Source: Nitrosopumilaceae archaeon
GTDB lineage: Archaea > Thermoproteota > Nitrososphaeria > Nitrososphaerales > Nitrosopumilaceae
Assembly (NCBI GenBank): GCA_965203465.1
Contig: CBDBCR010000001.1
Coordinates: 928,001-992,000, forward strand
Direction: 5' to 3'
Length of the DNA stretch: 64,000 nucleotides
Positions 1 through 64,000 of the stretch are shown one piece after another; position 1 is the first letter of the stretch, and each line of letters begins with the position of its first letter. A model generated the notes under the pieces. That model ran no database searches, was not told where the DNA came from, and saw only the letters and a program-made list of their open reading frames with translations. The translations under genes were made by a program, and so were the position numbers.

Positions 1-86
1 CGGTTCCGGACCGCCAGGTCGGGGGATCGAAGCCCTCCGGGCCCTCTTAAACACTTTTAAGGCCACCTCCGCGCACGAGGCGCACG

Positions 87-467
87 ATGGCCAAAGGCTA
101 CTATGTAAAATTCGAGATGCCCTCCGACTTGGTCAGCCCCGTATACGAGGCGCTGCGCGTGGCCACGCAGAGCGGCAAGGTAAAGCGCGGCACCAACGAG
201 GCCACAAAGGCCATAGAGCGCGGCACCTCCAAACTCGTAGTCATCGCCGAGGATGTCGATCCCCCCGAGGTCGTGGCGCACCTGCCCATACTGTGCGACG
301 AGCAAAAGTCCGACTACGTCTTTGTGCCCAGCAGGCAGGACTTGGGCAAGGCGCTGGGGATAGACACCACCTCGGCCGCCGCGGCCATACTCGATCCGGG
401 CGACGCGCAGCATATCATCGACCAGGTGATAATGTCGGTCAACAAGGCAAAGGGCGCCGGCCAATGA
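87..467 (+). CDS. rpl7ae: 50S ribosomal protein L7Ae
   Basis: [14 protein letters not shown]...[21 protein letters not shown]7Ae signature; first gene of the L7Ae-S28e-L24e-ndk-infB cluster. Confidence 0.97.
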
Positions 468-676
468 GCACCGAGCAGGACGCGGTCACCCCCGCCGAGG
501 TCATACAGATAGTGGGCAGGACCGGCATCGCCGGCGAGGTGATACAGGTGCGCGTAAAGATAATGTCGGGCGACGACAAGGGCCGCATACTCACCCGCAA
601 CGTAAAGGGGTCTGTCCGCATGGGCGACACGCTCATGCTGCGCGAGACCGAGCGCGAGGCCAAAAAGATAAAGTGA
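464..676 (+). CDS. rps28e: 30S ribosomal protein S28e
   Basis: ATG at 464 overlaps rpl7ae stop (ATGA); [23 protein letters not shown]...[21 protein letters not shown]. Confidence 0.96.
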
Positions 677-680
677 TACC

Positions 681-887
681 ATGAGCCTCCTAGTCAAGCC
701 GTGCAGTTTCTGCGACAGGCCGGTACCGAAGGGCTCGGGAACCATGCTTGTGCGCAACGACGGCACCATCCTGTGGTTCTGCTCCGCAAAGTGCAAAAAG
801 AACATGCTGGAACTGCGCCGCGACCCGCGCAAGCTGAAATGGACCAAAAAGTACGTAAAGGGCGGCATCAGGAGGGGCGGCCGGTAG
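681..887 (+). CDS. rpl24e: 50S ribosomal protein L24e
   Basis: CSFC...[20 protein letters not shown]...RDPRKLKWT. Confidence 0.96.
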
Positions 888-1285
888 TGGAGCGCACGCT
901 CTTCGTGGTGAAGCCGGACGCGGTGCGCCGCGGCCTGGTCGGCGAGATAGTCTCGCGCTTTGAGAAAAAGGGCTTCGAGCTGGTCCGCCTCGAGCTGATC
1001 AGGATGGACAGGGAGCGCGCCGAAAAGTTCTACTCGGTCCACCGCGAAAAGCCGTTCTTCGCCGACCTCGTATCGTTCATCACGTCGGGCCCCGTGGTGG
1101 CCGGCGTACTGGAGGGCAACGAGGCCGTCTCGGCGGTGCGCGCCATGGTCGGGGCCACAAAGTCCTACGAGGCGGCCCCCGGCTCGGTGCGCGGCGACCT
1201 GGGCCTGGGCTTTACGGAGAACGTCGTGCACGCCTCGGACTCGCGGGCAAGCTTTGAGCACGAATCAGGGGTAGCGTTCGCGTGA
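887..1285 (+). CDS. ndk: Nucleoside diphosphate kinase
   Basis: GTG at 887; [20 protein letters not shown]...NVVHASDS catalytic His motif. Confidence 0.96.
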
Positions 1286-1291
1286 TGCGCC

Positions 1292-3070
1292 TTGAAGGTA
1301 CGGCAGCCCATAGTGACGGTGCTCGGGCACGTGGATTCGGGCAAGACCTCTCTGCTTGACCGCATACGCGGCACCGGCGTGCAGGGGCGCGAGGCCGGCG
1401 GCATAACGCAGCACATCGGGGCCAGCTTTCTGCCGCTCCAGACTATACGCGAGCAGTGCGGCAGGCTGTACTCGCGCTTGGAATCGTCCAGGGTGCGCGT
1501 GCCCGGCATCCTGGTCATAGACACGCCGGGCCACGAGGTCTTCAAGAATCTGCGCACGCGCGGCGGCTCGGCCGCCGACATCGCCATACTCGTGGTGGAC
1601 GCGGCCCGCGGCCTGCAGCCGCAGACCACCGAGAGCCTCAAGATACTGGCCTCGCGCAAGGTGCCCTTCGTCGTCGCCCTCAACAAGTGCGACCAGATAT
1701 CGGGGTGGCGCGCCTCGGAGGGCGGCGTAACCGAGGCCATAAAGGCGCAGGACGCCTCGGTGCAGGCGGACCTTGACCAAAAGATCTACGACGTGGTCGG
1801 CTCGCTCTCGGTGCTCGGGTACAGCTCGGACGCGTTCTACCGCGTGCGCGACTTTACAAAGGAGGTGTCGATAGTGCCCGTCTCGGCGCGCACCGGCTCG
1901 GGGATACCGGAGCTGCTCACCATCCTGGTGGGCCTCGCCCAGCAGTTCCTGGCCGCGCGCCTGGACCAAGAGTCCAAGGAGAGCCGCGGCATAGTGCTCG
2001 AGGTAAAGGAGGAGCCGGGCCTCGGCCAGACCGCCAACGTAATACTGATAGACGGCTCCCTCTCAAAGTCGGACACCATAGTCGCGGCCCGCCGCGACTC
2101 GGTGGTCTCGGCCCGGCCGCGCGCCATACTGCTGCCAAAGCCGCTCGACGAGATGCGCGATCCGCGCGACAGGTTCGCGCCCGTAGAATCGGTCGACGCT
2201 GCCGCCGGCGTCAAGATAGCCTCGCCGGACCTCGAGGGCGTGCTGCCGGGCAGCACGCTGTACGTCGCGCGCAGCCCGGAATCGGCCGACCGGTACTCTA
2301 GGATGCTGGCCGACGAGATGCGCTCGGTCTTCGTCGACACCGAATCGAGCGGGGTGGTGGTCCGGGCCGACACCATCGGCTCGCTCGAGGCGCTCGTCTC
2401 CATGCTCTCCGAGGCCGGCGTGCCGGTATCAAAGGCAGACGTGGGGCCGGTCACGCGCCGCGACGTAGTCGAGGCGCGCGCGATAAAGGAGGGGGCGCGC
2501 CGCCTCGGCGTGGTGATAGCGTTCAACGTCAGGGTGCTGCCCGACGCGCGAGAGGAATCCGAGACGGCGCACGCGCGCGTCTTCGAGGGGCGCGTCATAT
2601 ACAGCCTCGTAGAAGAGTACAGAAAGTGGGCGGCCGACGACGCCGCGCACGAAGAGGACGCGGTCTTTTCCGAGATCACGCCGGTGGCAAAGTTCGAGTT
2701 CCTCGAGGGGTACGTGTTCCGCAACAGCGACCCGGCCGTCTTCGGGATACGCGTGGAGGCAGGCTCGCTGGGCCAGAAGGCGCAGTTCATGAACTCGGAG
2801 GGGAGAAAGATAGGCTCGGTACACCAGCTGCAGAGCGACGGCAAGCCGGTCCGGGCGCTCGGCGCCGGCCAGGAGGCCGCCTGCTCGGTCCAAGGGATCG
2901 CGGTGGGCAGGCAGGTCTCGGAGGGCGACGTGTTCTATACCATGCCCAGCTCGCGCGAGGCGCGCATGCTCCTCTCGCGCTTCGCCCACCGACTCGACGC
3001 GGGGCAGTCGGTGGCGATGCAAAAGATAGTGGAGCTGCTGCGCGCGCGCGACCCGGCGTACGGCTACTAG
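1292..3070 (+). CDS. infB: Translation initiation factor aIF5B (IF-2)
   Basis: RQPIVTVLGHVDSGKT, GGITQHIGA, DTPGHE, NKCD GTPase motifs. Confidence 0.97.
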   Translation: MKVRQPIVTVLGHVDSGKTSLLDRIRGTGVQGREAGGITQHIGASFLPLQTIREQCGRLYSRLESSRVRVPGILVIDTPGHEVFKNLRTRGGSAADIAILVVDAARGLQPQTTESLKILASRKVPFVVALNKCDQISGWRASEGGVTEAIKAQDASVQADLDQKIYDVVGSLSVLGYSSDAFYRVRDFTKEVSIVPVSARTGSGIPELLTILVGLAQQFLAARLDQESKESRGIVLEVKEEPGLGQTANVILIDGSLSKSDTIVAARRDSVVSARPRAILLPKPLDEMRDPRDRFAPVESVDAAAGVKIASPDLEGVLPGSTLYVARSPESADRYSRMLADEMRSVFVDTESSGVVVRADTIGSLEALVSMLSEAGVPVSKADVGPVTRRDVVEARAIKEGARRLGVVIAFNVRVLPDAREESETAHARVFEGRVIYSLVEEYRKWAADDAAHEEDAVFSEITPVAKFEFLEGYVFRNSDPAVFGIRVEAGSLGQKAQFMNSEGRKIGSVHQLQSDGKPVRALGAGQEAACSVQGIAVGRQVSEGDVFYTMPSSREARMLLSRFAHRLDAGQSVAMQKIVELLRARDPAYGY

Positions 3071-3444
3071 GCGTGCTTTTGCAGCACCATCTTGAGGCCC
3101 GGCTCGCCGACCGCGCCCATGACCCTGTCCACCGGCCTGCCGTCCCTGAACATGATGAACGTGGGTATGGACTGCACGCCGAACCTGGCTGCCACGTCCT
3201 GAGACTCGTCCACGTTGAGGCGCGCGAACCGCACGCCGGGGTTGGCCCTGGCCAGGCGCTCGAAGACGGGGTGCATGGTCCTGCACGGCCCGCACCACTC
3301 GGCCCAAAAGTCGACCAGCACGAGCCCCTCCGAGACGGCCGAATCGAAGCCCGACGAGCCGAGCTCCTCGACGGGGGGCCTCTGCGAGGCGGCCACCATC
3401 TCTCTGAGTTTGCGCTCTTTTAGCCTCTCGAGCTCCTCGTCCAT
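3067..3444 (-). CDS. trxA: Thioredoxin
   Basis: VDFWAEWCGPC active site; VQSIPT cis-Pro loop. Confidence 0.95.
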   Translation of the reverse strand: MDEELERLKERKLREMVAASQRPPVEELGSSGFDSAVSEGLVLVDFWAEWCGPCRTMHPVFERLARANPGVRFARLNVDESQDVAARFGVQSIPTFIMFRDGRPVDRVMGAVGEPGLKMVLQKHA

Positions 3445-3470
3445 CCTGGCGGCCGCGCGCGGCGCCCCAT

Positions 3471-3887
3471 TTAAAGATCCAGCAGAAACCGCATGTACGC
3501 CGGCTCCCCCGCGCGCACCTCCATGTCGTGGAACGTGGGCGCCTTTATCTCCACGCGGAACCCGTGCCTGCCGAGGTCGAGCGGCTCGCCGGTGGCAGTC
3601 CCCGAGGCCTCGTAGGGGCCGTCCCCCGAGAGCCTCACGTCGAAGCGCCTGGGCGCAAAGCCGCCCGGAACCACGAGGTACGATATCTCCTCCAGCCAGT
3701 TGAACAGCAGATAGTCGGCGTCCTTGCCGCAGGCGCGCACCGGCCTCTGCTCTTTTTCGCGCACCGTCTTGGGATCCAGCGTGATGGCGGCCACCGCCTC
3801 GGCCGCGTCGCGCAGCGCGCCCTCCATGTCGGGCGCCTCCACCTCGACGAGCGCGTCGGTCGCGTGCTCCAGGAACCTGTACGCCAC
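3471..3887 (-). CDS. Archease (RtcB cofactor)
   Basis: YRFLEHATD N-terminus, LLFNWLEE, EIKAPTFHDM, C-terminal LDL. Confidence 0.92.
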   Translation of the reverse strand: MAYRFLEHATDALVEVEAPDMEGALRDAAEAVAAITLDPKTVREKEQRPVRACGKDADYLLFNWLEEISYLVVPGGFAPRRFDVRLSGDGPYEASGTATGEPLDLGRHGFRVEIKAPTFHDMEVRAGEPAYMRFLLDL

Positions 3888-3908
3888 GCGCCCGCCAGCC
3901 GGGCCGGC

Positions 3909-4724
3909 CTAATTAAACCCCGGCCACCCCTTGCCGGCCCCGTCGCGCGCGGCCTTGAAGAGGAACTGCTGCGCGAGGCCCGCGTACCTGCCGAAGCGCT
4001 CCAGCGCCTCGGACCTCAGCTCCATGTACCTTTTCTCGGTGTCCGGCTCGGGGCGAAAGCTGCCCGGATAGTGGAAGCGCAGCGCCCTGCGCACCCACGT
4101 GTCTATGGGGAACGCGTCGAGCTTTTCCAGCGAAAAGAGCATGATGCAGTCGGCGACCTTGGGGCCGACGCCGGGCAGCTCGATCAGCCGGGCTCTGGTC
4201 TCGGCGTAGCTCTTGGCGCGCAGCCCCTCTAGATCCGCGCCGGCGAGGGCGCGCGCGGCGCCCTTTACGTACGCGGCCCTGTACCCGAGGCCGCACGCGC
4301 GCAGCTGGGACAGGCTCGCGCGCGCGAGCGCGCGCGGCTCGGGGAAAAAGTGCGAGGCGCACCCGCGCCCGCCCGAGCGCGCGCCGAACCTCGAGCACAG
4401 CCGCGCCAGCCCGTCGCGTATGCGCGACATGCTCGAGTTGGAAGAGGCGATGAACGTCACGCAGCACTGGAACGGATCCTGCCGCAGCAGCCCCAGTCCG
4501 GGGCAGGCGCGCACCGCCGAGGCCACGGCCCGGTCGCGGGATATCTCGGCGAGCATGGCGGCGCGGTCGTCGCCGGCCCTGAAAAAGCGCGCGGCCGCGC
4601 GCGGCATTGCGCCGCCCTCGCGCACCCTCAGCAGCCTCTGCCCGTCTATGCCCTGCCAGCTCTTCCCGCGCCGCTCCCACAGAAAGACCTGCCCGCTGGA
4701 AAGGGAAGGGGCGACGCCCACCAT
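3909..4724 (-). CDS. HhH-GPD DNA glycosylase (8-oxoguanine glycosylase Ogg-like)
   Basis: SLSSGQVFLW, LLRQDPFQC..TFIASSN, GLGYRA, LPGVGPKVADC.MLFSL..DAFPIDTW; start ATG 4724 overlaps the upstream stop. Confidence 0.9.
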   Translation of the reverse strand: MVGVAPSLSSGQVFLWERRGKSWQGIDGQRLLRVREGGAMPRAAARFFRAGDDRAAMLAEISRDRAVASAVRACPGLGLLRQDPFQCCVTFIASSNSSMSRIRDGLARLCSRFGARSGGRGCASHFFPEPRALARASLSQLRACGLGYRAAYVKGAARALAGADLEGLRAKSYAETRARLIELPGVGPKVADCIMLFSLEKLDAFPIDTWVRRALRFHYPGSFRPEPDTEKRYMELRSEALERFGRYAGLAQQFLFKAARDGAGKGWPGFN

Positions 4725-5989
4725 CAGACCTCTACGGTCTCGCCGGCCTCGGGGGCGTGCGCGTCGAAGCCGAACTTTTCGCGTATCTGCTCGGCGAAAG
4801 ACGTGCACGAATCCGAATCGCCGTGCACGGTCAGGACCTTGGGGTTCCCCCTTACGGAGCCGACCATCTCGAAGAGCTCGTCGCGGTCCGAGTGGCCCGA
4901 AAACTGGAACTGCCTGACCTTGGCGGCCACCCTGAGCTCTTTTCCCCTCAGCTTCACCCTGCCCGTCTCGAGCAGCTCGCGGCCGTGCGTGCCCTCGCCC
5001 TGGTAGGACACCAAGGCTATCCCGTTGCGCTCGTCGAGCGCGAGCTCCTGCAGGAAGAAGACCGCGTTGCCGCCAACGAGCATGCCGGCCGGCGATATCA
5101 CCACGCAGGGCCCGCGCGCGGCGCGCTTCCTTTCCTGCTGGCTGCGTATCGATACCGCGCGGTCTATGGCCTCCTTGAAGACCGAGTGGTTCCTCAGGTA
5201 CGCGGGGTACTTTAGCAGTATGCTGTTGACCTTTAGCGCCATGCCGTCCATGTACACCGGGTACTCGAAGCCCGAATCGCGCAGTATCGACACCATCTCC
5301 TGCGACCTTTCGACCGAGAACGCCGGTATGAAGAGCACGCCCTTGGCGTCCATCACCTCCTTTGCGAACTCTAGCAGGCCCTGCTCGGATTCGGAGCGCG
5401 GCGTCTGGGCCGTCTGGGAGTACGTGCTCTCGGTTATGAGCATGTCTATCTCGCCCACGTCCAAGTCGGCCTCGTTGAGCATGCGCGAGCCGCGCACGTG
5501 TATGTCGCCGGTGTACAGCACCCTCTTGCCGCCGCCCTCGAGCAGCACCGTGCTGCCGCCGGCCACGTGGCCGGATTCGCGCAGCTCGAACGAGACGGGC
5601 CCGCGCCTGACCTTCTGGCCGTACCCGACCGTCTTTGCGCTGCGCATCATGTTGTTGACCTCGGGGAGCCCGAAGACGTGCGAGTGCCTCTGTATCTTTA
5701 GCATGTCCTCTATGAGCAGGCGGCTCAGGTCCATGGTCGGCGGGGTCGCGTACACGTCGGTCCTGCCGCTCATGAACAGGGCCGGCACGTTCCCGGAGTG
5801 GTCGAGGTGCGCGTGGGTCACGACCACCGAATCTATGTCCTTTGGGCGCACGTGTATCGGGTACTTTGGGGGATCGCCGCGCCTGCCGAACATGACCCCG
5901 TAGTCCATCAGTATCTTGGTGCCGCCCTCGCTGGCCAAAAAGGCCGACCTGCCGACCTCGCCGGCGGCCCCGAGCACGTCTATCTTCAA
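4724..5989 (-). CDS. Metallo-beta-lactamase/beta-CASP ribonuclease (aCPSF-like)
   Basis: LGAAGEVGRS, THAHLDHSG, SGHVAGG, YTGD, ESTY, FSGHSD, VHGD; start placed at TTG 5989. Confidence 0.92.
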   Translation of the reverse strand: MKIDVLGAAGEVGRSAFLASEGGTKILMDYGVMFGRRGDPPKYPIHVRPKDIDSVVVTHAHLDHSGNVPALFMSGRTDVYATPPTMDLSRLLIEDMLKIQRHSHVFGLPEVNNMMRSAKTVGYGQKVRRGPVSFELRESGHVAGGSTVLLEGGGKRVLYTGDIHVRGSRMLNEADLDVGEIDMLITESTYSQTAQTPRSESEQGLLEFAKEVMDAKGVLFIPAFSVERSQEMVSILRDSGFEYPVYMDGMALKVNSILLKYPAYLRNHSVFKEAIDRAVSIRSQQERKRAARGPCVVISPAGMLVGGNAVFFLQELALDERNGIALVSYQGEGTHGRELLETGRVKLRGKELRVAAKVRQFQFSGHSDRDELFEMVGSVRGNPKVLTVHGDSDSCTSFAEQIREKFGFDAHAPEAGETVEV

Positions 5990-6100
5990 GCACCGCGGGC
6001 CTTTGGGGTCTCCCTTAATACCTTGCCGCCGCGCGCGGCACGTTCCGCGACCCGCGGAATCTGACAAAGCTTTAATTAGTCTGGCCTATGGCCCGCGTCC

Positions 6101-6313
6101 ATGGGTAGAACCTTTGAACAGTGGCTCTCTGAGCAGGACAAGGGCCTGGTAGCCAAGGTCCGCTCCGGCGACGAGGACAACAAGCCCCTGCTCAACCAAA
6201 TCAACTGGATCTGGGTACAAAACCTCATGGAAAAGAAACCGGAACTAAACCCCTCGTCTGCGGAACTGCTAGACTGGGTGACCAGCGGCCAGATCGACGC
6301 CATGCGCAAGTAA
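6101..6313 (+). CDS. Small hypothetical protein
   Basis: Compact 70-aa ORF, TATA-like TTTAATTA upstream, T-rich tract downstream. Confidence 0.7.
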   Translation: MGRTFEQWLSEQDKGLVAKVRSGDEDNKPLLNQINWIWVQNLMEKKPELNPSSAELLDWVTSGQIDAMRK

Positions 6314-6395
6314 TCGGCGGACGCTCTTTTTTATCTCCCACGGCGGGCGCGCCTGCGGGCGCGTTCTATAACCCTGTTATGGATTCCGATCATGG

Positions 6396-6403
6396 TTTAA
6401 ATA
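6396..6403 (+). promoter_or_regulatory. TATA box of the ferredoxin gene
   Basis: TTTAAATA about 25 nt upstream of ATG 6429 (spacing of a leaderless transcript). Confidence 0.6.
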
Positions 6404-6428
6404 CAAATGCCCGCAATCCAAGGCAACA

Positions 6429-6731
6429 ATGCCAATAGCAATACTGCCGGACATCGACGAGCAGCGCTGCATCGGCTGCGCCCTGTGCGTGGAGATCTGC
6501 ACCAGTCTCGGACCCGATGTCCTAAGAGTAAAGCCCGTGGAGGGCTGGAAGAGGGGCAAGGCGTTCGTCTTTTACCCGGAAAGATGCATCTCTGACGGCG
6601 CGTGCATAGGCGTGTGCCCGACAAAGTCCATCTTTTGGATGAGGCCGATGAACTACACCGCCGGCCAGCCAGTCCCGCTCCACAAGAACGGCGTCTTCGT
6701 CAAGGGCTGGGCAGAGGACGCAGCCCTCTAG
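6429..6731 (+). CDS. 4Fe-4S dicluster ferredoxin
   Basis: CIGCALCVEIC and CISDGACIGVCP motifs. Confidence 0.93.
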   Translation: MPIAILPDIDEQRCIGCALCVEICTSLGPDVLRVKPVEGWKRGKAFVFYPERCISDGACIGVCPTKSIFWMRPMNYTAGQPVPLHKNGVFVKGWAEDAAL

Positions 6732-8194
6732 CCCCACCCCCCTTTTCTTTCCACGAAATGCTCCAAAAACCCGTCTTTCTGGTAGTCTATCCTCTCGAAC
6801 CCGTTGTTGGAGACGAACGCGTCCCACGCCGGCCCGAAGGTCTCAAAGTCGGCGGGCCTGTACCGGGCCGACGCCGAGACGTGGTGGGCCGCCGGGTACA
6901 GGTCGGACAGCTCCAGCGGCACCGGCCCCAGGAACGGGCTGTACTGGCAGACCTGCGCGTCCCCGCCGGCGCTGAGCGACCTGTACTCGGCCGACAGGTA
7001 TGCCGGCTTTTGGCGCGCCCAGGGCACCACGCGAAGGATCTTCTTGGGGGTGCGGAAGCCCGAGACGGCCTTCCTGAACGCGGCGGCCTCGGGCCTGTAC
7101 TGGTCGAGCGGGGCCGAAAAGAACGCGGCGCGCTTTTTGAACGCCGGCGTCGTCTCGGCCAGGTACTCGGATTCGCGCGCCACGACGCGGCCCGCCTCGG
7201 AGAGGCGCGGGTGCGCGGCGCCCTTTTTCATCACGTGCTCCCACAGCCGGCCCTCGCGTAGCGCCTCCCTGGTGCGCGCGACCTCGGAGCGCATGGCGTG
7301 CAGGTTGTGCAGCGCAAGCAGGGTCTCCGAGCTTGCGTCCTGCGCGAGCTCGGCCGGCGTGCGCGAGGAGCAGACCTCGCACGGGCAGGAAAACTCGCCG
7401 ATGCCGGCCAGGGCCCGCGTGGCGTCCTCGGTCATGTACATGCCGCGCTTCGCGTACAGCATGTACGAGGCCGAATCGAACGTGTCGCAGCCGAGCGCGA
7501 CGGCCAGCGGCACGGTCATCGGGTGGCCGGCGCCGAACAGGTGCAGCGGCACGTGGCGCGGCGCCGCCTTTCTTGCGGCTATTATCATGGACGCAAGCTG
7601 CCCGTACCTGTACGATTCCATGAATTCGACGGGGCTGCCGAGGGCCAGCATCTTAAAGCCCATGCCGACCAGGCTCCCGGCCGCGCGGGCCACGATGTCG
7701 TGGTGCTCGCTGCCCTGCACGGGCCCCGCCCACAGGCGGCCCGGATGGGACTCGATGGCGCTTTTCGCCGCGGCCAGCGTCTCGTCGACGCTTCTGCTCG
7801 CCTCCTCTTTCTTCATGCCCACGCCGGTGGGCCTGTCGAGGGGGACGGGCACGTCCGATCCTATCCGGTATTCGAACTCGGCCATCTCGTCCGGCTTTAC
7901 GTCGAGCTTGCCGTACTCTAGCACCTGGTAGCCGCCCGAGTCGGTCATTACGGGGCCGTCGTGGCCTATCACCGAGTGTATGCCGTCTTTGACGGCGCGC
8001 TCGCGCAGGCGCCGCATGGCGATGTACGCGTTGGTTATGACCATCTCGAATCCGAGCTTGCGCATCTTCGAGGGCGGTATGGACTGCACGGCCGGATGCA
8101 CCACTGGCACGAACGCCGGCGTCGAGACCGTTCCGTGGTCGGTCTGGAGCCTGCCGATGGCGCCTGCAAGATCCGTCTCGAGGACTTCGAACAA
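6728..8194 (-). CDS. tgtA: Archaeosine tRNA-guanine(15) transglycosylase
   Basis: TPAFVPV, MTDSGGYQ, GPVQG, HLFGAGHP, GCDTFDSASY, CPCEVC Zn site, HNL. Confidence 0.95.
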   Translation of the reverse strand: MFEVLETDLAGAIGRLQTDHGTVSTPAFVPVVHPAVQSIPPSKMRKLGFEMVITNAYIAMRRLRERAVKDGIHSVIGHDGPVMTDSGGYQVLEYGKLDVKPDEMAEFEYRIGSDVPVPLDRPTGVGMKKEEASRSVDETLAAAKSAIESHPGRLWAGPVQGSEHHDIVARAAGSLVGMGFKMLALGSPVEFMESYRYGQLASMIIAARKAAPRHVPLHLFGAGHPMTVPLAVALGCDTFDSASYMLYAKRGMYMTEDATRALAGIGEFSCPCEVCSSRTPAELAQDASSETLLALHNLHAMRSEVARTREALREGRLWEHVMKKGAAHPRLSEAGRVVARESEYLAETTPAFKKRAAFFSAPLDQYRPEAAAFRKAVSGFRTPKKILRVVPWARQKPAYLSAEYRSLSAGGDAQVCQYSPFLGPVPLELSDLYPAAHHVSASARYRPADFETFGPAWDAFVSNNGFERIDYQKDGFLEHFVERKGGWG

Positions 8195-8218
8195 CGCGGG
8201 GCCGGCCCGCCCGTCTAT

Positions 8219-8731
8219 TTAAAAGAAAGAGGAGAGCTCGCCCCCGCCGGCGAGCTCGCCGAGCCAGTCCACCTCGTCGCCTGGCGGCTCGGCCTCGGAC
8301 GCCATGCGGGCCGCCTCGGCGGGGGATCTGCGGGTGGCGTCTATCTGGACGGTCTTGGCGGGGCCGAACCAGCGCAGCGCGTCGTGGGCGGTGACGCCGA
8401 GTATCTCGGCGGCGCAGTTTTCCGCAGACTTTGCCGCGCCGTAGCCCCTCTTGCGGTACACCTCGAGCAGCTGGCGTGGGTCGCGCCGGAGCACCGCGGC
8501 CCTGCACCCGGGCCTGACGGCGTACGGGGCAAGGTGCCCCACCACAACGGCGTCCGGCGGGATGCTGCCCGACGCTTCGAGCAGGACGGACGCGTCCACC
8601 GAGCCGCCGTCGAGCGCGCCGCACTCTGCCGCGGCCGAGTTGAGATCGACCAGCGGGGCCCCCGTGGCGCGGGCAAGCTCGCGCGCGGCCGTGTGCTTGC
8701 CCACGCCGGGCCCGCCGGTTATCACCTGCAC
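8219..8731 (-). CDS. Adenylate kinase AK6/Fap7-type NMP kinase
   Basis: VITGGPGVGKHT P-loop, VVVGHL, RGY...K..EN..AEILG. Confidence 0.85.
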   Translation of the reverse strand: MQVITGGPGVGKHTAARELARATGAPLVDLNSAAAECGALDGGSVDASVLLEASGSIPPDAVVVGHLAPYAVRPGCRAAVLRRDPRQLLEVYRKRGYGAAKSAENCAAEILGVTAHDALRWFGPAKTVQIDATRRSPAEAARMASEAEPPGDEVDWLGELAGGGELSSFF

Positions 8732-8750
8732 GGCGCGCCCCGCGCCGGTC

Positions 8751-9224
8751 TCAATTTATCTTGTCCGGGCGCGGTTTTTCCGGATCGTGGATCTCGGGGC
8801 GAAGAACCGGCCTGCGGCCGGAGCGCCGCCGCCGCGTTTTTTTTGGCGCTGTTCGTGCCCGCACGGCGGGACTTTCATTGCGGGCCGGCATCGGAGCGGC
8901 GGCCTTGCCTGATCGCCGCCAAGATCTGATCGTAACGTTTGAGGGCGCTCTGTTTTTAGTCGGCACAGTCGCGGCCCCGTACCATGCGCGCCGGCCGATC
9001 GCCAACGACTTCTCGTAGGGCTCGTGCATGCTCTCGAACGGGCCTGCCGAAAGATCGACGGCCTGTCTGACCGTTCGGAATCTCGGCTCCCTTGTGCGAT
9101 AATATTCGCGCACCGCCCGGAGACCTTCATAAAAGACGGCCGTAATTTCACAGTCAACGTACCGCGGAGACTCCGATTCCAGAAAACCGCAAACATACAT
9201 GTCGGGCAGGCGCCGATCTGTCAA
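8751..9224 (-). pseudogene. Degenerate HEPN-like protein
   Basis: Pattern DCEITAVFYEGLRAV...YEKSLAIGRRAWYG resembles HEPN-like helical domains; tail looks frameshifted; ATGA overlap with the upstream ORF. Confidence 0.3.
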
Positions 9225-9686
9225 TTCCTGCGCCTCTCAAAAATCGTTCTGGTGCCGTCCGGCATGGCCTGAGACTCTCCGGACACGTGCAGTATCCACG
9301 GCTCCAGGTAAAATCTGAACTGCCTCTCCACGCGCGAGATTTCGCCCACCAACTCGTCTATGACGTCTGCCGAGCTCCGGTGGTCGTGGCACACCTGAAG
9401 AATCCGCCCGTCCCCGTCAGGACCGCAACGCGCCGACCTCGCGTAGGGGAACGACGGAAATATCTTGATTGGTTCTTGCTCCACGCCGGCCGCATCTGCC
9501 GCGGATCTTTTGCCAAGGCGCGGGATTTCTTTTACGACGGCCCGTACCGCCTCGAGGGAAGGCGCCGCATGCGCGCCGGTTCAGAACCTCTTCCCTCACG
9601 ATCGCCTGCACCGCCCGCCGGAAATCCGGGCTGTCTGCCAACTGCTTTAGCATACGCCGGCTTCCGCGCGTGGCAGTTCCGCTCAT
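9221..9686 (-). pseudogene. Frameshifted small hypothetical gene (possible antitoxin-like partner)
   Basis: ORFs 9417-9686 and 9221-9484 overlap in different frames; TTTAATA about 22 nt upstream of ATG 9686. Confidence 0.3.
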
Positions 9687-9972
9687 CGACCGCTCCGGCG
9701 TGTGGCGGTATTAAACAGTGAACGCCGCGTAAATCCTGTAGCCTGCGCCTGACAGAACGCGCGGGCCGGGCTAGAGGCGGCCCGTCTAACGCGGCAAAAG
9801 CCCGGCGCAAGGCCCGGCAGACGCCGCACAAAAAGGGGGCAGTTTCTGACGCCCGAAGAGCGCTCGATCCGGCGCCCCTCAGCGGGCGAATCCCGGTGAA
9901 CCGCGAGCCCTCTGGCCAGCGCCGCCCCGTTTTCAGCTTGACTAATATTGCAAAACCGGCAAACGCGCGCCC

Positions 9973-11127
9973 GTGCAGATAGGTCTGATAGGCAAGGCCA
10001 ACGTCGGCAAGTCCACGCTGTTCTCTGCCGCCACGCACACCGACGTGCCGACGGGCAACTTTCCGTTCACCACGATAAAGCCCAACGTGGGAATGGCGTA
10101 CGTGACGGCCCCCTGCCCGTGCAAGGAGCTGGGCGTGGAGCACGACATACCGCACTGCGTCTCGGGCAAGCGGCTCATACCGGTAAAGCTGATAGACGTG
10201 GCAGGCCTGGTGCCCGGCGCCCACGAGGGCCGCGGCCTCGGCAACCAGTTCCTCGACGACGCGAGGCAGGCAGACGCGCTCGTGCACGTGGTCGACGCTG
10301 CCGGCGCGACCGACGAAGACGGGCAGCCCGTCGCCCCCGGCACGCGCGATCCGGCCAAAGACGTCGAGTTCGTCGTATCGGAGTTCGACATGTGGTTCCT
10401 CGGGATACTCGAAAAGGACTGGCAAAAGCTCTGCAAGGAGGCCGAGCGCGGCAGGCCCGAGCTGGCGCTCCACTCGCGCTTCGCGGGGCTGGGCATATCG
10501 GAGGGGCAGGTGGCCGGCGCGGCGCAAGGGGCGCCGGCGCGCCTCTCGGACTGGTCCGGCGGGGACAGGAAAGGCTTCGCGGCCCGGCTGCGGCGGGCCT
10601 CCAAGCCGGTGCTGACCGTAGCCAACAAGGCCGACATGTGCCCGGGCGTGCCTGACTGGGCGGTGCCGTGCAGCGCAGAGACCGAGCTTGCACTGGTGCG
10701 CGCCGCGTCTGCCGGCATGGTCGCTTACGCGCCCGGCTCTGATTCGTTCGCGGTCACGGCCGGCCCCGAGGCGGGGGAGGATCAGAAGATGGCTCTGGAG
10801 GCCATGGCCGCGACCGTCAAAAAGCTTGGCGGCACCGGCGTGCGCCGTGCACTCAACGAGGCCGTCTTCGGGCTGCTCGGGATGGTGCCCGTGTACCCGG
10901 TCGAGGACGAATCGCGCCTGTGCGACCGCGCCGGCACGGTCCTGCCCGACGCAAAGCTGATGCGGCCCGGCTCGACCGCGCGCGATCTCGCCGGCGCGGT
11001 CCACGCCGACTTGGCAAAGGGCTTCCTGTACGCGACGGACTGCCGGACCCGGCAGAGGATAGGAGCCGACAAGGAGCTGTCCGCCGGCGACGTCGTGCGC
11101 GCCGTCTCGGCGTCGGCGAGGGGATGA
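9973..11127 (+). CDS. ychF: YchF/OLA1-family Obg-like ATPase/GTPase with TGS domain
   Basis: GLIGKANVGKST, NFPFTTI.PN, DVAGLVPGAHEGRGLGNQFL, ANKAD. Confidence 0.93.
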   Translation: MQIGLIGKANVGKSTLFSAATHTDVPTGNFPFTTIKPNVGMAYVTAPCPCKELGVEHDIPHCVSGKRLIPVKLIDVAGLVPGAHEGRGLGNQFLDDARQADALVHVVDAAGATDEDGQPVAPGTRDPAKDVEFVVSEFDMWFLGILEKDWQKLCKEAERGRPELALHSRFAGLGISEGQVAGAAQGAPARLSDWSGGDRKGFAARLRRASKPVLTVANKADMCPGVPDWAVPCSAETELALVRAASAGMVAYAPGSDSFAVTAGPEAGEDQKMALEAMAATVKKLGGTGVRRALNEAVFGLLGMVPVYPVEDESRLCDRAGTVLPDAKLMRPGSTARDLAGAVHADLAKGFLYATDCRTRQRIGADKELSAGDVVRAVSASARG

Positions 11128-11128
11128 C

Positions 11129-12130
11129 ATGCTGGTGCTCGGCATAGAGAGCACCGCGCACACGTTCTCGTGCGCCGTGGTGCGCGGCACGCCGCAAAAG
11201 GCGCGCATACTCTCGGACGTGCGCGACGTATACGGGCCGCCCGACGGCCACGGCATACACCCGCGCGAGGCCTCGCGCCACCACGCCGACTGCGCGCCGC
11301 GCGTGCTGTCCGAGGCGCTCGCCTCTGCCCGCGTGCGCGCGCCCGATCTCGACGCGGTCTCGTACTCTGCCGGGCCGGGCCTCGGCCCCTGCCTGCGCGT
11401 GGGCGCCGTGGTGGCGCGCTCGCTGGCCTCGTACCACCGCAAAAATCTGTACCCAGTAAACCACGCCGTCGGCCACCTGGAGCTGGGCCGCCTGCTGACC
11501 GGCGCTTCCGATCCCTTGGTGCTGCTCGTCTCGGGCGGGCACACCATGCTGCTGGCCTTTTCGGGGGGGCAGTGGCGCGTGTTCGGAGAGACGCTCGACA
11601 TCACGCTCGGCCAGCTGCTCGACCAGTTCGGCAGATCGCTGGGGCTGGCCTCGCCGTGCGGCGCCTCGATAGAAAGGATGGCCTCGCGCTCGTCGGAGTA
11701 CGTCCAGCTGCCCTATACCGTAAAGGGCAACGACGTCTCGTTTTCGGGCCTGCTCTCGGCGGCAAAGGAGGCGGCAAAGGGGGCGCGCGGCTCTGCGTGC
11801 TATTCGCTGCAGGAGACCGCCTTTGCCATGGTCTCCGAGACCGTCGAGAGGGCCCTGGCATTCACCGGCAAGAAGGAACTGATGGTCGTCGGCGGGGTCG
11901 CGGCCAACAGGCGGCTGGCCGGCATGCTGCGCGGCGTGTGCCGGCGGCAGGGCGCGCGCCTGCGCGCGGTCCCCGTCCGGTACGCGGGCGACTGCGGCTC
12001 GCAGATAGCCTGGACCGGCCTGCTGGAATCGGGGGCCGGGCCCGGCGTGGACGCTGCCGGCGCGTTCGTGCGCCAGTCGTGGAGGATAGACTCGGTCCCG
12101 ATACGCTACGCGTCCCCGATGGCGTCCTGA
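11129..12130 (+). CDS. kae1: KEOPS t6A synthase Kae1
   Basis: LGIESTAHT, GIHPREASRHH, GPGLGPCL, VNHAVGHLE, SGGHT, ETLD, GGVAAN. Confidence 0.96.
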   Translation: MLVLGIESTAHTFSCAVVRGTPQKARILSDVRDVYGPPDGHGIHPREASRHHADCAPRVLSEALASARVRAPDLDAVSYSAGPGLGPCLRVGAVVARSLASYHRKNLYPVNHAVGHLELGRLLTGASDPLVLLVSGGHTMLLAFSGGQWRVFGETLDITLGQLLDQFGRSLGLASPCGASIERMASRSSEYVQLPYTVKGNDVSFSGLLSAAKEAAKGARGSACYSLQETAFAMVSETVERALAFTGKKELMVVGGVAANRRLAGMLRGVCRRQGARLRAVPVRYAGDCGSQIAWTGLLESGAGPGVDAAGAFVRQSWRIDSVPIRYASPMAS

Positions 12131-12411
12131 ATGTCGTCGAGCCACGAGCCGGTGCCGAGCACGCCGAACTTGTAGGACTTGCCGCCCGCTTCTATGCAGA
12201 CTTTTTTCATCAGCCGGCCCTCCTTCCAGGTGCGCGTCACTTCCTTGAGCGGCACGTCGAGGGCCGTCTCGCCGAGCCTCTTGGTAAAGTCCATTATGCG
12301 CCCGCGCGACTTGTCGAAGGCGATGCGCCTGTTGGTCAGCGTGAGTATGCCCGAGCCCATCGAATCCTCCGAGCAGTCCTCCTGCCTTATGCGCCGCTCG
12401 CCCTCTTCCAC
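12106..12411 (-). CDS. Hypothetical protein (PH-like/GRAM-like fold possible)
   Basis: G.LTLTNRRIAF motif; 101-aa ORF. Confidence 0.65.
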   Translation of the reverse strand: MEEGERRIRQEDCSEDSMGSGILTLTNRRIAFDKSRGRIMDFTKRLGETALDVPLKEVTRTWKEGRLMKKVCIEAGGKSYKFGVLGTGSWLDDIQDAIGDA

Positions 12412-12520
12412 GGGCGCGGGGAGGCGCGTCGGAATTTTAGTCTTGGCTGCGGATCCGCCCGGCGCGATCCTGCGGGTATTTTAGCCCGCGACGATTATGC
12501 TTATAAAGGCGGGGGGCGAG

Positions 12521-13058
12521 ATGCAAAGCAGGCTGTGCGCGGGATCGCTTGCGGCGATCCTCTGACTGGCGGCGGCCGGCGCCGTATCGGAGGCGCACGC
12601 CACGAATCCTTCGGTGTCCAGCGTGGCTGTAAACGCCAACAACGACGGCACGTGGGCCGGCGTCCTGACCATAACCTTCAACACCCCGATGGAGGTACAG
12701 ACCCGCGAGGAGGACGCGCTGGGAAGATAGTGCTCAAGAGGGGTCTCGGCACCCCCCGCGAAACCTGCCGCGCGACCGGCTCTGACATGTAGTTCGACGG
12801 GAACGCGGTAAAGGTGTGCTATGCACCGTATGCCGAAAACATCATGCGGCGGATTGGACCTGCTTTTCTGACTCTACATAGCCGGCACGGCGCTGCAGTC
12901 CGCAGACACCCAGACGGCCCTCCCGCAGTACGGGATACCCTACGAGTACTCGACAAACCCGCCGAGGATTACACCAGTCGACGACGAGAAAGCCGCAGAT
13001 CGCCAGCCTCACGCTGGACAAGGCAAGCGGGGTGCTGTACATGAGAAGTCATGCGTAA
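12521..13058 (+). pseudogene. Decayed secreted/surface repeat protein
   Basis: TTATAAA at 12501; ATG 12521 reads MQSRLCAGSLAAIL*LAAAGAVSEAHA-TNPSVSSVAV...GVLTITFN (signal peptide, internal TGA, frameshifts); a second similar unit KPQIASLTLDKASGVLYM lies just before the IS remnant. Confidence 0.5.
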
Positions 13059-13210
13059 TCCCACGGAGTCCGGCCCCGGGCCGGCGCGCAGCGCCGCTAC
13101 ATATGCATGAATATTGATAATATTGCGCGGACAGCGCAGGGTCGGCAAAGGCGCGCGCGGCGACGGCCTTGAGGGAGTTTCTGCCCTTCTGCCGCTCTTC
13201 GCGGCCGCAG

Positions 13211-13630
13211 TTAGCGGCTGCGCGCCGTCTTGGGCCCGGGCTTCTTGCCCTTGCGGTGTGTGTTGCTCTTGTCCGGCGAGCCGGTGAGCAGGTGCAGGTT
13301 CACCAGCCAGGTGGCCACGATCAGATCCCTCCTCGCGGTTTTCTTGGGGCGGCGCACCCGGTGCCGCAGCCGAGCGAACGTCTTGATCCTGCGGTTGGCG
13401 TGCTCTATCTTGACGCGCCTGCGGTTCACCCGGCGGTTGTGCGCCTTGGCCTTCTTGGTCTTGCTCTCGGCCCGGGTCAGCGGCATCTTTATGACGGCTC
13501 CGGGGTGGTCCTTCTCCAGGCCCCTGTACACCTTGTCCACCAGTTCGGTTATCGTCATGGCGTCGCTCTTCCCCTCTAGGCACCTGGTGACCGGGCCCAG
13601 GTCGGCCCCCGATTCGCGCAAAACGGTCAT
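13211..13630 (-). mobile_element. IS5-family (DDE_Tnp_4-like) transposase remnant, C-terminal part only
   Basis: DKVYRG (degenerate DxGY), HNRRVNRRRVKIEHANRRIKTFARLR, LVNLHL; N-terminal DDE half missing. Confidence 0.75.
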
Positions 13631-13982
13631 GGCCGGCGAGGACGGCGCGCTGTACCGGCTCTCGCCGGGCGGCCTCTACGAGCCGCTGCGCAACATGTCC
13701 TAGCTGTTCCACAGCATAGACGAGTCAATGTACACGTACCGCGGGACCCCCATGCAGGGCTACAAGTCGGACCCCGAATTCGCCGACGCGCTCGAGGAGC
13801 AGATGCGGCTCGCAAAGGCGGTCCTCGAGAGGATGAACCTGGGGAGGCAGGGCTGGCACGAGGGCTTTGAAGAATCAGAGCCGTCGGTCCACGCGGCCAT
13901 CGACAGGACGGAGCGGCTCCAGGACAGTTTGCGGCTAGAGCGCGAGCGCGCCGAGCGCACGTTCCTGGACAGGTACGGCTAG
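13629..13982 (+). pseudogene. Hypothetical protein with in-frame TAG at 13701-13703
   Basis: ATG 13629 is in frame with ORF 13728-13982 across a single TAG. Confidence 0.4.
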
Positions 13983-14052
13983 ATGGACCGGCCCGAGTAT
14001 GCCCGGGTTTTTTTACGAAGGGTTATAATCGCGCCCGCGGGGGCCCGGGGGA

Positions 14053-14298
14053 GTGGAGTACGACGTCAGCGTTGTCATCGAGAACCGGCCCGAGATCGCC
14101 GACCCGGAGGGCAAGACCATACTCGACGACCTGATCTTGCGCGGCGGCGTAAAGTCCGTAAAAAAGATACGCACGGCGAAGGTGATCCGCTTCCGCGTGA
14201 GCGCGCGCAGCAGGGACGCGGCCCGCAGGGAGGTCGAGGGGATATGCGAGCGCCTCCGCATATACAACCCGCTGGTCAGCACCGCGGAGATCACGTAG
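14053..14298 (+). CDS. purS: Phosphoribosylformylglycinamidine synthase subunit PurS
   Basis: V.IENRPEIADPEGKTI...IRTAK...CERL.IYNP. Confidence 0.9.
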   Translation: MEYDVSVVIENRPEIADPEGKTILDDLILRGGVKSVKKIRTAKVIRFRVSARSRDAARREVEGICERLRIYNPLVSTAEIT

Positions 14299-14899
14299 CC
14301 GCTGTGTGCAGGGCCGCGTTCTTTGCCGACATCTCCGCGGTCATCGGATCCGCGGCGAACGCGACTATCAGCACGTCCCCCCCGCGCGGCTTGGCGGCAA
14401 GGGCGGCGAGCACGCCGGGCCTGCCCTCCAGCGCGTCGCGCCGCTCGCCCGGAAACGAAAAAACACCGTCGCGGTACACGAGCGTCAGGGCCGCCGAGGC
14501 CCCGCACACCACGGCCATGTCCCTCTGCTCTATGCCGGATCTTACGTTGCCCGCGCGCCCCCTGACCAGGACCGCGTGCCCGGCCCCGTCGCCGGGCGCA
14601 GGCTCCAGGGGGGTCTCGGCGGGCATCGCGCAGTCTATCTCCTCGGCCACGCCCGACCCCTTTTCGGTCAGGAACGTGCCGGCCCTCACCGAATCGGCCA
14701 TGCCGGACTCGCGCAGGTGGCCAACGAGCGTCTTTACGGCGCCCTCGCCCATCTGCAGGCCATCGCAGAACGCGGCCCTGCTGACGTACTTTTGGCGGTG
14801 CATCATCTGCACGGCTTTCAGCACGTGGGGCACGCCGAACGTGAGCGTCTTGCCCGATCCCTTGCGGCGGGCCACCGCGCGCAGCGCCTCTACGTCCAC
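14291..14899 (-). CDS. Winged-HTH protein (DUF4443-like)
   Basis: SRAAFCDGLQMGEGAVKTLVGHL HTH, GTFLTEKG, GIEQRD.AV..GA. Confidence 0.7.
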   Translation of the reverse strand: MDVEALRAVARRKGSGKTLTFGVPHVLKAVQMMHRQKYVSRAAFCDGLQMGEGAVKTLVGHLRESGMADSVRAGTFLTEKGSGVAEEIDCAMPAETPLEPAPGDGAGHAVLVRGRAGNVRSGIEQRDMAVVCGASAALTLVYRDGVFSFPGERRDALEGRPGVLAALAAKPRGGDVLIVAFAADPMTAEMSAKNAALHTAAT

Positions 14900-14950
14900 G
14901 GCTACGCGCCGCAGAACGTGGTATTTAATTTGGACAATTTGGCCAGCATC

Positions 14951-14958
14951 TTTAAATA
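14951..14958 (+). promoter_or_regulatory. TATA box of cbtBA
   Basis: TTTAAATA about 22 nt upstream of ATG 14980. Confidence 0.55.
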
Positions 14959-14979
14959 CGCGCCGAAATTCGCCCGCCC

Positions 14980-15183
14980 ATGCTAAAGACGCTCCAGACC
15001 GGGCGCGCTCGGCCGCTTGCCGCGCCGCTCGCGGTTCTCTCGATCATTTTCGCGCTGACGCTGTTCGTGGCCGGCTTCGACAACGGGCAGCTGGCCGCGG
15101 CATTCGTACCCGGCTCGGATCCGCAGGTTCTCCACGAGCTGACACACGACCTGCGCCACGCGGCGGGCCTTCCATGCCACTAG
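14980..15183 (+). CDS. cbtB: Cobalt transporter subunit CbtB
   Basis: One TM helix and C-terminal LHELTHDLRHAAGLPCH signature. Confidence 0.92.
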   Translation: MLKTLQTGRARPLAAPLAVLSIIFALTLFVAGFDNGQLAAAFVPGSDPQVLHELTHDLRHAAGLPCH

Positions 15184-15881
15184 CCGCGCGGCCTTGGCTG
15201 ATCGTGGCCGTGGCGCTGGCCGCCGGCGCGGCGGGCGGGCTCGTCCACGCGGGAGCCGGCGCGGCCTTTACGGGCCCGTACATCGAGGCTGCCATAGGCC
15301 TCGAGACGCAGATGATGCTCGAATCGGGGGAGCAGTCGCCCGAATTCTGGGAATCGCTCGAGTCGTACCGGGCCTGGCAGAGGCAGGGGTACGTGCTGGC
15401 CTCGGTGCTGTACGGCGTATCGATGGCCTCGCTGTTCTGCATAGTGTACGCGCTCTGGCGCGGCCCCAAGCCTGGCGGCGCGCTGGGCGGCGCCGTGCTG
15501 CTCGGTATCGTCATGTGGGGGGCCGTCTTTATGGTGCCGTTCCTAAAGTATCCTGCCACCCTGCCCGGCGTCGGTGATCCGGAGACCATCGGCGCGCGCA
15601 CCCTGCTGTACGTCTCGTTCGTGGCAGTCTCTGGCGCATCGGCGCTGGCCGCGTGGCTCGCGTCGGGCCGCGCAGGCAGGGCGCGCCTGCCGGCGGCCGC
15701 CGCCGGATACGCCGCCGCGATGGCCGCCGCGTTCGCGCTCTTTCCGGCAGTGCCGGCGTCCGGGCTCCCGCAGGATCTGGTGGACGGGTTCAGGGCCTCG
15801 TCGGCCGTCGGGGTCCTTGCGCTCTGGGTGTCGATGCCTGCCGTCGCCGGGTTGCTGTGGGGGAGGCTCGGCGCACGGTGA
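15174..15881 (+). CDS. cbtA: Cobalt transporter subunit CbtA
   Basis: Multi-TM; PYIEAAIGLE, VPFLKYPATLPGVGDPETIGART; directly follows cbtB. Confidence 0.9.
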   Translation: MPLAARPWLIVAVALAAGAAGGLVHAGAGAAFTGPYIEAAIGLETQMMLESGEQSPEFWESLESYRAWQRQGYVLASVLYGVSMASLFCIVYALWRGPKPGGALGGAVLLGIVMWGAVFMVPFLKYPATLPGVGDPETIGARTLLYVSFVAVSGASALAAWLASGRAGRARLPAAAAGYAAAMAAAFALFPAVPASGLPQDLVDGFRASSAVGVLALWVSMPAVAGLLWGRLGAR

Positions 15882-15951
15882 TGTTCTATCTTTCTAGAAA
15901 AAGTAACCGGCTATGCATCGTTTAAATAATCGCGATGCGGCCGGCAGCCGG

Positions 15952-16281
15952 ATGGCCAAAAAATACACCCTGCCCCAGCTCAAAAAGTACGACGTCAACC
16001 AAAAGGTCATCAACATCCTGGCCGATCCCGAATCGCGCTCCATACTCTTCTCGACCATACGCAAGGCAAAGCACGCGTCCGAGCTGTCCACGTCGCTGCG
16101 CATACCGCTCAGTTCCGTCTACAAGAAACTGGGGGATCTCGAGGCGCTCCACCTGATAAAGTCCGAAAAACTGGTCGTCTCCGATCAGGGCCGCAGATTC
16201 CGCGTGTACAGGAGCAGGGTGAGCGGCGCCGAGATACACATCAAAAAGCCCGAGCCGGTCCTGTACTTGGCGCCAAACTGA
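15952..16281 (+). CDS. ArsR-like winged-HTH transcription regulator
   Basis: LADPESRSIL...ASELSTSLRIPLSSVYKKLGDLE...GRRFRVYRS. Confidence 0.85.
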   Translation: MAKKYTLPQLKKYDVNQKVINILADPESRSILFSTIRKAKHASELSTSLRIPLSSVYKKLGDLEALHLIKSEKLVVSDQGRRFRVYRSRVSGAEIHIKKPEPVLYLAPN

Positions 16282-16282
16282 C

Positions 16283-16609
16283 ATGGCCAAGCCCCGCATA
16301 CTGCAGCTCGGAGAGGTCGATGTCACGCAGCGCATCATAGAGACGCTGGCCAACGTGTGCGCCCGGGCGGTGCTCTTTTCGACAAAGTCGGGCGCGAGGG
16401 ACGCGGCGAGCATAGCGGGCGAGCTGGGCATATCGCAGTCGACCGCCTACAAGACGCTCGCGGGGCTTGAGGACTTGGCGCTCGTCGAGGTCGAGCGGTT
16501 CTCGATGTCCGACGGCAAAAAGACAAAACTGTACAGGAGCCGCATAAGCCGGGCCGAGATAACGATGGACGGGGGCGAGCCGGCGCTCTCGCTGTACCCC
16601 AACCAGTAG
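16283..16609 (+). CDS. ArsR-like winged-HTH transcription regulator (paralogue of the upstream gene)
   Basis: AASIAGELGISQSTAYKTLAGLE...GKKTKLYRSRI. Confidence 0.85.
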   Translation: MAKPRILQLGEVDVTQRIIETLANVCARAVLFSTKSGARDAASIAGELGISQSTAYKTLAGLEDLALVEVERFSMSDGKKTKLYRSRISRAEITMDGGEPALSLYPNQ

Positions 16610-16688
16610 GGCCCGGAAAAGCACAGCCGCCCGAACGGAATTCATCTTTAAGTATGGGGCGCTGCGGGCAGGCGCCGTGGCAGGTTAC

Positions 16689-17434
16689 ATGGACGCTGCG
16701 ATTGCCGTACTGTCCGAGGCGGGCAAGGCACTTCGTATAGACGAGATTACAAAGCGAGCAATAGACTTGGGCTACATCAAACCCAAAGGCAAGACTCCTA
16801 TCTCTACCATGGGTGCAGTCATCTATAGAGATGTCAAAAGGTTTGGCGAGAATTCGAAATTTGAGAAGGCGGACAGCTCCACATTCAAACTGCGCCAACC
16901 GCTCCCCGCAAAGCCGACCGTTCCTAGGGTGGACGGTGTGGATCCCGAGCAGACAGACGATGGGAAACACGGGGGCTTTGAGGAACCAAACACGGAAAAC
17001 AACTCAATGCACACTCAGAAGATGGGCAAGGCGGGCGAGTACCGAGTCATGAGCGAGCTGCTCTTGCGGGGATACAGTGCCAATTTTGTCGAACCCGACG
17101 ACGGCGTGGACATATCTGGGAGGAACAGCAGATCTCAGTTTGAGATACAGGTAAAGACGGCCACCAGAAAAAACGACAATTACATCACGACGATAAAAAA
17201 GAGGCCGTTTGAAAGCAAACACGGCCCGCAGATGTACTATGTATTCGTGCTGCGGGATCCGGACAACAGGCTTGACTTTGTCACACTTTCGTCCAAAGAC
17301 ATACGAAAACGTCTACGCAACGGAGACATGACCGAAAACAAAGCCGGATACCAAGCACGTTTTTCTAAAAAGGCGATAAGGTGTTCTTGGGCCAGCACGA
17401 TGTGACGCAGTACCGGCACGACTGGGACTTTTGA
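16689..17434 (+). CDS. HARE-HTH + PD-(D/E)XK endonuclease; 1-nt frameshift near 17370
   Basis: AAIAVLSEAGKAL...EITKRA...GKTPISTMGAVIYRD (HARE-HTH); GKAGEY.V.SELL.RG...DDGVDI...IQVKT (nuclease core); one extra A in the run at 17367-17371 gives FSKKGDKVFLGQHDVTQYRHDWDF*. Confidence 0.8.
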
Positions 17435-17556
17435 CGCTCCGCCATTTCGCGACCGTCGCTAAACAAACTCTATCACAGCTGCTGAACCTAGAACCGGACA
17501 GTGCGGCCAGATCTGGCCCCGCATCTCTTTTATTATCCCTCCCGGTGGGGCCGCGC

Positions 17557-17781
17557 ATGCCAGAAGAAAAAAAACTCGACGCGACGGGCCTGTTCTGCCC
17601 CGAGCCGGTGTTTCGGACAAAGATAGAGCTGGAGCGCATGCAGCCGGGGGACACGCTGGTGGTGACGGCCGACGATCCGGCCGCCGAGGACGACATCACC
17701 CGGTGGGCCTCGCGCAGCGGCCACAGGGTCTCGTCGGTGCAAAAGGACGGCGCAAAGGTCACCCTCTCGATAACCAAATGA
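17557..17781 (+). CDS. tusA: TusA/SirA-like sulfur carrier
   Basis: LDATGLFCPEP motif; ADDPAAEDDI.RW. Confidence 0.9.
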   Translation: MPEEKKLDATGLFCPEPVFRTKIELERMQPGDTLVVTADDPAAEDDITRWASRSGHRVSSVQKDGAKVTLSITK

Positions 17782-17782
17782 G

Positions 17783-18760
17783 CTACTCTGAAAGGTACCT
17801 GTCCACGTCGATGGCGGCCATGCATCCGTAGCCGGCAGCCGTGACAGCTTGCCTGTACCTGCGGTCGTGCACGTCGCCTGCCGCAAAGACGCCCTCGGCG
17901 CTCGTCTGCGAGCGCTCCTTTACCACCACGTAGCCGTCCTGGTCGGTCTCCACTTGGCCTGCAAAGAGGGCCGTGTTGGGCACGTGCCCGACGGCCACGA
18001 ACACGCCGCCCGCCTGGAGCGAGGTCTCCTGGCCGGTCTTCGTATCCTGCACGGTCAGGCTCTGCACCTTTTGGTCGCCGCTTATCCTGGTCACCACCGA
18101 GTTGAGGTGGAAGCGTATCTTTTCGTTGTCCAGCGCGCGCTCGTGCATTATGCGGCTCGCGCGCAGGCGGTCGCGCCTGTGGATTACGTGGACGGTGGTG
18201 GCAAACTTTGTCAGGAACAGGGCCTCCTCCATGGCGGAATCCCCGCCGCCTACCACGGCCATCTCTTGGCCGCGGAAGAACGGCCCGTCGCACGTGGCGC
18301 AGTACGAGACTCCCCTGCCGGCAAACTCTTTTTCCGATTCCAGGCCCAGCTTGCGCGGGCTCGCGCCGGTCGCGATGATGACGGCCCTGCCCTCGTACTC
18401 TTCGGAGGCGGTCAGCACCTTTAGCGGCCTGCGCCTAAAGTCGACGTTGACAGCCTCGTCGTCGATTATCTTGGCGCCCATGCGCTTGGTCTGCTCTTTC
18501 ATGTCCGTCATCAGGTCGGGCCCCATTATGCCCTCCTTGAAGCCCGGATAGTTTTCCACGTCCGTGGTGTTTATCAGCTGCCCGCCGGGCAATATGCCGG
18601 ACAGTATCAGGGTCTTGTACCCGGCCCTCGCGCAGTATATGCCGGCGGTGTACCCCGCGGGGCCGGCCCCAATTATGACCACGTCGTAGGAGGTCTGTCG
18701 TTCGGGCGGCTTTGGCGCCTGCACTTGGGCGGTCGCCTCCATGCCGCCGCCTGCCATCAT
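17783..18760 (-). CDS. trxB: Thioredoxin reductase
   Basis: IIGAGPAGYTA, ENYPGF, SYCATCDG, GGGDSAMEEA, VFAAGDV. Confidence 0.96.
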   Translation of the reverse strand: MMAGGGMEATAQVQAPKPPERQTSYDVVIIGAGPAGYTAGIYCARAGYKTLILSGILPGGQLINTTDVENYPGFKEGIMGPDLMTDMKEQTKRMGAKIIDDEAVNVDFRRRPLKVLTASEEYEGRAVIIATGASPRKLGLESEKEFAGRGVSYCATCDGPFFRGQEMAVVGGGDSAMEEALFLTKFATTVHVIHRRDRLRASRIMHERALDNEKIRFHLNSVVTRISGDQKVQSLTVQDTKTGQETSLQAGGVFVAVGHVPNTALFAGQVETDQDGYVVVKERSQTSAEGVFAAGDVHDRRYRQAVTAAGYGCMAAIDVDRYLSE

Positions 18761-18780
18761 GGGCGCGCGCGCCGGGTTGA

Positions 18781-19441
18781 TTAATTTAAACCTGACCTGA
18801 CCGCGCGCGCGCAGCGCCCGCACAGCCCGCGGCCTGCGAGGCGCAGCACCTCGGACTGCCAGCGCGCGTTGGACGCGGGGCATCGCCCGTCGCCGCAGAA
18901 CGGGCTCGCCGGTGGCCCAGTAGGCCGCTGCCTGCAGCACGTACGAGCACGCTATCGACGGCAGGCGTACGTCGCCCTCTTGCAGAAACCGGCCGCCCGG
19001 CGGCGGCAGGCCGGCAAGGCCGGCAGCGACGGCCCTCAGGTGGTACCCGCGCGGGCGGGCCGGCCCGTGCAGTATGCCGGGCACCGAGACCACGGCGGGG
19101 TTGGCGCATATCGTGGGCCTCGCGTGGTACCTCGCGTCCGCCTGATCGTAGGTGCAGCACAGCTTGCCGGTCAGCACGGCGTGCAGCTGCCCGGGGCCGC
19201 CCGGGCCCAGCCTGCGCGCGGCTTCCTGTACGGCAAAGCCGTCGAACGCGGCCGGCTCCTCGCCGCCTGTTGCCGGCCGCATCCGGGCCGGCGAGCCGTC
19301 AAAGATCAGGGGGCCGGCTTGGGGCAGGGGGGCGCTGCGGGCATCGCAAGCGGAGCCGCTCCTCCCAGAGACCAGATCCGAGACGCGGCCGATGTCGAGG
19401 CCGCTGCCGTCGTCGTGCAGGGTTATCTGTACCGGGTGCAT
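18781..19441 (-). CDS. Archaeal putative metallopeptidase-like protein (DUF6775-like); 1-nt frameshift near 18903
   Basis: FDGFAVQ, TYD..DARYHAR, NP.VVS.PGI..GPARP..Y, YVLQA..YW.TGEP; removing one base gives FCGDGRC...NARWQSE...LCGRC*. Confidence 0.7.
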
Positions 19442-19452
19442 TCGGCCGGATC

Positions 19453-20271
19453 CTAGCGGCCGGCCTCTTCGACCTTCAGCGCCGCTATCTCGGCTGCCCT
19501 GCGGCCCGAAAAGAGCATCGAGCCGAACGTGGGCCCCATCCTCGGCAGGCCGTGCGTCTCGGTCACCGACATGCCGGCGGCCACCAGCCCGGGGTACACC
19601 TCGCCGGTCTTTGTTACCACCTCGTCCTCGCCCGACTCTACGTGCATGGGCTGCATGCCCTTCCACTCCGCCAGGCCCCTGTCCACGAGCCGCTTGACGG
19701 CCACCGAATCGTGGCCCGAGGCGTCTATGACCACCTTGGACTCGAGGGCCACCGGATCCACGCAGGTGATGTTGCGCGGCAGGGCCGAGACGGGCATCCA
19801 GTTGACCACGACGCCCTCGACCCTGCCGTTCCTGAGCACCAGGTCGTCGAACTTTGTGAGGTTGAGGAACTTTACGCCCGAATCGCAGGCGCTCGCTATC
19901 AGCTTCGAGACCGCGTGCGGGCCCGGAGTCAGGTACAGGCCCTCGGAGACCTCCTTGTATGGCACGCCCAGCTCGTCCCAGATCTTCTGGGCCGGCGCGC
20001 GCACCGTCACGGGGTTCATCATGTAACCCCCGAGCCAGTACCCGCCGCCCAGGTAGTTGTTCTGCTCTACGACCAGCACCCTGTACCCGCTGTTGGAAAG
20101 ATCCCTGCTCGCCGTCAGGCCCGCCGGCCCGGCCCCTATCACTATCACGTCCGAGCTGGCCCTCTCCACCAGGACGCTGTGGAACTCGTCGGCGATGGCG
20201 CGCGTTATCTGCACTTCGCTCACGTCGGCGAACATCCTCTGCTCTTTCTGGGCCGCTACTGCCTCCTGCAC
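19453..20271 (-). CDS. thi4: Thiazole synthase Thi4 (Cys-containing TCVDP type)
   Basis: DVIVIGAGPAGL, GGGYWLGG, TCVDP, DASGHD, RMGPTFGSMLFSG. Confidence 0.93.
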   Translation of the reverse strand: MQEAVAAQKEQRMFADVSEVQITRAIADEFHSVLVERASSDVIVIGAGPAGLTASRDLSNSGYRVLVVEQNNYLGGGYWLGGYMMNPVTVRAPAQKIWDELGVPYKEVSEGLYLTPGPHAVSKLIASACDSGVKFLNLTKFDDLVLRNGRVEGVVVNWMPVSALPRNITCVDPVALESKVVIDASGHDSVAVKRLVDRGLAEWKGMQPMHVESGEDEVVTKTGEVYPGLVAAGMSVTETHGLPRMGPTFGSMLFSGRRAAEIAALKVEEAGR

Positions 20272-20418
20272 GGTCCGCCTGCCCGGCGCTGGTGTTTAAA
20301 ACGTTGCGGGACAGGCCCGGCAACCGGTGCCGCCCCGGTGCGGGCCCGGCGGCGATTTGGCCGGTCTTCAAAACTTTATAACCGAACAGCCGGCCCCCGC
20401 CGCGCGTTGGAGGCGCAG

Positions 20419-22186
20419 ATGCAGAACCGCGGGGCCGAGCCGCGCACGGACTGGTCGGCGGCCCAGGAGGCAGACGCCTTGGTCGCGAAGGCCGTGCGGC
20501 TCTACAGGAAGGGCGAGTACGACGCGGACAGCTTCAGGCGGTTCCGGCTCCAGCACGGCGCCTACGGCACGCGCATGACCTCCGACTATGCGATGATCCG
20601 CGTAAAGCTGCCCGCCGGCGAGGTGTACCCCGCCCAGCTGGAAAAGCTGGCCGATCTGAGCGAGCAGTTTTCCATAGGCAGCGCGCACGTCTCGACGCGC
20701 GAGAACGTGCAGCTCCACTGGGTGGTGCTCGAGGACGTCTCGGAGGTGTTCCGGGGCCTGGCAGAGGTGGGCCTGACCTCGCGCGAGGCGTGCGGGAACT
20801 CGGTGCGCAACGTCATGTGCAGCCCGCTCTCGGGCGTGTGCGCGGCAGAAGCCTTCGACTCCACCCCGTACGCGCTGGCCGTGGCGAGGTTCTTCCTGCG
20901 CAACCCCATGGCGCAGAACCTGCCGCGCAAGTTCAAGTTCAACTTTACGTGCTGCGAGGAGCACGGCATGGCCCGCATGGTGGACGTGGGGCTCGTGCCG
21001 GCCCTCGGGCCCGGCGGGGAGCGCGGCTTCCGCGTGTTCTTGGGCGGCGGCCTCGGCAACCGCTCGTTCGTGGGCCGCCAGCTGGAGGACTTTACGCCGG
21101 AAGAGGATCTGCTGCACACGTCCATATCGGTCGTGCGGGTGTTCGACCGCCTGGGCGACCGCAAGAACCTCGCGCGCAACCGCCTGCGGTACCTGGTAAG
21201 CGACATGGGCTGGGAGGCCTTCTCCAACCTTGTCATCAAGGAGAGGGCCGTGGTGCGCGCCACGCAGTCGGTGGTCACGCGCCTGAACCCGGACACGTCG
21301 GGGCGCGAGCTGCGCCGGCCGGTGCGCGTGACATCGGGGGGCGGGGCCGCGCCGCCCGGGTACGCGCGCTGGCTCTCGACGAGCACGCAGCCGCAGCGGC
21401 AGGCCGGGTACCGGACCGCGTTCATCTCGCTCGAATCGGGGGACATCACCGCCGCGCAGCTGCGCTCGCTGGCCTCGATAGTGCGAGAGTATTCGGCAGA
21501 GGGCGCCGCGCGCGCAGGCTTTGTGCAGGACATGGCCCTGCGGCACGTCCACGAGGACGACCTTGCGGGCCTGTACTCTGCCCTGACCGAGGCGGGCCTC
21601 GCGCGCCCCGGCGCGCTGACCATGGCCGCGCCGGTGGGCTGCTCGGGGACCACCTCGTGCAACCTGGCCCTGACGAATTCGCACCGGCTCTCCAAGGAGG
21701 TGCAGCGCAAGTTTTTGGAGCTGGGCCTCGACGAGGATCCGGACCTGCGCGGCTCGTCCGTGAAGATAAGCGGGTGCCCCAACTCGTGCGCCCAGCACGG
21801 CATAGCCACCGTGGGGTTCTTCGGCGGGGGCGGCAGGGTCGGCAAGGACATGTACCCAAACTACATGATGTCCTTCGGCGGGCGCTCGGACGGGCGCACC
21901 ATGCTCGGCGTCGGCGGTCATGCGCGTGCCGGCAAAGCGGGTCATACCTGCGCTGCTGCGCATAATAGAGGTGTTCCGATCCCGCAAGCAGGGCGGCGAC
22001 ACGCTCGAATCGTGGGCGCACCGCGTGGCCTCGGGCGCCGACGGGTACTCGCTCGACGACCTAAAGCGGGATCTGGCGCCGATCGCCGCGCCGCCGGACA
22101 TCTCGGAGGATCCCGACTTTTACTCCGACTACGGGGCCGACGGGGCCTACCACACAAAGACGGGCAAGGGCGAGTGCGCGGCTTGA
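20419..22186 (+). CDS. Ferredoxin-dependent sulfite/nitrite reductase (siroheme); 1-nt frameshift near 21912
   Basis: FRLQHGAYG, STRENVQLH, ACGNSVRN, LPRKFK, CSGTTSCNLA, ISGCPNSCAQH; C-terminus continues in the 21920-22186 frame and ends GKGECAA. Confidence 0.9.
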
Positions 22187-22959
22187 TATCGGGAGCAGAC
22201 CTGACCGCCTCGGAGATACGCGACCGCAGCGTGCGGGTGCTCGACGTGCGCAGGCCCGAAGAGTACGCGGCGGGCCACCTGCCGTCGGCAGACAATTTGC
22301 CGCTGGCCGGCCTGCTCTCCGACGACAGCCCCCGGGCGGTGGCCTCGCTTGCCGGCTCGCTGGGCATAGGCGACGAGGAGCGCGTGGTGATATACGACGA
22401 CACGTTCGGCGCGCTGGCCTCGCGCGTGGCCTGGTCGCTGGAGCACATCGGCCACCGCGGGGTCTCGCTCCTGGAGACGACGTACTCGGGCTGGAAGTCC
22501 ATGGGGCTGCAGACCGGCTCCGAAAAGCCCGAGCGCGCAGCCTGCCGGCACTCCGTATCGGAGGACGCGTCGATCTCGGCCTCCGCCGAATCGCTCGAAT
22601 CCGAGCGCGATTCGGGGGCGCTGCTCATAGACAACCGCGAGAGGCTCAACTACCTCGAGCAGCACATACCCGGCGCGCTCAGCCTGCCGTACAGGACGCT
22701 CTCGGAGCCGGGCCGGATACTGCGCAGTCCGGCGGACATGAGGCGCCTGCTGGAGAACCGCGGCATAGGGCCCGGTTCGCGCGCCATCACGTACTGCGGC
22801 AGCGTGGGCACGCTCTCGGGCCTGGCGTACTATGCCCTAAAGAGCGCCGGGGTGCGCGACGTGCGCCTCTACGTAAGATCGTTCCGCGAGTGGAAGGGGC
22901 AGAACCGGCCCGTCGAGAGGCAGCCCGACGCAAACTACTGGGATCTTTCCGCCGAGTGA
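22183..22959 (+). CDS. Tandem-domain rhodanese/thiosulfate sulfurtransferase
   Basis: LDVRRPEEYAAGHLPSA, IDNR...EQHIPGA, ITYCGSVG; TTG start overlaps the reductase stop. Confidence 0.9.
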   Translation: MISGADLTASEIRDRSVRVLDVRRPEEYAAGHLPSADNLPLAGLLSDDSPRAVASLAGSLGIGDEERVVIYDDTFGALASRVAWSLEHIGHRGVSLLETTYSGWKSMGLQTGSEKPERAACRHSVSEDASISASAESLESERDSGALLIDNRERLNYLEQHIPGALSLPYRTLSEPGRILRSPADMRRLLENRGIGPGSRAITYCGSVGTLSGLAYYALKSAGVRDVRLYVRSFREWKGQNRPVERQPDANYWDLSAE

Positions 22960-24050
22960 GCCGCCTCGCCGCGCAGCTGCCGCGTGACGGCCGCGTCGAT
23001 GTTGTCCAGCACGTCGAGCATCTTTTGCCTGTTGTCCTCCAAAAATTCGTCGCCCCTGTCCTGCAGCCTCTTTTTCCAGAGGCGGATCTCGCGGTGCTCC
23101 TCGAGGAACCGCTCCACCATGTGCCTGCCGCTCCTCTCGGGGTCGATGAACTCTTCGAGCTCTTTCGAGACGGAGCCGGCCCGCCCCTCGGTTATGGCGG
23201 CCTTTGCCGACTGTATGGCCTCGCCGAGGCCGCGCAGGCTCTTGGCCGACTCGGGCAGGGTGCGCTTTACGGACAGGCCCCACAGGCCGCGCTCCTTCTT
23301 GCCGACCTTTTTGACGATGTCCGGGGACAGGTCGTATACGGGTATGCGGTGGAATCCCTCGCGCTTTTCGTGGCGCACCAGCAGCCCGCGCTCCGTCAGC
23401 TTTAGCAGGGCCTCTTCTGCGTCGGACTTGTCGAGCAGCGTCGTCCAGACTATGGCCCCTATGGTGTGGTACCCCTGCCTGACGCTCTCTATGACGACGA
23501 CTTCGACTATCCTCTTGAAGCCCTCCTCTATGCGGACGTTGACGAAGTCCTTGTCCTTTACGGCCTTTCTTGCGTTCTTTACGTCGATCTCTATCGACCT
23601 CTTTAGGGCCTCGATCGATTCGGCCACCCTGTTGAGCATGGACAGGTAGCAGGCCCTGTTGTACCAGGCCATGCCGAAGTTGGGATCGGATTCGGACGCC
23701 TTTTCTGCCGAGTCGAGCGCCTTTGCGTAGTTTTTCTGCTCGTAGTGTATGAGGCCCTTTAGGTTCCAGGCCTCGGCGTTGGCCACGTCGATGTCGAGGA
23801 CGCGGTCGTAGACGCGCAGCGCCTCGCCGTGGTCGTCGGAGTGGAACCGGGCGTAGCCCAGCTTTAGCAGCACGTCCACGTTGTCGGGGTCTATGCGCAG
23901 CGCCTGCTCGAGTGCCTCGACGGCCTCTTCCATCTTTTCGTCGGCCATGAGGTTGGTGCCCTTTTTGTACAGGCGCTTTACGTTGTAGGACGGGTCTGCG
24001 AGCGGCTTTTCTCCGGACGGCTCGGGAAGATCCCGCCGGGAGCCCTTCAT
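22935..24050 (-). CDS. Tetratricopeptide-repeat protein
   Basis: Consecutive TPR units (ALRIDPDNVDVLLKLG, AEAWNLKG, MAWYNRAC). Confidence 0.88.
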   Translation of the reverse strand: MKGSRRDLPEPSGEKPLADPSYNVKRLYKKGTNLMADEKMEEAVEALEQALRIDPDNVDVLLKLGYARFHSDDHGEALRVYDRVLDIDVANAEAWNLKGLIHYEQKNYAKALDSAEKASESDPNFGMAWYNRACYLSMLNRVAESIEALKRSIEIDVKNARKAVKDKDFVNVRIEEGFKRIVEVVVIESVRQGYHTIGAIVWTTLLDKSDAEEALLKLTERGLLVRHEKREGFHRIPVYDLSPDIVKKVGKKERGLWGLSVKRTLPESAKSLRGLGEAIQSAKAAITEGRAGSVSKELEEFIDPERSGRHMVERFLEEHREIRLWKKRLQDRGDEFLEDNRQKMLDVLDNIDAAVTRQLRGEAAHSAERSQ

Positions 24051-24134
24051 GGGCGCCGGGGGCCGCGTTCCTGATAAATAGTCTGCGCCGCGCCTGCTGG
24101 AAATGCAAAAATACACGTGCCGGCGCGCACGGCC

Positions 24135-25675
24135 ATGGCGCCTCAGAGAGTGTCGGTCAGGGGGCGCGCGCCGTTCGAAAAGACCGGCGTGTACGAGGCC
24201 TCCATCTACCTGTGCCGCTCCAGGCCGGAGCCGGCCGCCGCCGCCTCGGGCGATCTGGACAGCCTCTGGCGGGGCGACTTCCACCTGCGCGTGCGCGACG
24301 GCTCGTTCGGGGAGGACCTGGGGGGGCCGGACAACCCCGTCCCGGCCTCGGTGTTCCAGCTGCAGTCGGTCTGGGTGGCCGTGGCCGACAGGCTCTCTGA
24401 GCGCACGTCGATATTCGAGGTGCCGGTGCCCGGCGGCGCCCGGCCGGAGCCGGCCCCCGCGCCGCCGCCCGCCGAGAAGGGCAGGCCCGGACGAGCAGGG
24501 CGCGCAAGGGGAGCAGGGCCCGCCCGGTCCCGCCGGCACGTTCAGGGCCAGCCCGGCTTGCAGGGGCCGCCCGGCGAGCGCGGCGCGCGCGGGCCAGCCG
24601 GCGACAAGGGCGACAAGGGCCCGCCCGGCGAAAAGGGGCTGACCGGCGACGTGGGCCAGCAGGGCGACAAGGGAACGCCCGGGCGAGCGCGGGGACAGCG
24701 GCGAGCGGGGGCCGGCCGGCCCCGCGGGCCCGCCCGGCGAAAAGGGGGCCACCGGCCCGCCCGGCGACAAGGGCCCGGCAGGCCTGCGCGGGATCAGCGG
24801 CGACAAGGGCGACAAGGGGCCGACCGGACCCGTAGGCGACAAGGGCCCGGCCGGGCCTGCGCGGCTCTGCCGGCCCCGCCGGCGACAAGGGGCCGCAGGG
24901 CCCGGCCGGCGAGCGGGGCATCACCGGAGAAAAGGGCCCGGCCGGCGAAAAGGGCCCGACCGGCCCGCCCGGCCCCGCCGGCGAGAAGGGCCTGCAGGGC
25001 CCGGCCGGCGAGATCGGGCTAAAGGGCCCGCAGGGGCCGATGGGCGAAAAGGGCCCGCCCGGCCCGGCCGGGCCGCTGGGCGAGCGCGGTATAACCGGGC
25101 CGCAGGGCCAGCCCGGCCAGCCCGGCCCCGCCGGCCCCAAGGGGGCCTCGGGCGAGCGCGGCCCGCAGGGGCCGCCGGGGCCCGCCGGCGAAAAGGGCCC
25201 GCAGGGGCCGCAGGGGCCGGCCGGCGAAAAGGGGCTGACCGGGGTCCCGGGCCCGCAGGGCGAAAAGGGCGAGCGCGGCCCGCAGGGGCCGCTCGGAGAA
25301 AAGGGCCAGGCCGGCCAGCCGGGCCCGCGCGGCGACAAGGGGCCCCAGGGCCCGCAGGGCCCGCAGGGCGAGCGCGGCGGGCAGGGGGCCCCCGGCGAAA
25401 AGGGCCCGCAGGGCCCGCAGGGCATACAGGGCCCGCAGGGCGAGCGCGGCCCGCTCGGCCCGCCGGGGCCGGCAGGCGAGCCGGGCCCGCGCGGCGAGCA
25501 GGGCCCGGTGGGGCAGGCCGGCCCCCAAGGCCCGCCCGGCCCGCCGGGGGCCGGCGGCGCGCAGGATTCTTCGGATCAAAAGGCGCTGCTGAAAGATCTT
25601 TTGGACCTGCTCACCGAAAAGGGCCTCATCAGCACCGAAGAGCAGATCCGCATAATGAGCAGGCTCTACCAGTGA
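24135..25675 (+). CDS. Collagen-like (Gly-X-Y) protein, broken by at least 4 frameshifts in this assembly
   Basis: Globular N-terminus, then GPxGEKG/GDKG/GPQG triplets from about 24480 to 25560 that switch frame; short helical C-terminus [19 protein letters not shown]. Confidence 0.85.
24480..25560 (+). repeat. Collagen triple-helix coding repeat (9-nt/Gly-X-Y periodicity)
   Basis: Recurrent ggcccg/ggcgaaaag/ggcgacaag/ggcccgcag units. Confidence 0.9.
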
Positions 25676-25928
25676 CTGCGCGGCGCGGATCGAAAGTTTT
25701 TTCCCGCGACCGCCCGGCGCGCAGGAGTTATAGCGCCTTTCGCCGGCAAAACCGCGACGGGCAAGAACGCGCGCGTCCGCCGCTCGGGGCTGCGCCGTCC
25801 GATGCTGCCCGGTTGTGCGGGCGGGCGCTCCGACGCGGCTGGGGGCCTGCGCGCCCCTTGCAAAAGCGTCCCGGGCTCCTTGCCGGTCTGGATAAAAAAG
25901 AAACCGATCGCCGTGGGGCGATCCGGTT

Positions 25929-26234
25929 CTATATTTTCTTGGTTCTGCGCGTGGTCCTCCTCTTGGGAGCGGCCTTGCGCGTGGTCGTCTTGCGCGTGGA
26001 CGTCTTGCGTGTCGTCTTGCGCGTGGTCCTCCTCTTGGGAGCGGCCTTGCGCGTGGACGTCTTGCGTGTCGTCTTGCGCGTGGTCCTCCTCTTGGGAGCG
26101 GCCTTGCGCGTGGACGTCTTGCGTGTCGTCTTGCGCGTGGTCCTCCTCTTGGGAGCGGCCTTGCGCGTGGACGTCTTGCGTGTCGTCTTGCGCGTGGTCT
26201 TCCTCTTGGAGGTTCCCTTTCGTGATGTCGCCAT
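25929..26234 (-). CDS. Histone H1-like Lys/Arg/Thr-rich basic protein
   Basis: MATSRKG... followed by repeats of [19 protein letters not shown]; no acidic residues. Confidence 0.8.
25989..26209. repeat. 57-bp tandem repeat: 3 exact copies plus a near-complete 4th
   Basis: Unit cttgcgcgtggacgtcttgcgtgtcgtcttgcgcgtggtcctcctcttgggagcggc starts at 25989, 26046, 26103 and 26160. Confidence 0.95.
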
Positions 26235-26554
26235 CGGACTAGCCCGGATCCTCATAGTTTTTCAATAGCTATACTCAAAAAAATTAGACAAGCGCGTAGT
26301 TTTTTGTCAACCGAAAACGGTGGATTCCGATCGCTTTGGGCCGCCGCGAGCGCGCGCGCGGGCGCGTTTCAAGCACGCGATCGGGCCCGCGGCGCGCGCG
26401 CGGGCGCGCAAAGGCAGATCGTGCCCACGCAAGCTGCGGCCCGGATTTGGCGGCTACGCGCGCCCCGCGGGCGGCGCGCGCACGCCGCGGCGCGCAGCCG
26501 GGCAGCGCCCCGCGCGCCGGCCGGCGCGATCGCGGATCGCGCCGCGATCGCCGC

Positions 26555-27661
26555 CTACGCGCCCCTCGTCTTGACTATGGTCAGCACGTCCTCGTCCTGC
26601 ATCACGTGGTCGAGGCCGACGCGCTGGCCCCCGAACTTTACGCTCCTGCCCCACACCATGCCGTAGCGGAACTGCCTGCGCATGCTCCTGTGTATCTTGT
26701 TGCAGACATCCTCGACGGTGTCGCCCTCCCTGGCTATGAGCGGCTCCTCAAAGTCGGCCTCGCCCCCCTTGGGCCTCATGTACACCCGTATGAACCCGAG
26801 GCTCTCGTATATGCGCTCCCTGAGGAGTTCCATGTTGAGGTCCGAGTTCGCCGAGACCTCGACGGCCGGGCCGGCGCCGGCGCGCGCCCTCTCGAGCAGC
26901 TGCTCGTCCGCCAGGTCTATCTTGTTTATCACCGTCAGGGCCTTTGCGTACGTGACGTTGCCGGCCATGTGGTCTGCGAGCTGCTCGGACGTGACGTCCT
27001 CGCGCACCACGACTCTGGCGCTGTTTATGCCGTACAGGTGCAGCATCTCCCTGACGTGCGATTCGGTGACGCGCGTGAGCCTTGCCTGCTGCGCGACGGT
27101 TATGCCGCCCGAGCCGGACTTTTCGACCGTGATGTTGGGGGGAAGCTGGTTCAGGCGTATGCCGATGTTGCCAAGCTCCGACGAAAGGACGCGCGCGTGG
27201 TGCGGCTGGAAGACATCCAGTACCAGCAGCACGAGGTCCGCGCTCCTCGCGACGGACAGTATCCTCTTTCCGAGTCCGCGGCCGCTCGAGGCGCCCTTTA
27301 TGATGCCGGGCAGATCGAGCATCTGTATGCGCGCGCCGCGGTACTCCATCATGCCGGGAACGACGGTCAGGGTCGTGAACTGGTAGGCGCCGACCTCGGA
27401 CTTTGCGCCGGTGAGGCGGTTGAGCAGGGTGGACTTGCCCACGCTGGGCAGCCCGATGAACACCACGGTCGCGTCGCCGGACCTGCGCACGTCGAAGCCG
27501 TCGTGTCGCGCGCCGCTCTTTTTGGCCGCCGCGTCCTCCTGCTCGCGCCTCAGCTTTGCGATCTTGGCCTTTAGCAGGCCGAGGTGGTGCTCGGTCGCCT
27601 TGTTGACCTGCGTCCTCGCCATCTCATCCTCGATGGCCCTGATCTTTTCGGGTATGCCCAC
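26555..27661 (-). CDS. DRG-family Obg GTPase
   Basis: QVNKATEHHLGLLKAKIAKL, GLPSVGKST, YQFTTL, DLPGII.GA..GRG.G, TGS C-terminus. Confidence 0.94.
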   Translation of the reverse strand: MGIPEKIRAIEDEMARTQVNKATEHHLGLLKAKIAKLRREQEDAAAKKSGARHDGFDVRRSGDATVVFIGLPSVGKSTLLNRLTGAKSEVGAYQFTTLTVVPGMMEYRGARIQMLDLPGIIKGASSGRGLGKRILSVARSADLVLLVLDVFQPHHARVLSSELGNIGIRLNQLPPNITVEKSGSGGITVAQQARLTRVTESHVREMLHLYGINSARVVVREDVTSEQLADHMAGNVTYAKALTVINKIDLADEQLLERARAGAGPAVEVSANSDLNMELLRERIYESLGFIRVYMRPKGGEADFEEPLIAREGDTVEDVCNKIHRSMRRQFRYGMVWGRSVKFGGQRVGLDHVMQDEDVLTIVKTRGA

Positions 27662-27739
27662 GGGCCGGCGGGTGCTTTTTCACATAAATTTCAACGCGGC
27701 CGGCAAAGATTCTAATAAAACGGCGGGGGGGCGCGGGGC

Positions 27740-29581
27740 GTGTCGTTCGGCCTGTTCCTGGACCAGGCGCGCGCCGGGGTCTCGGCGCGGCTCTTGGAGA
27801 TGGGCCTAGAGTCGGGCTTCGAGGTGGGGCCCGCGCGGCCCGGCTTTGGCGACGCGGCGTGCAACGCGCCGTTCCTGCTGGCTAAAAAGACGGGCCGGCG
27901 GCCGGCTGAGCTGGCCTCCGAGATGGCCTCGGGGTACCGCGTATCGGGGCTGGTGAGCTCGTGCGAGGCGCACCCGTCGGGGTACCTCAATTTTGGGGCC
28001 GACGATGCGCAGCTGGCCTCGGCCGCGGTGGCCTCCGCGCTGGACGGCACGTTCGGGATACGGCCCGCGGAGCCGGTCCGGACCGTCGTGGAGCACACCA
28101 GCGTCAACCCCAACAAGGCCCTCCACATCGGGCACGTGCGCAACGTGGCGGTCGGCGATTCGCTGTCGCGCATACTGGCGAGGGCCGGCCACCCCGTCTT
28201 GGCGCTCAACTACGTCGACGATTCGGGCCTGCAGGTGGCAGACGTCGTGGTCGGGTTCCAGAAACTGGGTTTTGCGGCAGAGCCGCCCGGGGGCGGGCGG
28301 TTCGATTCGTACTGCGGCGACGAGGTGTATGTAAAGACGACGGCCGAATACGAAAAGAACCCTGCCCTCAAGGAAGAGCGCGCGCGGGCGCTGGCCCTCA
28401 TGGAGGAGGGCGGCAACGAGACCGCGAGGATGGCCGAATCCGTGACCCGGCGCGTGCTGCGCTGCCAGCTGGACACGTGCTGGCGCCTGGGCGCCAGGTA
28501 CGACTGCGTAAACTACGAGTCGCAGGTGGTGCGCTCGGGCATGTGGGCCTCTGTCTTTGAGCGGCTAAAAGAGTCCGGCCTGGTGGAGCTGGCCTCGGAG
28601 GGGGACAACGCGGGCTGCTGGGTGCTCAAGGGGCAGGACAAGGTGCTGGTGCGCAGCGGCGGGACTGCCACCTACACGGCCAAGGACATACCATACGCGG
28701 CCTGGAAGCTGGGCCTGGTGCCGGACCCGTTCGGGTACGAGGAGTATGGGGGGCAGCCGGACAGACAGATGTTCCATTCGGTGCTGGGCGGCGGGCGCAA
28801 GGGGGACTATTCGGGCCGGCGCGTCATCACGGTGGTCGATTCGCGCCAGGCGGCCCCGCAGGCGGCGGTGCGCTCGCTGATGGACGCCTTTGGAAAAGAG
28901 GGCGCGTACGTGCACCTCGCCTACGGACCCGTCGGCCTCAGCCCGTCGACGGCGCGCAGCTTGGGCGCCGAGACGGGCGGCAAAAAGGCCCAGATGTCGG
29001 GCAGGCGCGGCCTGTACGTGGGCGCCGACTCCGTCTGCGACCTGCTCGAGGAGCGAGCTCTCTCCGAGGTGCTGCGCCGCAACCCCGAAATGGACCGCGC
29101 AGAGGCCGCCGAGATAGCCCGCAAGATAGCCGTGGGGACGGTGCGCTACGAGATGGTCCGCACCGACCTGGACAGGCCGGTGACGTTCGACCTGGAAAGG
29201 TCGCTGAGCCTAGAGGGGGACACCGCGCCGTACATGCAGTACGCGCACGCGCGCGCCTGCCGGATACTGGAAAAGTCGCCGTCCGCGCCGGACCACGCGT
29301 CCATGGAGCCGGCGCGCGGCGGGCCCGAGCGCGCCCTCGTGCTGGCCCTATCCAAGGCCGGCGTGTCGGTCTCTGACGCCGAGCGCAACCTGTCCCCCAA
29401 GGTGGTGGCGCGCTACTGCCGCCAGCTGTCAGTAGAGTTCAACTCGTTCTACGAAAAGGCCAGGGTGGTGGGCACCGATCCGGAGACGGACAACTTCCGC
29501 CTCTGCCTGGTCGAGGCGTTCAGGCTGACGCTGGCCTCGGCCCTCGGGATGCTGGGCGTCGAGGCCCCCGACAGGATGTAG
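27740..29581 (+). CDS. argS: Arginine--tRNA ligase
   Basis: VEHTSVNPNKALHIGHVRN (HIGH), MSGRRG, PYMQYAHAR, C-terminal PDRM. Confidence 0.96.
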   Translation: MSFGLFLDQARAGVSARLLEMGLESGFEVGPARPGFGDAACNAPFLLAKKTGRRPAELASEMASGYRVSGLVSSCEAHPSGYLNFGADDAQLASAAVASALDGTFGIRPAEPVRTVVEHTSVNPNKALHIGHVRNVAVGDSLSRILARAGHPVLALNYVDDSGLQVADVVVGFQKLGFAAEPPGGGRFDSYCGDEVYVKTTAEYEKNPALKEERARALALMEEGGNETARMAESVTRRVLRCQLDTCWRLGARYDCVNYESQVVRSGMWASVFERLKESGLVELASEGDNAGCWVLKGQDKVLVRSGGTATYTAKDIPYAAWKLGLVPDPFGYEEYGGQPDRQMFHSVLGGGRKGDYSGRRVITVVDSRQAAPQAAVRSLMDAFGKEGAYVHLAYGPVGLSPSTARSLGAETGGKKAQMSGRRGLYVGADSVCDLLEERALSEVLRRNPEMDRAEAAEIARKIAVGTVRYEMVRTDLDRPVTFDLERSLSLEGDTAPYMQYAHARACRILEKSPSAPDHASMEPARGGPERALVLALSKAGVSVSDAERNLSPKVVARYCRQLSVEFNSFYEKARVVGTDPETDNFRLCLVEAFRLTLASALGMLGVEAPDRM

Positions 29582-29611
29582 GTTTATTATCAAAGCCGGC
29601 GCCCCGCGCGC

Positions 29612-30403
29612 GTGGATCTGATCAAAGAGGGCGACGACGTGCTGTTTTACTACAGCGGCACCAAAAAGTGGCTCGCGCGCGTGCGCCCCGGCGCGGAGCT
29701 GCACACGCACCTGGGGGTCATACCCCACGGCGGGGCGGTGGGGCGGCAGTACGGCGCGCGCCTGTACACCAACAAGAACAAGTACGTGTACCTTTTGCGG
29801 CCGAGCATACACGACTACATCATGAAGATGCAGCACGGCACCCAGATAGTGTACCCCAAGGAGCTGGGCTACATCGCCGCGCGCGCCGGCGTCTGCAACG
29901 GGCAGAAGATAGTCGAGATCGGCACGGGCAGCGGCTCGATGACCACGTTCCTGGCCTCGCTGGTAAAGCCGCGCGGGCGCGTGTACACGTTCGACGTGGA
30001 CGAAAAGTTCATGAAGATAGCCGCCAAGAACATAGAGCGGGCCGGCATGAGCAGGTACGTCACGCAGAAAAAGGCCGACCTCAAGGGCAGGGCGTCGGCG
30101 CCGGTGCGCGGGGCCGACGCGGTGATGATAGACTTGGGCGATCCGTGGGAGGTGCTCCCCTCGGCGCGCCGGATGCTCAAGGGGGGAGGCGCGCTGGTCT
30201 CGGTGTGCCCGACGATGAACCAGCTGGAAAAGCTCTCCGCGGCCCTGGTGCAGAACGAGTTTGCCGACATCGAGTGCAGCGAGACGCTCGTGCGCGCCAT
30301 AGAGGCGCGCGAGGGGCGCACGCGACACGCGTTCCAGGGCATAGGGCACACCACCTACCTGTGCTTCGCGCGCAAGGCGTTCTTTGACGAGGCCCGGTCC
30401 TGA
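29612..30403 (+). CDS. trmI: tRNA (adenine-N1)-methyltransferase TrmI
   Basis: TQIVYPKE, VEIGTGSGSMT, DLGDPW, GHTTYL. Confidence 0.93.
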   Translation: MDLIKEGDDVLFYYSGTKKWLARVRPGAELHTHLGVIPHGGAVGRQYGARLYTNKNKYVYLLRPSIHDYIMKMQHGTQIVYPKELGYIAARAGVCNGQKIVEIGTGSGSMTTFLASLVKPRGRVYTFDVDEKFMKIAAKNIERAGMSRYVTQKKADLKGRASAPVRGADAVMIDLGDPWEVLPSARRMLKGGGALVSVCPTMNQLEKLSAALVQNEFADIECSETLVRAIEAREGRTRHAFQGIGHTTYLCFARKAFFDEARS

Positions 30404-30483
30404 AAGGGTTAAATCGAACAGCGCCCGGGATCGCGCATGCACGGTTCTGTGCGCGGCGGCGCTGGGCGCGCAAGTGATCTAAA

Positions 30484-30798
30484 ATGAGCGCCCCCGACAG
30501 GGACGATGCGGGCGCGTACGCGGGATCGGGCACGAAAGGCTGGCTGCTGGATCCGCTTTTGTGCGCGCTCAGGCGGGGAGACCGCCCGGGAGAGACGTAC
30601 GTCGTGCTGGGGTTGCTGGATTTCGCGACGCTGGCACTCGGGCTGACATACTGCGCGCTCGCCCTCACGAAGACCGAACAGACGCCCGAGATCTACCTCC
30701 AGATCACGTGGTTCGGCACGATGGCGGTTGTGTGGCCTACCGCCGCGCTGAGGATACTCATGATGGCAGCGCGCAGGAAAGGGGGCGCGAAGAGATGA
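30484..30798 (+). CDS. Small two-TM membrane hypothetical protein
   Basis: Two hydrophobic segments; ATGA overlap with the next gene. Confidence 0.55.
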   Translation: MSAPDRDDAGAYAGSGTKGWLLDPLLCALRRGDRPGETYVVLGLLDFATLALGLTYCALALTKTEQTPEIYLQITWFGTMAVVWPTAALRILMMAARRKGGAKR

Positions 30799-31628
30799 GC
30801 CCGGCGCGGGGCGCGTACGGGCGCCGGGGCGATTCCCGCAAGGGCGACAACGGCAAGGTCTTGGTGGCGGGGGGCAGCTACTTGTACCACGGCGCGCCGG
30901 TACTCGCCGCCATGGCCGCGCAGCGCAGCGGGGCCGACCTGGTGTACGCGGCCGTCCCGTCGATGCACGCCGGGGCCGTGCGGGCCCTTTCGGCAGACCT
31001 CATCGTGCTGCCGATGCCGGACCCCAAACTGACGCGCGGCTCCGCGACGAAGCTGCTCGGCATGGCGCCTGCCGGCCTCGATTCCGCTGCGGTCGGCATG
31101 GGGATGGACGTGCGCGAACGCGGCGCGCTGGTCCGCCTCGTCAGGTCGCTGCTGGAGGCGGACGTGCGGCTGGTGCTAGACGCGGGCGCGCTGCTGCCCG
31201 AGGTGCTGCCCGAGCTTTCGCGCGGCGCCTCGGTGGTCACCCCGCACGCCGGCGAGTTTGAGAGGCTGTTCGGATCAAAAGTGCCCGACGACGAGCAGGG
31301 CCGCGCGGCAGCCGCCGAGGACGCGGCCAGAAAACACGGCACGACGGTGCTGCTAAAGGGCAAGCACGACGTGGCCACCGACGGCTCGAGGACGCGCATA
31401 TGCAGGCGCGGCTGCGCGGCCATGACGGCCGGCGGGACCGGCGACGTGCTCTGCGGGCTGGCGGCCGGGCTGCTCGCGCGCAGCCGCGACACACTCGAAG
31501 CCGCGTCGGACGCGGCCACGGTAAACGGGGCCGCCGGCGAGCTTGCCAGCTCGCAGCTGGGGGACTGCATCGTGGGCAGCGATCTGGTGGGGCGCATACC
31601 GGAGGCGATGGGGGAGCTTGGCAAGTAG
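30795..31628 (+). CDS. nnrD: ADP-dependent NAD(P)H-hydrate dehydratase
   Basis: SRKGDNGKVLVAGGS..YHGAP, VLDAGAL, TPHAGEF, LLKG, GGTGDVL. Confidence 0.93.
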   Translation: MSPARGAYGRRGDSRKGDNGKVLVAGGSYLYHGAPVLAAMAAQRSGADLVYAAVPSMHAGAVRALSADLIVLPMPDPKLTRGSATKLLGMAPAGLDSAAVGMGMDVRERGALVRLVRSLLEADVRLVLDAGALLPEVLPELSRGASVVTPHAGEFERLFGSKVPDDEQGRAAAAEDAARKHGTTVLLKGKHDVATDGSRTRICRRGCAAMTAGGTGDVLCGLAAGLLARSRDTLEAASDAATVNGAAGELASSQLGDCIVGSDLVGRIPEAMGELGK

Positions 31629-32940
31629 GATAGCCGAGAGCCTGCAGAGGCTCGTGCGGCAGCCGAGCGTCTCGGCGTGCGGCGAGGGCATCGAAGAGTG
31701 CGCCCTGCTCGTCTCCGGGATGCTCGAGGAGGCCGGCATAAGCTCCAAGATACTGCGTATCGGCGGGGCCGCCCCGATGGTCTTCGGAAGGGTAGAGTCG
31801 CGCTCCAACCCGCGCAAGACGCTGCTGCTGTACAACCACTACGACGTGCAGCCGGCCGAGCCGCTGGAGCTGTGGCGCGATCCGCCGTTCGCCGGCGTGA
31901 AGAGGGGCCGCAAGGTCTTCGGGCGCGGCTCGTCGGACGACAAGGGCGAGCTCGTCGCGCGCATAGAGGCGGTCCGGCGCCACCTCGAAGAGGAAGGCGA
32001 CATCCCCTGCAACGTCGTCTTCGCCGTGGAGGGCGAGGAGGAGATAGGCAGCCCCAACGTCGAGCGGTACCTGCGGAAATACCGCCGCCGGCTGGCCTGC
32101 GACGGCGTGATCTGGGAGTTCGGGTACGTCGACACGCGCGACCGGCCCATAATCGGGCTGGGCATGAAGGGGCTGCTGTTCGTGGAGCTGCGCGTGCGCG
32201 AGGCGGTCCGCGACGCGCATTCGGGCATGGCCGTGCTGATACGCAACCCCGCGTGGAGGCTCAACGAGGCGCTCTCCACTCTGCGCTCGCCGGACGGCAG
32301 GGTGAAGGTGCGCGGGTGGTACCGCGAGGTGCCGCCGCTCACGCGCGAGCAAAGGATGCTGGCCGCGCGCGAGCCGCTCGACCTCGCGGCGTTCCGCAAA
32401 GAGTACGGGATACGCAAACTGGTAGGCGGCATGGGGGCGCGGCGGGCGCGCGAGGCCATGGTGGCCGGCGCCACGTGCAACATCGCCGGCATGTGGTCCG
32501 GCTATACGGGCGAGGGCGCAAAGACGGTGCTGCCCGGCTCTGCGGCCGCAAAGCTGGACTTTAGGCTGGTGCCGGGCATGGATCCGGCAAGGCAGCTGGG
32601 GCGGCTGCGGGCGCACCTGCGCGCCGGCGGCTTCGGCGACGTCGAGGTGGTGCCCTTCCACTCGGTGGCACCGTCGCGCACCGACCCGTCCGATCCGCTC
32701 GTCTCGTGCGTAAAGCGCGCGGCCGACAGGCACTTCGGCGGCTCGGTGGTGAGCCTCTCTAGCACCGGCACCGGGCCGATGGACTCGTTCTCGCGCGTGC
32801 TAAAGGCCCCGTGCGTCTCGTTCGGCTGCACGCACGTCTTCGCCCGGATACATTCGCCCAACGAGTTTGCGCGCCTCGACCTGGTCGAAAAGGCGGCCCG
32901 CGCGCTGCGCGGGGCGATGTCCGAGTTTGCGCGCGCGTGA
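31618..32940 (+). CDS. M20/M25/M40-family metallopeptidase
   Basis: YNHYDVQP, GRGSSDDKG, EGEEEIGS, AHSG, IHSPNE. Confidence 0.93.
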   Translation: MASRIAESLQRLVRQPSVSACGEGIEECALLVSGMLEEAGISSKILRIGGAAPMVFGRVESRSNPRKTLLLYNHYDVQPAEPLELWRDPPFAGVKRGRKVFGRGSSDDKGELVARIEAVRRHLEEEGDIPCNVVFAVEGEEEIGSPNVERYLRKYRRRLACDGVIWEFGYVDTRDRPIIGLGMKGLLFVELRVREAVRDAHSGMAVLIRNPAWRLNEALSTLRSPDGRVKVRGWYREVPPLTREQRMLAAREPLDLAAFRKEYGIRKLVGGMGARRAREAMVAGATCNIAGMWSGYTGEGAKTVLPGSAAAKLDFRLVPGMDPARQLGRLRAHLRAGGFGDVEVVPFHSVAPSRTDPSDPLVSCVKRAADRHFGGSVVSLSSTGTGPMDSFSRVLKAPCVSFGCTHVFARIHSPNEFARLDLVEKAARALRGAMSEFARA

Positions 32941-33262
32941 TGCGCAGAAAACGAGAAAGCGGCGCTGATCGTGGACAATGGGAAGAGTCAAAAACCGCTT
33001 GGATGTGAACACCTGTCGCGGTGCTGCGCGCGCCGGTTTCCAGACCGAGCATCGCGGAAGCAGCGTGGACGCAACCTGCTAGACGTTCCAACAGGAACTT
33101 GCCAACGTCGGGAATCTGTGCCCGTGGCGCGCAGCATGCGAGAAACCTGCCGCATGTCATACCGTGTCGAACCCTGACTGGATCTGACCATGCACGGAAA
33201 ACCAGCACGCCCGGACGACGAACCGTGAGCGACGGGAAACTCAGACGGACTGGCGCTTATTT

Positions 33263-33556
33263 CTACATCTTCTCAACTTTTGTTCGAAGCGTGTCTATTT
33301 CGACGCCGTCTTGTTCCAGCATCTCGAACATTGGTGGCAATAGGGTCGTGTCGCGCTTTACCGAGGTGACGTTAGTCTGCACGTCTGACATGGCGTGCTC
33401 TAGACGTTTTGCTCTCTCGTCCAAACTTGACAACTTTGTCTCGATTCCGTCAAATCTTTGGTAGATGTACGTGTGGGCGCCGTTCAGGTTCTCAACAAGC
33501 GTCTCTACGAACGAGTTGAACTGCTCTACAGTTACCGGCGCATCGTTTGACGCCAT
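33263..33556 (-). CDS. Coiled-coil hypothetical protein in an AT-richer patch
   Basis: Heptad-like RFDGIETKLSSLDERAKRLE; TTAATATA and GGAGG upstream. Confidence 0.65.
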   Translation of the reverse strand: MASNDAPVTVEQFNSFVETLVENLNGAHTYIYQRFDGIETKLSSLDERAKRLEHAMSDVQTNVTSVKRDTTLLPPMFEMLEQDGVEIDTLRTKVEKM

Positions 33557-33715
33557 GCCGTAGCCTCCATGATGCGGTATATTAACATTCGAATCCCAAA
33601 CCGATCATGCGTTTAGGCGCTATGGGCATCCGGCAGTGAATGTGCGCCTAACAGGCGCCGCGCCCGGCTCGCGCCCCGCAAGCCCTTTTATTACGCCGGC
33701 GCGGGGCGCGATCCG

Positions 33716-34306
33716 ATGTCGATGTACATGCCAGGGGCCACGGCGGTCGGCATCGCGTACGAGGGCGGCGTGGTCCTTGCGAGCGACAACCGGATATCGT
33801 ACGGGCACTTCGTGGTCAGCAAAAAGGCGCAAAAGACCTTCAAGCTGACGCCGAGCGTGGGCGCCGCCTGCGCGGGGCTGGTGGCCGACATGCAGATACT
33901 CTCGCTCCAGATCACGGCGCTGGCCCGCATACGGCGCATGGAGCTAAAGAGGGACGTGCCCCCCAACACCGTGGCGAAAATGATGTCCAACATGATGTAC
34001 GAGCGCAGGTTCTTCCCGCTGCTCACCCAGGTGATCGTGGGCGGCGTGGTCGGCAAGCCGGCCATATACACGCTCGACCCGCTCGGCTCCGTGCTGCCCG
34101 ACGAGTACGCGGCGGTCGGCACCGGCGCCGAGATGGCGCTCGGGGTTCTGGATCCGGGCTTCAAGCAGGGCATGTCCGAAAAAGAGGCCGTCGAGCTGGC
34201 CACAAAGTCGCTGCGCGCCGCCTACCAGCGCGATTCTGCCAGCGGCGACGGCACCGACATGCTCGTAGTGGACGCCGACGGCGCGCGCGAGCTGGTCCGC
34301 TCTTAG
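33716..34306 (+). CDS. psmB: Proteasome beta subunit
   Basis: GATAVGI...VVLASD.R, AGLVADMQ, LDPLGS, GTG, RDSASGDG. Confidence 0.94.
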   Translation: MSMYMPGATAVGIAYEGGVVLASDNRISYGHFVVSKKAQKTFKLTPSVGAACAGLVADMQILSLQITALARIRRMELKRDVPPNTVAKMMSNMMYERRFFPLLTQVIVGGVVGKPAIYTLDPLGSVLPDEYAAVGTGAEMALGVLDPGFKQGMSEKEAVELATKSLRAAYQRDSASGDGTDMLVVDADGARELVRS

Positions 34307-34776
34307 ATCTTTAGCGCAGAGGCCGCGTCCCATATGCGGTCCGAGACGTAGTGTATGTTTTTGACGACCTCGCCCCTGCCGCTGGCCTCGGCGTCGGCAG
34401 AGGACAAGCTCGCGGTGCCGACCGCCAGGTGCTTGCCGTGGCGCTCCTCGCGCACGCACACCACCCCGCCCGCGTCGAACTCGCCCATCCGGGTGATGCC
34501 GGGCCGCATGACGTTGGCACCCTTGCAGACGAACTTGACGGCGCCCATGTCGACGGTCACGGAAGGGAACCTTGAGAGCAGATCCGCCTGCGTGAGGAGC
34601 GGCACGTACCGCCCCCCCGCCTGGGCTAGGGCCAGGCCGCCGCCGGCCATTATGCGCGCGCCCTCCAGCTCGTGGACCATCAGGTTCTTGACACGCGGCA
34701 CCTCGAACCCCCACGCCTCGCTCACCTCGCGCAGTATCTGGCCGGTCTGGCTCTTGGAGGCGGGGCTGGACTTCAC
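34303..34776 (-). CDS. PUA-domain RNA-binding protein (MCT-1/Tma20-like)
   Basis: VTVDMGAVKFVCKGANVMRPGI, KNIHYVSD.IW. Confidence 0.9.
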   Translation of the reverse strand: MKSSPASKSQTGQILREVSEAWGFEVPRVKNLMVHELEGARIMAGGGLALAQAGGRYVPLLTQADLLSRFPSVTVDMGAVKFVCKGANVMRPGITRMGEFDAGGVVCVREERHGKHLAVGTASLSSADAEASGRGEVVKNIHYVSDRIWDAASALKI

Positions 34777-35777
34777 GCCGGCACCGTCCTGCCGCGTATG
34801 TCCAGCAGGTCGCGCAGCACCGCGCTGGCCGTCTCGGTGCCGCCCGCGCCCCTGCCTATCACGGTCTGCGTGCCAGAGTGCTCGGACGTGAACGAGATGG
34901 CGTTGAGCGTGCCGTCGACGCAGAGCGGATCGTCGTTGGGCACCTCCCGGGGGCCCACCGAAAGATCCCCGTCGCAGGACGCGACCAGCTTTACCGAGCG
35001 CCCTTTTCCGGCCGCGGCCCTGATCCGGGCCGGGGTCATGCCGCGTATGCCATCCCTCTTTATGTCGCCGAGCACCACCTTCCTGCCCATTATCCAGTTG
35101 GCCAGTATCACCAGCTTTGCCGCCGCGTCGATGCCGTCGAGGTCGAGGGATTCGTCGGCCTCCACGTAGCCCAGCTTTCTTGCCTCTGCCAGGGCCGACT
35201 TGAACGTCATGCCTGACCCCATCCGCGTCAGTATGTAGTTGGTCGTGCCGTTGAGTATGCCCGAGAACGAGGTTATGTGCTCGCCGCGCAGGCTGTTCTT
35301 GGCGTAGTCCAGTATGGGGGTGCCGCCGCCGACGGTCCCGCTGAAGCGCAGCATCACGCGGTTGTAGCCGGCAAGCTCCGTGAGCGAGGGGAACGCCAGG
35401 GCCAGCGGCCCCTTGTTGGCCGTGACCACGTGCATGCCGCGCCTCATGGCCGCCATGATGTGCGACATGCCCGGCTCGGCGTCCCGGTAGTTGCTAGGCG
35501 TCGTCTCCACCAGGACGTCCGCGTCCAGGCTCTCTGCAAGCTCCAGGGCCGGGCGCCCGTCGGCGCCGGGGTACGCGGACACGCCCCCGCGCCTCTTTGC
35601 CTCCGCCAGGCGGGCCGGATCCAAGCCGCCGGGGTCGGAGGCCGAGCCGGTGCTGTCGGCCGCGCCGACTATCCTGACCTTTAGGCCGTAGCGCGAGTAC
35701 AGCTCGTCGCCGCGCGATTCGAGCAGCCCGGCCAGGCCCCTGCCGACGGCCCCAAAGCCGCACAGTATGGCCCTCAT
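34773..35777 (-). CDS. hom: Homoserine dehydrogenase
   Basis: [48 protein letters not shown]. Confidence 0.95.
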
Positions 35778-36142
35778 GCCTTCTCCAGGGCCAGCGAGGC
35801 CGAATTTATGCAGTAGCGCAGGCCCGTGGGCCGGGGCCCGTCGCCGAAGACGTGGCCCAGGTGCGCCCCGCACGAGCAGAGCGCCTCGGTCCTGGCCATG
35901 CCCATGCTGAGGTCCTCCCTTGTTTTTACGGCGCCGCCGGCCCGCCAAAAGCTGGGCCACCCGGTGCCGGAATCGAACTTTGAGGACGAATCGAACAGCG
36001 CCGCGCCGCAGCAGGCGCACCTGTACGTGCCCTTTTCCTTGCAGCCCAAGTACGCGCCGGTGAACGGGGGCTCGGTGGCCCCGTTGACGCACACGTCGTA
36101 CTGCTCCGGCGAGAGCCTCGAGCGCAACTTTTCGTCGTCCAC
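35774..36142 (-). CDS. msrB: Peptide methionine-(R)-sulfoxide reductase
   Basis: [33 protein letters not shown]. Confidence 0.96.
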
Positions 36143-36169
36143 TGCCCCGGCCCGCGCGGCTCGCTATAT

Positions 36170-37768
36170 TTACCTGCGCCGCTTTTTGTACTCTGCTCCT
36201 TTTTCGGATTCCAGCCTGCCGAGCTGGGCGCCGGCGCCGGCGAACCTGACTATCCTGGCCAGGGACGGGTTGACCCTGCGTATGTGGCCGTGCATCAGGG
36301 CCGCCGCGCGCCGGTAGTCCTCGTGGCCCTGCTGCGTGGTGCGTAGCTCTATGAGGTGGACCGCCTCGCGCAGGTTCATGCGGATCATGTACCGGTAGTT
36401 GAACGCGAAATTGACCACGTACTGCGCCTGCTCGGGCATGCGCTTCTCGAGCCTCTTGTGGACGGACCTGGTGTCCCTCATGCACTCGCGGAACCTCTTT
36501 TCGACGCCGGCCTCCCTTATGCCCGGCGGCACGTAGTAGCCCAGATCTGTGCCGAGCAGCTGCCTGTGCAGGGTGAGCAGGCGGTGGCGGTGCAGGTCGC
36601 GGAACGCGCCAAAGTTGGTCACCAAGTCGAACGCGTACCCGGCCGCCTCGAAGGCGCGCGGGGGCCGGTGGCGCCTGCTGCCGCGCAGGGCCGCCACGCC
36701 CGATATGAGGGCGGACTTTTGGCCCTGCGTCATGGCGCCGGCGCGCTTTTTGTTCTCGCGGTACGGCGCGCCCGAGTGCTCGTAGAGCAGGGCGGCCACG
36801 ACCGAATCGAGCGCCTCTTTTTCGGGCCGCCAGTCGGCCAGCCGAACCGATTCGCCTGCCCTGCCCGGCCCCGCGCCGCCGGCCCTCCTGTTGCACAGCT
36901 CGGAGGCGGCCGACATGTACTTTCTTACCGAGTCGCCGTGCGGGCCGTCCGACCTTTTTATGAACGGGCCGATGATGCCGTCCATCTCCTCGCGCAGTTG
37001 CCCGCCTACCCGCCGCTCCTCCTCCAGGCGGGATCCGAGCAGCACCGTGATGAGGTACTCGAAGGCGCGCCCGTTGCCGGTGATTCCGAGGTTGGTCAGC
37101 GCCGAGGCGGGCAGCAGGCCGCGCAGCAGGTCCAGCGCCCTGGCCGTCGAGGCTCTCTTGTAGGCGGATTCGGCCGCGCGCGCGTCGGCCTCGGAGAGCC
37201 TGCCGAACTTTTTGTCCCTGCCGGTCTCGGAGCTGCGAAACGACATCCGCTCTATGGGGCTGGAGCGCGTCACGTATTCGAGCACGGGTTGGAACAGCTC
37301 AGAGTACGTATCAAAGTCGGCGTTGCACGCGTCCTCGTACTCGGAGGCCAGGGCCGAGCCCTCGACGAGCGGATCCCTGTGGAACCTATACTTGCCTCCC
37401 TCCTTTTGATCCCAGCGCACGTAGCGCGTGGACTTTTCTAGGAACGACAGCCCTATGCGCCTGTCCTGCATCTTCTTGACCGCGATGTTGGATATCCCTT
37501 CCACGGCCACCTGAGCCTCGCCAAGCTCGGCCACCGAGTCGTCGCCGTACTCGCCGAGCACGCGCCCGTAGAACTTTGCCCCGCGCGAGGCGTCGCCGGC
37601 AAACTCGTCCAGGAAGACGCGGCGCATGCTCTTCGACGTCCGGCTGTACCGCGACATGAGGGCCCCGCGATCGGCCTGGCTTGGAGTCGTTATGACGAAG
37701 ACGGGACTGTCGTGGTTGCTGAAATGCCCCGCTAGGGCGCGCCGCTCGTTGCGGGTGAACTTTTCCAT
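36170..37768 (-). CDS. thyX: FAD-dependent thymidylate synthase (two-domain ThyX)
   Basis: SRYSR, YGDDSVAEL, EKSTRY, FRDLHRHR, NLRE..H.IELR. Confidence 0.9.
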   Translation of the reverse strand: MEKFTRNERRALAGHFSNHDSPVFVITTPSQADRGALMSRYSRTSKSMRRVFLDEFAGDASRGAKFYGRVLGEYGDDSVAELGEAQVAVEGISNIAVKKMQDRRIGLSFLEKSTRYVRWDQKEGGKYRFHRDPLVEGSALASEYEDACNADFDTYSELFQPVLEYVTRSSPIERMSFRSSETGRDKKFGRLSEADARAAESAYKRASTARALDLLRGLLPASALTNLGITGNGRAFEYLITVLLGSRLEEERRVGGQLREEMDGIIGPFIKRSDGPHGDSVRKYMSAASELCNRRAGGAGPGRAGESVRLADWRPEKEALDSVVAALLYEHSGAPYRENKKRAGAMTQGQKSALISGVAALRGSRRHRPPRAFEAAGYAFDLVTNFGAFRDLHRHRLLTLHRQLLGTDLGYYVPPGIREAGVEKRFRECMRDTRSVHKRLEKRMPEQAQYVVNFAFNYRYMIRMNLREAVHLIELRTTQQGHEDYRRAAALMHGHIRRVNPSLARIVRFAGAGAQLGRLESEKGAEYKKRRR

Positions 37769-37769
37769 G

Positions 37770-38099
37770 TCACTTCTTTATCTGGATCAGATCGGAGCTG
37801 CTGCGCGAGACGCCGGCCGACTGCCACTTTAGCAACACCTCCTTGAACGCCTCGGCCTGGGCCTTGTCTTCGGTGTACATGAGGGCAGTGATCCAGTAGC
37901 CCTCGCCGGCCCTGCCGCCAACCGAGTTCATCCAGAATTTGTCGGGCAGGGTGCTCATGGCCTTGTTGGACGGATCGCCGCACATAGACGACCAGCGCTC
38001 CGAGACGAAGCGGAGGACGGACTCCATCTGGCTGCGGCCGATCACGGTTCGGCCCCGGAGCACCGTGATTTTAACCTCGCGGCCGGAACATGCCGGCAA
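37770..38099 (-). CDS. Hypothetical protein (start uncertain)
   Basis: ORF ends immediately before the thyX start; no recognisable motif. Confidence 0.45.
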   Translation of the reverse strand: MPACSGREVKITVLRGRTVIGRSQMESVLRFVSERWSSMCGDPSNKAMSTLPDKFWMNSVGGRAGEGYWITALMYTEDKAQAEAFKEVLLKWQSAGVSRSSSDLIQIKK

Positions 38100-38297
38100 G
38101 GCTTCTTGAAGACAGGTCGGACGCTTGTGTTTATGTACGGTACGCCCATGTCACGAATATGCGAACTGGCCGATCACGGCCGTGCCTAGACGGTGGCGGT
38201 ACCCAAACACAGACCATTGAGCGCTTGGCAAATGTTATAATTGAGGTGTGTGGACGCGTGCGCACATGGCTACGCCCGTTTGCGTGAGGGGTTTGCA

Positions 38298-40833
38298 ATG
38301 AGCCACAAGACTCCTCGCACGGGGGGGGGGGGGGCGGAAACCTCGTAAACCTCGTCGGCACAAACCTGCCAAACAAAGTTCTGTAACGGTCGAGCAATAC
38401 ACGCACGGCGATCAGAGACCCAATAACCCACCTGTGGGTTTGGTAACGCCTGGCACTGATCCTGACGGCCCGCCAGCCAAATACGAACACGATCCGCGGA
38501 TCAGCCCCCATCTGTCGTGGGCGGGCAAACGTGAAACGCCGGGGTTTGAGGTAGATACCGTCTCGTTGCATACACACGAGAGGGTTGATCCGTCTACTAT
38601 AATAGAAAAGGCATTTAGATCAGAACCTACATCTGCACAGCGTACGTTGTTTTTTGACCAGCCTGAAAACAACCCGCCGTTGAGAGATGCAGTCGACTTT
38701 TACCAACACGATCAAAATTGGACGAACAGGCTGATCGCCGGAGATTCGCTTCTTGTGATGAATTCGTTGTTAGAAAAGGAGGGTATGGAGGGTAAGGTTC
38801 AAACAATATACATAGATCCGCCATATGGAATAAAATATCATTCAAACTTTCAACCGTTTGTTAGCAAAAAGAGCGCCAGGGATGGCAACGACAAAGACAT
38901 GACACAGGAACCAGAAATGATCAAGGCTTTTAGGGATACTTGGAAACTCGGGATTCATTCGTACCTTTCCTATTTGAGAGATCGGTTATTGTTGGCAAAA
39001 AAACTCCTAGCTGACAGTGGGAGTATATTTGTTCAGATATCGATTGAGAACCTACACCACGTTCGAGAGGTTATGGACGAAGTGTTTGGCAACGCCAACT
39101 TCTGCTCTATGATTGTGTTTGCCACTACTACCGGCAAGGGTTCAAAACTACTTGATACTGTAAACGATTTTATTTTGTGGTACGCGAAGGACAAAAAACA
39201 AGTCAAATATAGGCAATTGTACGCCAAAAAAACACTCTCTGACACACAATCCTATGATTTTGTTGAGGATGAAGATGGTGGACGACATGATCTGTCAGAT
39301 GCCGAAAAACAGGACATCGCAACCTACAAAAACCTCAAAGTATTTTGCATCGGTGACACAACATCTGCGTCGTCTAGCCCAAGCACTGTTTTTGAATTTG
39401 AATTCGATGGTGAAAAATTCAACCCTAAACCCCCGAGTGGTTGGAAAACAAACCTACAAGGCATGCAAAATCTAGAGCGCAAGAATAGATTGAGAAAAAA
39501 GGGCAGCAAGCTAGGATATGTTAGATTTTGGAGTGATTTTCCTTTTAAGCGTTTAGATCACATGTGGTCTGACACAAGCCTAGGGTTTGCGAAAAAACTA
39601 TATGTTGTTCGTACCAGTACCAAAGTAATCAAGCGGTGCATTTTGATGACAACTGATCCTGGCGATCTCGTATTGGATCCCACATGCGGTTCAGGCACAA
39701 CGGCGTTCGTGGCAGAAGACTGGGGTAGAAGATGGATCACTTGCGACACGTCTCGGATAGCAATAGCAATTACTCGAAAACGATTGATGACTGCGTTTTA
39801 CAAATACTACAAGCTAGCATACCCCAACACTGGAGTCTCTGCAGGCTTCATATACAAGCAAGCCAAACACGTCACTCTAGAGTCGGTAGCGCAAGACAAA
39901 GAGCCAGAAATTGAAACTTTGTATGATTGCCCAGATCTAGACAACACGCGACATCGTGTATCTGGTCCGTTTACCGTCGAGGCTGTCCCTTCTCCGACCG
40001 CAGTATCGATCGATGCTTTGAATCAACAGGTGGATGGAGAACAACAGGGGGACGGCAGTGCTAACGCTACGCGCCAACAAGAGTGGCGTGACAGTCTACT
40101 AAGGACTGGCATTAGAGGCAAGGGTGGCGATCGAACTCATTTTTTACGCGTCGAGCCACACCCTGTCACAAAACACCTTCACGCTAAGGCTGATACTGGA
40201 TCCGGGGATTTGGCGGTAGTCTCTTTCGGCCCAGAGCATGCGCCATTGGAACAGAGACAGGTGGCGCGCGCACTTGAAGAGGCGGAAAGCTTAGTACCCA
40301 AGCCAAAGATCGTAGTGTTTGCAGCAATGCAGTTTGATCCGGAGGCGGCCAAGGACATAGACGAGACTCGATGGCCGGGCGTGCGAATAATGCGAGCTGA
40401 AATGAACAAGGATCTGCTTACCGCGGATCTCAAAAAAGGCAAGATTAGCGACGACCTATTTTGGCAGGTTGGACGTCCAGATGTAGATCTAGAAACAAGG
40501 AACGGAATGAATGTGGTGACGGTGCGCGGGTTTGATTTCTTTAACGCTGACGGCAAAATTGTCTCGGGAGATGCATCCAACATAGCAATGTGGATGCTCG
40601 ACGAGGATTATGACGGACGTAGTATCTATCCGGGGCAGGTGTTCTTTCCTATGCAAGATGGGGGATGGGAAAAGCTGGCCAAGACGCTTAGGACAAAAAT
40701 TGATCTAGATCTGATCAAAAAATACGCAGGAACTGAATCCATACCATTCAAGACTCGGGACAACAAGCGAGCAGCCGTCAAGATAATCGATGACAGGGGC
40801 ATTGAATCCGTCAGGATATTAGATCTGGAATGA
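38298..40833 (+). CDS. mod: Type III R-M N6-adenine methyltransferase Mod; 5' end out of frame at the G14 tract
   Basis: NRLIAGDSL, IYIDPPY (motif IV), VLDPTCGSGTT (motif I), beta-class order; the mod frame extends upstream of 38434 (VEQYTH..RPNNPPVGLV) to the poly-G; ATG 38298 is preceded by GAGGGG. Confidence 0.92.
38321..38334 (+). repeat. G14 homopolymer tract in the mod 5' coding region
   Basis: 14 consecutive G, the longest homopolymer I found in the window. Confidence 0.95.
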
Positions 40834-43676
40834 AAGGCATCGGCAATCTTGTTATTTGTGGTCCGTATGATGAGCCTGACAGACACTGGAAGTACGATCG
40901 CGTTAGGCGGGAGTTTGAACTTGTTAAGGAAAGACGTGCGGCTGGGTTTCTCATCGCGTCAAAGAACAGCCAGTCATTTGATGACCCTGGCAGGTTTGTT
41001 CCTATAGATGCGGTCAACCGCATACGGGATAGAGTGCGGATGTGGAGAAAATCTGGATACCCACACGTTACCGGTATTACCAAGAGTCTGTTGGAGTTTT
41101 GGCACAACAGTGACATCCGCGAAAACAATCTTTTTTTCTGTCAGCTTGAGGCAATCGAGACGCTGATCTGGATGGTGGAGGTGCCTGAAGCACAACGTCA
41201 AGGACTTGGACTGGTTCAGGACGGCGGGGAGTTTGAGCGCTTGTGCTGCAAGATGGCGACCGGAACTGGAAAGACTGTCGTTATGGGAATGCTCGTGGCA
41301 TGGCAGGTGATCAACAAGGCCACATACCCACAAGATGCTCGGTTCTCGAGGCACATACTTGTCATGGCGCCTGGACTGACTGTCAAATCTAGGCTTCAAG
41401 TGTTGTTACCGGATTCTCCAGACAGCATATACGCGGAGTTTGGCCTCGTGCCGGAATCGTTGTATCAAAAACTCAGAAAAGGCCACGTTGTGGTGCACAA
41501 CTGGCACAAGCTCGTTCCGGAACAGGATACCCCAAAGAGCGTAGTAAAACTAGGAAATGAAAGTCACACCGCGTTTTCTAGAAGAATACTGGAGCATGAT
41601 TATGATCGGATCGTAGTAATAAACGACGAAGCTCACCACGCTTACAGGGCTGGACAGGCCAAGAATGTGTTAAAATCTGAACTCGATCAAGATCGGAAAT
41701 GGATGGAAGGCCTTGACCTAATACACAAGGCACGGACTGTAGTGAGATGTTTTGACTTCTCTGCTACTCCGTTTGTTCCATCTGGCAACGCCGCCATCGA
41801 ATCAGCGCTATTTGGATGGATAGTTTCGGACTTTTCTCTCAACGATGCTATCGAGTCGGGCCTTACAAAGACACCGAAAATAGTTGTAAAGGACGACGCT
41901 AGGCAGTTTGACGAAGAATATAGATCTCGGTTCTATCACATTTACATGGATCGCGAAGTAAACGCAGACATTAACCGTAAGGCAAAGCCTGAAGAACCGT
42001 TGCCAGACCTTATTCACAATGCGTACATGCTGCTGGGAAAAGACTGGGATCAGCGGCGACGCGTGTGGGAGGAGAACGGTTCGGTAGTGCCGCCGGTCAT
42101 GATCACGGTCTGCAACAGGACGGAGACTGCGGCCAGGATAATGCACTCGTTCCAAAATGGCAAGTTTGAGGTAGGAGGCATGTCGGATCCGGTGCACACA
42201 GTGCACATCGATACAAACACACTCAAAAAAGCCGAAGGATCTGTAGGCGACAAGGCATCTGAGCGCCTGCGGCGCAAGGTCAACACGGTCGGCAAGCGCG
42301 GGGAGCCGGGAGAGCAGGTTCGCAACGTCGTTGCAGTACAGATGCTCACAGAGGGCTGGGACGCAAAAAACGTCACGCACATAATGGGTCTGCGGGCCTT
42401 TGCCAGCCAGCTCCTCTGCGAGCAGGTGGTCGGGAGGGGGCTACGTAGAACATCGTACGTGGTAGATCCGGCCACGGGCCTGCTGCCTACCGAGCATGTG
42501 AACGTCTTTGGCGTGCCGTTCACGTTCCTTCCGCACGAGGATGGGGGAGACGACGGGCCTCCCCCGCCGCCCACCACCTTGATAGAGCCGGATCCGGCCA
42601 AGGCCGAGCACGAGATCTCGTGGCCCAACGTGGAGAGGATAGATGTGGTCTTTTCACACGTGCTACGGGTGGACTGGAGCCGTGCGCGGCGCTTGGAGCT
42701 GAGTAGCGACAAGACGGCCACCATCGCGAGCTTGGCGCCTGTCATTGCCGGCAAACCTGCTGTCAGCGGCATGTCGGATCTAGATCTCCGTAACCTCTGC
42801 ACGGATCTGAGAATGCAGCGCGTTATGTTCATGACTGCTCGGAACATCTATGATTCCATTGGCGGAGGCTGGACGGGGGGGTCGACATCACTTCTGGCAC
42901 AGCTAGTCGTACTGGTAGAAGAGTACATGGCACGAGGGCTGGCATCCGTGCCCGACGCCAAAGGAGATCTTTTGCGGACGCGCATGACGCTGATATTCAA
43001 CATGAAGAAGATATCTGCCGAGCTTGAAAGGATCATAAAGACTGACAGCACCGAGAAAAGAGAGATCGTCCTGGGTCAAGTCAAGCATAAATCGACTGCA
43101 CACATGCAGAGGTGGTACACACCAAAGCACGCGATGCACGCATTAAAATGTCACGCCAATCTTGCGGTATACGACTCGTCGTGGGAGGCTGGCGCCGGCG
43201 AAGAGATGGAGCGCAGCGATTTGGTGATCTCGTGGGCCCGCAACTTCAAGATAGGGTTTGTCATAAAGTACCTGTACCGGGGAGTCACGCACGACTACTA
43301 TCCGGACTTTCTGGTGCGCCTTGCCAACGGCGTGACGCTGATCCTGGAGATCAAGGGACGGGACGACGAGCAGAACCGCCGAAAGAGAGAATCCCTCCAA
43401 GAATGGGTGGACGCAGTCAACGAGACCGGCGCGTACGGCGCGTGGGCTTGCGACGTGGCGTTCAGCCCAGGCGATGTCGGCGCGATCCTCAAAAAACACG
43501 CAACCTCCGACATATCATCAAAAGAACGAGCAAAGTGCCCTCGGTGCCTCAGGACTGCCCTCACCAGGCAGGAGGTCGAAAGCGCGTTTGGGTTCCGCAA
43601 CGCGGGCGGGATCGTCAGGCCGCAGTCGTGGTGCCGGGACTGCCGGGCCGGACAGCCTACAGGCAGCGCGGGCTGA
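40830..43676 (+). CDS. res: Type III restriction enzyme Res (SF2 helicase + PD-(D/E)XK) with a C-terminal Cys4 extension
   Basis: FCQLEAIET, MATGTGKT, DEAHH, SATP, EGWD, QVVGRGLR, YYPDFLV..ILEIKG; ATGA-coupled to mod. Confidence 0.93.
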   Translation: MKGIGNLVICGPYDEPDRHWKYDRVRREFELVKERRAAGFLIASKNSQSFDDPGRFVPIDAVNRIRDRVRMWRKSGYPHVTGITKSLLEFWHNSDIRENNLFFCQLEAIETLIWMVEVPEAQRQGLGLVQDGGEFERLCCKMATGTGKTVVMGMLVAWQVINKATYPQDARFSRHILVMAPGLTVKSRLQVLLPDSPDSIYAEFGLVPESLYQKLRKGHVVVHNWHKLVPEQDTPKSVVKLGNESHTAFSRRILEHDYDRIVVINDEAHHAYRAGQAKNVLKSELDQDRKWMEGLDLIHKARTVVRCFDFSATPFVPSGNAAIESALFGWIVSDFSLNDAIESGLTKTPKIVVKDDARQFDEEYRSRFYHIYMDREVNADINRKAKPEEPLPDLIHNAYMLLGKDWDQRRRVWEENGSVVPPVMITVCNRTETAARIMHSFQNGKFEVGGMSDPVHTVHIDTNTLKKAEGSVGDKASERLRRKVNTVGKRGEPGEQVRNVVAVQMLTEGWDAKNVTHIMGLRAFASQLLCEQVVGRGLRRTSYVVDPATGLLPTEHVNVFGVPFTFLPHEDGGDDGPPPPPTTLIEPDPAKAEHEISWPNVERIDVVFSHVLRVDWSRARRLELSSDKTATIASLAPVIAGKPAVSGMSDLDLRNLCTDLRMQRVMFMTARNIYDSIGGGWTGGSTSLLAQLVVLVEEYMARGLASVPDAKGDLLRTRMTLIFNMKKISAELERIIKTDSTEKREIVLGQVKHKSTAHMQRWYTPKHAMHALKCHANLAVYDSSWEAGAGEEMERSDLVISWARNFKIGFVIKYLYRGVTHDYYPDFLVRLANGVTLILEIKGRDDEQNRRKRESLQEWVDAVNETGAYGAWACDVAFSPGDVGAILKKHATSDISSKERAKCPRCLRTALTRQEVESAFGFRNAGGIVRPQSWCRDCRAGQPTGSAG

Positions 43677-43795
43677 CTGGCCGGTTTCGAGTAGCCCGGA
43701 ACGGCCGCCTGCGAGGCGCGGGGTCTATTTATTATGACCAAGCATCCAACAATACTGACACGCGGGCGGTTATACCCTTTTGGCGATGCCCGTCC

Positions 43796-44539
43796 ATGAA
43801 CAACACCGAGACCGAGCTCGTAGCAAAGCCGGTCAAGGACATGTACGGGACGCCCATGGGTACCATCCTTGGCACGATCACCGACATCGACGGCAGCATC
43901 CAGACGGTCGCCATAGACTGCGGGTCTGCCGGCCTGCTCCAGGTGCCCTTCGAGCAGCTGGTGGTGCAGGGCGACGTGGTGGTCTTTGTGCCAAAGTGGC
44001 GGCTCGACTCCCAGAGGCTCATCCGGGAGAAGGGCCTGGTGCTCAGGAGGCTCAAGGCGCTTCTGGGCATAGTGGCAGAAGACGACGAGATGAAGCAGGA
44101 CGCCGAGGTCATACACGGCAGGTACCGCGACAGGCTCTCCTCGCTGGAAGAGTCCGAGCGCTCCATCTGCGCCGTGCTCGAATCGCGCCTTGCAGAGCTG
44201 GACTCGCAGATGAGGGCGGCAAAGACCGTCGTCTTCGACGCGAAAGTCCAGTTCCGCAGCGGCGAGATAGGCGAGGCCGCCTTTGAGCGCGTCCGCAAGC
44301 AGTCCGAGTCGCTGGTCGACCACATCGTCCACGAGCGCGCCGAGATAGCCAACGTCCAGAGGCGCATAGCCGACCTGGACATGGAGATCAAGGATGCCAC
44401 CTCGACGCCCCCGGTGCAGGAGTCGGCTGCCGGCTACATCGCCCAAGAGCCGACCGCCCCGCTGCCCGAGGCGCCCACCGGCGAGCCCGAAGCGCCCGCG
44501 CAGGACTGGCTTTCCAGGATGGAAGCGCAGCAGGCCTGA
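43796..44539 (+). CDS. cdvA: Cell division protein CdvA
   Basis: PRC-barrel N-terminus (KPVKDMYG..G.I...TDIDG), then coiled coil, K.Q..SGEI.E. Confidence 0.88.
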   Translation: MNNTETELVAKPVKDMYGTPMGTILGTITDIDGSIQTVAIDCGSAGLLQVPFEQLVVQGDVVVFVPKWRLDSQRLIREKGLVLRRLKALLGIVAEDDEMKQDAEVIHGRYRDRLSSLEESERSICAVLESRLAELDSQMRAAKTVVFDAKVQFRSGEIGEAAFERVRKQSESLVDHIVHERAEIANVQRRIADLDMEIKDATSTPPVQESAAGYIAQEPTAPLPEAPTGEPEAPAQDWLSRMEAQQA

Positions 44540-44613
44540 GGCGCGGTTTCTCCATTTTTTCGCAGCCACCGCGGGGGCGATACCGTTTTTTATGGCGCGC
44601 CGCCACGCCTCCC

Positions 44614-46470
44614 GTGGGGTACGTGCGCGGGCTGGGCCGCAGCGGCGGGGGCGTGCGGGAGCTGGCCGGGCGCGACAGCGCCTCGTTCTGGGAGGGGCAG
44701 GCGCGCCTGCTCGACTGGCACGCCCCGTGGGACAGGGCGCTGCGGTGGGATCCGCCGCGCGCAAGGTGGTTCGAGGGCGGGCGCATCAACGCGTGCTACA
44801 ACGCGCTGGACAGGCACGCCGACAAGTCAAAGACGGCGATACTGTGGGAGGCAGAAGACGGGAGCTCGCGCTCTTTTTCGTACTCGGATCTCTTGTCGGA
44901 GGCCGAGCGCGTGGCAGGCGCGCTCTCCTCCATGGGGGTCTCAAAGGGGGACAGGGTGGCCATATACCTGCCCATGGTGCCCGAGCTGCCCGTATCGATG
45001 CTGGCATGCGCCCGGATAGGGGCCGTCCACGCGGTCGTCTTTTCGGGGTTCGGCGCGGCGGCCCTCAGGCAGAGGCTGGAGGATTCGGGCGCGAGGGCGC
45101 TGATCACGGCCGACGGCATGTACAGGCGCGGCAGGGCGATCCCGCTAAAGCCGGCCGCCGACGAGGCCGCGCGCGGCCTGCCCGTCGAAAGCACGGTGGT
45201 GGTGCGCAGGACCGGCCAACAGACGCGGATGGGCCAGCGCGACCTGTGGTGGGACGAGCTTGAGGGGAGAGCGCCGGCCCTCCCCGTCGAGAGCTCGCAC
45301 CCGCTCTTTATACTGTACACGTCCGGGACCACCGGCAAGCCCAAGGGAATACTGCACGGGACCGGCGGGTACCTGACGCACGTCCACTCTACGTTCAGGT
45401 GGGCGTTCGACCTACGGGACGGGGACGTGTACTGGTGCACGGCCGACATCGGGTGGGTGACAGGGCACAGCTACGTGGTGTACGGGCCGCTCATGTGCGG
45501 GGCCACGCAGGTGATCTACGAGGGGGCCCCCGACCACCCGACGCCGGAGCGCCCGTGGCAGATAGCCTCAAAGCGCGGGGCCACGATACTGTACACCACG
45601 CCGACGGCGCTGCGGATGCTCATGCGCCGCGGCGATCCGCCCGCCGGCTGCGACCTGTCGGCGCTGCGCCTGCTGGGGACCGTTGGCGAGCCGATAAACC
45701 CGGAGGTCTGGCGTTGGTACCACGATTCGGTCGGGGGCCGGCGCTGCCCCGTAATAGACACGTGGTGGCAGACCGAGACGGGCGGCATGATGGTCTCGGC
45801 GCTGCCCGGCATCGAGGACGCGGATCCGAAGCCGGGCTCGGCCGGGTTCCCGGTGCCGGGCGTGCGCCTGTCGGTGCTGGACGGGGACGGCGCCGAGGCC
45901 GGGCCGGGCGAGCGCGGGTACCTGACGATAGACGGCCCGTGGCCGGGCATGATGCTGACGGTGTGGGGCGACGAGGAGAGGTACGAACAGTACTGGTCAA
46001 AGTACCCGGGCAGGTACTACGCGGGCGACTATGCGGTGCGCGACCAAGACGGGTACTTTTGGGTGCTGGGCCGCGCCGACGACGTCCTGAAGGTCTCGGG
46101 CCACCGCCTGGGGACCGCCGAGCTCGAATCCGCGCTGGTCTCGCACCCCGGCGTGGCAGAGGCGGCCGTGTGCGGGGTGCCCGACGAGGTGCGCGGCGAG
46201 GCCATAGCCGCGTTCGCGGTGCTGCGCGAGGGCGCCTCGTGCACAGGCGAAGAGCTGGTCGAGTGGGTGCGTCAAAAGATGGGCGCCGTGGCCGCCCCGT
46301 CGCGCATGCACATAGTGCCCCGCCTGCCAAAGACGCGCAGCGGCAAGATAATGAGGAGGCTGCTGCGCGATCTGGCCGAGGGCAGAGAGGCCGGCGATAC
46401 GAGCACCATCGAGGATCCGGGGGCCGTCTCGGACGTGCGCGCGGCGATAAAGGGGCGCGATCGGGCCTAG
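44614..46470 (+). CDS. acs: Acetate--CoA ligase (AMP-forming)
   Basis: [50 protein letters not shown]. Confidence 0.93.
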
Positions 46471-47483
46471 AACCACTTTTCGAGCGTCTGGCTCTTTTTT
46501 TCGTGCGCCTTTCTGAGCCTGTTGAGGGCAGAGCCTGCCCTCTCCTGCGAAAAGTCCCTACCGGCCAGGTAGTCCGAGAGCCTTTCGTAGTCGGGCGAGC
46601 CGAACTCGAACTCCGGCTCCCCTACTTCCGGCTCTAGGAATATCCTCCTTATCTGCCCGTAGTCGGTCTGCTCCAGCTTGCCCTCGAGGGAGGGTATGTC
46701 CTCGAGGCGGCCGTGCTTTTTGATCAGCTTTAGGGCCGTCTTGGGGCCTATGCCCCTGAACCCGTCGGGGTTGAAGTCGGTGCCGATCAGTATCCCCACG
46801 TCGACGAGCTGCTCGCGGGTTATGCCCAGCGCGTCGGTGCACTTTGCCGACTCTATGATCTCGGGCTCGACATCGACGTACGCGTTGCGGTTGGGGATCT
46901 TGCGCCTGCCGGCTGTCGTAAAGTTGCGCACCAGGCGCCTCGCGCCGAACAGCACCGAATCGAAGTCCTGGCTGGCAGAGGCGAACGCGGCGCCGGTCTG
47001 CGTCATGCGGGCCGCGGTGGCCTCGCCCTCGGAGGGCGCATCGACGTGGGGTATGCCCATCATGGAGAGCACCTCCTTTGACTCTTCTACTATCTGCTCG
47101 GTCAGGCTGGTCGTCTGCTGCGCGTACTTTTTGGCGTCCTCGCGGCGGCCCTCGCGCACGGCCGCCTCGTACTTTACCGACGCGTCGCGCTTTATCCTCC
47201 TCCTGCGCTCTATCTCGGCCGACTTTAGGTGCGGCGGCCTGCCGTCGAAGACGTAAACCGGCTTTATGCCAAGCGAGACGTAGTTTACGTTGCGGTACAG
47301 CAGGCCGCTGACGTGGCTGGTCACCCTGCCGCGCGAATCGGTCAGGCTCGTCCCGTCCTGGCCCCTGATGGTGGAGAGGAACTGGTATATGGCGTTGTAC
47401 GCGTCTATGGCCACGACGCGCGAGGCGAACGATTCGAGCCTGGTCCTGTCCCTGACCACAAGGTCCTTGAGGTTGAGCCCCAC
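46467..47483 (-). CDS. fen: Flap endonuclease 1
   Basis: [39 protein letters not shown]-terminal PIP-like QTLEKWF. Confidence 0.97.
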
Positions 47484-47555
47484 GCTTGGCGCCCGGCCCC
47501 GCCGTATTTGTTGCTACCCCACAGCTAATATAGAGCGCGCCGGGGGGCGCGGGCC

Positions 47556-48659
47556 GTGAGGCTCTTGGAGTTCCAGGCAAAGGAGCTGTTCTCCGAGTAC
47601 GGGATACCGGTGCCGCCGAGCAGGGCCTCCAGGGACGTAGGCGAGGGGCGCCGGCACGCGCAGGACTTGGGCTTTCCGTTCGTCGCAAAGATACAGGTGC
47701 CGGTCGGCGGCAGGGGCAAGGCCGGCGGCATACAAAAGTGCTCGAGCATGGACGAGTTCGAGATAAAGTACCCGCAGGTGCTCGGCATGGAGATAAAGGG
47801 CGAAAAGGCGCGCGCGGTCCTGCTCGAGAGGATGGTCGAGGCCGAGCGCGAGCTGTACCTTTCGGTGTTTTTGAACAGGAGCAAGAGGTGCTACACGGTC
47901 ATCGCCTCGGCCGAGGGGGGCGTGGAGATAGAATCCGTGAAAAACCAGACCATCCGCGAGGTCGGCTTGGGGGAAGTCGATCCCGAGACCGCCCGCTCGG
48001 TGGCCTCGGAGATGGGCCTGGACGGCGAGCAGGCGGAGCAGCTCTCCGACATACTACAGAAACTTGGCAGGCTGGCGGCCGAAAAGGAGGCAGAACTGGT
48101 CGAGATAAACCCGCTGGGCGCCCTAAAGGACGGCCCGCTGGTGGCCCTCGACGGCAAGCTGGTGACGGACGACAACGCCTCGTTCCGGCACCCCGAGCTG
48201 GAAAAGTACCGCGAGGTCTCCGAGGTCGAGGAAAAGGCGGAAAAGGCCGGGTTCAGCCTCGTGGAGCTGGACGGCAACGTGGCCGTGGTGGGCAACGGCG
48301 CCGGGCTGGTCATGTCCACGCTGGACATGCTCTCGGACAACGGCGGCAGGCCCGCCTGCTTTCTGGACGTGGGCGGCGGGGCCACCACCGAATCGGTGCG
48401 CGAGGCGCTCTCTTTGATAGGCAGGATGGGGCGCGTGCGCGCCATACTGGTGAACCTGTACGGGGGGATTGTAAAGACGACCACGGTGGCCTCGGCCTTT
48501 TTGCAGGCCTACGAGGAGGGGATGCTGGACGTGCCCGTCCACGCCCGCCTGAAAGGGGCAGAATCGGAGGAAGCGCGCCGGATGCTCTCCGGCTCGCGCA
48601 CGCAGATGCACGAGACGGTGGAATCTGCCATAAACGCGGCGGTGATGGCGGCAAGATGA
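47556..48659 (+). CDS. sucC: Succinyl-CoA synthetase beta subunit
   Basis: LLEFQAKELF, GGRGKAGG, EINPL, GNGAGLVMSTLD, FLDVGGGA. Confidence 0.95.
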   Translation: MRLLEFQAKELFSEYGIPVPPSRASRDVGEGRRHAQDLGFPFVAKIQVPVGGRGKAGGIQKCSSMDEFEIKYPQVLGMEIKGEKARAVLLERMVEAERELYLSVFLNRSKRCYTVIASAEGGVEIESVKNQTIREVGLGEVDPETARSVASEMGLDGEQAEQLSDILQKLGRLAAEKEAELVEINPLGALKDGPLVALDGKLVTDDNASFRHPELEKYREVSEVEEKAEKAGFSLVELDGNVAVVGNGAGLVMSTLDMLSDNGGRPACFLDVGGGATTESVREALSLIGRMGRVRAILVNLYGGIVKTTTVASAFLQAYEEGMLDVPVHARLKGAESEEARRMLSGSRTQMHETVESAINAAVMAAR

Positions 48660-49558
48660 GCATATTCGAGCTGCTGCGCGGGAGGCCCGGCGAGCCGCAC
48701 TACGGCAAGATGCCGGTGATAGTGCAGGGCATGACCGGCGCGTACGGCTCGGTGCACACGCGCAGCATGGTCTCGTACGGGACCAACGTGGCCGGCGGCG
48801 TCACGCCCGGCAAGGGCGGCCAGGAGTTCGACGGGATACCGGTGTACGGCTCGGCGCGCGAGGCGGTCTCGGAGACCGGCGCCCGGATATCGGCGGTGTT
48901 CGTGCCGGCCAAGTTCTTCCTGGGCGCGGCCACCGAAGCTCTGGAGGCGGGCATCAAACTCTTGGTGGCCATACCGGAGCACGTGCCGGTGCGCGACACG
49001 CTAAAGGTGCTAGAGCTCGCGCGCCAAAAGAACGCCGTCGTGATCGGCCCCAACACGCCCGGCGTGATGATACCGGGGACGATAAAGGTGGGCATAATGC
49101 CGGCGAGCCCGTTCAAGCCGGGCCGCATAGCGGTGCTCTCGAAGAGCGGCACGCTGCTCTACGAGATATCCGACGCGCTGAGCAGCGCAGGATTCGGGCA
49201 GGCCATCACCATAGGCATAGGCGGCGATCCGGTCAACGGGACGCGGCTCGTGGACGCCTTCGAGATGGTGCGCGAATCGGACATCGAGGGCATGGTGGTG
49301 GTAGGCGAGATAGGCGGGGATTCGGAAGAGGTGCTGGCCGAGCGCATAACCGAGACGGGGTTCTCAAAGCCGACGGTGGCGTACATCGCCGGGCGCGCGG
49401 CCCCCAAGGAGAAGCGCATGGGCCACGCGGGGGCCATAGTGATGGGCTCGTACGGCTCGGCAGAATCAAAGATATCTATGTTCAACAGGGCCAACATACC
49501 GGTGGCAAAGAGGCCCGACGAGGTGCCCGTGCTCTTGGCCGGCAAGATGAAGGGCTAA
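48656..49558 (+). CDS. sucD: Succinyl-CoA synthetase alpha subunit
   Basis: VQGMTG, GVTPGKGG, IGPNTPG, SKSGTL, GIGGD, RMGHAGA. Confidence 0.95.
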   Translation: MSIFELLRGRPGEPHYGKMPVIVQGMTGAYGSVHTRSMVSYGTNVAGGVTPGKGGQEFDGIPVYGSAREAVSETGARISAVFVPAKFFLGAATEALEAGIKLLVAIPEHVPVRDTLKVLELARQKNAVVIGPNTPGVMIPGTIKVGIMPASPFKPGRIAVLSKSGTLLYEISDALSSAGFGQAITIGIGGDPVNGTRLVDAFEMVRESDIEGMVVVGEIGGDSEEVLAERITETGFSKPTVAYIAGRAAPKEKRMGHAGAIVMGSYGSAESKISMFNRANIPVAKRPDEVPVLLAGKMKG

Positions 49559-49583
49559 ATACGAGTGCCCGGGAGGGGGGGCC

Positions 49584-49751
49584 GTGCCGATAACGGATCC
49601 GGAAAAGAAGCGCATAGCGCAGCAGGCGCGACTGCACATGCGCATATGCTTCAACTGCGGGGCGCGCAACGACATATCGGCCACGCGCTGCCGCAAGTGC
49701 AAAAACCCCCACCTGCGCCTCAAGAACAGGACGCTGGGCGCCAAAAAGTAA
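49584..49751 (+). CDS. rpl40e: 50S ribosomal protein L40e (not in the ORF track)
   Basis: GTG start; MPITDPEKKRIAQQARLHMRICFNCGARNDISATRCRKCKNPHLRLKNRTLGAKK*. Confidence 0.92.
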   Translation: MPITDPEKKRIAQQARLHMRICFNCGARNDISATRCRKCKNPHLRLKNRTLGAKK

Positions 49752-49783
49752 GGTACAAAAGGCATCGCCCGGCCCGCTACGCC

Positions 49784-49878
49784 GGACCGGTCGTCTAGCC
49801 TGGTTTGGATGACGCACTCACACTGCGTAAGGGGCCCTGCCCCCGCAAAGGTCGCGGGTTCGAATCCCACCCGGTCCA
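49784..49878 (+). tRNA. tRNA-Val(CAC) with a 20-nt intron at 44/45 (49830-49849)
   Basis: Acceptor stem GGACCGG/CCGGTCC; anticodon stem ACGCA/TGCGT with loop CTCACAC; TTCGAAT T-loop; BHB motif around the insert. Confidence 0.92.
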
Positions 49879-49957
49879 CACTCTATCTTGTCCCTTTTGT
49901 CGGAACCGGAGGCGCGACGTCCCGTGAAGACGACGCGCGCCGGGTTAAGGGCGTGGC

Positions 49958-50810
49958 TCAAAAGCGATCAAGCCGGGTCTGCGTCTCGTACTTTTTGATC
50001 AAGTCGGCGCATATTCTTTCCATGCTTTTGAGCGTGGATCGGTTCCATCCGTCGGCAAGCTTTGACAGGCAGTCCTACAACTCTCGGTTTTCCCTCATGA
50101 CGTATTTCAGGATACCTCTTATCTTTTCTGCGAGATCGTGCTGGTGCTTGGCGGAGATCAGATCTGCGTACCTGTGTATGGCTTTGAGCACGGCCATGTG
50201 AGTGTCTGGATTGCTTATGTCGAAGTCTTTGATCGGGGGCCGGAAGATGCAGCCGAGCAGGCCGCGCAACATGTGCGGGATCACCACGTAGTCTTTGTCT
50301 TCGTGCGAAAACGGGTAAAGATACGTCGGCTCTTTCATTCCGGCAAGAGATATTCTGCCTAGGGCTTTGTCAAGATCGTCGAGCTCGAAACTCCCGTGTA
50401 GTTCGCAGTCTCTGCCGAACGTGATAAACGGGAACGCCGTGTGCTCCCGTAGGCGATCGTGATTGTCGGCCGTGTCGACATAACATACGGCGTGTCTTAG
50501 CCCGCCCTTGTCATGAAATGCTACGTGGCGTAGAAGATCATTCGGGGTGAGCAGTCTGTACCACTCGTCCTGATCGACTTTTATGTTGTTCCCGCTCTTG
50601 CAGTCCGCCACTATGGCATGGGACAGCTTGTCCGATACGGAAACCACATCGGGCACTATCTTTTGCGCAGACTGCAAACTGATGGACTGCTCTACAAGCT
50701 GAACTTTGTATAGCCCAAATCGTAGAGGGCGCTGGGCCAGCGGCGGGTTTCTATGCAAAGCCCCAGGAACATGTTCGCCAGCCTGGTGTGCGGGCCCGCA
50801 ACCGGGTCAG
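49958..50810 (-). pseudogene. PD-(D/E)XK-like nuclease with a frameshift near 50710 and an in-frame TAG at 50075-50077
   Basis: VPDVV...AIVADCKSG..Q..Y core; upstream frame HTRLANMFLGLC..WPSALYDLGY; reading past TAG gives ...KKYETQTRLDRF* ending at 49958; start not located. Confidence 0.55.
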
Positions 50811-51919
50811 TCCACCTGATCGCACGTGTCTTTTGCGTCGTGGTGCATTTGTAGGTTGGTCAGTAGCCGCAGTATGGTGCTTCCGCAATTGCCCTGATCT
50901 AGGTACACCCTCATCGTGTCGCTGACTATCTCGAAATCGACCGGACTGCCGGTGTGCAGGTCGATGGCCAACACCCCAAAGTAGTCGGCGCTGATTCTGG
51001 ACTTTATGCCCCACAAGTTGAACGGAGCAGAAGAATTGAACATCTTTGATACGAACAGCTCCAAATCCCCGATCTCAGAGTTGAACGCAAAGTCAAACGG
51101 CCTTCCGTCGAACAGCGTCCTTCCGTGCGCCAGTTTCGTCCCGATGCGGAGGCTTTCCACTTTCCTTATCGTCTTTGAGTACTCTTCGCGGCACATTTCT
51201 ATCAGGGCCAAGTGGTCGTCGATCGACTTGCCTCGCTTTAGCGCGAAATGTCCGTCGTAGTGGATCTCGTCCTGCACGTAGTTTTCTGCAGAGGACGCGG
51301 TGCCCCGCATGATTCTGACCATGCTGTGCGCGCAGGCGCTGCTTATACGGGGGTGTTGTTGGACTATTTTCTTCATGTCTTCTGCCATGGAGCCGCTGAT
51401 GATCAGCTTTAGATCATCGCTGTCCGTATCGTCGGACTCTGCCGATCTCAGGCACCGATCCGAATACGACACGCCAAAGCCCCGGAAACTGTTGCCATCC
51501 ATCCCGACTATCCGCTTGAGCATGCTCGAATAGAACCACGCATGATCGAACGCGTGGTGCATGTCGCGCGTCATCTTTTCTATTATTCTGCCCACATCGT
51601 CGGACTTTTCGTTTGTGTGCAGGACAAAGAATCTCGGATCGCTCTTGTCCAGGTAAAATTCGTACGATCTTTCGCCGTCGTTTGCGCGCAGTATTTTGAT
51701 GTGATCCAGATCCGTACCCAGTAGGTCGCACTTCAGGCCTGACGCCGTAAATTTGGGCTCAAGCTCCGCGTCGGACTCTATTATGTACGACTTTAGTTCG
51801 CGCATGCGCCCGGGCGACGGGCCCCCGTCGTCGGCTTTGGAAGGCACAACCATGTCCTCCAGCACGTTCATGAACTCTTGCTGCGTCCCGACCGCGGGGA
51901 GCTTCTGGATTTCAGACAC
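50807..51919 (-). CDS. Hypothetical protein (370 aa), island-encoded
   Basis: Long intact ORF with AT-richer codon usage; adjoins the downstream nuclease-like gene. Confidence 0.8.
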   Translation of the reverse strand: MSEIQKLPAVGTQQEFMNVLEDMVVPSKADDGGPSPGRMRELKSYIIESDAELEPKFTASGLKCDLLGTDLDHIKILRANDGERSYEFYLDKSDPRFFVLHTNEKSDDVGRIIEKMTRDMHHAFDHAWFYSSMLKRIVGMDGNSFRGFGVSYSDRCLRSAESDDTDSDDLKLIISGSMAEDMKKIVQQHPRISSACAHSMVRIMRGTASSAENYVQDEIHYDGHFALKRGKSIDDHLALIEMCREEYSKTIRKVESLRIGTKLAHGRTLFDGRPFDFAFNSEIGDLELFVSKMFNSSAPFNLWGIKSRISADYFGVLAIDLHTGSPVDFEIVSDTMRVYLDQGNCGSTILRLLTNLQMHHDAKDTCDQVD

Positions 51920-52292
51920 GGGCTGAATCCGACTTTTGTGTGTAAAAGTGTTTGTCCGGTTACAGTTAACCCAAAAGTTTCGCCGGCAGGCGGATGATTT
52001 CCGATCGCGAATCGGTCAAAATGGGCAAAACTGAGCAAAGCGGCGGCGGTATCCAAAAGACTGGCGCGTCCAGCTCCGTCCTGCGCGCGGCCCGGGCAGC
52101 GGCGGCGCTCGCGTCGGCCGCCCAGGTTGCTTACGCAACGCCGTTTTTTGGACAGCAATCCGGCGCTACACGCGTCTTCTTCCAGGGCCGGCACTGCGGC
52201 AACCGGAAACACCGATCGCCAGAATCCGGCGCTCCTGCACGGCCCGAGCAGATTTGCAGGCTGGCCGCGGAACCAACCCCGCGTATTGCACA

Positions 52293-53093
52293 TTATGCCG
52301 TAGCGGACACGATTCTGTGTATCTTGTCAAGCTCGTACACGTGGTCTTTTCTGTACACGGTCTGGATGCCTGAAAGTTCCAGCACTTCCAGGCTCTTCCG
52401 GACGAGGCCGTTTGACGCGTCGACTTCGTCTCTGTCCTGTTCGGAGAACAGCTTGAAGTCGGTCTGGAAAATGCCGGATTTTCTCTGCGATTTGCGTATG
52501 AGTTCGACGTCCAAAAACGTGTTCCTGGTCATGTCCAGCACGTTGCTCTTGGAAAAGGACAAGTAGTCGATGCATAGATGGGGGAATCTGTCTTTGAAAA
52601 ACGCGTACGGGAACCTCCTATCCACCACGGTCGCCTCGAACACGTACCTCCGTTCGTACGACTGTCTCGGAAACCCCATTTTTTGGATTGTGGCGTCCAG
52701 CGAACGGCGGAATTTTTGGAGCGTGCCGCCTTTGGCCGATCTTTTCGCCGAACCTCTTTCGGGCAGGCTGATCTGGACTTTGAACAGGGCATCCAGAGTC
52801 TCCTGCGGCGTGTTGATTGGCGAGACTGGCTTGGGTTTTGTGACCACTAGGTTGTTCTTGCCCGCCTTGGCCGACAGGGCATCCAGAAATTCCTTGTTCT
52901 CTATTGACGCCGGGCCGTTGGCGTGGGGCAGGCGTTCTATGCCTGCCCGGCGCTTGACTTCGATCCAGTTTTTCGTGAACCTTCGGTAGATCGTGTTGTT
53001 GTCCACGTCGTGTAGTATTACCCCTATGTTCAGGGGCTCGCCTCTGATCAGATCGGGGATTATTTTGACGGTTGAAAACCTGTAGTCGCTCAT
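52293..53093 (-). CDS. DUF3037-like domain protein
   Basis: N-terminal YRFSTVKIIPDLIRGEPLNIGVIL signature; ATGA overlap with the kinase. Confidence 0.8.
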   Translation of the reverse strand: MSDYRFSTVKIIPDLIRGEPLNIGVILHDVDNNTIYRRFTKNWIEVKRRAGIERLPHANGPASIENKEFLDALSAKAGKNNLVVTKPKPVSPINTPQETLDALFKVQISLPERGSAKRSAKGGTLQKFRRSLDATIQKMGFPRQSYERRYVFEATVVDRRFPYAFFKDRFPHLCIDYLSFSKSNVLDMTRNTFLDVELIRKSQRKSGIFQTDFKLFSEQDRDEVDASNGLVRKSLEVLELSGIQTVYRKDHVYELDKIHRIVSATA

Positions 53094-53896
53094 TGCGCCA
53101 CGCCCTCCATCGGGCCGCTTTTATTTATGGCGGCCGCCAAATCGGCCTTGGACGTGCCCCTGATGGATTCTTCAAGCTGGTTTAGATCGGGCGTCGCCTG
53201 CGCCCTCCATTCGCTCGGAATCTCTTGGAAGATTCTGCCGATCTCTTTCTTGAGGAGCGTGTCGAAAATTCCCAAGAACTTTTCAAACTGCTCAAACCTG
53301 GCGATCGTGGACGTGATCATGCAGAAAATCGACACGGGTTGCATGTTCTGGTACCTTTTTCGCACCGACCGCGCGTTCCAGCGCCGTCCGCCGAAGGCGT
53401 GCCCGTGGTCGAATATATGGTAGCAAAGCCCGTCCCGGTTTTGCACGCCTATGACGCACACGTTGTTGCAGTGCCTGTCGCCGTTTTGTACAAGTGAGTC
53501 GAAGCCCAGAATGTCGGGAACTTGGTGCAGGTTGATTATGTCGTCCTTGGTTATGGCGCCGAACGTCTCTTCGTATTCATCCGCCGTGTAGAAAGGCCGC
53601 CGGAACCGGGTTCCGAAGTGATCGCCCGACTCGATTCGCTCCATTCCGTTGGCCGCTCTGTCTTCGTTGATTAGATCGCACTGTGCGTCGTTCAGGCTCA
53701 CCAAAAACGCCTCAAACACTGGCAGCTCAAAGCACTCGGCTATCTGGTTGCAGACCAGCTCGTTTATCGCCGTACGATCTTGGCCGGTGTTGAATTTTAC
53801 CAGATATCTGTTACCGTCCTTTCCGACGATCCTCCACGAATGCGACACGCCCGATTCATGGGGCGCTTCGACGTACAGGCAGTCTATTTTTTGCAT
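53090..53896 (-). CDS. HipA-like (PI3/4-kinase superfamily) protein kinase
   Basis: YLVKF, INELVC..IA...ELPV, FDSLVQNGDRHCNNV catalytic loop, IFDHGHAF; TTTATATT at 53919-53926. Confidence 0.87.
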   Translation of the reverse strand: MQKIDCLYVEAPHESGVSHSWRIVGKDGNRYLVKFNTGQDRTAINELVCNQIAECFELPVFEAFLVSLNDAQCDLINEDRAANGMERIESGDHFGTRFRRPFYTADEYEETFGAITKDDIINLHQVPDILGFDSLVQNGDRHCNNVCVIGVQNRDGLCYHIFDHGHAFGGRRWNARSVRKRYQNMQPVSIFCMITSTIARFEQFEKFLGIFDTLLKKEIGRIFQEIPSEWRAQATPDLNQLEESIRGTSKADLAAAINKSGPMEGVAQ

Positions 53897-54021
53897 CGGC
53901 GTTTTTGGCTTCGGCCTCAATATAAATCCGTAATGCTGGGGGCGCCGCGCACGCTCGGGCAGGCCCGTGCCCGGCCGGCTCCGGCCGGGCGCCTCCCGCA
54001 ACGCTGTTTAACCCGCCCGCA

Positions 54022-54564
54022 GTGCGCGCAACCGTGGAGCTGGCCTGCCCGGTACGATGCGCGTGCCTCGCCGCGATCGCATCTGCCGCGCTGGTAGTCC
54101 CCGGCGCCCTCGTGCACGAGGCCGGCCACGCCGCGGCCTGCCTCGCCGAAAACCCGGAGGCCGAATGGACGGCCCAAATAGGCCTGGACGGCGCGAGGGC
54201 CGAGTGCCCCGGCGCGCAGAACCTGCCCGCGCTGTACGCGTCCGGCGGCCTCGCGGCGGCCGGCGCCGCCCTGGCCTCTGCTGCCGCCCCGCAGGTCAGG
54301 CGGAGGCCGTTCCTGCTGGCCGCGGCCCTGGCCACCTGCTCGTGGCAGCTGCTCACCGCGGCGGCCGAGACGCTGGCCCACACTTGGTACATGACGTCGG
54401 GGGCCTGGCCGTGGCTCATGCCGCCGGTCTTTGCCGCCGCGGCCGCGCTGGTCTGCTTCAGGCAGCGCGGCGCCGCCGGCGCGGATCCCGGAAAAACGCG
54501 ATCCCGCCCATCTAACGTTTATAAGAGCATTGGCGAGGCCGCGCCCTACGATGGGCCACTCTAG
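54022..54564 (+). CDS. Membrane protein with HExxH motif (M50-like zinc peptidase, possibly degenerate)
   Basis: LVHEAGHAAA within a hydrophobic segment; its 3' end overlaps the rpl18 promoter, so the end is uncertain. Confidence 0.5.
   Translation: MRATVELACPVRCACLAAIASAALVVPGALVHEAGHAAACLAENPEAEWTAQIGLDGARAECPGAQNLPALYASGGLAAAGAALASAAAPQVRRRPFLLAAALATCSWQLLTAAAETLAHTWYMTSGAWPWLMPPVFAAAAALVCFRQRGAAGADPGKTRSRPSNVYKSIGEAAPYDGPL
54518..54524 (+). promoter_or_regulatory. TATA box of the rpl18-secY operon
   Basis: TTTATAA about 27 nt upstream of ATG 54551. Confidence 0.55.
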
Positions 54565-55030
54565 GATACTGCGCAGGCTCGCCGAGGAAAAGACCAACTA
54601 CCGCAGGCGCGCCTCCATGCTGGTCGGCAGGCGCGACTTTGTGACCGTCACGATATCGAACGAAAACACGCAGGTGCAGATCCTAAAGCCCGAGATCGAC
54701 GGCGACAAGGTGCTGGCTTCTGCCCACTCGCGCCGCCTGCTGGCCGGGGGCTGGAAGGGCTCGCGCAAGAGCATACCGGCCGCGTACCTGACCGGGTACA
54801 TGGCCGGCAAAAAGGCGGTCGGCGCCGGCGCAAAGGGGGCGGTCCTGTACACGGGCACGCGCCGCTACACGCAGAGGATGGCCGCGGCGCTAAAAGGGGT
54901 CATAGACGCGGGCCTCGAGGTGCCGGCCGACACGGGCACGTTCCCGCCCGAAGAGCGCATACGCGGCGACCACCTGAGGGTAAAGAACGACGTGCAGGCG
55001 GCAAAGTCCGCCATAGACGGGGGCCTCTGA
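54551..55030 (+). CDS. rpl18: 50S ribosomal protein L18
   Basis: EEKTNYRRR, GDKVLASAHS, PAAYLTG, GVIDAGLEVP. Confidence 0.95.
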   Translation: MGHSRILRRLAEEKTNYRRRASMLVGRRDFVTVTISNENTQVQILKPEIDGDKVLASAHSRRLLAGGWKGSRKSIPAAYLTGYMAGKKAVGAGAKGAVLYTGTRRYTQRMAAALKGVIDAGLEVPADTGTFPPEERIRGDHLRVKNDVQAAKSAIDGGL

Positions 55031-55659
55031 TGAGCAAGGTGCAGCGCGACAGGCGCAGGCGCGACGAAAAGCCGCCTTGGGTGCCAAAGACCGATCTCGG
55101 CAAGCGCGTCCACTCCGGCGCGATCACCTCGATGGCCGACATATTCGAGGGCGGCATGAGGATACAGGAGGCCGGCATCGTCGAAAAACTCCTGCCGGGC
55201 CTAAAGTCCGAGGTCGTCGACGTCGGGATGATACAGAAAATGACGTCCAACGGCCAGTCCACGCGGTTCAAGGCCATAGTGGCGGCGGGCGACGGCGACG
55301 GCTGGCTCGGCATCGGCCAGGGCAAGTCCAAGCAGATGCGCGTGGCCATAGAAAAGGCCACCAACCAGGCGTACCTCAACGTCAACCCGGTGAAGATGGG
55401 GTGCGGAAGCTGGGAGTGCAGGTGCGACCAAAAGCACTCGGTGCCGTTCAAGGTCAGGGGCAAGGGCGGCAGCGTCGTGATAGAGATACTGCCGGCGCCG
55501 CGCGGCCTCGGGCTGGTCGCCGGCGGCAAGATAAAGCGGCTGCTCGAGCTTGCCGGCCTGAAAGACGCGTGGACCACGGCAAAGGGCTCGACTGCCACCA
55601 TGAACTCCACCTCAAAGGCGGTAATGCAGTGCCTCCGCCACACGTTCAGCCAGGGATGA
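55030..55659 (+). CDS. rps5: 30S ribosomal protein S5
   Basis: WVPKTDLG, GCGSWEC, HSVPFKV.GK.GSV, PAPRGLGL. Confidence 0.97.
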   Translation: MSKVQRDRRRRDEKPPWVPKTDLGKRVHSGAITSMADIFEGGMRIQEAGIVEKLLPGLKSEVVDVGMIQKMTSNGQSTRFKAIVAAGDGDGWLGIGQGKSKQMRVAIEKATNQAYLNVNPVKMGCGSWECRCDQKHSVPFKVRGKGGSVVIEILPAPRGLGLVAGGKIKRLLELAGLKDAWTTAKGSTATMNSTSKAVMQCLRHTFSQG

Positions 55660-55662
55660 GAG

Positions 55663-56136
55663 ATGCCGGCCTACCTCGTAGTCAGAATAAAGGGGACGGC
55701 CGACGTGCCCCACTGGGCCTCGACTACCCTGCGCCTGCTGCGGCTGGAAAAAAAGTACCGCGCCACCATCGTGCCCGAAAAGCCGGGCACGCTCGGCATG
55801 CTCAAAAAAGTCCAGCACTACGTCGCCTGGAAGGCGCTGGACGGGGAACTCGCCGGCGACCTGATGGCCAAAAAGGCGCGCGGGCCCGGCTACCGCCCCG
55901 TCTCGGACGGGGACATGGCCTCGGTGGCCGGCGGCAAATTCGGCACGCTAAAGCAGGTGGCCGCCTCGCTGGCCTCGGGCGAATCGTCGATGTCTGATCT
56001 GTCCCCGCTAAAGCCGTGGTTCGCGCTCTCGCCCCCGCGCGGCGGATTCCGGCGCAGCACAAAGAGGCTGTACGGCCAAAAGGGCGTGCTCGGCCACAAC
56101 CCGGGGCTCGACTCGCTGGTCAGGAGCATGATCTAA
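55663..56136 (+). CDS. rpl30: 50S ribosomal protein L30 (archaeal)
   Basis: LVVRIKG, TLRLLRL, GMLKKV, F.LSPPRGG. Confidence 0.95.
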   Translation: MPAYLVVRIKGTADVPHWASTTLRLLRLEKKYRATIVPEKPGTLGMLKKVQHYVAWKALDGELAGDLMAKKARGPGYRPVSDGDMASVAGGKFGTLKQVAASLASGESSMSDLSPLKPWFALSPPRGGFRRSTKRLYGQKGVLGHNPGLDSLVRSMI

Positions 56137-56137
56137 G

Positions 56138-56545
56138 ATGGCCACGCGCCTGCGCAAGACCCGCAGGCAGCGCGGATCGCGCTACTGCGGGTGGGGCCAA
56201 GTGGGGCAGCACCGCGCCAGCGGGCACAAGGGGGGCCTCGGCGTCTCGGGCCAGCTAAAGCACCACTACAGCAGCATGCTAAAGGACGACCCGGGCCATT
56301 TCGGCCACGGCTCTATGCGGCCGCCGCGCAGCAGCGACGCCAAAAAGTGGGCCGCGGTCAGGGACTTGGACGCCATGGCCGAGGGCGGCAGGGTGGACCT
56401 GACGGCGCGCGGGGTGGAAAAGCTGCTCGGCGGGGGCAGCGTCTCGGGGGCCTACGAGGTGACCGTGGCGCGCTCGACGCCATCTGCTCGCGCAAAGGTC
56501 GAAAAGGCCGGCGGCAGGATGGCCGGGGGCGGGCCCGATGGCTGA
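56138..56545 (+). CDS. rpl15: 50S ribosomal protein L15
   Basis: RKTRRQRGSR.CGWG...HRASGHKGG.G, KLLGGG, KVEKAGG. Confidence 0.95.
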   Translation: MATRLRKTRRQRGSRYCGWGQVGQHRASGHKGGLGVSGQLKHHYSSMLKDDPGHFGHGSMRPPRSSDAKKWAAVRDLDAMAEGGRVDLTARGVEKLLGGGSVSGAYEVTVARSTPSARAKVEKAGGRMAGGGPDG

Positions 56546-57968
56546 GGGAACAGCGACCGCGTTCATACGCAAGGTGGTCTTCAAGGTAGAGCCGTACCTG
56601 CCGCAGGTGCCGAAACCGAAGAAAAAACTCCAGCTCCAGACGCGCCTGCTCTGGACCGGCCTCGCGCTTCTGATCTACCTGGTCATGGCCCAGACGCCCC
56701 TTTTCGGGGCGACCACGCCCGAGTTCGACTTTCTGCAGTTCGCCCGCGTCATATTCGCCTCGCAGCAGGGCACGCTCGTGGAGCTTGGCATAGGGCCGAT
56801 AGTGACCGCCGGCCTGCTCATGCAGCTGCTGCGCGGCTCCGAGATACTAAAGTTCAACTTTAAAAAGCCCGAGGAGCGCGGCATATTCCAGACGGCCACC
56901 AAGCTGGTCACGTACGTAGTCATCGTGGCAGAATCGGTGGTGTACGGCTTTGCGGTGTACGGCCCGCAGATAACCGATCCGTCCGTGCTGATGATACTTG
57001 TCGGGCAGCTGATGGCCGCCTCCGTCATAATCATGTTCCTCGACGAGCTGATACAGAAGGGGTGGGGGCTTGGCAGCGGCATCAGCGTCTTCATCATGGC
57101 CGGCGTGGCGCAGACCATACTGTGGAACATATTCAGCCCCCTGCCGGCCGGCGACGGCGGCTCCATCGGGATACTGACGTACCTCGGCCAGTCCGTCGCG
57201 GCCGGCGACCTGTCCAACGTCATGTTCCGGGCGAACCAGCTGCCCAGCATATTCGGCCTGTCGCTGACGGCCGCGGTGCTGCTCGTGCTGGTGTACATAC
57301 AGGGCATGAAGGTCGAGATACCCATAGTGTCCACAAAGTACCGGGGCTTTTCCGCGGTATACCCGATAAAGCTAATGTACGTCTCCAACATACCGGTGAT
57401 ACTGGCCTCGGCGCTGACCGCCAACGCCATATTCATCGGGCAGATGTTCTGGGCCAACTTCAACCCGCGCAACGCCAACGAGCTGCTCAACGTGCTCGGC
57501 ATGTTCGATCCCACCAGCCCGTCGACGCCCATCGGCGGCCTCATCTACTACGTCACGCCGCCGCGGGGCCTGGACGTGGTGGCCCTCGACCCGCTCCGGG
57601 CCGTCTTTTACGTGCTCTTCATGATGGGCATAGTGCTCATATTCGGGCGCCTCTGGGTGGAGCTGGGGGGCCTCTCGCCAAAGAGCGCCGCGCAGAACCT
57701 GCTCGACGCCGACGTGCAGATACCCGGGTTCCGGCGCTCCAACAAGCCGGTAGAATCGATGCTCAACAAGTACATACCGTCGGTGACCATCATCGGCTCG
57801 CTGATACTCGGCGCGCTCGCCGGCGTGTCGGACGTGCTCGGGGTGTTCGGCTCCGGCATCGGGATACTGCTCATGGTGGACATCCTCATCAACTATTATA
57901 ACCAGCTCGTAAAGGAGCAGGTCGAGGTAGTGATGCCTAGGCTGGGTGCCCTTCTTGGAAGGGGATAG
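56538..57968 (+). CDS. secY: Preprotein translocase SecY
   Basis: ELGIGPIVTAGLLMQLL, KGWGLGSGIS, YPIKLMYVSNIP, IPGFR. Confidence 0.97.
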   Translation: MAEGTATAFIRKVVFKVEPYLPQVPKPKKKLQLQTRLLWTGLALLIYLVMAQTPLFGATTPEFDFLQFARVIFASQQGTLVELGIGPIVTAGLLMQLLRGSEILKFNFKKPEERGIFQTATKLVTYVVIVAESVVYGFAVYGPQITDPSVLMILVGQLMAASVIIMFLDELIQKGWGLGSGISVFIMAGVAQTILWNIFSPLPAGDGGSIGILTYLGQSVAAGDLSNVMFRANQLPSIFGLSLTAAVLLVLVYIQGMKVEIPIVSTKYRGFSAVYPIKLMYVSNIPVILASALTANAIFIGQMFWANFNPRNANELLNVLGMFDPTSPSTPIGGLIYYVTPPRGLDVVALDPLRAVFYVLFMMGIVLIFGRLWVELGGLSPKSAAQNLLDADVQIPGFRRSNKPVESMLNKYIPSVTIIGSLILGALAGVSDVLGVFGSGIGILLMVDILINYYNQLVKEQVEVVMPRLGALLGRG

Positions 57969-58536
57969 CAAAAAGGTCGTCATCGTCGGGATACCCGGCG
58001 TGGGCAAGACCACGCTGGTCTCCCGGGTGGTCGAGGACCTGGGCTCGCAGAGCGTCAGCGTCAGCATGTACAGCTTTGGCTCCATCATGTTCGCCCAGGC
58101 GCAGGCCGACGGGATAGCCGACCGCGACCAGCTGCGCAAGCTGCCCGTCTCGCGGCAGCAGGGCTACCAGCGCAACGCCGCCGAGCAGCTGGCGCAGGTA
58201 TCGGACGCCGTGGTATTGGTGGACACGCACGCGTTCGTATCGACGCCGTCGGGGGCCTACCCCGGCCTGCCCGCGCCGGTCCTGGAGATACTGCGGCCCT
58301 CGTTCTTCATCTCGGTCATAGCCCCGCCCGAGGAGATCTACGCGCGGCGCGTCAACGACGAGACGCGCCGGCGCGACAAGATATCGATAGCCAACATAAA
58401 GAAGGAGCTGTCCATGCAGGAATCGATGCTGGCCACCTGCTCGGTGATGTCCGGCGCGCCCATAAAGCTGGTCAGCAACCTGGAGGGCAAGGTGGACGAG
58501 GCGGCGGCCCGCGTGGTCAGGGCGATAGGTGCCTGA
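57946..58536 (+). CDS. adkA: Archaeal adenylate kinase
   Basis: GIPGVGKTT, DRDQLRKL, VDTH, YPGLP. Confidence 0.93.
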   Translation: MPFLEGDSKKVVIVGIPGVGKTTLVSRVVEDLGSQSVSVSMYSFGSIMFAQAQADGIADRDQLRKLPVSRQQGYQRNAAEQLAQVSDAVVLVDTHAFVSTPSGAYPGLPAPVLEILRPSFFISVIAPPEEIYARRVNDETRRRDKISIANIKKELSMQESMLATCSVMSGAPIKLVSNLEGKVDEAAARVVRAIGA

Positions 58537-59143
58537 CATGGAAGTCCTCGTAGATCTGGCCCTGCAGTTCGACTTTCTGGGGGGCGAGCGCGGCGCGCTG
58601 GGCAGCGACGATCCGCTCGTCAAGGGGGTCATCGCCTCGATGCTGGGCGTGACCGGCTTCGGGGTGCTGCTCAACGTGTTCAACGCGGCGGTGCGCAAAA
58701 AGATGGTCGACGCCGTAAAGCTCAAGCGCATAATGCGCGAGACGCGCGCCTGGCAGAAGGAGCGCATGGCCGCCTTCCGCGCAAAGGACCAGGACAAGAT
58801 AGCGCGGCTCAACCAAAAGTCGTCGTACATGAACAAGATGAACATGGAGATAATGCAGATGAACATGAGGCCCATGCTGATAACGTTCGTGCCGCTCATA
58901 CTGATATTCTACCTCGTGCTGCCGCAGATGTTCGCCTACACCGTCGCGCTCTCGCCGGTGCCGCTCAACGTGATACCCGGCGACCTGTTCCAGCTCACGT
59001 GCACCGCCGAGCAGGCCGCCGATCCCGATCACGTCTGCGAGGCGGAGAACGCGCTGTACCTGTGGGCTTGGTACTTTCTGTCCTCTATAGCGTTCAGCGG
59101 CATCGTAATGAAGGTCACGCGGACCTCGATGGATCTGGGTTGA
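58529..59143 (+). CDS. DUF106/EMC3-TMCO1 (Oxa1 superfamily) membrane insertase
   Basis: TM, coiled coil, MRPMLITFVP, WYFLSS; conserved position after adk. Confidence 0.88.
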   Translation: MPDMEVLVDLALQFDFLGGERGALGSDDPLVKGVIASMLGVTGFGVLLNVFNAAVRKKMVDAVKLKRIMRETRAWQKERMAAFRAKDQDKIARLNQKSSYMNKMNMEIMQMNMRPMLITFVPLILIFYLVLPQMFAYTVALSPVPLNVIPGDLFQLTCTAEQAADPDHVCEAENALYLWAWYFLSSIAFSGIVMKVTRTSMDLG

Positions 59144-59700
59144 ACGGATCGGTGGTCATATCGGGGCCGCCGGCGGTGGGCAAGACCACGCTGGCCCGCT
59201 CGCTGGCCGGCAGGCTGGGCCTGAGGTACGTCAGCGGCGGCGACATACTCAAGGAGATGGCCTCCGAGCGCGGGTTCGGCTCGGGGGGCGAGGACTGGTG
59301 GGACACGGCCGACGGCATGCGGTTCCTGTCGATGCGCGACGAGGATCCGAGCATGGACCGCGAGGTGGACCGGCGGCTGCTGGAGCTGTGCCGCGCGGGC
59401 GGCGTGGTGGTGACAAGCTACACGCTGCCGTGGCTGGGCGCCGGCTGCACCAGCATATGGCTGGACGGCTCGCACGAGAACAGCGCGAGGAGGATGCGCG
59501 CGCGCGACGACATGAGCCAGGCCGAGGCGCTCTCGGTCACGCGCGACAGGTACGAGCGCAACCGCACGCTGTACCGGAGGATATACGGGTTCGAGTTCGG
59601 CTGCGACCGGTCCGTCTTCGACGGCGTCATACGCACCGACGGGATGGACGCGCGGCAGGTGCTCGACGAGGCACTCGAGCTGGTGGGGCGGCGTGGCTGA
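59140..59700 (+). CDS. cmk: Cytidylate kinase
   Basis: VISGPPAVGKTT, SGGDILKEMA, DREVD, Y..IYG. Confidence 0.9.
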   Translation: MNGSVVISGPPAVGKTTLARSLAGRLGLRYVSGGDILKEMASERGFGSGGEDWWDTADGMRFLSMRDEDPSMDREVDRRLLELCRAGGVVVTSYTLPWLGAGCTSIWLDGSHENSARRMRARDDMSQAEALSVTRDRYERNRTLYRRIYGFEFGCDRSVFDGVIRTDGMDARQVLDEALELVGRRG

Positions 59701-60679
59701 GGACGGCCTGGCCGAGCTCGACCAGGACGTGACGGATCCGTCGGCGGGCACGCCCCCCGGGGAGCGCACGCTGGAGCAGATGATGCGCTACGGAATAATA
59801 CTGCTGGACAAGCCGCCTGGCCCGACGAGCCACGAGACGGTCGCCTGGGTCAAGCGGATGCTGGGGGTCGAAAAGGCCGGCCACAGCGGCACGCTCGACC
59901 CGCAGGTCTCCGGCGTGCTGCCCCTCGGCCTGGGCGAGGCCACCAAAGCTTTGGGGGTGCTGCTCTTGGATTCCAAGGAATACCACGCGGTGGGCCGCTT
60001 CCACTCGATGCCGGCGCCGGGCCAGCTGGAAAAAGTGGTCTCTGAGTTCACCGGGCCGATACACCAAAAGCCGCCGCAGCGCTCGGCGGTGCTGCGCCGC
60101 ACCCGCACGCGCACCATATACGAGCTGGAGGTGGTCGAGCGCAAGGAGCGGCTGGCGCTGCTGCGCGTCCTGTGCGAGTCGGGCACGTACGTGCGCAAGC
60201 TGCTCTACGACATGGGCGAGGTGCTCGGGCCGGGGGCGACCATGATAGAGCTGCGCCGCACGCGCGTGGCCCACTTTGACGAGTCGCGCCTAGTCACGAT
60301 GCACCAGCTCGCCGACGCTGCGGCCTCGCTCAGGGAGGGGGATCCGGGGCCGCTGGCCTCGCTCGTGCTGCCCGTCGAGGAGGCCCTTTCGGGGCTAAAG
60401 ACCGCCGTCGTGCGCGATTCGGCCGTCGACGCGCTCTGCCACGGCGCGCAGCTGGCCGTGCCCGGCGTGCTGCGCGTCTCGCCCGGCCTTGCGCGCGGCG
60501 ACCAGACGGCCGTGTACACCATGAAGGGCGAGGCCGTCGCGCTAGCCGAAGCTGTCATGTCCGAGCAGCAGATGCGCGACGCGGCAAAGGGGCAGGCGTT
60601 CATGACAAAGAGGATAATCATGCAGCCGGGCACCTACCCGCGTGGGTGGCGATCGAGGAAGAGTGCGGATGGTGCCTAG
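59693..60679 (+). CDS. cbf5: H/ACA pseudouridine synthase Cbf5
   Basis: LDKPPGPTSHE, GHSGTLDP, Q.PP..SAV, CESGTYVRKL, PUA domain. Confidence 0.96.
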   Translation: MAEDGLAELDQDVTDPSAGTPPGERTLEQMMRYGIILLDKPPGPTSHETVAWVKRMLGVEKAGHSGTLDPQVSGVLPLGLGEATKALGVLLLDSKEYHAVGRFHSMPAPGQLEKVVSEFTGPIHQKPPQRSAVLRRTRTRTIYELEVVERKERLALLRVLCESGTYVRKLLYDMGEVLGPGATMIELRRTRVAHFDESRLVTMHQLADAAASLREGDPGPLASLVLPVEEALSGLKTAVVRDSAVDALCHGAQLAVPGVLRVSPGLARGDQTAVYTMKGEAVALAEAVMSEQQMRDAAKGQAFMTKRIIMQPGTYPRGWRSRKSADGA

Positions 60680-61073
60680 GTCGCTGGCGGTGGCCATAGC
60701 GGTCGGCGCGGCCTCGGGGGCAGCTGCCGCGCTGGCGCTGTCCGACGTGCGCGACGGCCAGGACGGCCCGCTGGAGCTGGAGCCGGGCTCGGACAGGTAC
60801 GCGCCCGGCTCGCCTGTGCTGCTGCGGCTTACCAACGGCTCGGACGCGCCGCTGCCAATGGGCCGCCTGGAGGTCTCGGGGCTTGCCGGCATGCCCGTGT
60901 ACGGCAGGGATCTTGCCGGGGAGCTGGAGCCGGGCGGCTCTGCCGACATAGTGTGGGAACAGGAGGGCTCGGACGGCGAGCCCGTCTTTGCCGGCATCTA
61001 CAGGGTGCGCGCGGGCATGCCGCCGGCCTCGGCGACGGTCGAGATATCGGGTGCGGGCCTGCGCGGCGACTAG
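60669..61073 (+). CDS. Membrane-anchored/secreted Ig-like hypothetical protein
   Basis: N-terminal hydrophobic helix; Y.PG.PV.LRLTN, LEPG....VW.Q...G.PV.AGIY. Confidence 0.65.
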   Translation: MVPRSLAVAIAVGAASGAAAALALSDVRDGQDGPLELEPGSDRYAPGSPVLLRLTNGSDAPLPMGRLEVSGLAGMPVYGRDLAGELEPGGSADIVWEQEGSDGEPVFAGIYRVRAGMPPASATVEISGAGLRGD

Positions 61074-61105
61074 TTATTATACGCAAAAGCCGCCGGGCAT
61101 TCCGT

Positions 61106-61204
61106 GCCGGGATCGCCTAGCCTGGTAGGGCGCGCGCCTGGAATCTGTGCCATATAGCGCGTTCTCGCAAGGGATCGGGAGTTCGAATCTCCCTCCCGGC
61201 GCCA
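61106..61204 (+). tRNA. tRNA-Ser(GGA) with a 12-nt canonical 37/38 intron (61144-61155) and encoded CCA
   Basis: Acceptor stem GCCGGGA/TCCCGGC; anticodon stem CGCGC/GCGCG; long variable arm; TTCGAAT T-loop. Confidence 0.92.
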
Positions 61205-61510
61205 CATCTAACGCCGCTCAGATGTATTTCCCCACCATGGCCTGCGCCAGAAGGACGGGAGGGAAATTGCTTCGGTGTGGTGTTATCCGATCCTGCCGTG
61301 AGCGCACAACGACTTCCTAGGGCACTGCTCCGGCCCTAGCTCGTCTTTACGGATCGCCGGGTGGAACGCGCGCACCTCCGGCTTGTGGACTTTTGCAGGC
61401 CGGGGCTACAGTGGGACAAAACCCGCGATCGTCAGGACGGATGTGACAGCTGCCAAGAACCGGGGCGAGAGCTACCAGACAGACTGCGCGTCGCAGATTT
61501 CCGAGGCCGT

Positions 61511-64000
61511 TCATTCCACGAGCAGCGCTGGCTTGAACGGCCTCGCGTGGGCCGCCTTGCCGCCGGGTTCGGCGTCTTCGGCGACCACGGCAAACTCGGA
61601 GCCGAACTCGGCGCGCACCATGGGGCCCATCTGATCCGCAAGGAAGCGGGCCTCGTCGAAGCCGCCAGCGAGGCGCGCCTCCCTGACGGGGACTGGATCC
61701 GAGAGTATGTCCTTTACGATCTTTTGGACCAAGGCGGGGCATTTTTTCGCGCCGGCCGTCTTTGGATCCGACACGAGCTTTTTCATCACCTGCCCCATCG
61801 AGGTGTCGCCCGAGCAGACGCAGCGAAGCACGGCCCCGTACAGATCCCGCTTTTCCGAGCTTGCCACGTACGCGGTCACCGAGCGCGGCGAGATCTTCGT
61901 CACCTTGAGTATGCGGGCGATGTCGCCGAGCGTGGAGCGCAGCAGCTCCTCCGCCTGGAACGCCTCGACGTCGCGCCATTCCTCGGGCGGCTCGGGCCAC
62001 GCGCCGCCCGCCGAGCCCGAATTGCCCAGCTTTTCCCAGATCTCCTCTGCGGCGTGGGGCGCGAACGGCCAGAGCATGGACGCCCTCATGCCGCGTATCG
62101 CGTGGACCAGCCCTGCGTCCTCGCCCGCGCCGGCGGCGCCGGCCCTCTTGCGGTACCAGGCAAGGTCGGCCTCGAGCGAGTACAGTATACCGTGGAGCGC
62201 CTCGCGCAGCCTCATCTTTTCCATCGACGCGGCGGTGTCATTTACCAGCGCCAAGGCCCGGTCTGCGAGCCACCTCGATTCTTGGCGGGGCCCCGGGCCG
62301 CCCCCGCCCGGGGCCGCCTCGGCCATCATGGCCTCGAGCCTGGCCCTGATGCCGGCCACCGACTCTTCCCTAAAGTCCGCGTCCTGCAGGAGCTCGGCCG
62401 ATATGACGATGGCTAGCCGTATGGGATCGGCGCCGTGCCTGCGTACGGCCGAGCGCAGCGGGATGATGTTGCCCATGCTCTTCGACATCTTTGCGCCGTC
62501 CATCAGCACCGACCCGTTGACCACTATCTGGGCGGGCCACATGCCCTCGGGGAACATGGCCACGTGGTTGAGAACGAAGAAAGTCAGGTGGTTGGGGACG
62601 AGGTCGCGCCCCGAGTGCCTGGAATCGACCGGATAAAAGTAGCAGAACTGCCTCCTTGCCTCCTCCAGCGCGCCGCGCTCTAGGCCGGCCTCGGCCGCCA
62701 CCCGGGCCGGATCCCCCTCGCCGAGGAACGCGTAGTCGAAGAAGCCGCGCGTCATGGAATCGGGGCTTATGCGCCCGGATCCGACCAGGCCGGCTATCGT
62801 ATAATACGACATGTATATGACCGAATCCGAGAGGCTCTCGACTATCCATCCGTCGTCCCACGGCAGCTTTGTGCCCATGCCGTGCTGGCGCGCGCAGGCC
62901 CTCTCGCGCAGCCACCCCAGCACGTTGGAAAACTCCTGGTGCAGCTCGGGGGGCAGCACCGACATCGATTCCATGCACGAGGCCGCGCGCGCCTTCCACC
63001 CTTCGTCGGCGTAGTTGAGGAACCACTGGTCGGTGAGCACCTTTACGACGCACTCGGCCCCGCACCTGCACCGCACCCTCGGTTCCTGGGCCAGCTCGAG
63101 CATCGAGGCCGCGCCGCCCTCTGCCAGCAAAAGCTCCCTGACCGCGGACTTTGCCTCCGCGACGGGCATGCCGGCGAACCTGCCGGCCTTTTCGTTCATG
63201 GAGCCGCCGTAAAACTCCGCGTTGTACACCTCCTTGGTGGCATCTTCGATGCGCGGATCGTCCTGGTCCTTTACGCCGCGGGACCTGAGCGCCTCGGAGG
63301 CGGGCAGCGCGCCCCCGCCGCCTATGACGCGCACCGGCTCCACGTCTCCTGCGCCGGCCACGCCGTCCCTCTTGGCGTCTAGCAGCGCCTGCATGTCGAA
63401 CGGGGCGTGCGCCGGCACCGACATGACGATGCCGGTCCCGGTCCCCTGCTCTACGAACCTTGCGGGCAGCACCGGCACGGCCCTGCCGACCTGGGGGGCC
63501 TCGGCCGACATTTCCAGTATCTCGGCGCCCTTTACGGAGCCGCGCCCCCCCGAGGCCATGCCCAGAAACTTCATCTTGCAGAGGCACTCGGCGCTTGTCA
63601 GCCACGTCTCGCCGCCCACGTCGACCTTTTGGTACTCGGCGTCGGGGTCCACCCACAGGTTGGTCACGCCGAACAGCGTCTCGGGCCTGAGGGTGGCCGC
63701 CGGCAGCACGTACCGGCCGGCGCGGAACTTGATTACCGTGTATTCGACGATCTCGGGCTCCACGTCGCCCATGGTGTCGTGCTGCGATACGGGGTTTTCG
63801 TCGCGCGGGCACCACCCGACCGGGTGCGAGCCCTGTATTATGAGGCCCTTTCGGCGCAGCGTCTCGACCTGCCAGCCGATGAACTTTTTGTACCCCGGAT
63901 CGACGGTGGTGAACTCCCTCCTCCAGTCTATCGAGTACCCCATCTCGTCCATGCCGCTCTTTATCTCGTCGCGGAAATAGTCGGCTATCTTTACCGGCTC
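61511..64000 (-). CDS. leuS: Leucine--tRNA ligase (5' end lies beyond the window)
   Basis: SIDWRREFTT, AATLRPET, VMSVPAHAPFD, ESLSDS.IY, SGRDL..NHL, KMSKS.GN. Confidence 0.95.
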   Translation of the reverse strand, partial: EPVKIADYFRDEIKSGMDEMGYSIDWRREFTTVDPGYKKFIGWQVETLRRKGLIIQGSHPVGWCPRDENPVSQHDTMGDVEPEIVEYTVIKFRAGRYVLPAATLRPETLFGVTNLWVDPDAEYQKVDVGGETWLTSAECLCKMKFLGMASGGRGSVKGAEILEMSAEAPQVGRAVPVLPARFVEQGTGTGIVMSVPAHAPFDMQALLDAKRDGVAGAGDVEPVRVIGGGGALPASEALRSRGVKDQDDPRIEDATKEVYNAEFYGGSMNEKAGRFAGMPVAEAKSAVRELLLAEGGAASMLELAQEPRVRCRCGAECVVKVLTDQWFLNYADEGWKARAASCMESMSVLPPELHQEFSNVLGWLRERACARQHGMGTKLPWDDGWIVESLSDSVIYMSYYTIAGLVGSGRISPDSMTRGFFDYAFLGEGDPARVAAEAGLERGALEEARRQFCYFYPVDSRHSGRDLVPNHLTFFVLNHVAMFPEGMWPAQIVVNGSVLMDGAKMSKSMGNIIPLRSAVRRHGADPIRLAIVISAELLQDADFREESVAGIRARLEAMMAEAAPGGGGPGPRQESRWLADRALALVNDTAASMEKMRLREALHGILYSLEADLAWYRKRAGAAGAGEDAGLVHAIRGMRASMLWPFAPHAAEEIWEKLGNSGSAGGAWPEPPEEWRDVEAFQAEELLRSTLGDIARILKVTKISPRSVTAYVASSEKRDLYGAVLRCVCSGDTSMGQVMKKLVSDPKTAGAKKCPALVQKIVKDILSDPVPVREARLAGGFDEARFLADQMGPMVRAEFGSEFAVVAEDAEPGGKAAHARPFKPALLVE

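Follow-up and report, generated by a model that had tools for sequence, protein, structure and literature searches.

A poly-G tract of variable length at the 5' end of a Type III methyltransferase gene suggests a slippage switch in an ammonia-oxidizing archaeon

Phase-variable Type III mod genes (phasevarions) are described in Helicobacter pylori, in which the repeat is a poly-G tract, and in Haemophilus and Neisseria (survey by Atack et al. 2018, PMC5909438). In these systems, a simple repeat in the 5' part of the mod open reading frame puts the gene in or out of frame, and mod precedes res. Campylobacter jejuni and H. pylori, whose genomes are AT-rich, carry tens of G/C tracts with a length distribution separate from the background, concentrated at the 5' ends of surface-structure and restriction-modification genes and with a mixture of ON and OFF states. 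Among archaea, Pyrobaculum aerophilum reportedly shows length variation of G:C runs and is thought to lack MutS/MutL-type repair; this was described as a general mutator trait and not as tracts placed at the starts of particular gene classes, and the literature search on this topic gave no primary paper, only a news item (PMC2447274). Searches on phase variation, phasevarions, contingency loci and homopolymers in archaea, including Thaumarchaeota, Cenarchaeum and sponge ammonia oxidizers, found general repeat statistics that include archaea (PMC2831843, PMC3315296) and two reviews of archaeal restriction-modification that cite phasevarions only for bacteria (PMC10609329, PMC11033074), but no published archaeal phase-variable locus. 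The main text of the Atack survey has no occurrence of "archaea", although its supplementary tables, which were not covered, might list an archaeal mod.

The locus lies in a window of 64,000 nucleotides (the whole stretch of DNA analyzed) from a Nitrosopumilaceae archaeon. An earlier note proposed, from the letters alone, that a G14 run throws a Type III mod gene out of frame, that 13 or 16 G would restore it, and that this is a slipped-strand switch of methylation and possibly of restriction in an archaeon. The observation is confirmed in every detail. Specifically, the run is flanked by a C on either side, the start codon ATG 38298-38300 is in phase 0 and the mod frame in phase 1, where a TGA at 38299-38301 precedes the open stretch, so that removing one G or adding two (13 or 16, and also 10) joins the two frames, whereas 14, 12 and 11 do not. 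In 100 dinucleotide-preserving shuffles, a run of 12 or more G is expected 0.06 times per window, and 1 of 100 shuffles reached the observed 3 overlapping matches.

Features of the mod-res locus (positions in the window)
Position (strand)	Feature	Basis
38086..43718 (+)	Low-GC stretch that holds only mod and res, between housekeeping genes	GC 0.516 against 0.655 and 0.666 in the flanks; flanking genes are homoserine dehydrogenase 34773-36896 (-) and acetate--CoA ligase 44614-46470 (+)
38235..38241 (+)	TATA-like heptamer about 57 nt upstream of ATG 38298 (possible archaeal promoter)	Read by eye; inferred only, no promoter test was run
38298..38348 (+)	Native start codon and 8-codon leader, which in the G14 state runs on to a premature TAA (38346-38348; 16 codons)	Translation; leader matches that of in-frame relatives P0126 and P0005 at 7 of 8 residues
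38321..38334 (+)	G14 homopolymer, the frame-switching tract (in frame at 10, 13 or 16 G)	Sequence and shuffles; 14 G in X1, 12 in X3, 11 in X4
38302..40833 (+)	mod open frame, 843 codons, stop at 40831-40833: Type III beta-class N6-adenine methyltransferase	PF01555 112.5 bits (aa 166-490); PADLOC MTase_III 477.5 bits; nearest solved chains 6k0w Mod and 4zcf EcoP15I Mod
38434..38436 (+)	Internal GTG, first ATG/GTG/TTG in the mod frame and start of the 799-aa gene calls; not the native start	Conserved QYTH..NNPP motif lies upstream of it in most homologues compared
40830..43676 (+)	res, 948 aa, intact; its ATG overlaps the mod stop (ATGA)	PF04851 ResIII 40.4 bits (aa 103-283); NF046055 BPTD_3080-family restriction endonuclease 948.2 bits, cut-off 800; PADLOC REase_III weak at 47 bits

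The gene pair is a Type III restriction-modification operon, with mod directly upstream of res. The Mod translation shows, read by eye, a DPPY motif (motif IV) and, further downstream, the motif I-like DPTCGSGTT, and Res carries a superfamily-2 helicase-like ATPase domain. A PD...E-x-K-like stretch is visible by eye near the C-terminus of Res but was not examined by profile or structure, so the presence of the PD-(D/E)xK nuclease motif is left undecided, while Mod-dependent, ATP-dependent cleavage and hemimethylation of an asymmetric site were not assayed. No structure or complex prediction was run, and none of the claims made here needs one. The central region of Mod, where a target-recognition domain would lie, is the most divergent part between alleles, with 72% identity at aa 301-440 against 92-94% in the flanks. 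The host is archaeal, as the earlier note guessed: an archaeal SSU rRNA model scores 1441.8 bits, archaeal AmoA scores 383 bits with 0 of 14 control genomes matching, and two tRNA genes in the window are 96 and 99 nt long, a length that suggests introns. A contig of one public run (X5) joins 38085 to 43719 and skips 5633 bases at a depth of 7.7, with a shorter side of 30 letters, and is tentatively an allele without the low-GC stretch.

Alignment of homologous Mod N-termini, which had been proposed as a way to decide whether the region before GTG 38434 is coding, shows that it is. There are at least 120 homologues, mostly 828-865 aa long and covering 97-99% of the query, and most of the 58 N-termini compared carry the motif (V/I)xQYTH..R.NNPPVGLV upstream of the position of this codon. 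Translation from GTG 38434 or the neighboring TTG 38440, independently of the tract, had been named as an outcome that would overturn the switch, and is very unlikely: although gene callers chose the internal codon on at least six contigs, such a start would remove the motif and cut inside the NNPPVGLV block, and full-length relatives start at the upstream ATG with a conserved leader.

A single invariant length across populations had likewise been named as grounds for rejection, and the run is instead 14, 12 and 11 G in contigs of three public runs from three studies. The X1 contig (8255 nt) has 0 differences and G14, although X1 may be the sample from which the window was assembled, so that G14 has no independent confirmation; the X3 contig (1595 nt, 6 substitutions) lacks 2 G and the X4 contig (6220 nt, depth 53, 21 substitutions) lacks 3 G, and in both the tract is the only indel inside mod-res. 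X5 has no contig across the tract, which speaks neither for nor against variation. All three lengths are OFF, and since the comparison used assembled contigs, which hide minority lengths, frequent and reversible switching within a clonal lineage is not shown here. Conversely, in-frame alleles occur in relatives: P0126 (843 aa, 726/836 identical, 87%) and P0005 (85% identical) start with the same leader, continue with four glycines and then RKPRKP, whereas six other near-identical gene calls start at the internal GTG/TTG. The tract lengths of P0126, P0005 and P0004 are inferred from the protein N-termini only, and no in-frame allele was seen closer than 87% identity or within the roughly 99% lineage of the window. 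A scan of metagenome contigs for closer alleles gave a best hit of 56% identity and no new tract alleles. All 4 listed SNPs in mod are synonymous, while 3 of the 4 listed in res change a residue, with 113 further differences not examined, and both genes are open over 843 and 948 codons in DNA of roughly 47-55% GC.

The survey of related mod genes for simple repeats, also suggested beforehand, shows that such tracts recur. A second Type III mod of this genome is split at a G11 at about codon 87, with its res intact; among relatives, genome G016 has two mod genes with 5' C11 and C26 tracts, and one mod of genome G036 lies on a contig that ends in C31+C22. This amounts to 5 of 11 full-length mod homologues in the related genomes, against 0 of 157 homologous loci from elsewhere, located by tblastn, with any G/C run of 8 or more at the 5' end (a regular-expression search for the NNPP motif was too strict, with 12 of 160 loci, and was replaced). 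The second mod (G11) and the G016 mod (C11) are out of frame as well.

Moreover, the tract is one of 49 G/C runs of 10-18 nt in the genome, a larger picture that the earlier note missed. Genome-wide, G/C runs fall by a factor of 0.16 per base from length 5 to 9, which predicts about 0.7 runs of 10 or more, and the length distribution is bimodal. A plain i.i.d. model predicts 40 such runs but fails at every length, with 23 observed against 340 expected at lengths 8-9 and 27 against about 1.4 at 13 or more, and was rejected. The runs are strand-biased, with 16 G to 1 C on contig C1 and 1 G to 23 C on contig C3, and 18 of 49 lie within 70 codons of the start of an open frame of at least 300 aa on the G strand, against 9.65% of 20000 random positions (P = 3e-7). 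Of the 16 longest open frames, 14 carry a tract at the 5' end; the products of tract-bearing genes carry Ig-like, FG-GAP, LVIVD, EPTP and beta-helix domains, or are DndB, a PLD+SNF2 helicase or a ParB_N protein. Both states are represented, since the FG-GAP gene at G000:C1:1010391 is in frame while the one at C3:223043 is, as read by eye, out of frame. Related assemblies show the same excess, with any run of 11 G in 16 of 61 related genomes, and no MutS domain was found in this genome, which is 96.9% complete.

In comparison with the bacterial mod systems, the host here is an archaeon with a 65% GC genome and res is intact. In comparison with the Campylobacter and Helicobacter repertoires, the target genes are giant, at 2300-9000 codons, and 11 tracts sit directly 3' of a TATA-like box, lying in 6 of the 11 between the box and a start codon 4-20 nt after the tract, an archaeal promoter geometry with no bacterial counterpart.

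The interpretation given in the earlier note is supported as far as a hypermutable, frame-switching tract in a restriction-modification gene is concerned; no methylome or transcriptome was examined, so that a phasevarion in the sense of a methylation-controlled regulon is untested. The explanation held with fair confidence is that the G14 run is a hypermutable homopolymer in codons 8-12 of mod, at which slipped-strand mispairing during replication adds or removes G's. In this view, with 10, 13 or 16 G translation from ATG 38298 would read through a short poly-glycine stretch into the full 843-residue Mod, and with any other length it would stop after 16-27 codons. Type III Res depends on Mod to find its DNA site, as established for EcoP15I-type enzymes, and with the res start coupled to the mod stop, the OFF state should silence both methylation and restriction. 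The set of about 49 tracts, with G on the sense strand at the 5' ends of giant secreted surface-protein genes and defence genes, would then make a contingency-locus repertoire like those of Campylobacter, Helicobacter and Neisseria, in an archaeon whose DNA is found in sponge and marine metagenome runs. The analysis itself demonstrates the anatomy, the coding status of the N-terminus, the length polymorphism between populations, the in-frame and out-of-frame alleles among close relatives and the genome-wide pattern, whereas slippage as the cause, reversibility within a lineage, the effect on Res and any adaptive value are inferences.

Other explanations are less likely. The system could be a horizontally acquired pseudogene on its way to being lost, with the G run as a neutral mutational hotspot and the frameshift as the first lesion; the OFF state of all alleles seen in this lineage, of the second mod and of the G016 mod, the low-GC acquired stretch that one contig appears to lack, and the non-synonymous res SNPs are in line with this. 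However, both genes are otherwise intact over 1790 codons, the tract is the only indel in two other populations, the mod SNPs are synonymous, and the leader and tract have persisted through substantial divergence, as shown by the in-frame relatives. Tracts also recur at mod 5' ends in three genera, as G or as C and at different codons, which decay alone does not predict; this reading is considered unlikely.

An assembly or base-calling error concealing an in-frame G13, with the gene simply on and nothing switching, is very unlikely: homopolymers of this length are error-prone on every platform, and the agreeing run may be the source data, but two runs from other studies give lengths that differ from each other and from 14, one at depth 53, gene calls on six independent near-identical contigs also start at the internal codon, and 49 tracts with a consistent strand and gene position cannot be artefacts. 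Rescue by RNA polymerase slippage or ribosomal frameshifting, by which the tract would tune expression level instead of acting as an on/off switch, is also improbable but could act together with the DNA switch. Transcriptional slippage on long homopolymers is established in bacteria and endosymbionts, the tracts always have G on the sense strand, which would fit a function in the RNA, and persistent OFF lengths alongside intact genes fit leaky expression; neither RNA nor protein data were available, nothing in the analysis tests this rescue, and it does not explain why the DNA length differs between populations.

A broader reading, considered about as likely as not, is that this lineage has evolved a full contingency-locus repertoire, in which about 50 poly-G tracts gate 14 of its 16 largest surface-protein genes and at least five defence genes, two of them Type III mod genes. 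This would be the first such system in Archaea, and where the tract lies between the TATA box and a nearby start codon, a change in length could move the transcription start relative to the start codon of a leaderless or nearly leaderless mRNA. Stochastic on/off switching by repeat slippage is a hallmark of host-adapted bacteria, and phase variation is still described as a bacterial phenomenon. The finding would also affect annotation, since these genes are at present called as truncated proteins or split pseudogenes, and would make archaeal bet-hedging and epigenetic heterogeneity directly testable with existing long-read metagenomes. If the reading holds, an archaeon uses the same strategy for its restriction-modification systems and for nearly all of its giant surface proteins, which implies strong fluctuating selection, from viruses and from contact with a host or particle surface, on a nitrifier usually viewed as metabolically and genetically staid.

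The G14 run is flanked by a c on each side and separates two reading frames of the window: a short frame that enters the run from ATG 38298 and stops after 16 codons, and a long frame, preceded immediately by a TGA, that remains open for 843 codons and whose first ATG, GTG or TTG is GTG 38434. The two frames differ by one base, so that tracts of 13, 16 or 10 G join them, while the downstream res gene is intact and its start overlaps the mod stop as ATGA. The observation made in the earlier note, namely that a G14 run keeps an ATG out of frame with a Type III mod gene, is correct in all its coordinates and in its arithmetic. A run of 12 or more G is expected 0.06 times per window in dinucleotide shuffles.

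Coordinates of the features in the window and in the rest of the genome (G000, the genome that contains the window; C1 to C4, its contigs; L119, the extracted stretch that contains the second Type III operon)
Feature	Position	Description
Indel cluster	window 38048-38054	3-letter cluster upstream of mod
Junction in a contig of run X5	window 38085/43719	skips the mod-res stretch (5633 bases)
Short frame	window, ATG 38298 to TAA 38346	16 codons
TGA before the long frame	window 38299
G14 tract	window 38321-38334	c-G14-c
Long frame (mod)	window 38302 to stop at 40831-40833	843 codons
Conserved N-terminal motif	window, about 38386-38445	upstream of and across GTG 38434
First ATG/GTG/TTG of the long frame	window, GTG 38434
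res	window 40830-43676	948 aa
tRNA-Val	window 49784-49879	96 nt
tRNA-Phe	window 61106-61204	99 nt
NucS_C match	G000:C1:332922-333236	63.7 bits
Second Type III operon	G000:C1:337026-342366 (L119 1027-6366)	res of 953 aa
Tract in the second mod	L119 1286-1296	G11, at about codon 87
Adjacent open frames	G000:C1:342956-351120	1892 and 832 codons
Tract at their boundary	C1:348613-348622	G10
Shared layout of two giant paralogues	G000:C1:648361-648410 and C3:421820-421875 (minus strand)	7440 and 6135 codons
FG-GAP gene, in frame	C1:1010391	G14
FG-GAP genes, not in frame	C3:223043, C3:326667
Tracts after a TATA-like hexamer	C1:505630, C1:1025001, C2:85243, C2:92781, C2:113230, C3:193317, C3:277247, C3:442058, C3:507089, C3:609216, C4:5436	eleven tracts
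Repeated element of about 60 nt	C1:313680, C1:689437, C1:812532, C3:87241	four copies, each with a G12-13 tract

The long frame contains a PF01555 DNA-methylase domain (112.5 bits), matches a PADLOC Type III methyltransferase model at 477.5 bits, and has Type III Mod chains, 6k0w and EcoP15I 4zcf, as its nearest solved relatives. The res product contains a ResIII helicase domain and passes the NCBIfam cut-off for the BPTD_3080 restriction-endonuclease family (948.2 against 800 bits). The pair lies in a stretch of 51.6% GC between flanks of 65.5-66.6%, and sits between a homoserine dehydrogenase gene and an acetate--CoA ligase gene. One contig of the public run X5 (depth 7.7) joins the two sides of the mod-res stretch directly, hinting at an allele that lacks all 5.6 kb, although the support is thin (one contig, with 30 letters on the shorter side); other X5 contigs carry the stretch at depth 3-9, and this may be a presence/absence polymorphism.

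The host is an ammonia-oxidising archaeon with a genome of 2.26 Mb in 4 contigs at 65% GC, an archaeal SSU rRNA (1441.8 bits) and an archaeal AmoA (383 bits; 0 of 14 control genomes match), and two tRNA genes in the window have a length that suggests introns. The stretch is found in sponge-metagenome and marine-metagenome runs, from which a sponge-associated way of life is inferred to be likely.

Comparison of homologous N-termini, which the earlier note had named as the means to establish whether the region upstream of GTG 38434 is coding, places the native start upstream. Of 120 homologues listed, most are 828-865 aa and cover 97-99% of the query, and most of the 58 N-termini inspected show a short basic leader followed by (V/I)xQYTH..(K/R)R.NNPPVGLV, a motif that a protein begun at GTG 38434 would lose. 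Two close relatives prove the point: the homologues P0126 (843 aa; 726 of 836 residues identical) and P0005 (85% identical) begin with a leader that matches that of the window at 7 of 8 residues, followed by four glycines and by the same RKPRKP continuation, which is what an in-frame run would encode. Six other gene calls in the same 85-100% group (P0003, P0123, P0124, P0004, P0127 and P0128) start at the internal GTG/TTG, as a gene caller does when the upstream part is out of frame, and one more, P0125, is a shorter fragment.

The constancy of the tract length across populations, which had been set out beforehand as an outcome that would count against a switch, was examined by comparing contigs of four public runs with positions 36500-44500, and the length is not constant. 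Specifically, the contig of X1, possibly the source sample (8255 nt, 0 differences from the window), carries G14; that of X3, a sponge metagenome from another study (1595 nt, 6 substitutions), leaves out 2 G and carries G12; that of X4, a marine metagenome from a third study (6220 nt, depth 53, 21 substitutions), leaves out 3 G and carries G11; and no contig of X5 crosses the tract. In both X3 and X4 the tract is the only indel inside mod-res, the only other indels being the 3-letter cluster upstream of the gene, and the tract is therefore the indel hotspot of the locus. All three lengths are out of frame, which is unremarkable by chance ((2/3)^3 = 0.30) but means that no ON allele was seen in this roughly 99% lineage; since contigs do not show minority lengths, switching within a population is not proven by these data. 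There are signs that the genes are maintained: both ORFs are open over 1790 codons, the 4 SNPs listed inside mod are all synonymous and 1 of the 4 listed in res is synonymous, with 113 further differences in the 8-kb stretch not itemised. Between the Mod of the window and P0126, identity is 92-94% in the N- and C-terminal parts but 72% at aa 301-440, between the two catalytic motifs, where the target-recognition domains of Type III enzymes lie.

The tract is part of a genome-wide set. G/C runs fall from 3890 at length 5 to 3 at length 9 and then rise again to 4, 8, 10, 10, 7, 6, 2, 0 and 2 at lengths 10-18, originating a bimodal distribution with 49 runs of 10-18 nt, of which only the G14 run lies in the window, whereas extrapolation of the decay predicts about 0.7; A/T runs of 10 or more number two. 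The strand bias is extreme (16 G to 1 C on C1, 1 G to 23 C on C3, 4 to 0 on C2 and 3 to 1 on C4), suggesting an orientation tied to gene direction or to the replichore. An open frame of at least 250 aa starts within 200 nt downstream on the G strand at 35 of the 49 runs, and 18 of 49 lie within 70 codons of the 5' end of a frame of at least 300 aa, against 9.65% of 20000 random positions (P = 3e-7) and 8 of 49 on the opposite strand. Of the 16 longest open frames of the genome (2329-9068 codons), 13 have a tract of 11 or more G within -85 to +392 nt of the start of the frame, one more has its tract after a TATA-like box further in, and two have none.

The sequences just after the tracts look like signal peptides, with a hydrophobic stretch followed by ..AEATTPT.., as judged by eye and without a predictor. 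Pfam scans of the first 900 residues or fewer of 27 tract-linked frames gave hits in 17, including surface-protein domains (Ig-like domains, EPTP, LVIVD and CopC, FG-GAP in three genes, beta-helix in five, and a PKD domain) and defence-type proteins (DndB at 373 bits, a PLD + SNF2 helicase corresponding to PADLOC HKD+Snf2 and DrmD-like, and a ParB_N protein). The states are mixed, since one FG-GAP gene is in frame through its G14 and two others, read by eye, are not. Eleven tracts begin 7-18 nt after the start of a TATA-like hexamer, and in 6 of the 11 a start codon follows 4-20 nt after the tract, in an arrangement in which the tract length would set the distance from TATA to start codon, a possible switch at the level of transcription start on leaderless or short-leader mRNAs. 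Two giant paralogues share the layout ATG, 13-14 nt, G15 or G13, TAG, 3 nt, TTG, in which a tiny upstream ORF runs through the tract and ends just before the likely TTG start, and tract length might control termination-reinitiation coupling. A G10 lies where an open frame of 1892 codons ends and another of 832 codons begins, which may be one giant gene split at an internal tract, and the downstream part has no Pfam hit. Lastly, the four copies of a repeated element of about 60 nt carry their tract at the same place within nearly identical flanks; the nature of this element was not identified.

The survey of other mod genes, likewise suggested in the earlier note, shows that tracts recur in them. 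The mod of a second complete Type III operon of the genome starts with the same conserved N-terminal motif and is frame-shifted at a G11 that would be in frame at G10 or G13, while its res is intact. Among related genomes, G016 has two mod homologues with C11 (out of frame) and C26 tracts a few codons after the start, and one of three G036 homologues lies on a contig that ends in C31+C22 at the 5' end of the gene, while the mod homologues of G004, G031, G049 and G003 and the other two of G036 have none. This makes 5 of 11 in these relatives, and among 157 homologous loci from other bacteria and archaea none has a G/C run of 8 or more in the 5' region and one has an A9. Runs of 11 G occur in 16 of 61 related genomes, including all 4 other members of the genus, and are heavily present in G016 (92 overlapping matches to an 11-G pattern) and G036 (492, with several contigs holding runs of more than 20), while the other 45 give none. 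The trait is therefore lineage-restricted, the homopolymer excess being confined to a few genera of the family.

The best reading is slipped-strand mispairing at a hypermutable tract that switches Mod on and off. Res depends on Mod for recognition and its start is coupled to the mod stop, so that restriction should switch with it, both steps being inferred. No MutS domain was found in the genome, which is 96.9% complete (0 matches to MutS domain V), while one NucS domain is present; NucS-type repair does not correct indel loops, which would leave slippage uncorrected. Among the alternatives, decay of an acquired system is unlikely yet the strongest of them, rescue by transcriptional or ribosomal slippage is less likely, and a miscalled tract length and translation from the internal GTG are both very unlikely, the latter slightly more so.

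The interpretation proposed in the earlier note, a slippage switch in an archaeal Type III mod gene, is supported. The locus satisfies the sequence-level criteria for a contingency locus, although reversibility within a clone and the regulon that defines a phasevarion were not measured. In anatomy this is a phase-variable Type III mod gene like those of Helicobacter, Haemophilus and Neisseria, and the genome-wide set resembles the poly-G repertoires of Campylobacter and Helicobacter. Searches of the literature and within individual papers found no archaeal example, and the survey of Type III systems does not mention archaea in its main text (PMC5909438), its supplements not being covered by the search. 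The mechanism is familiar, while the domain of life, the high-GC setting, the link to giant surface-protein genes and the placement next to TATA-like boxes are not.
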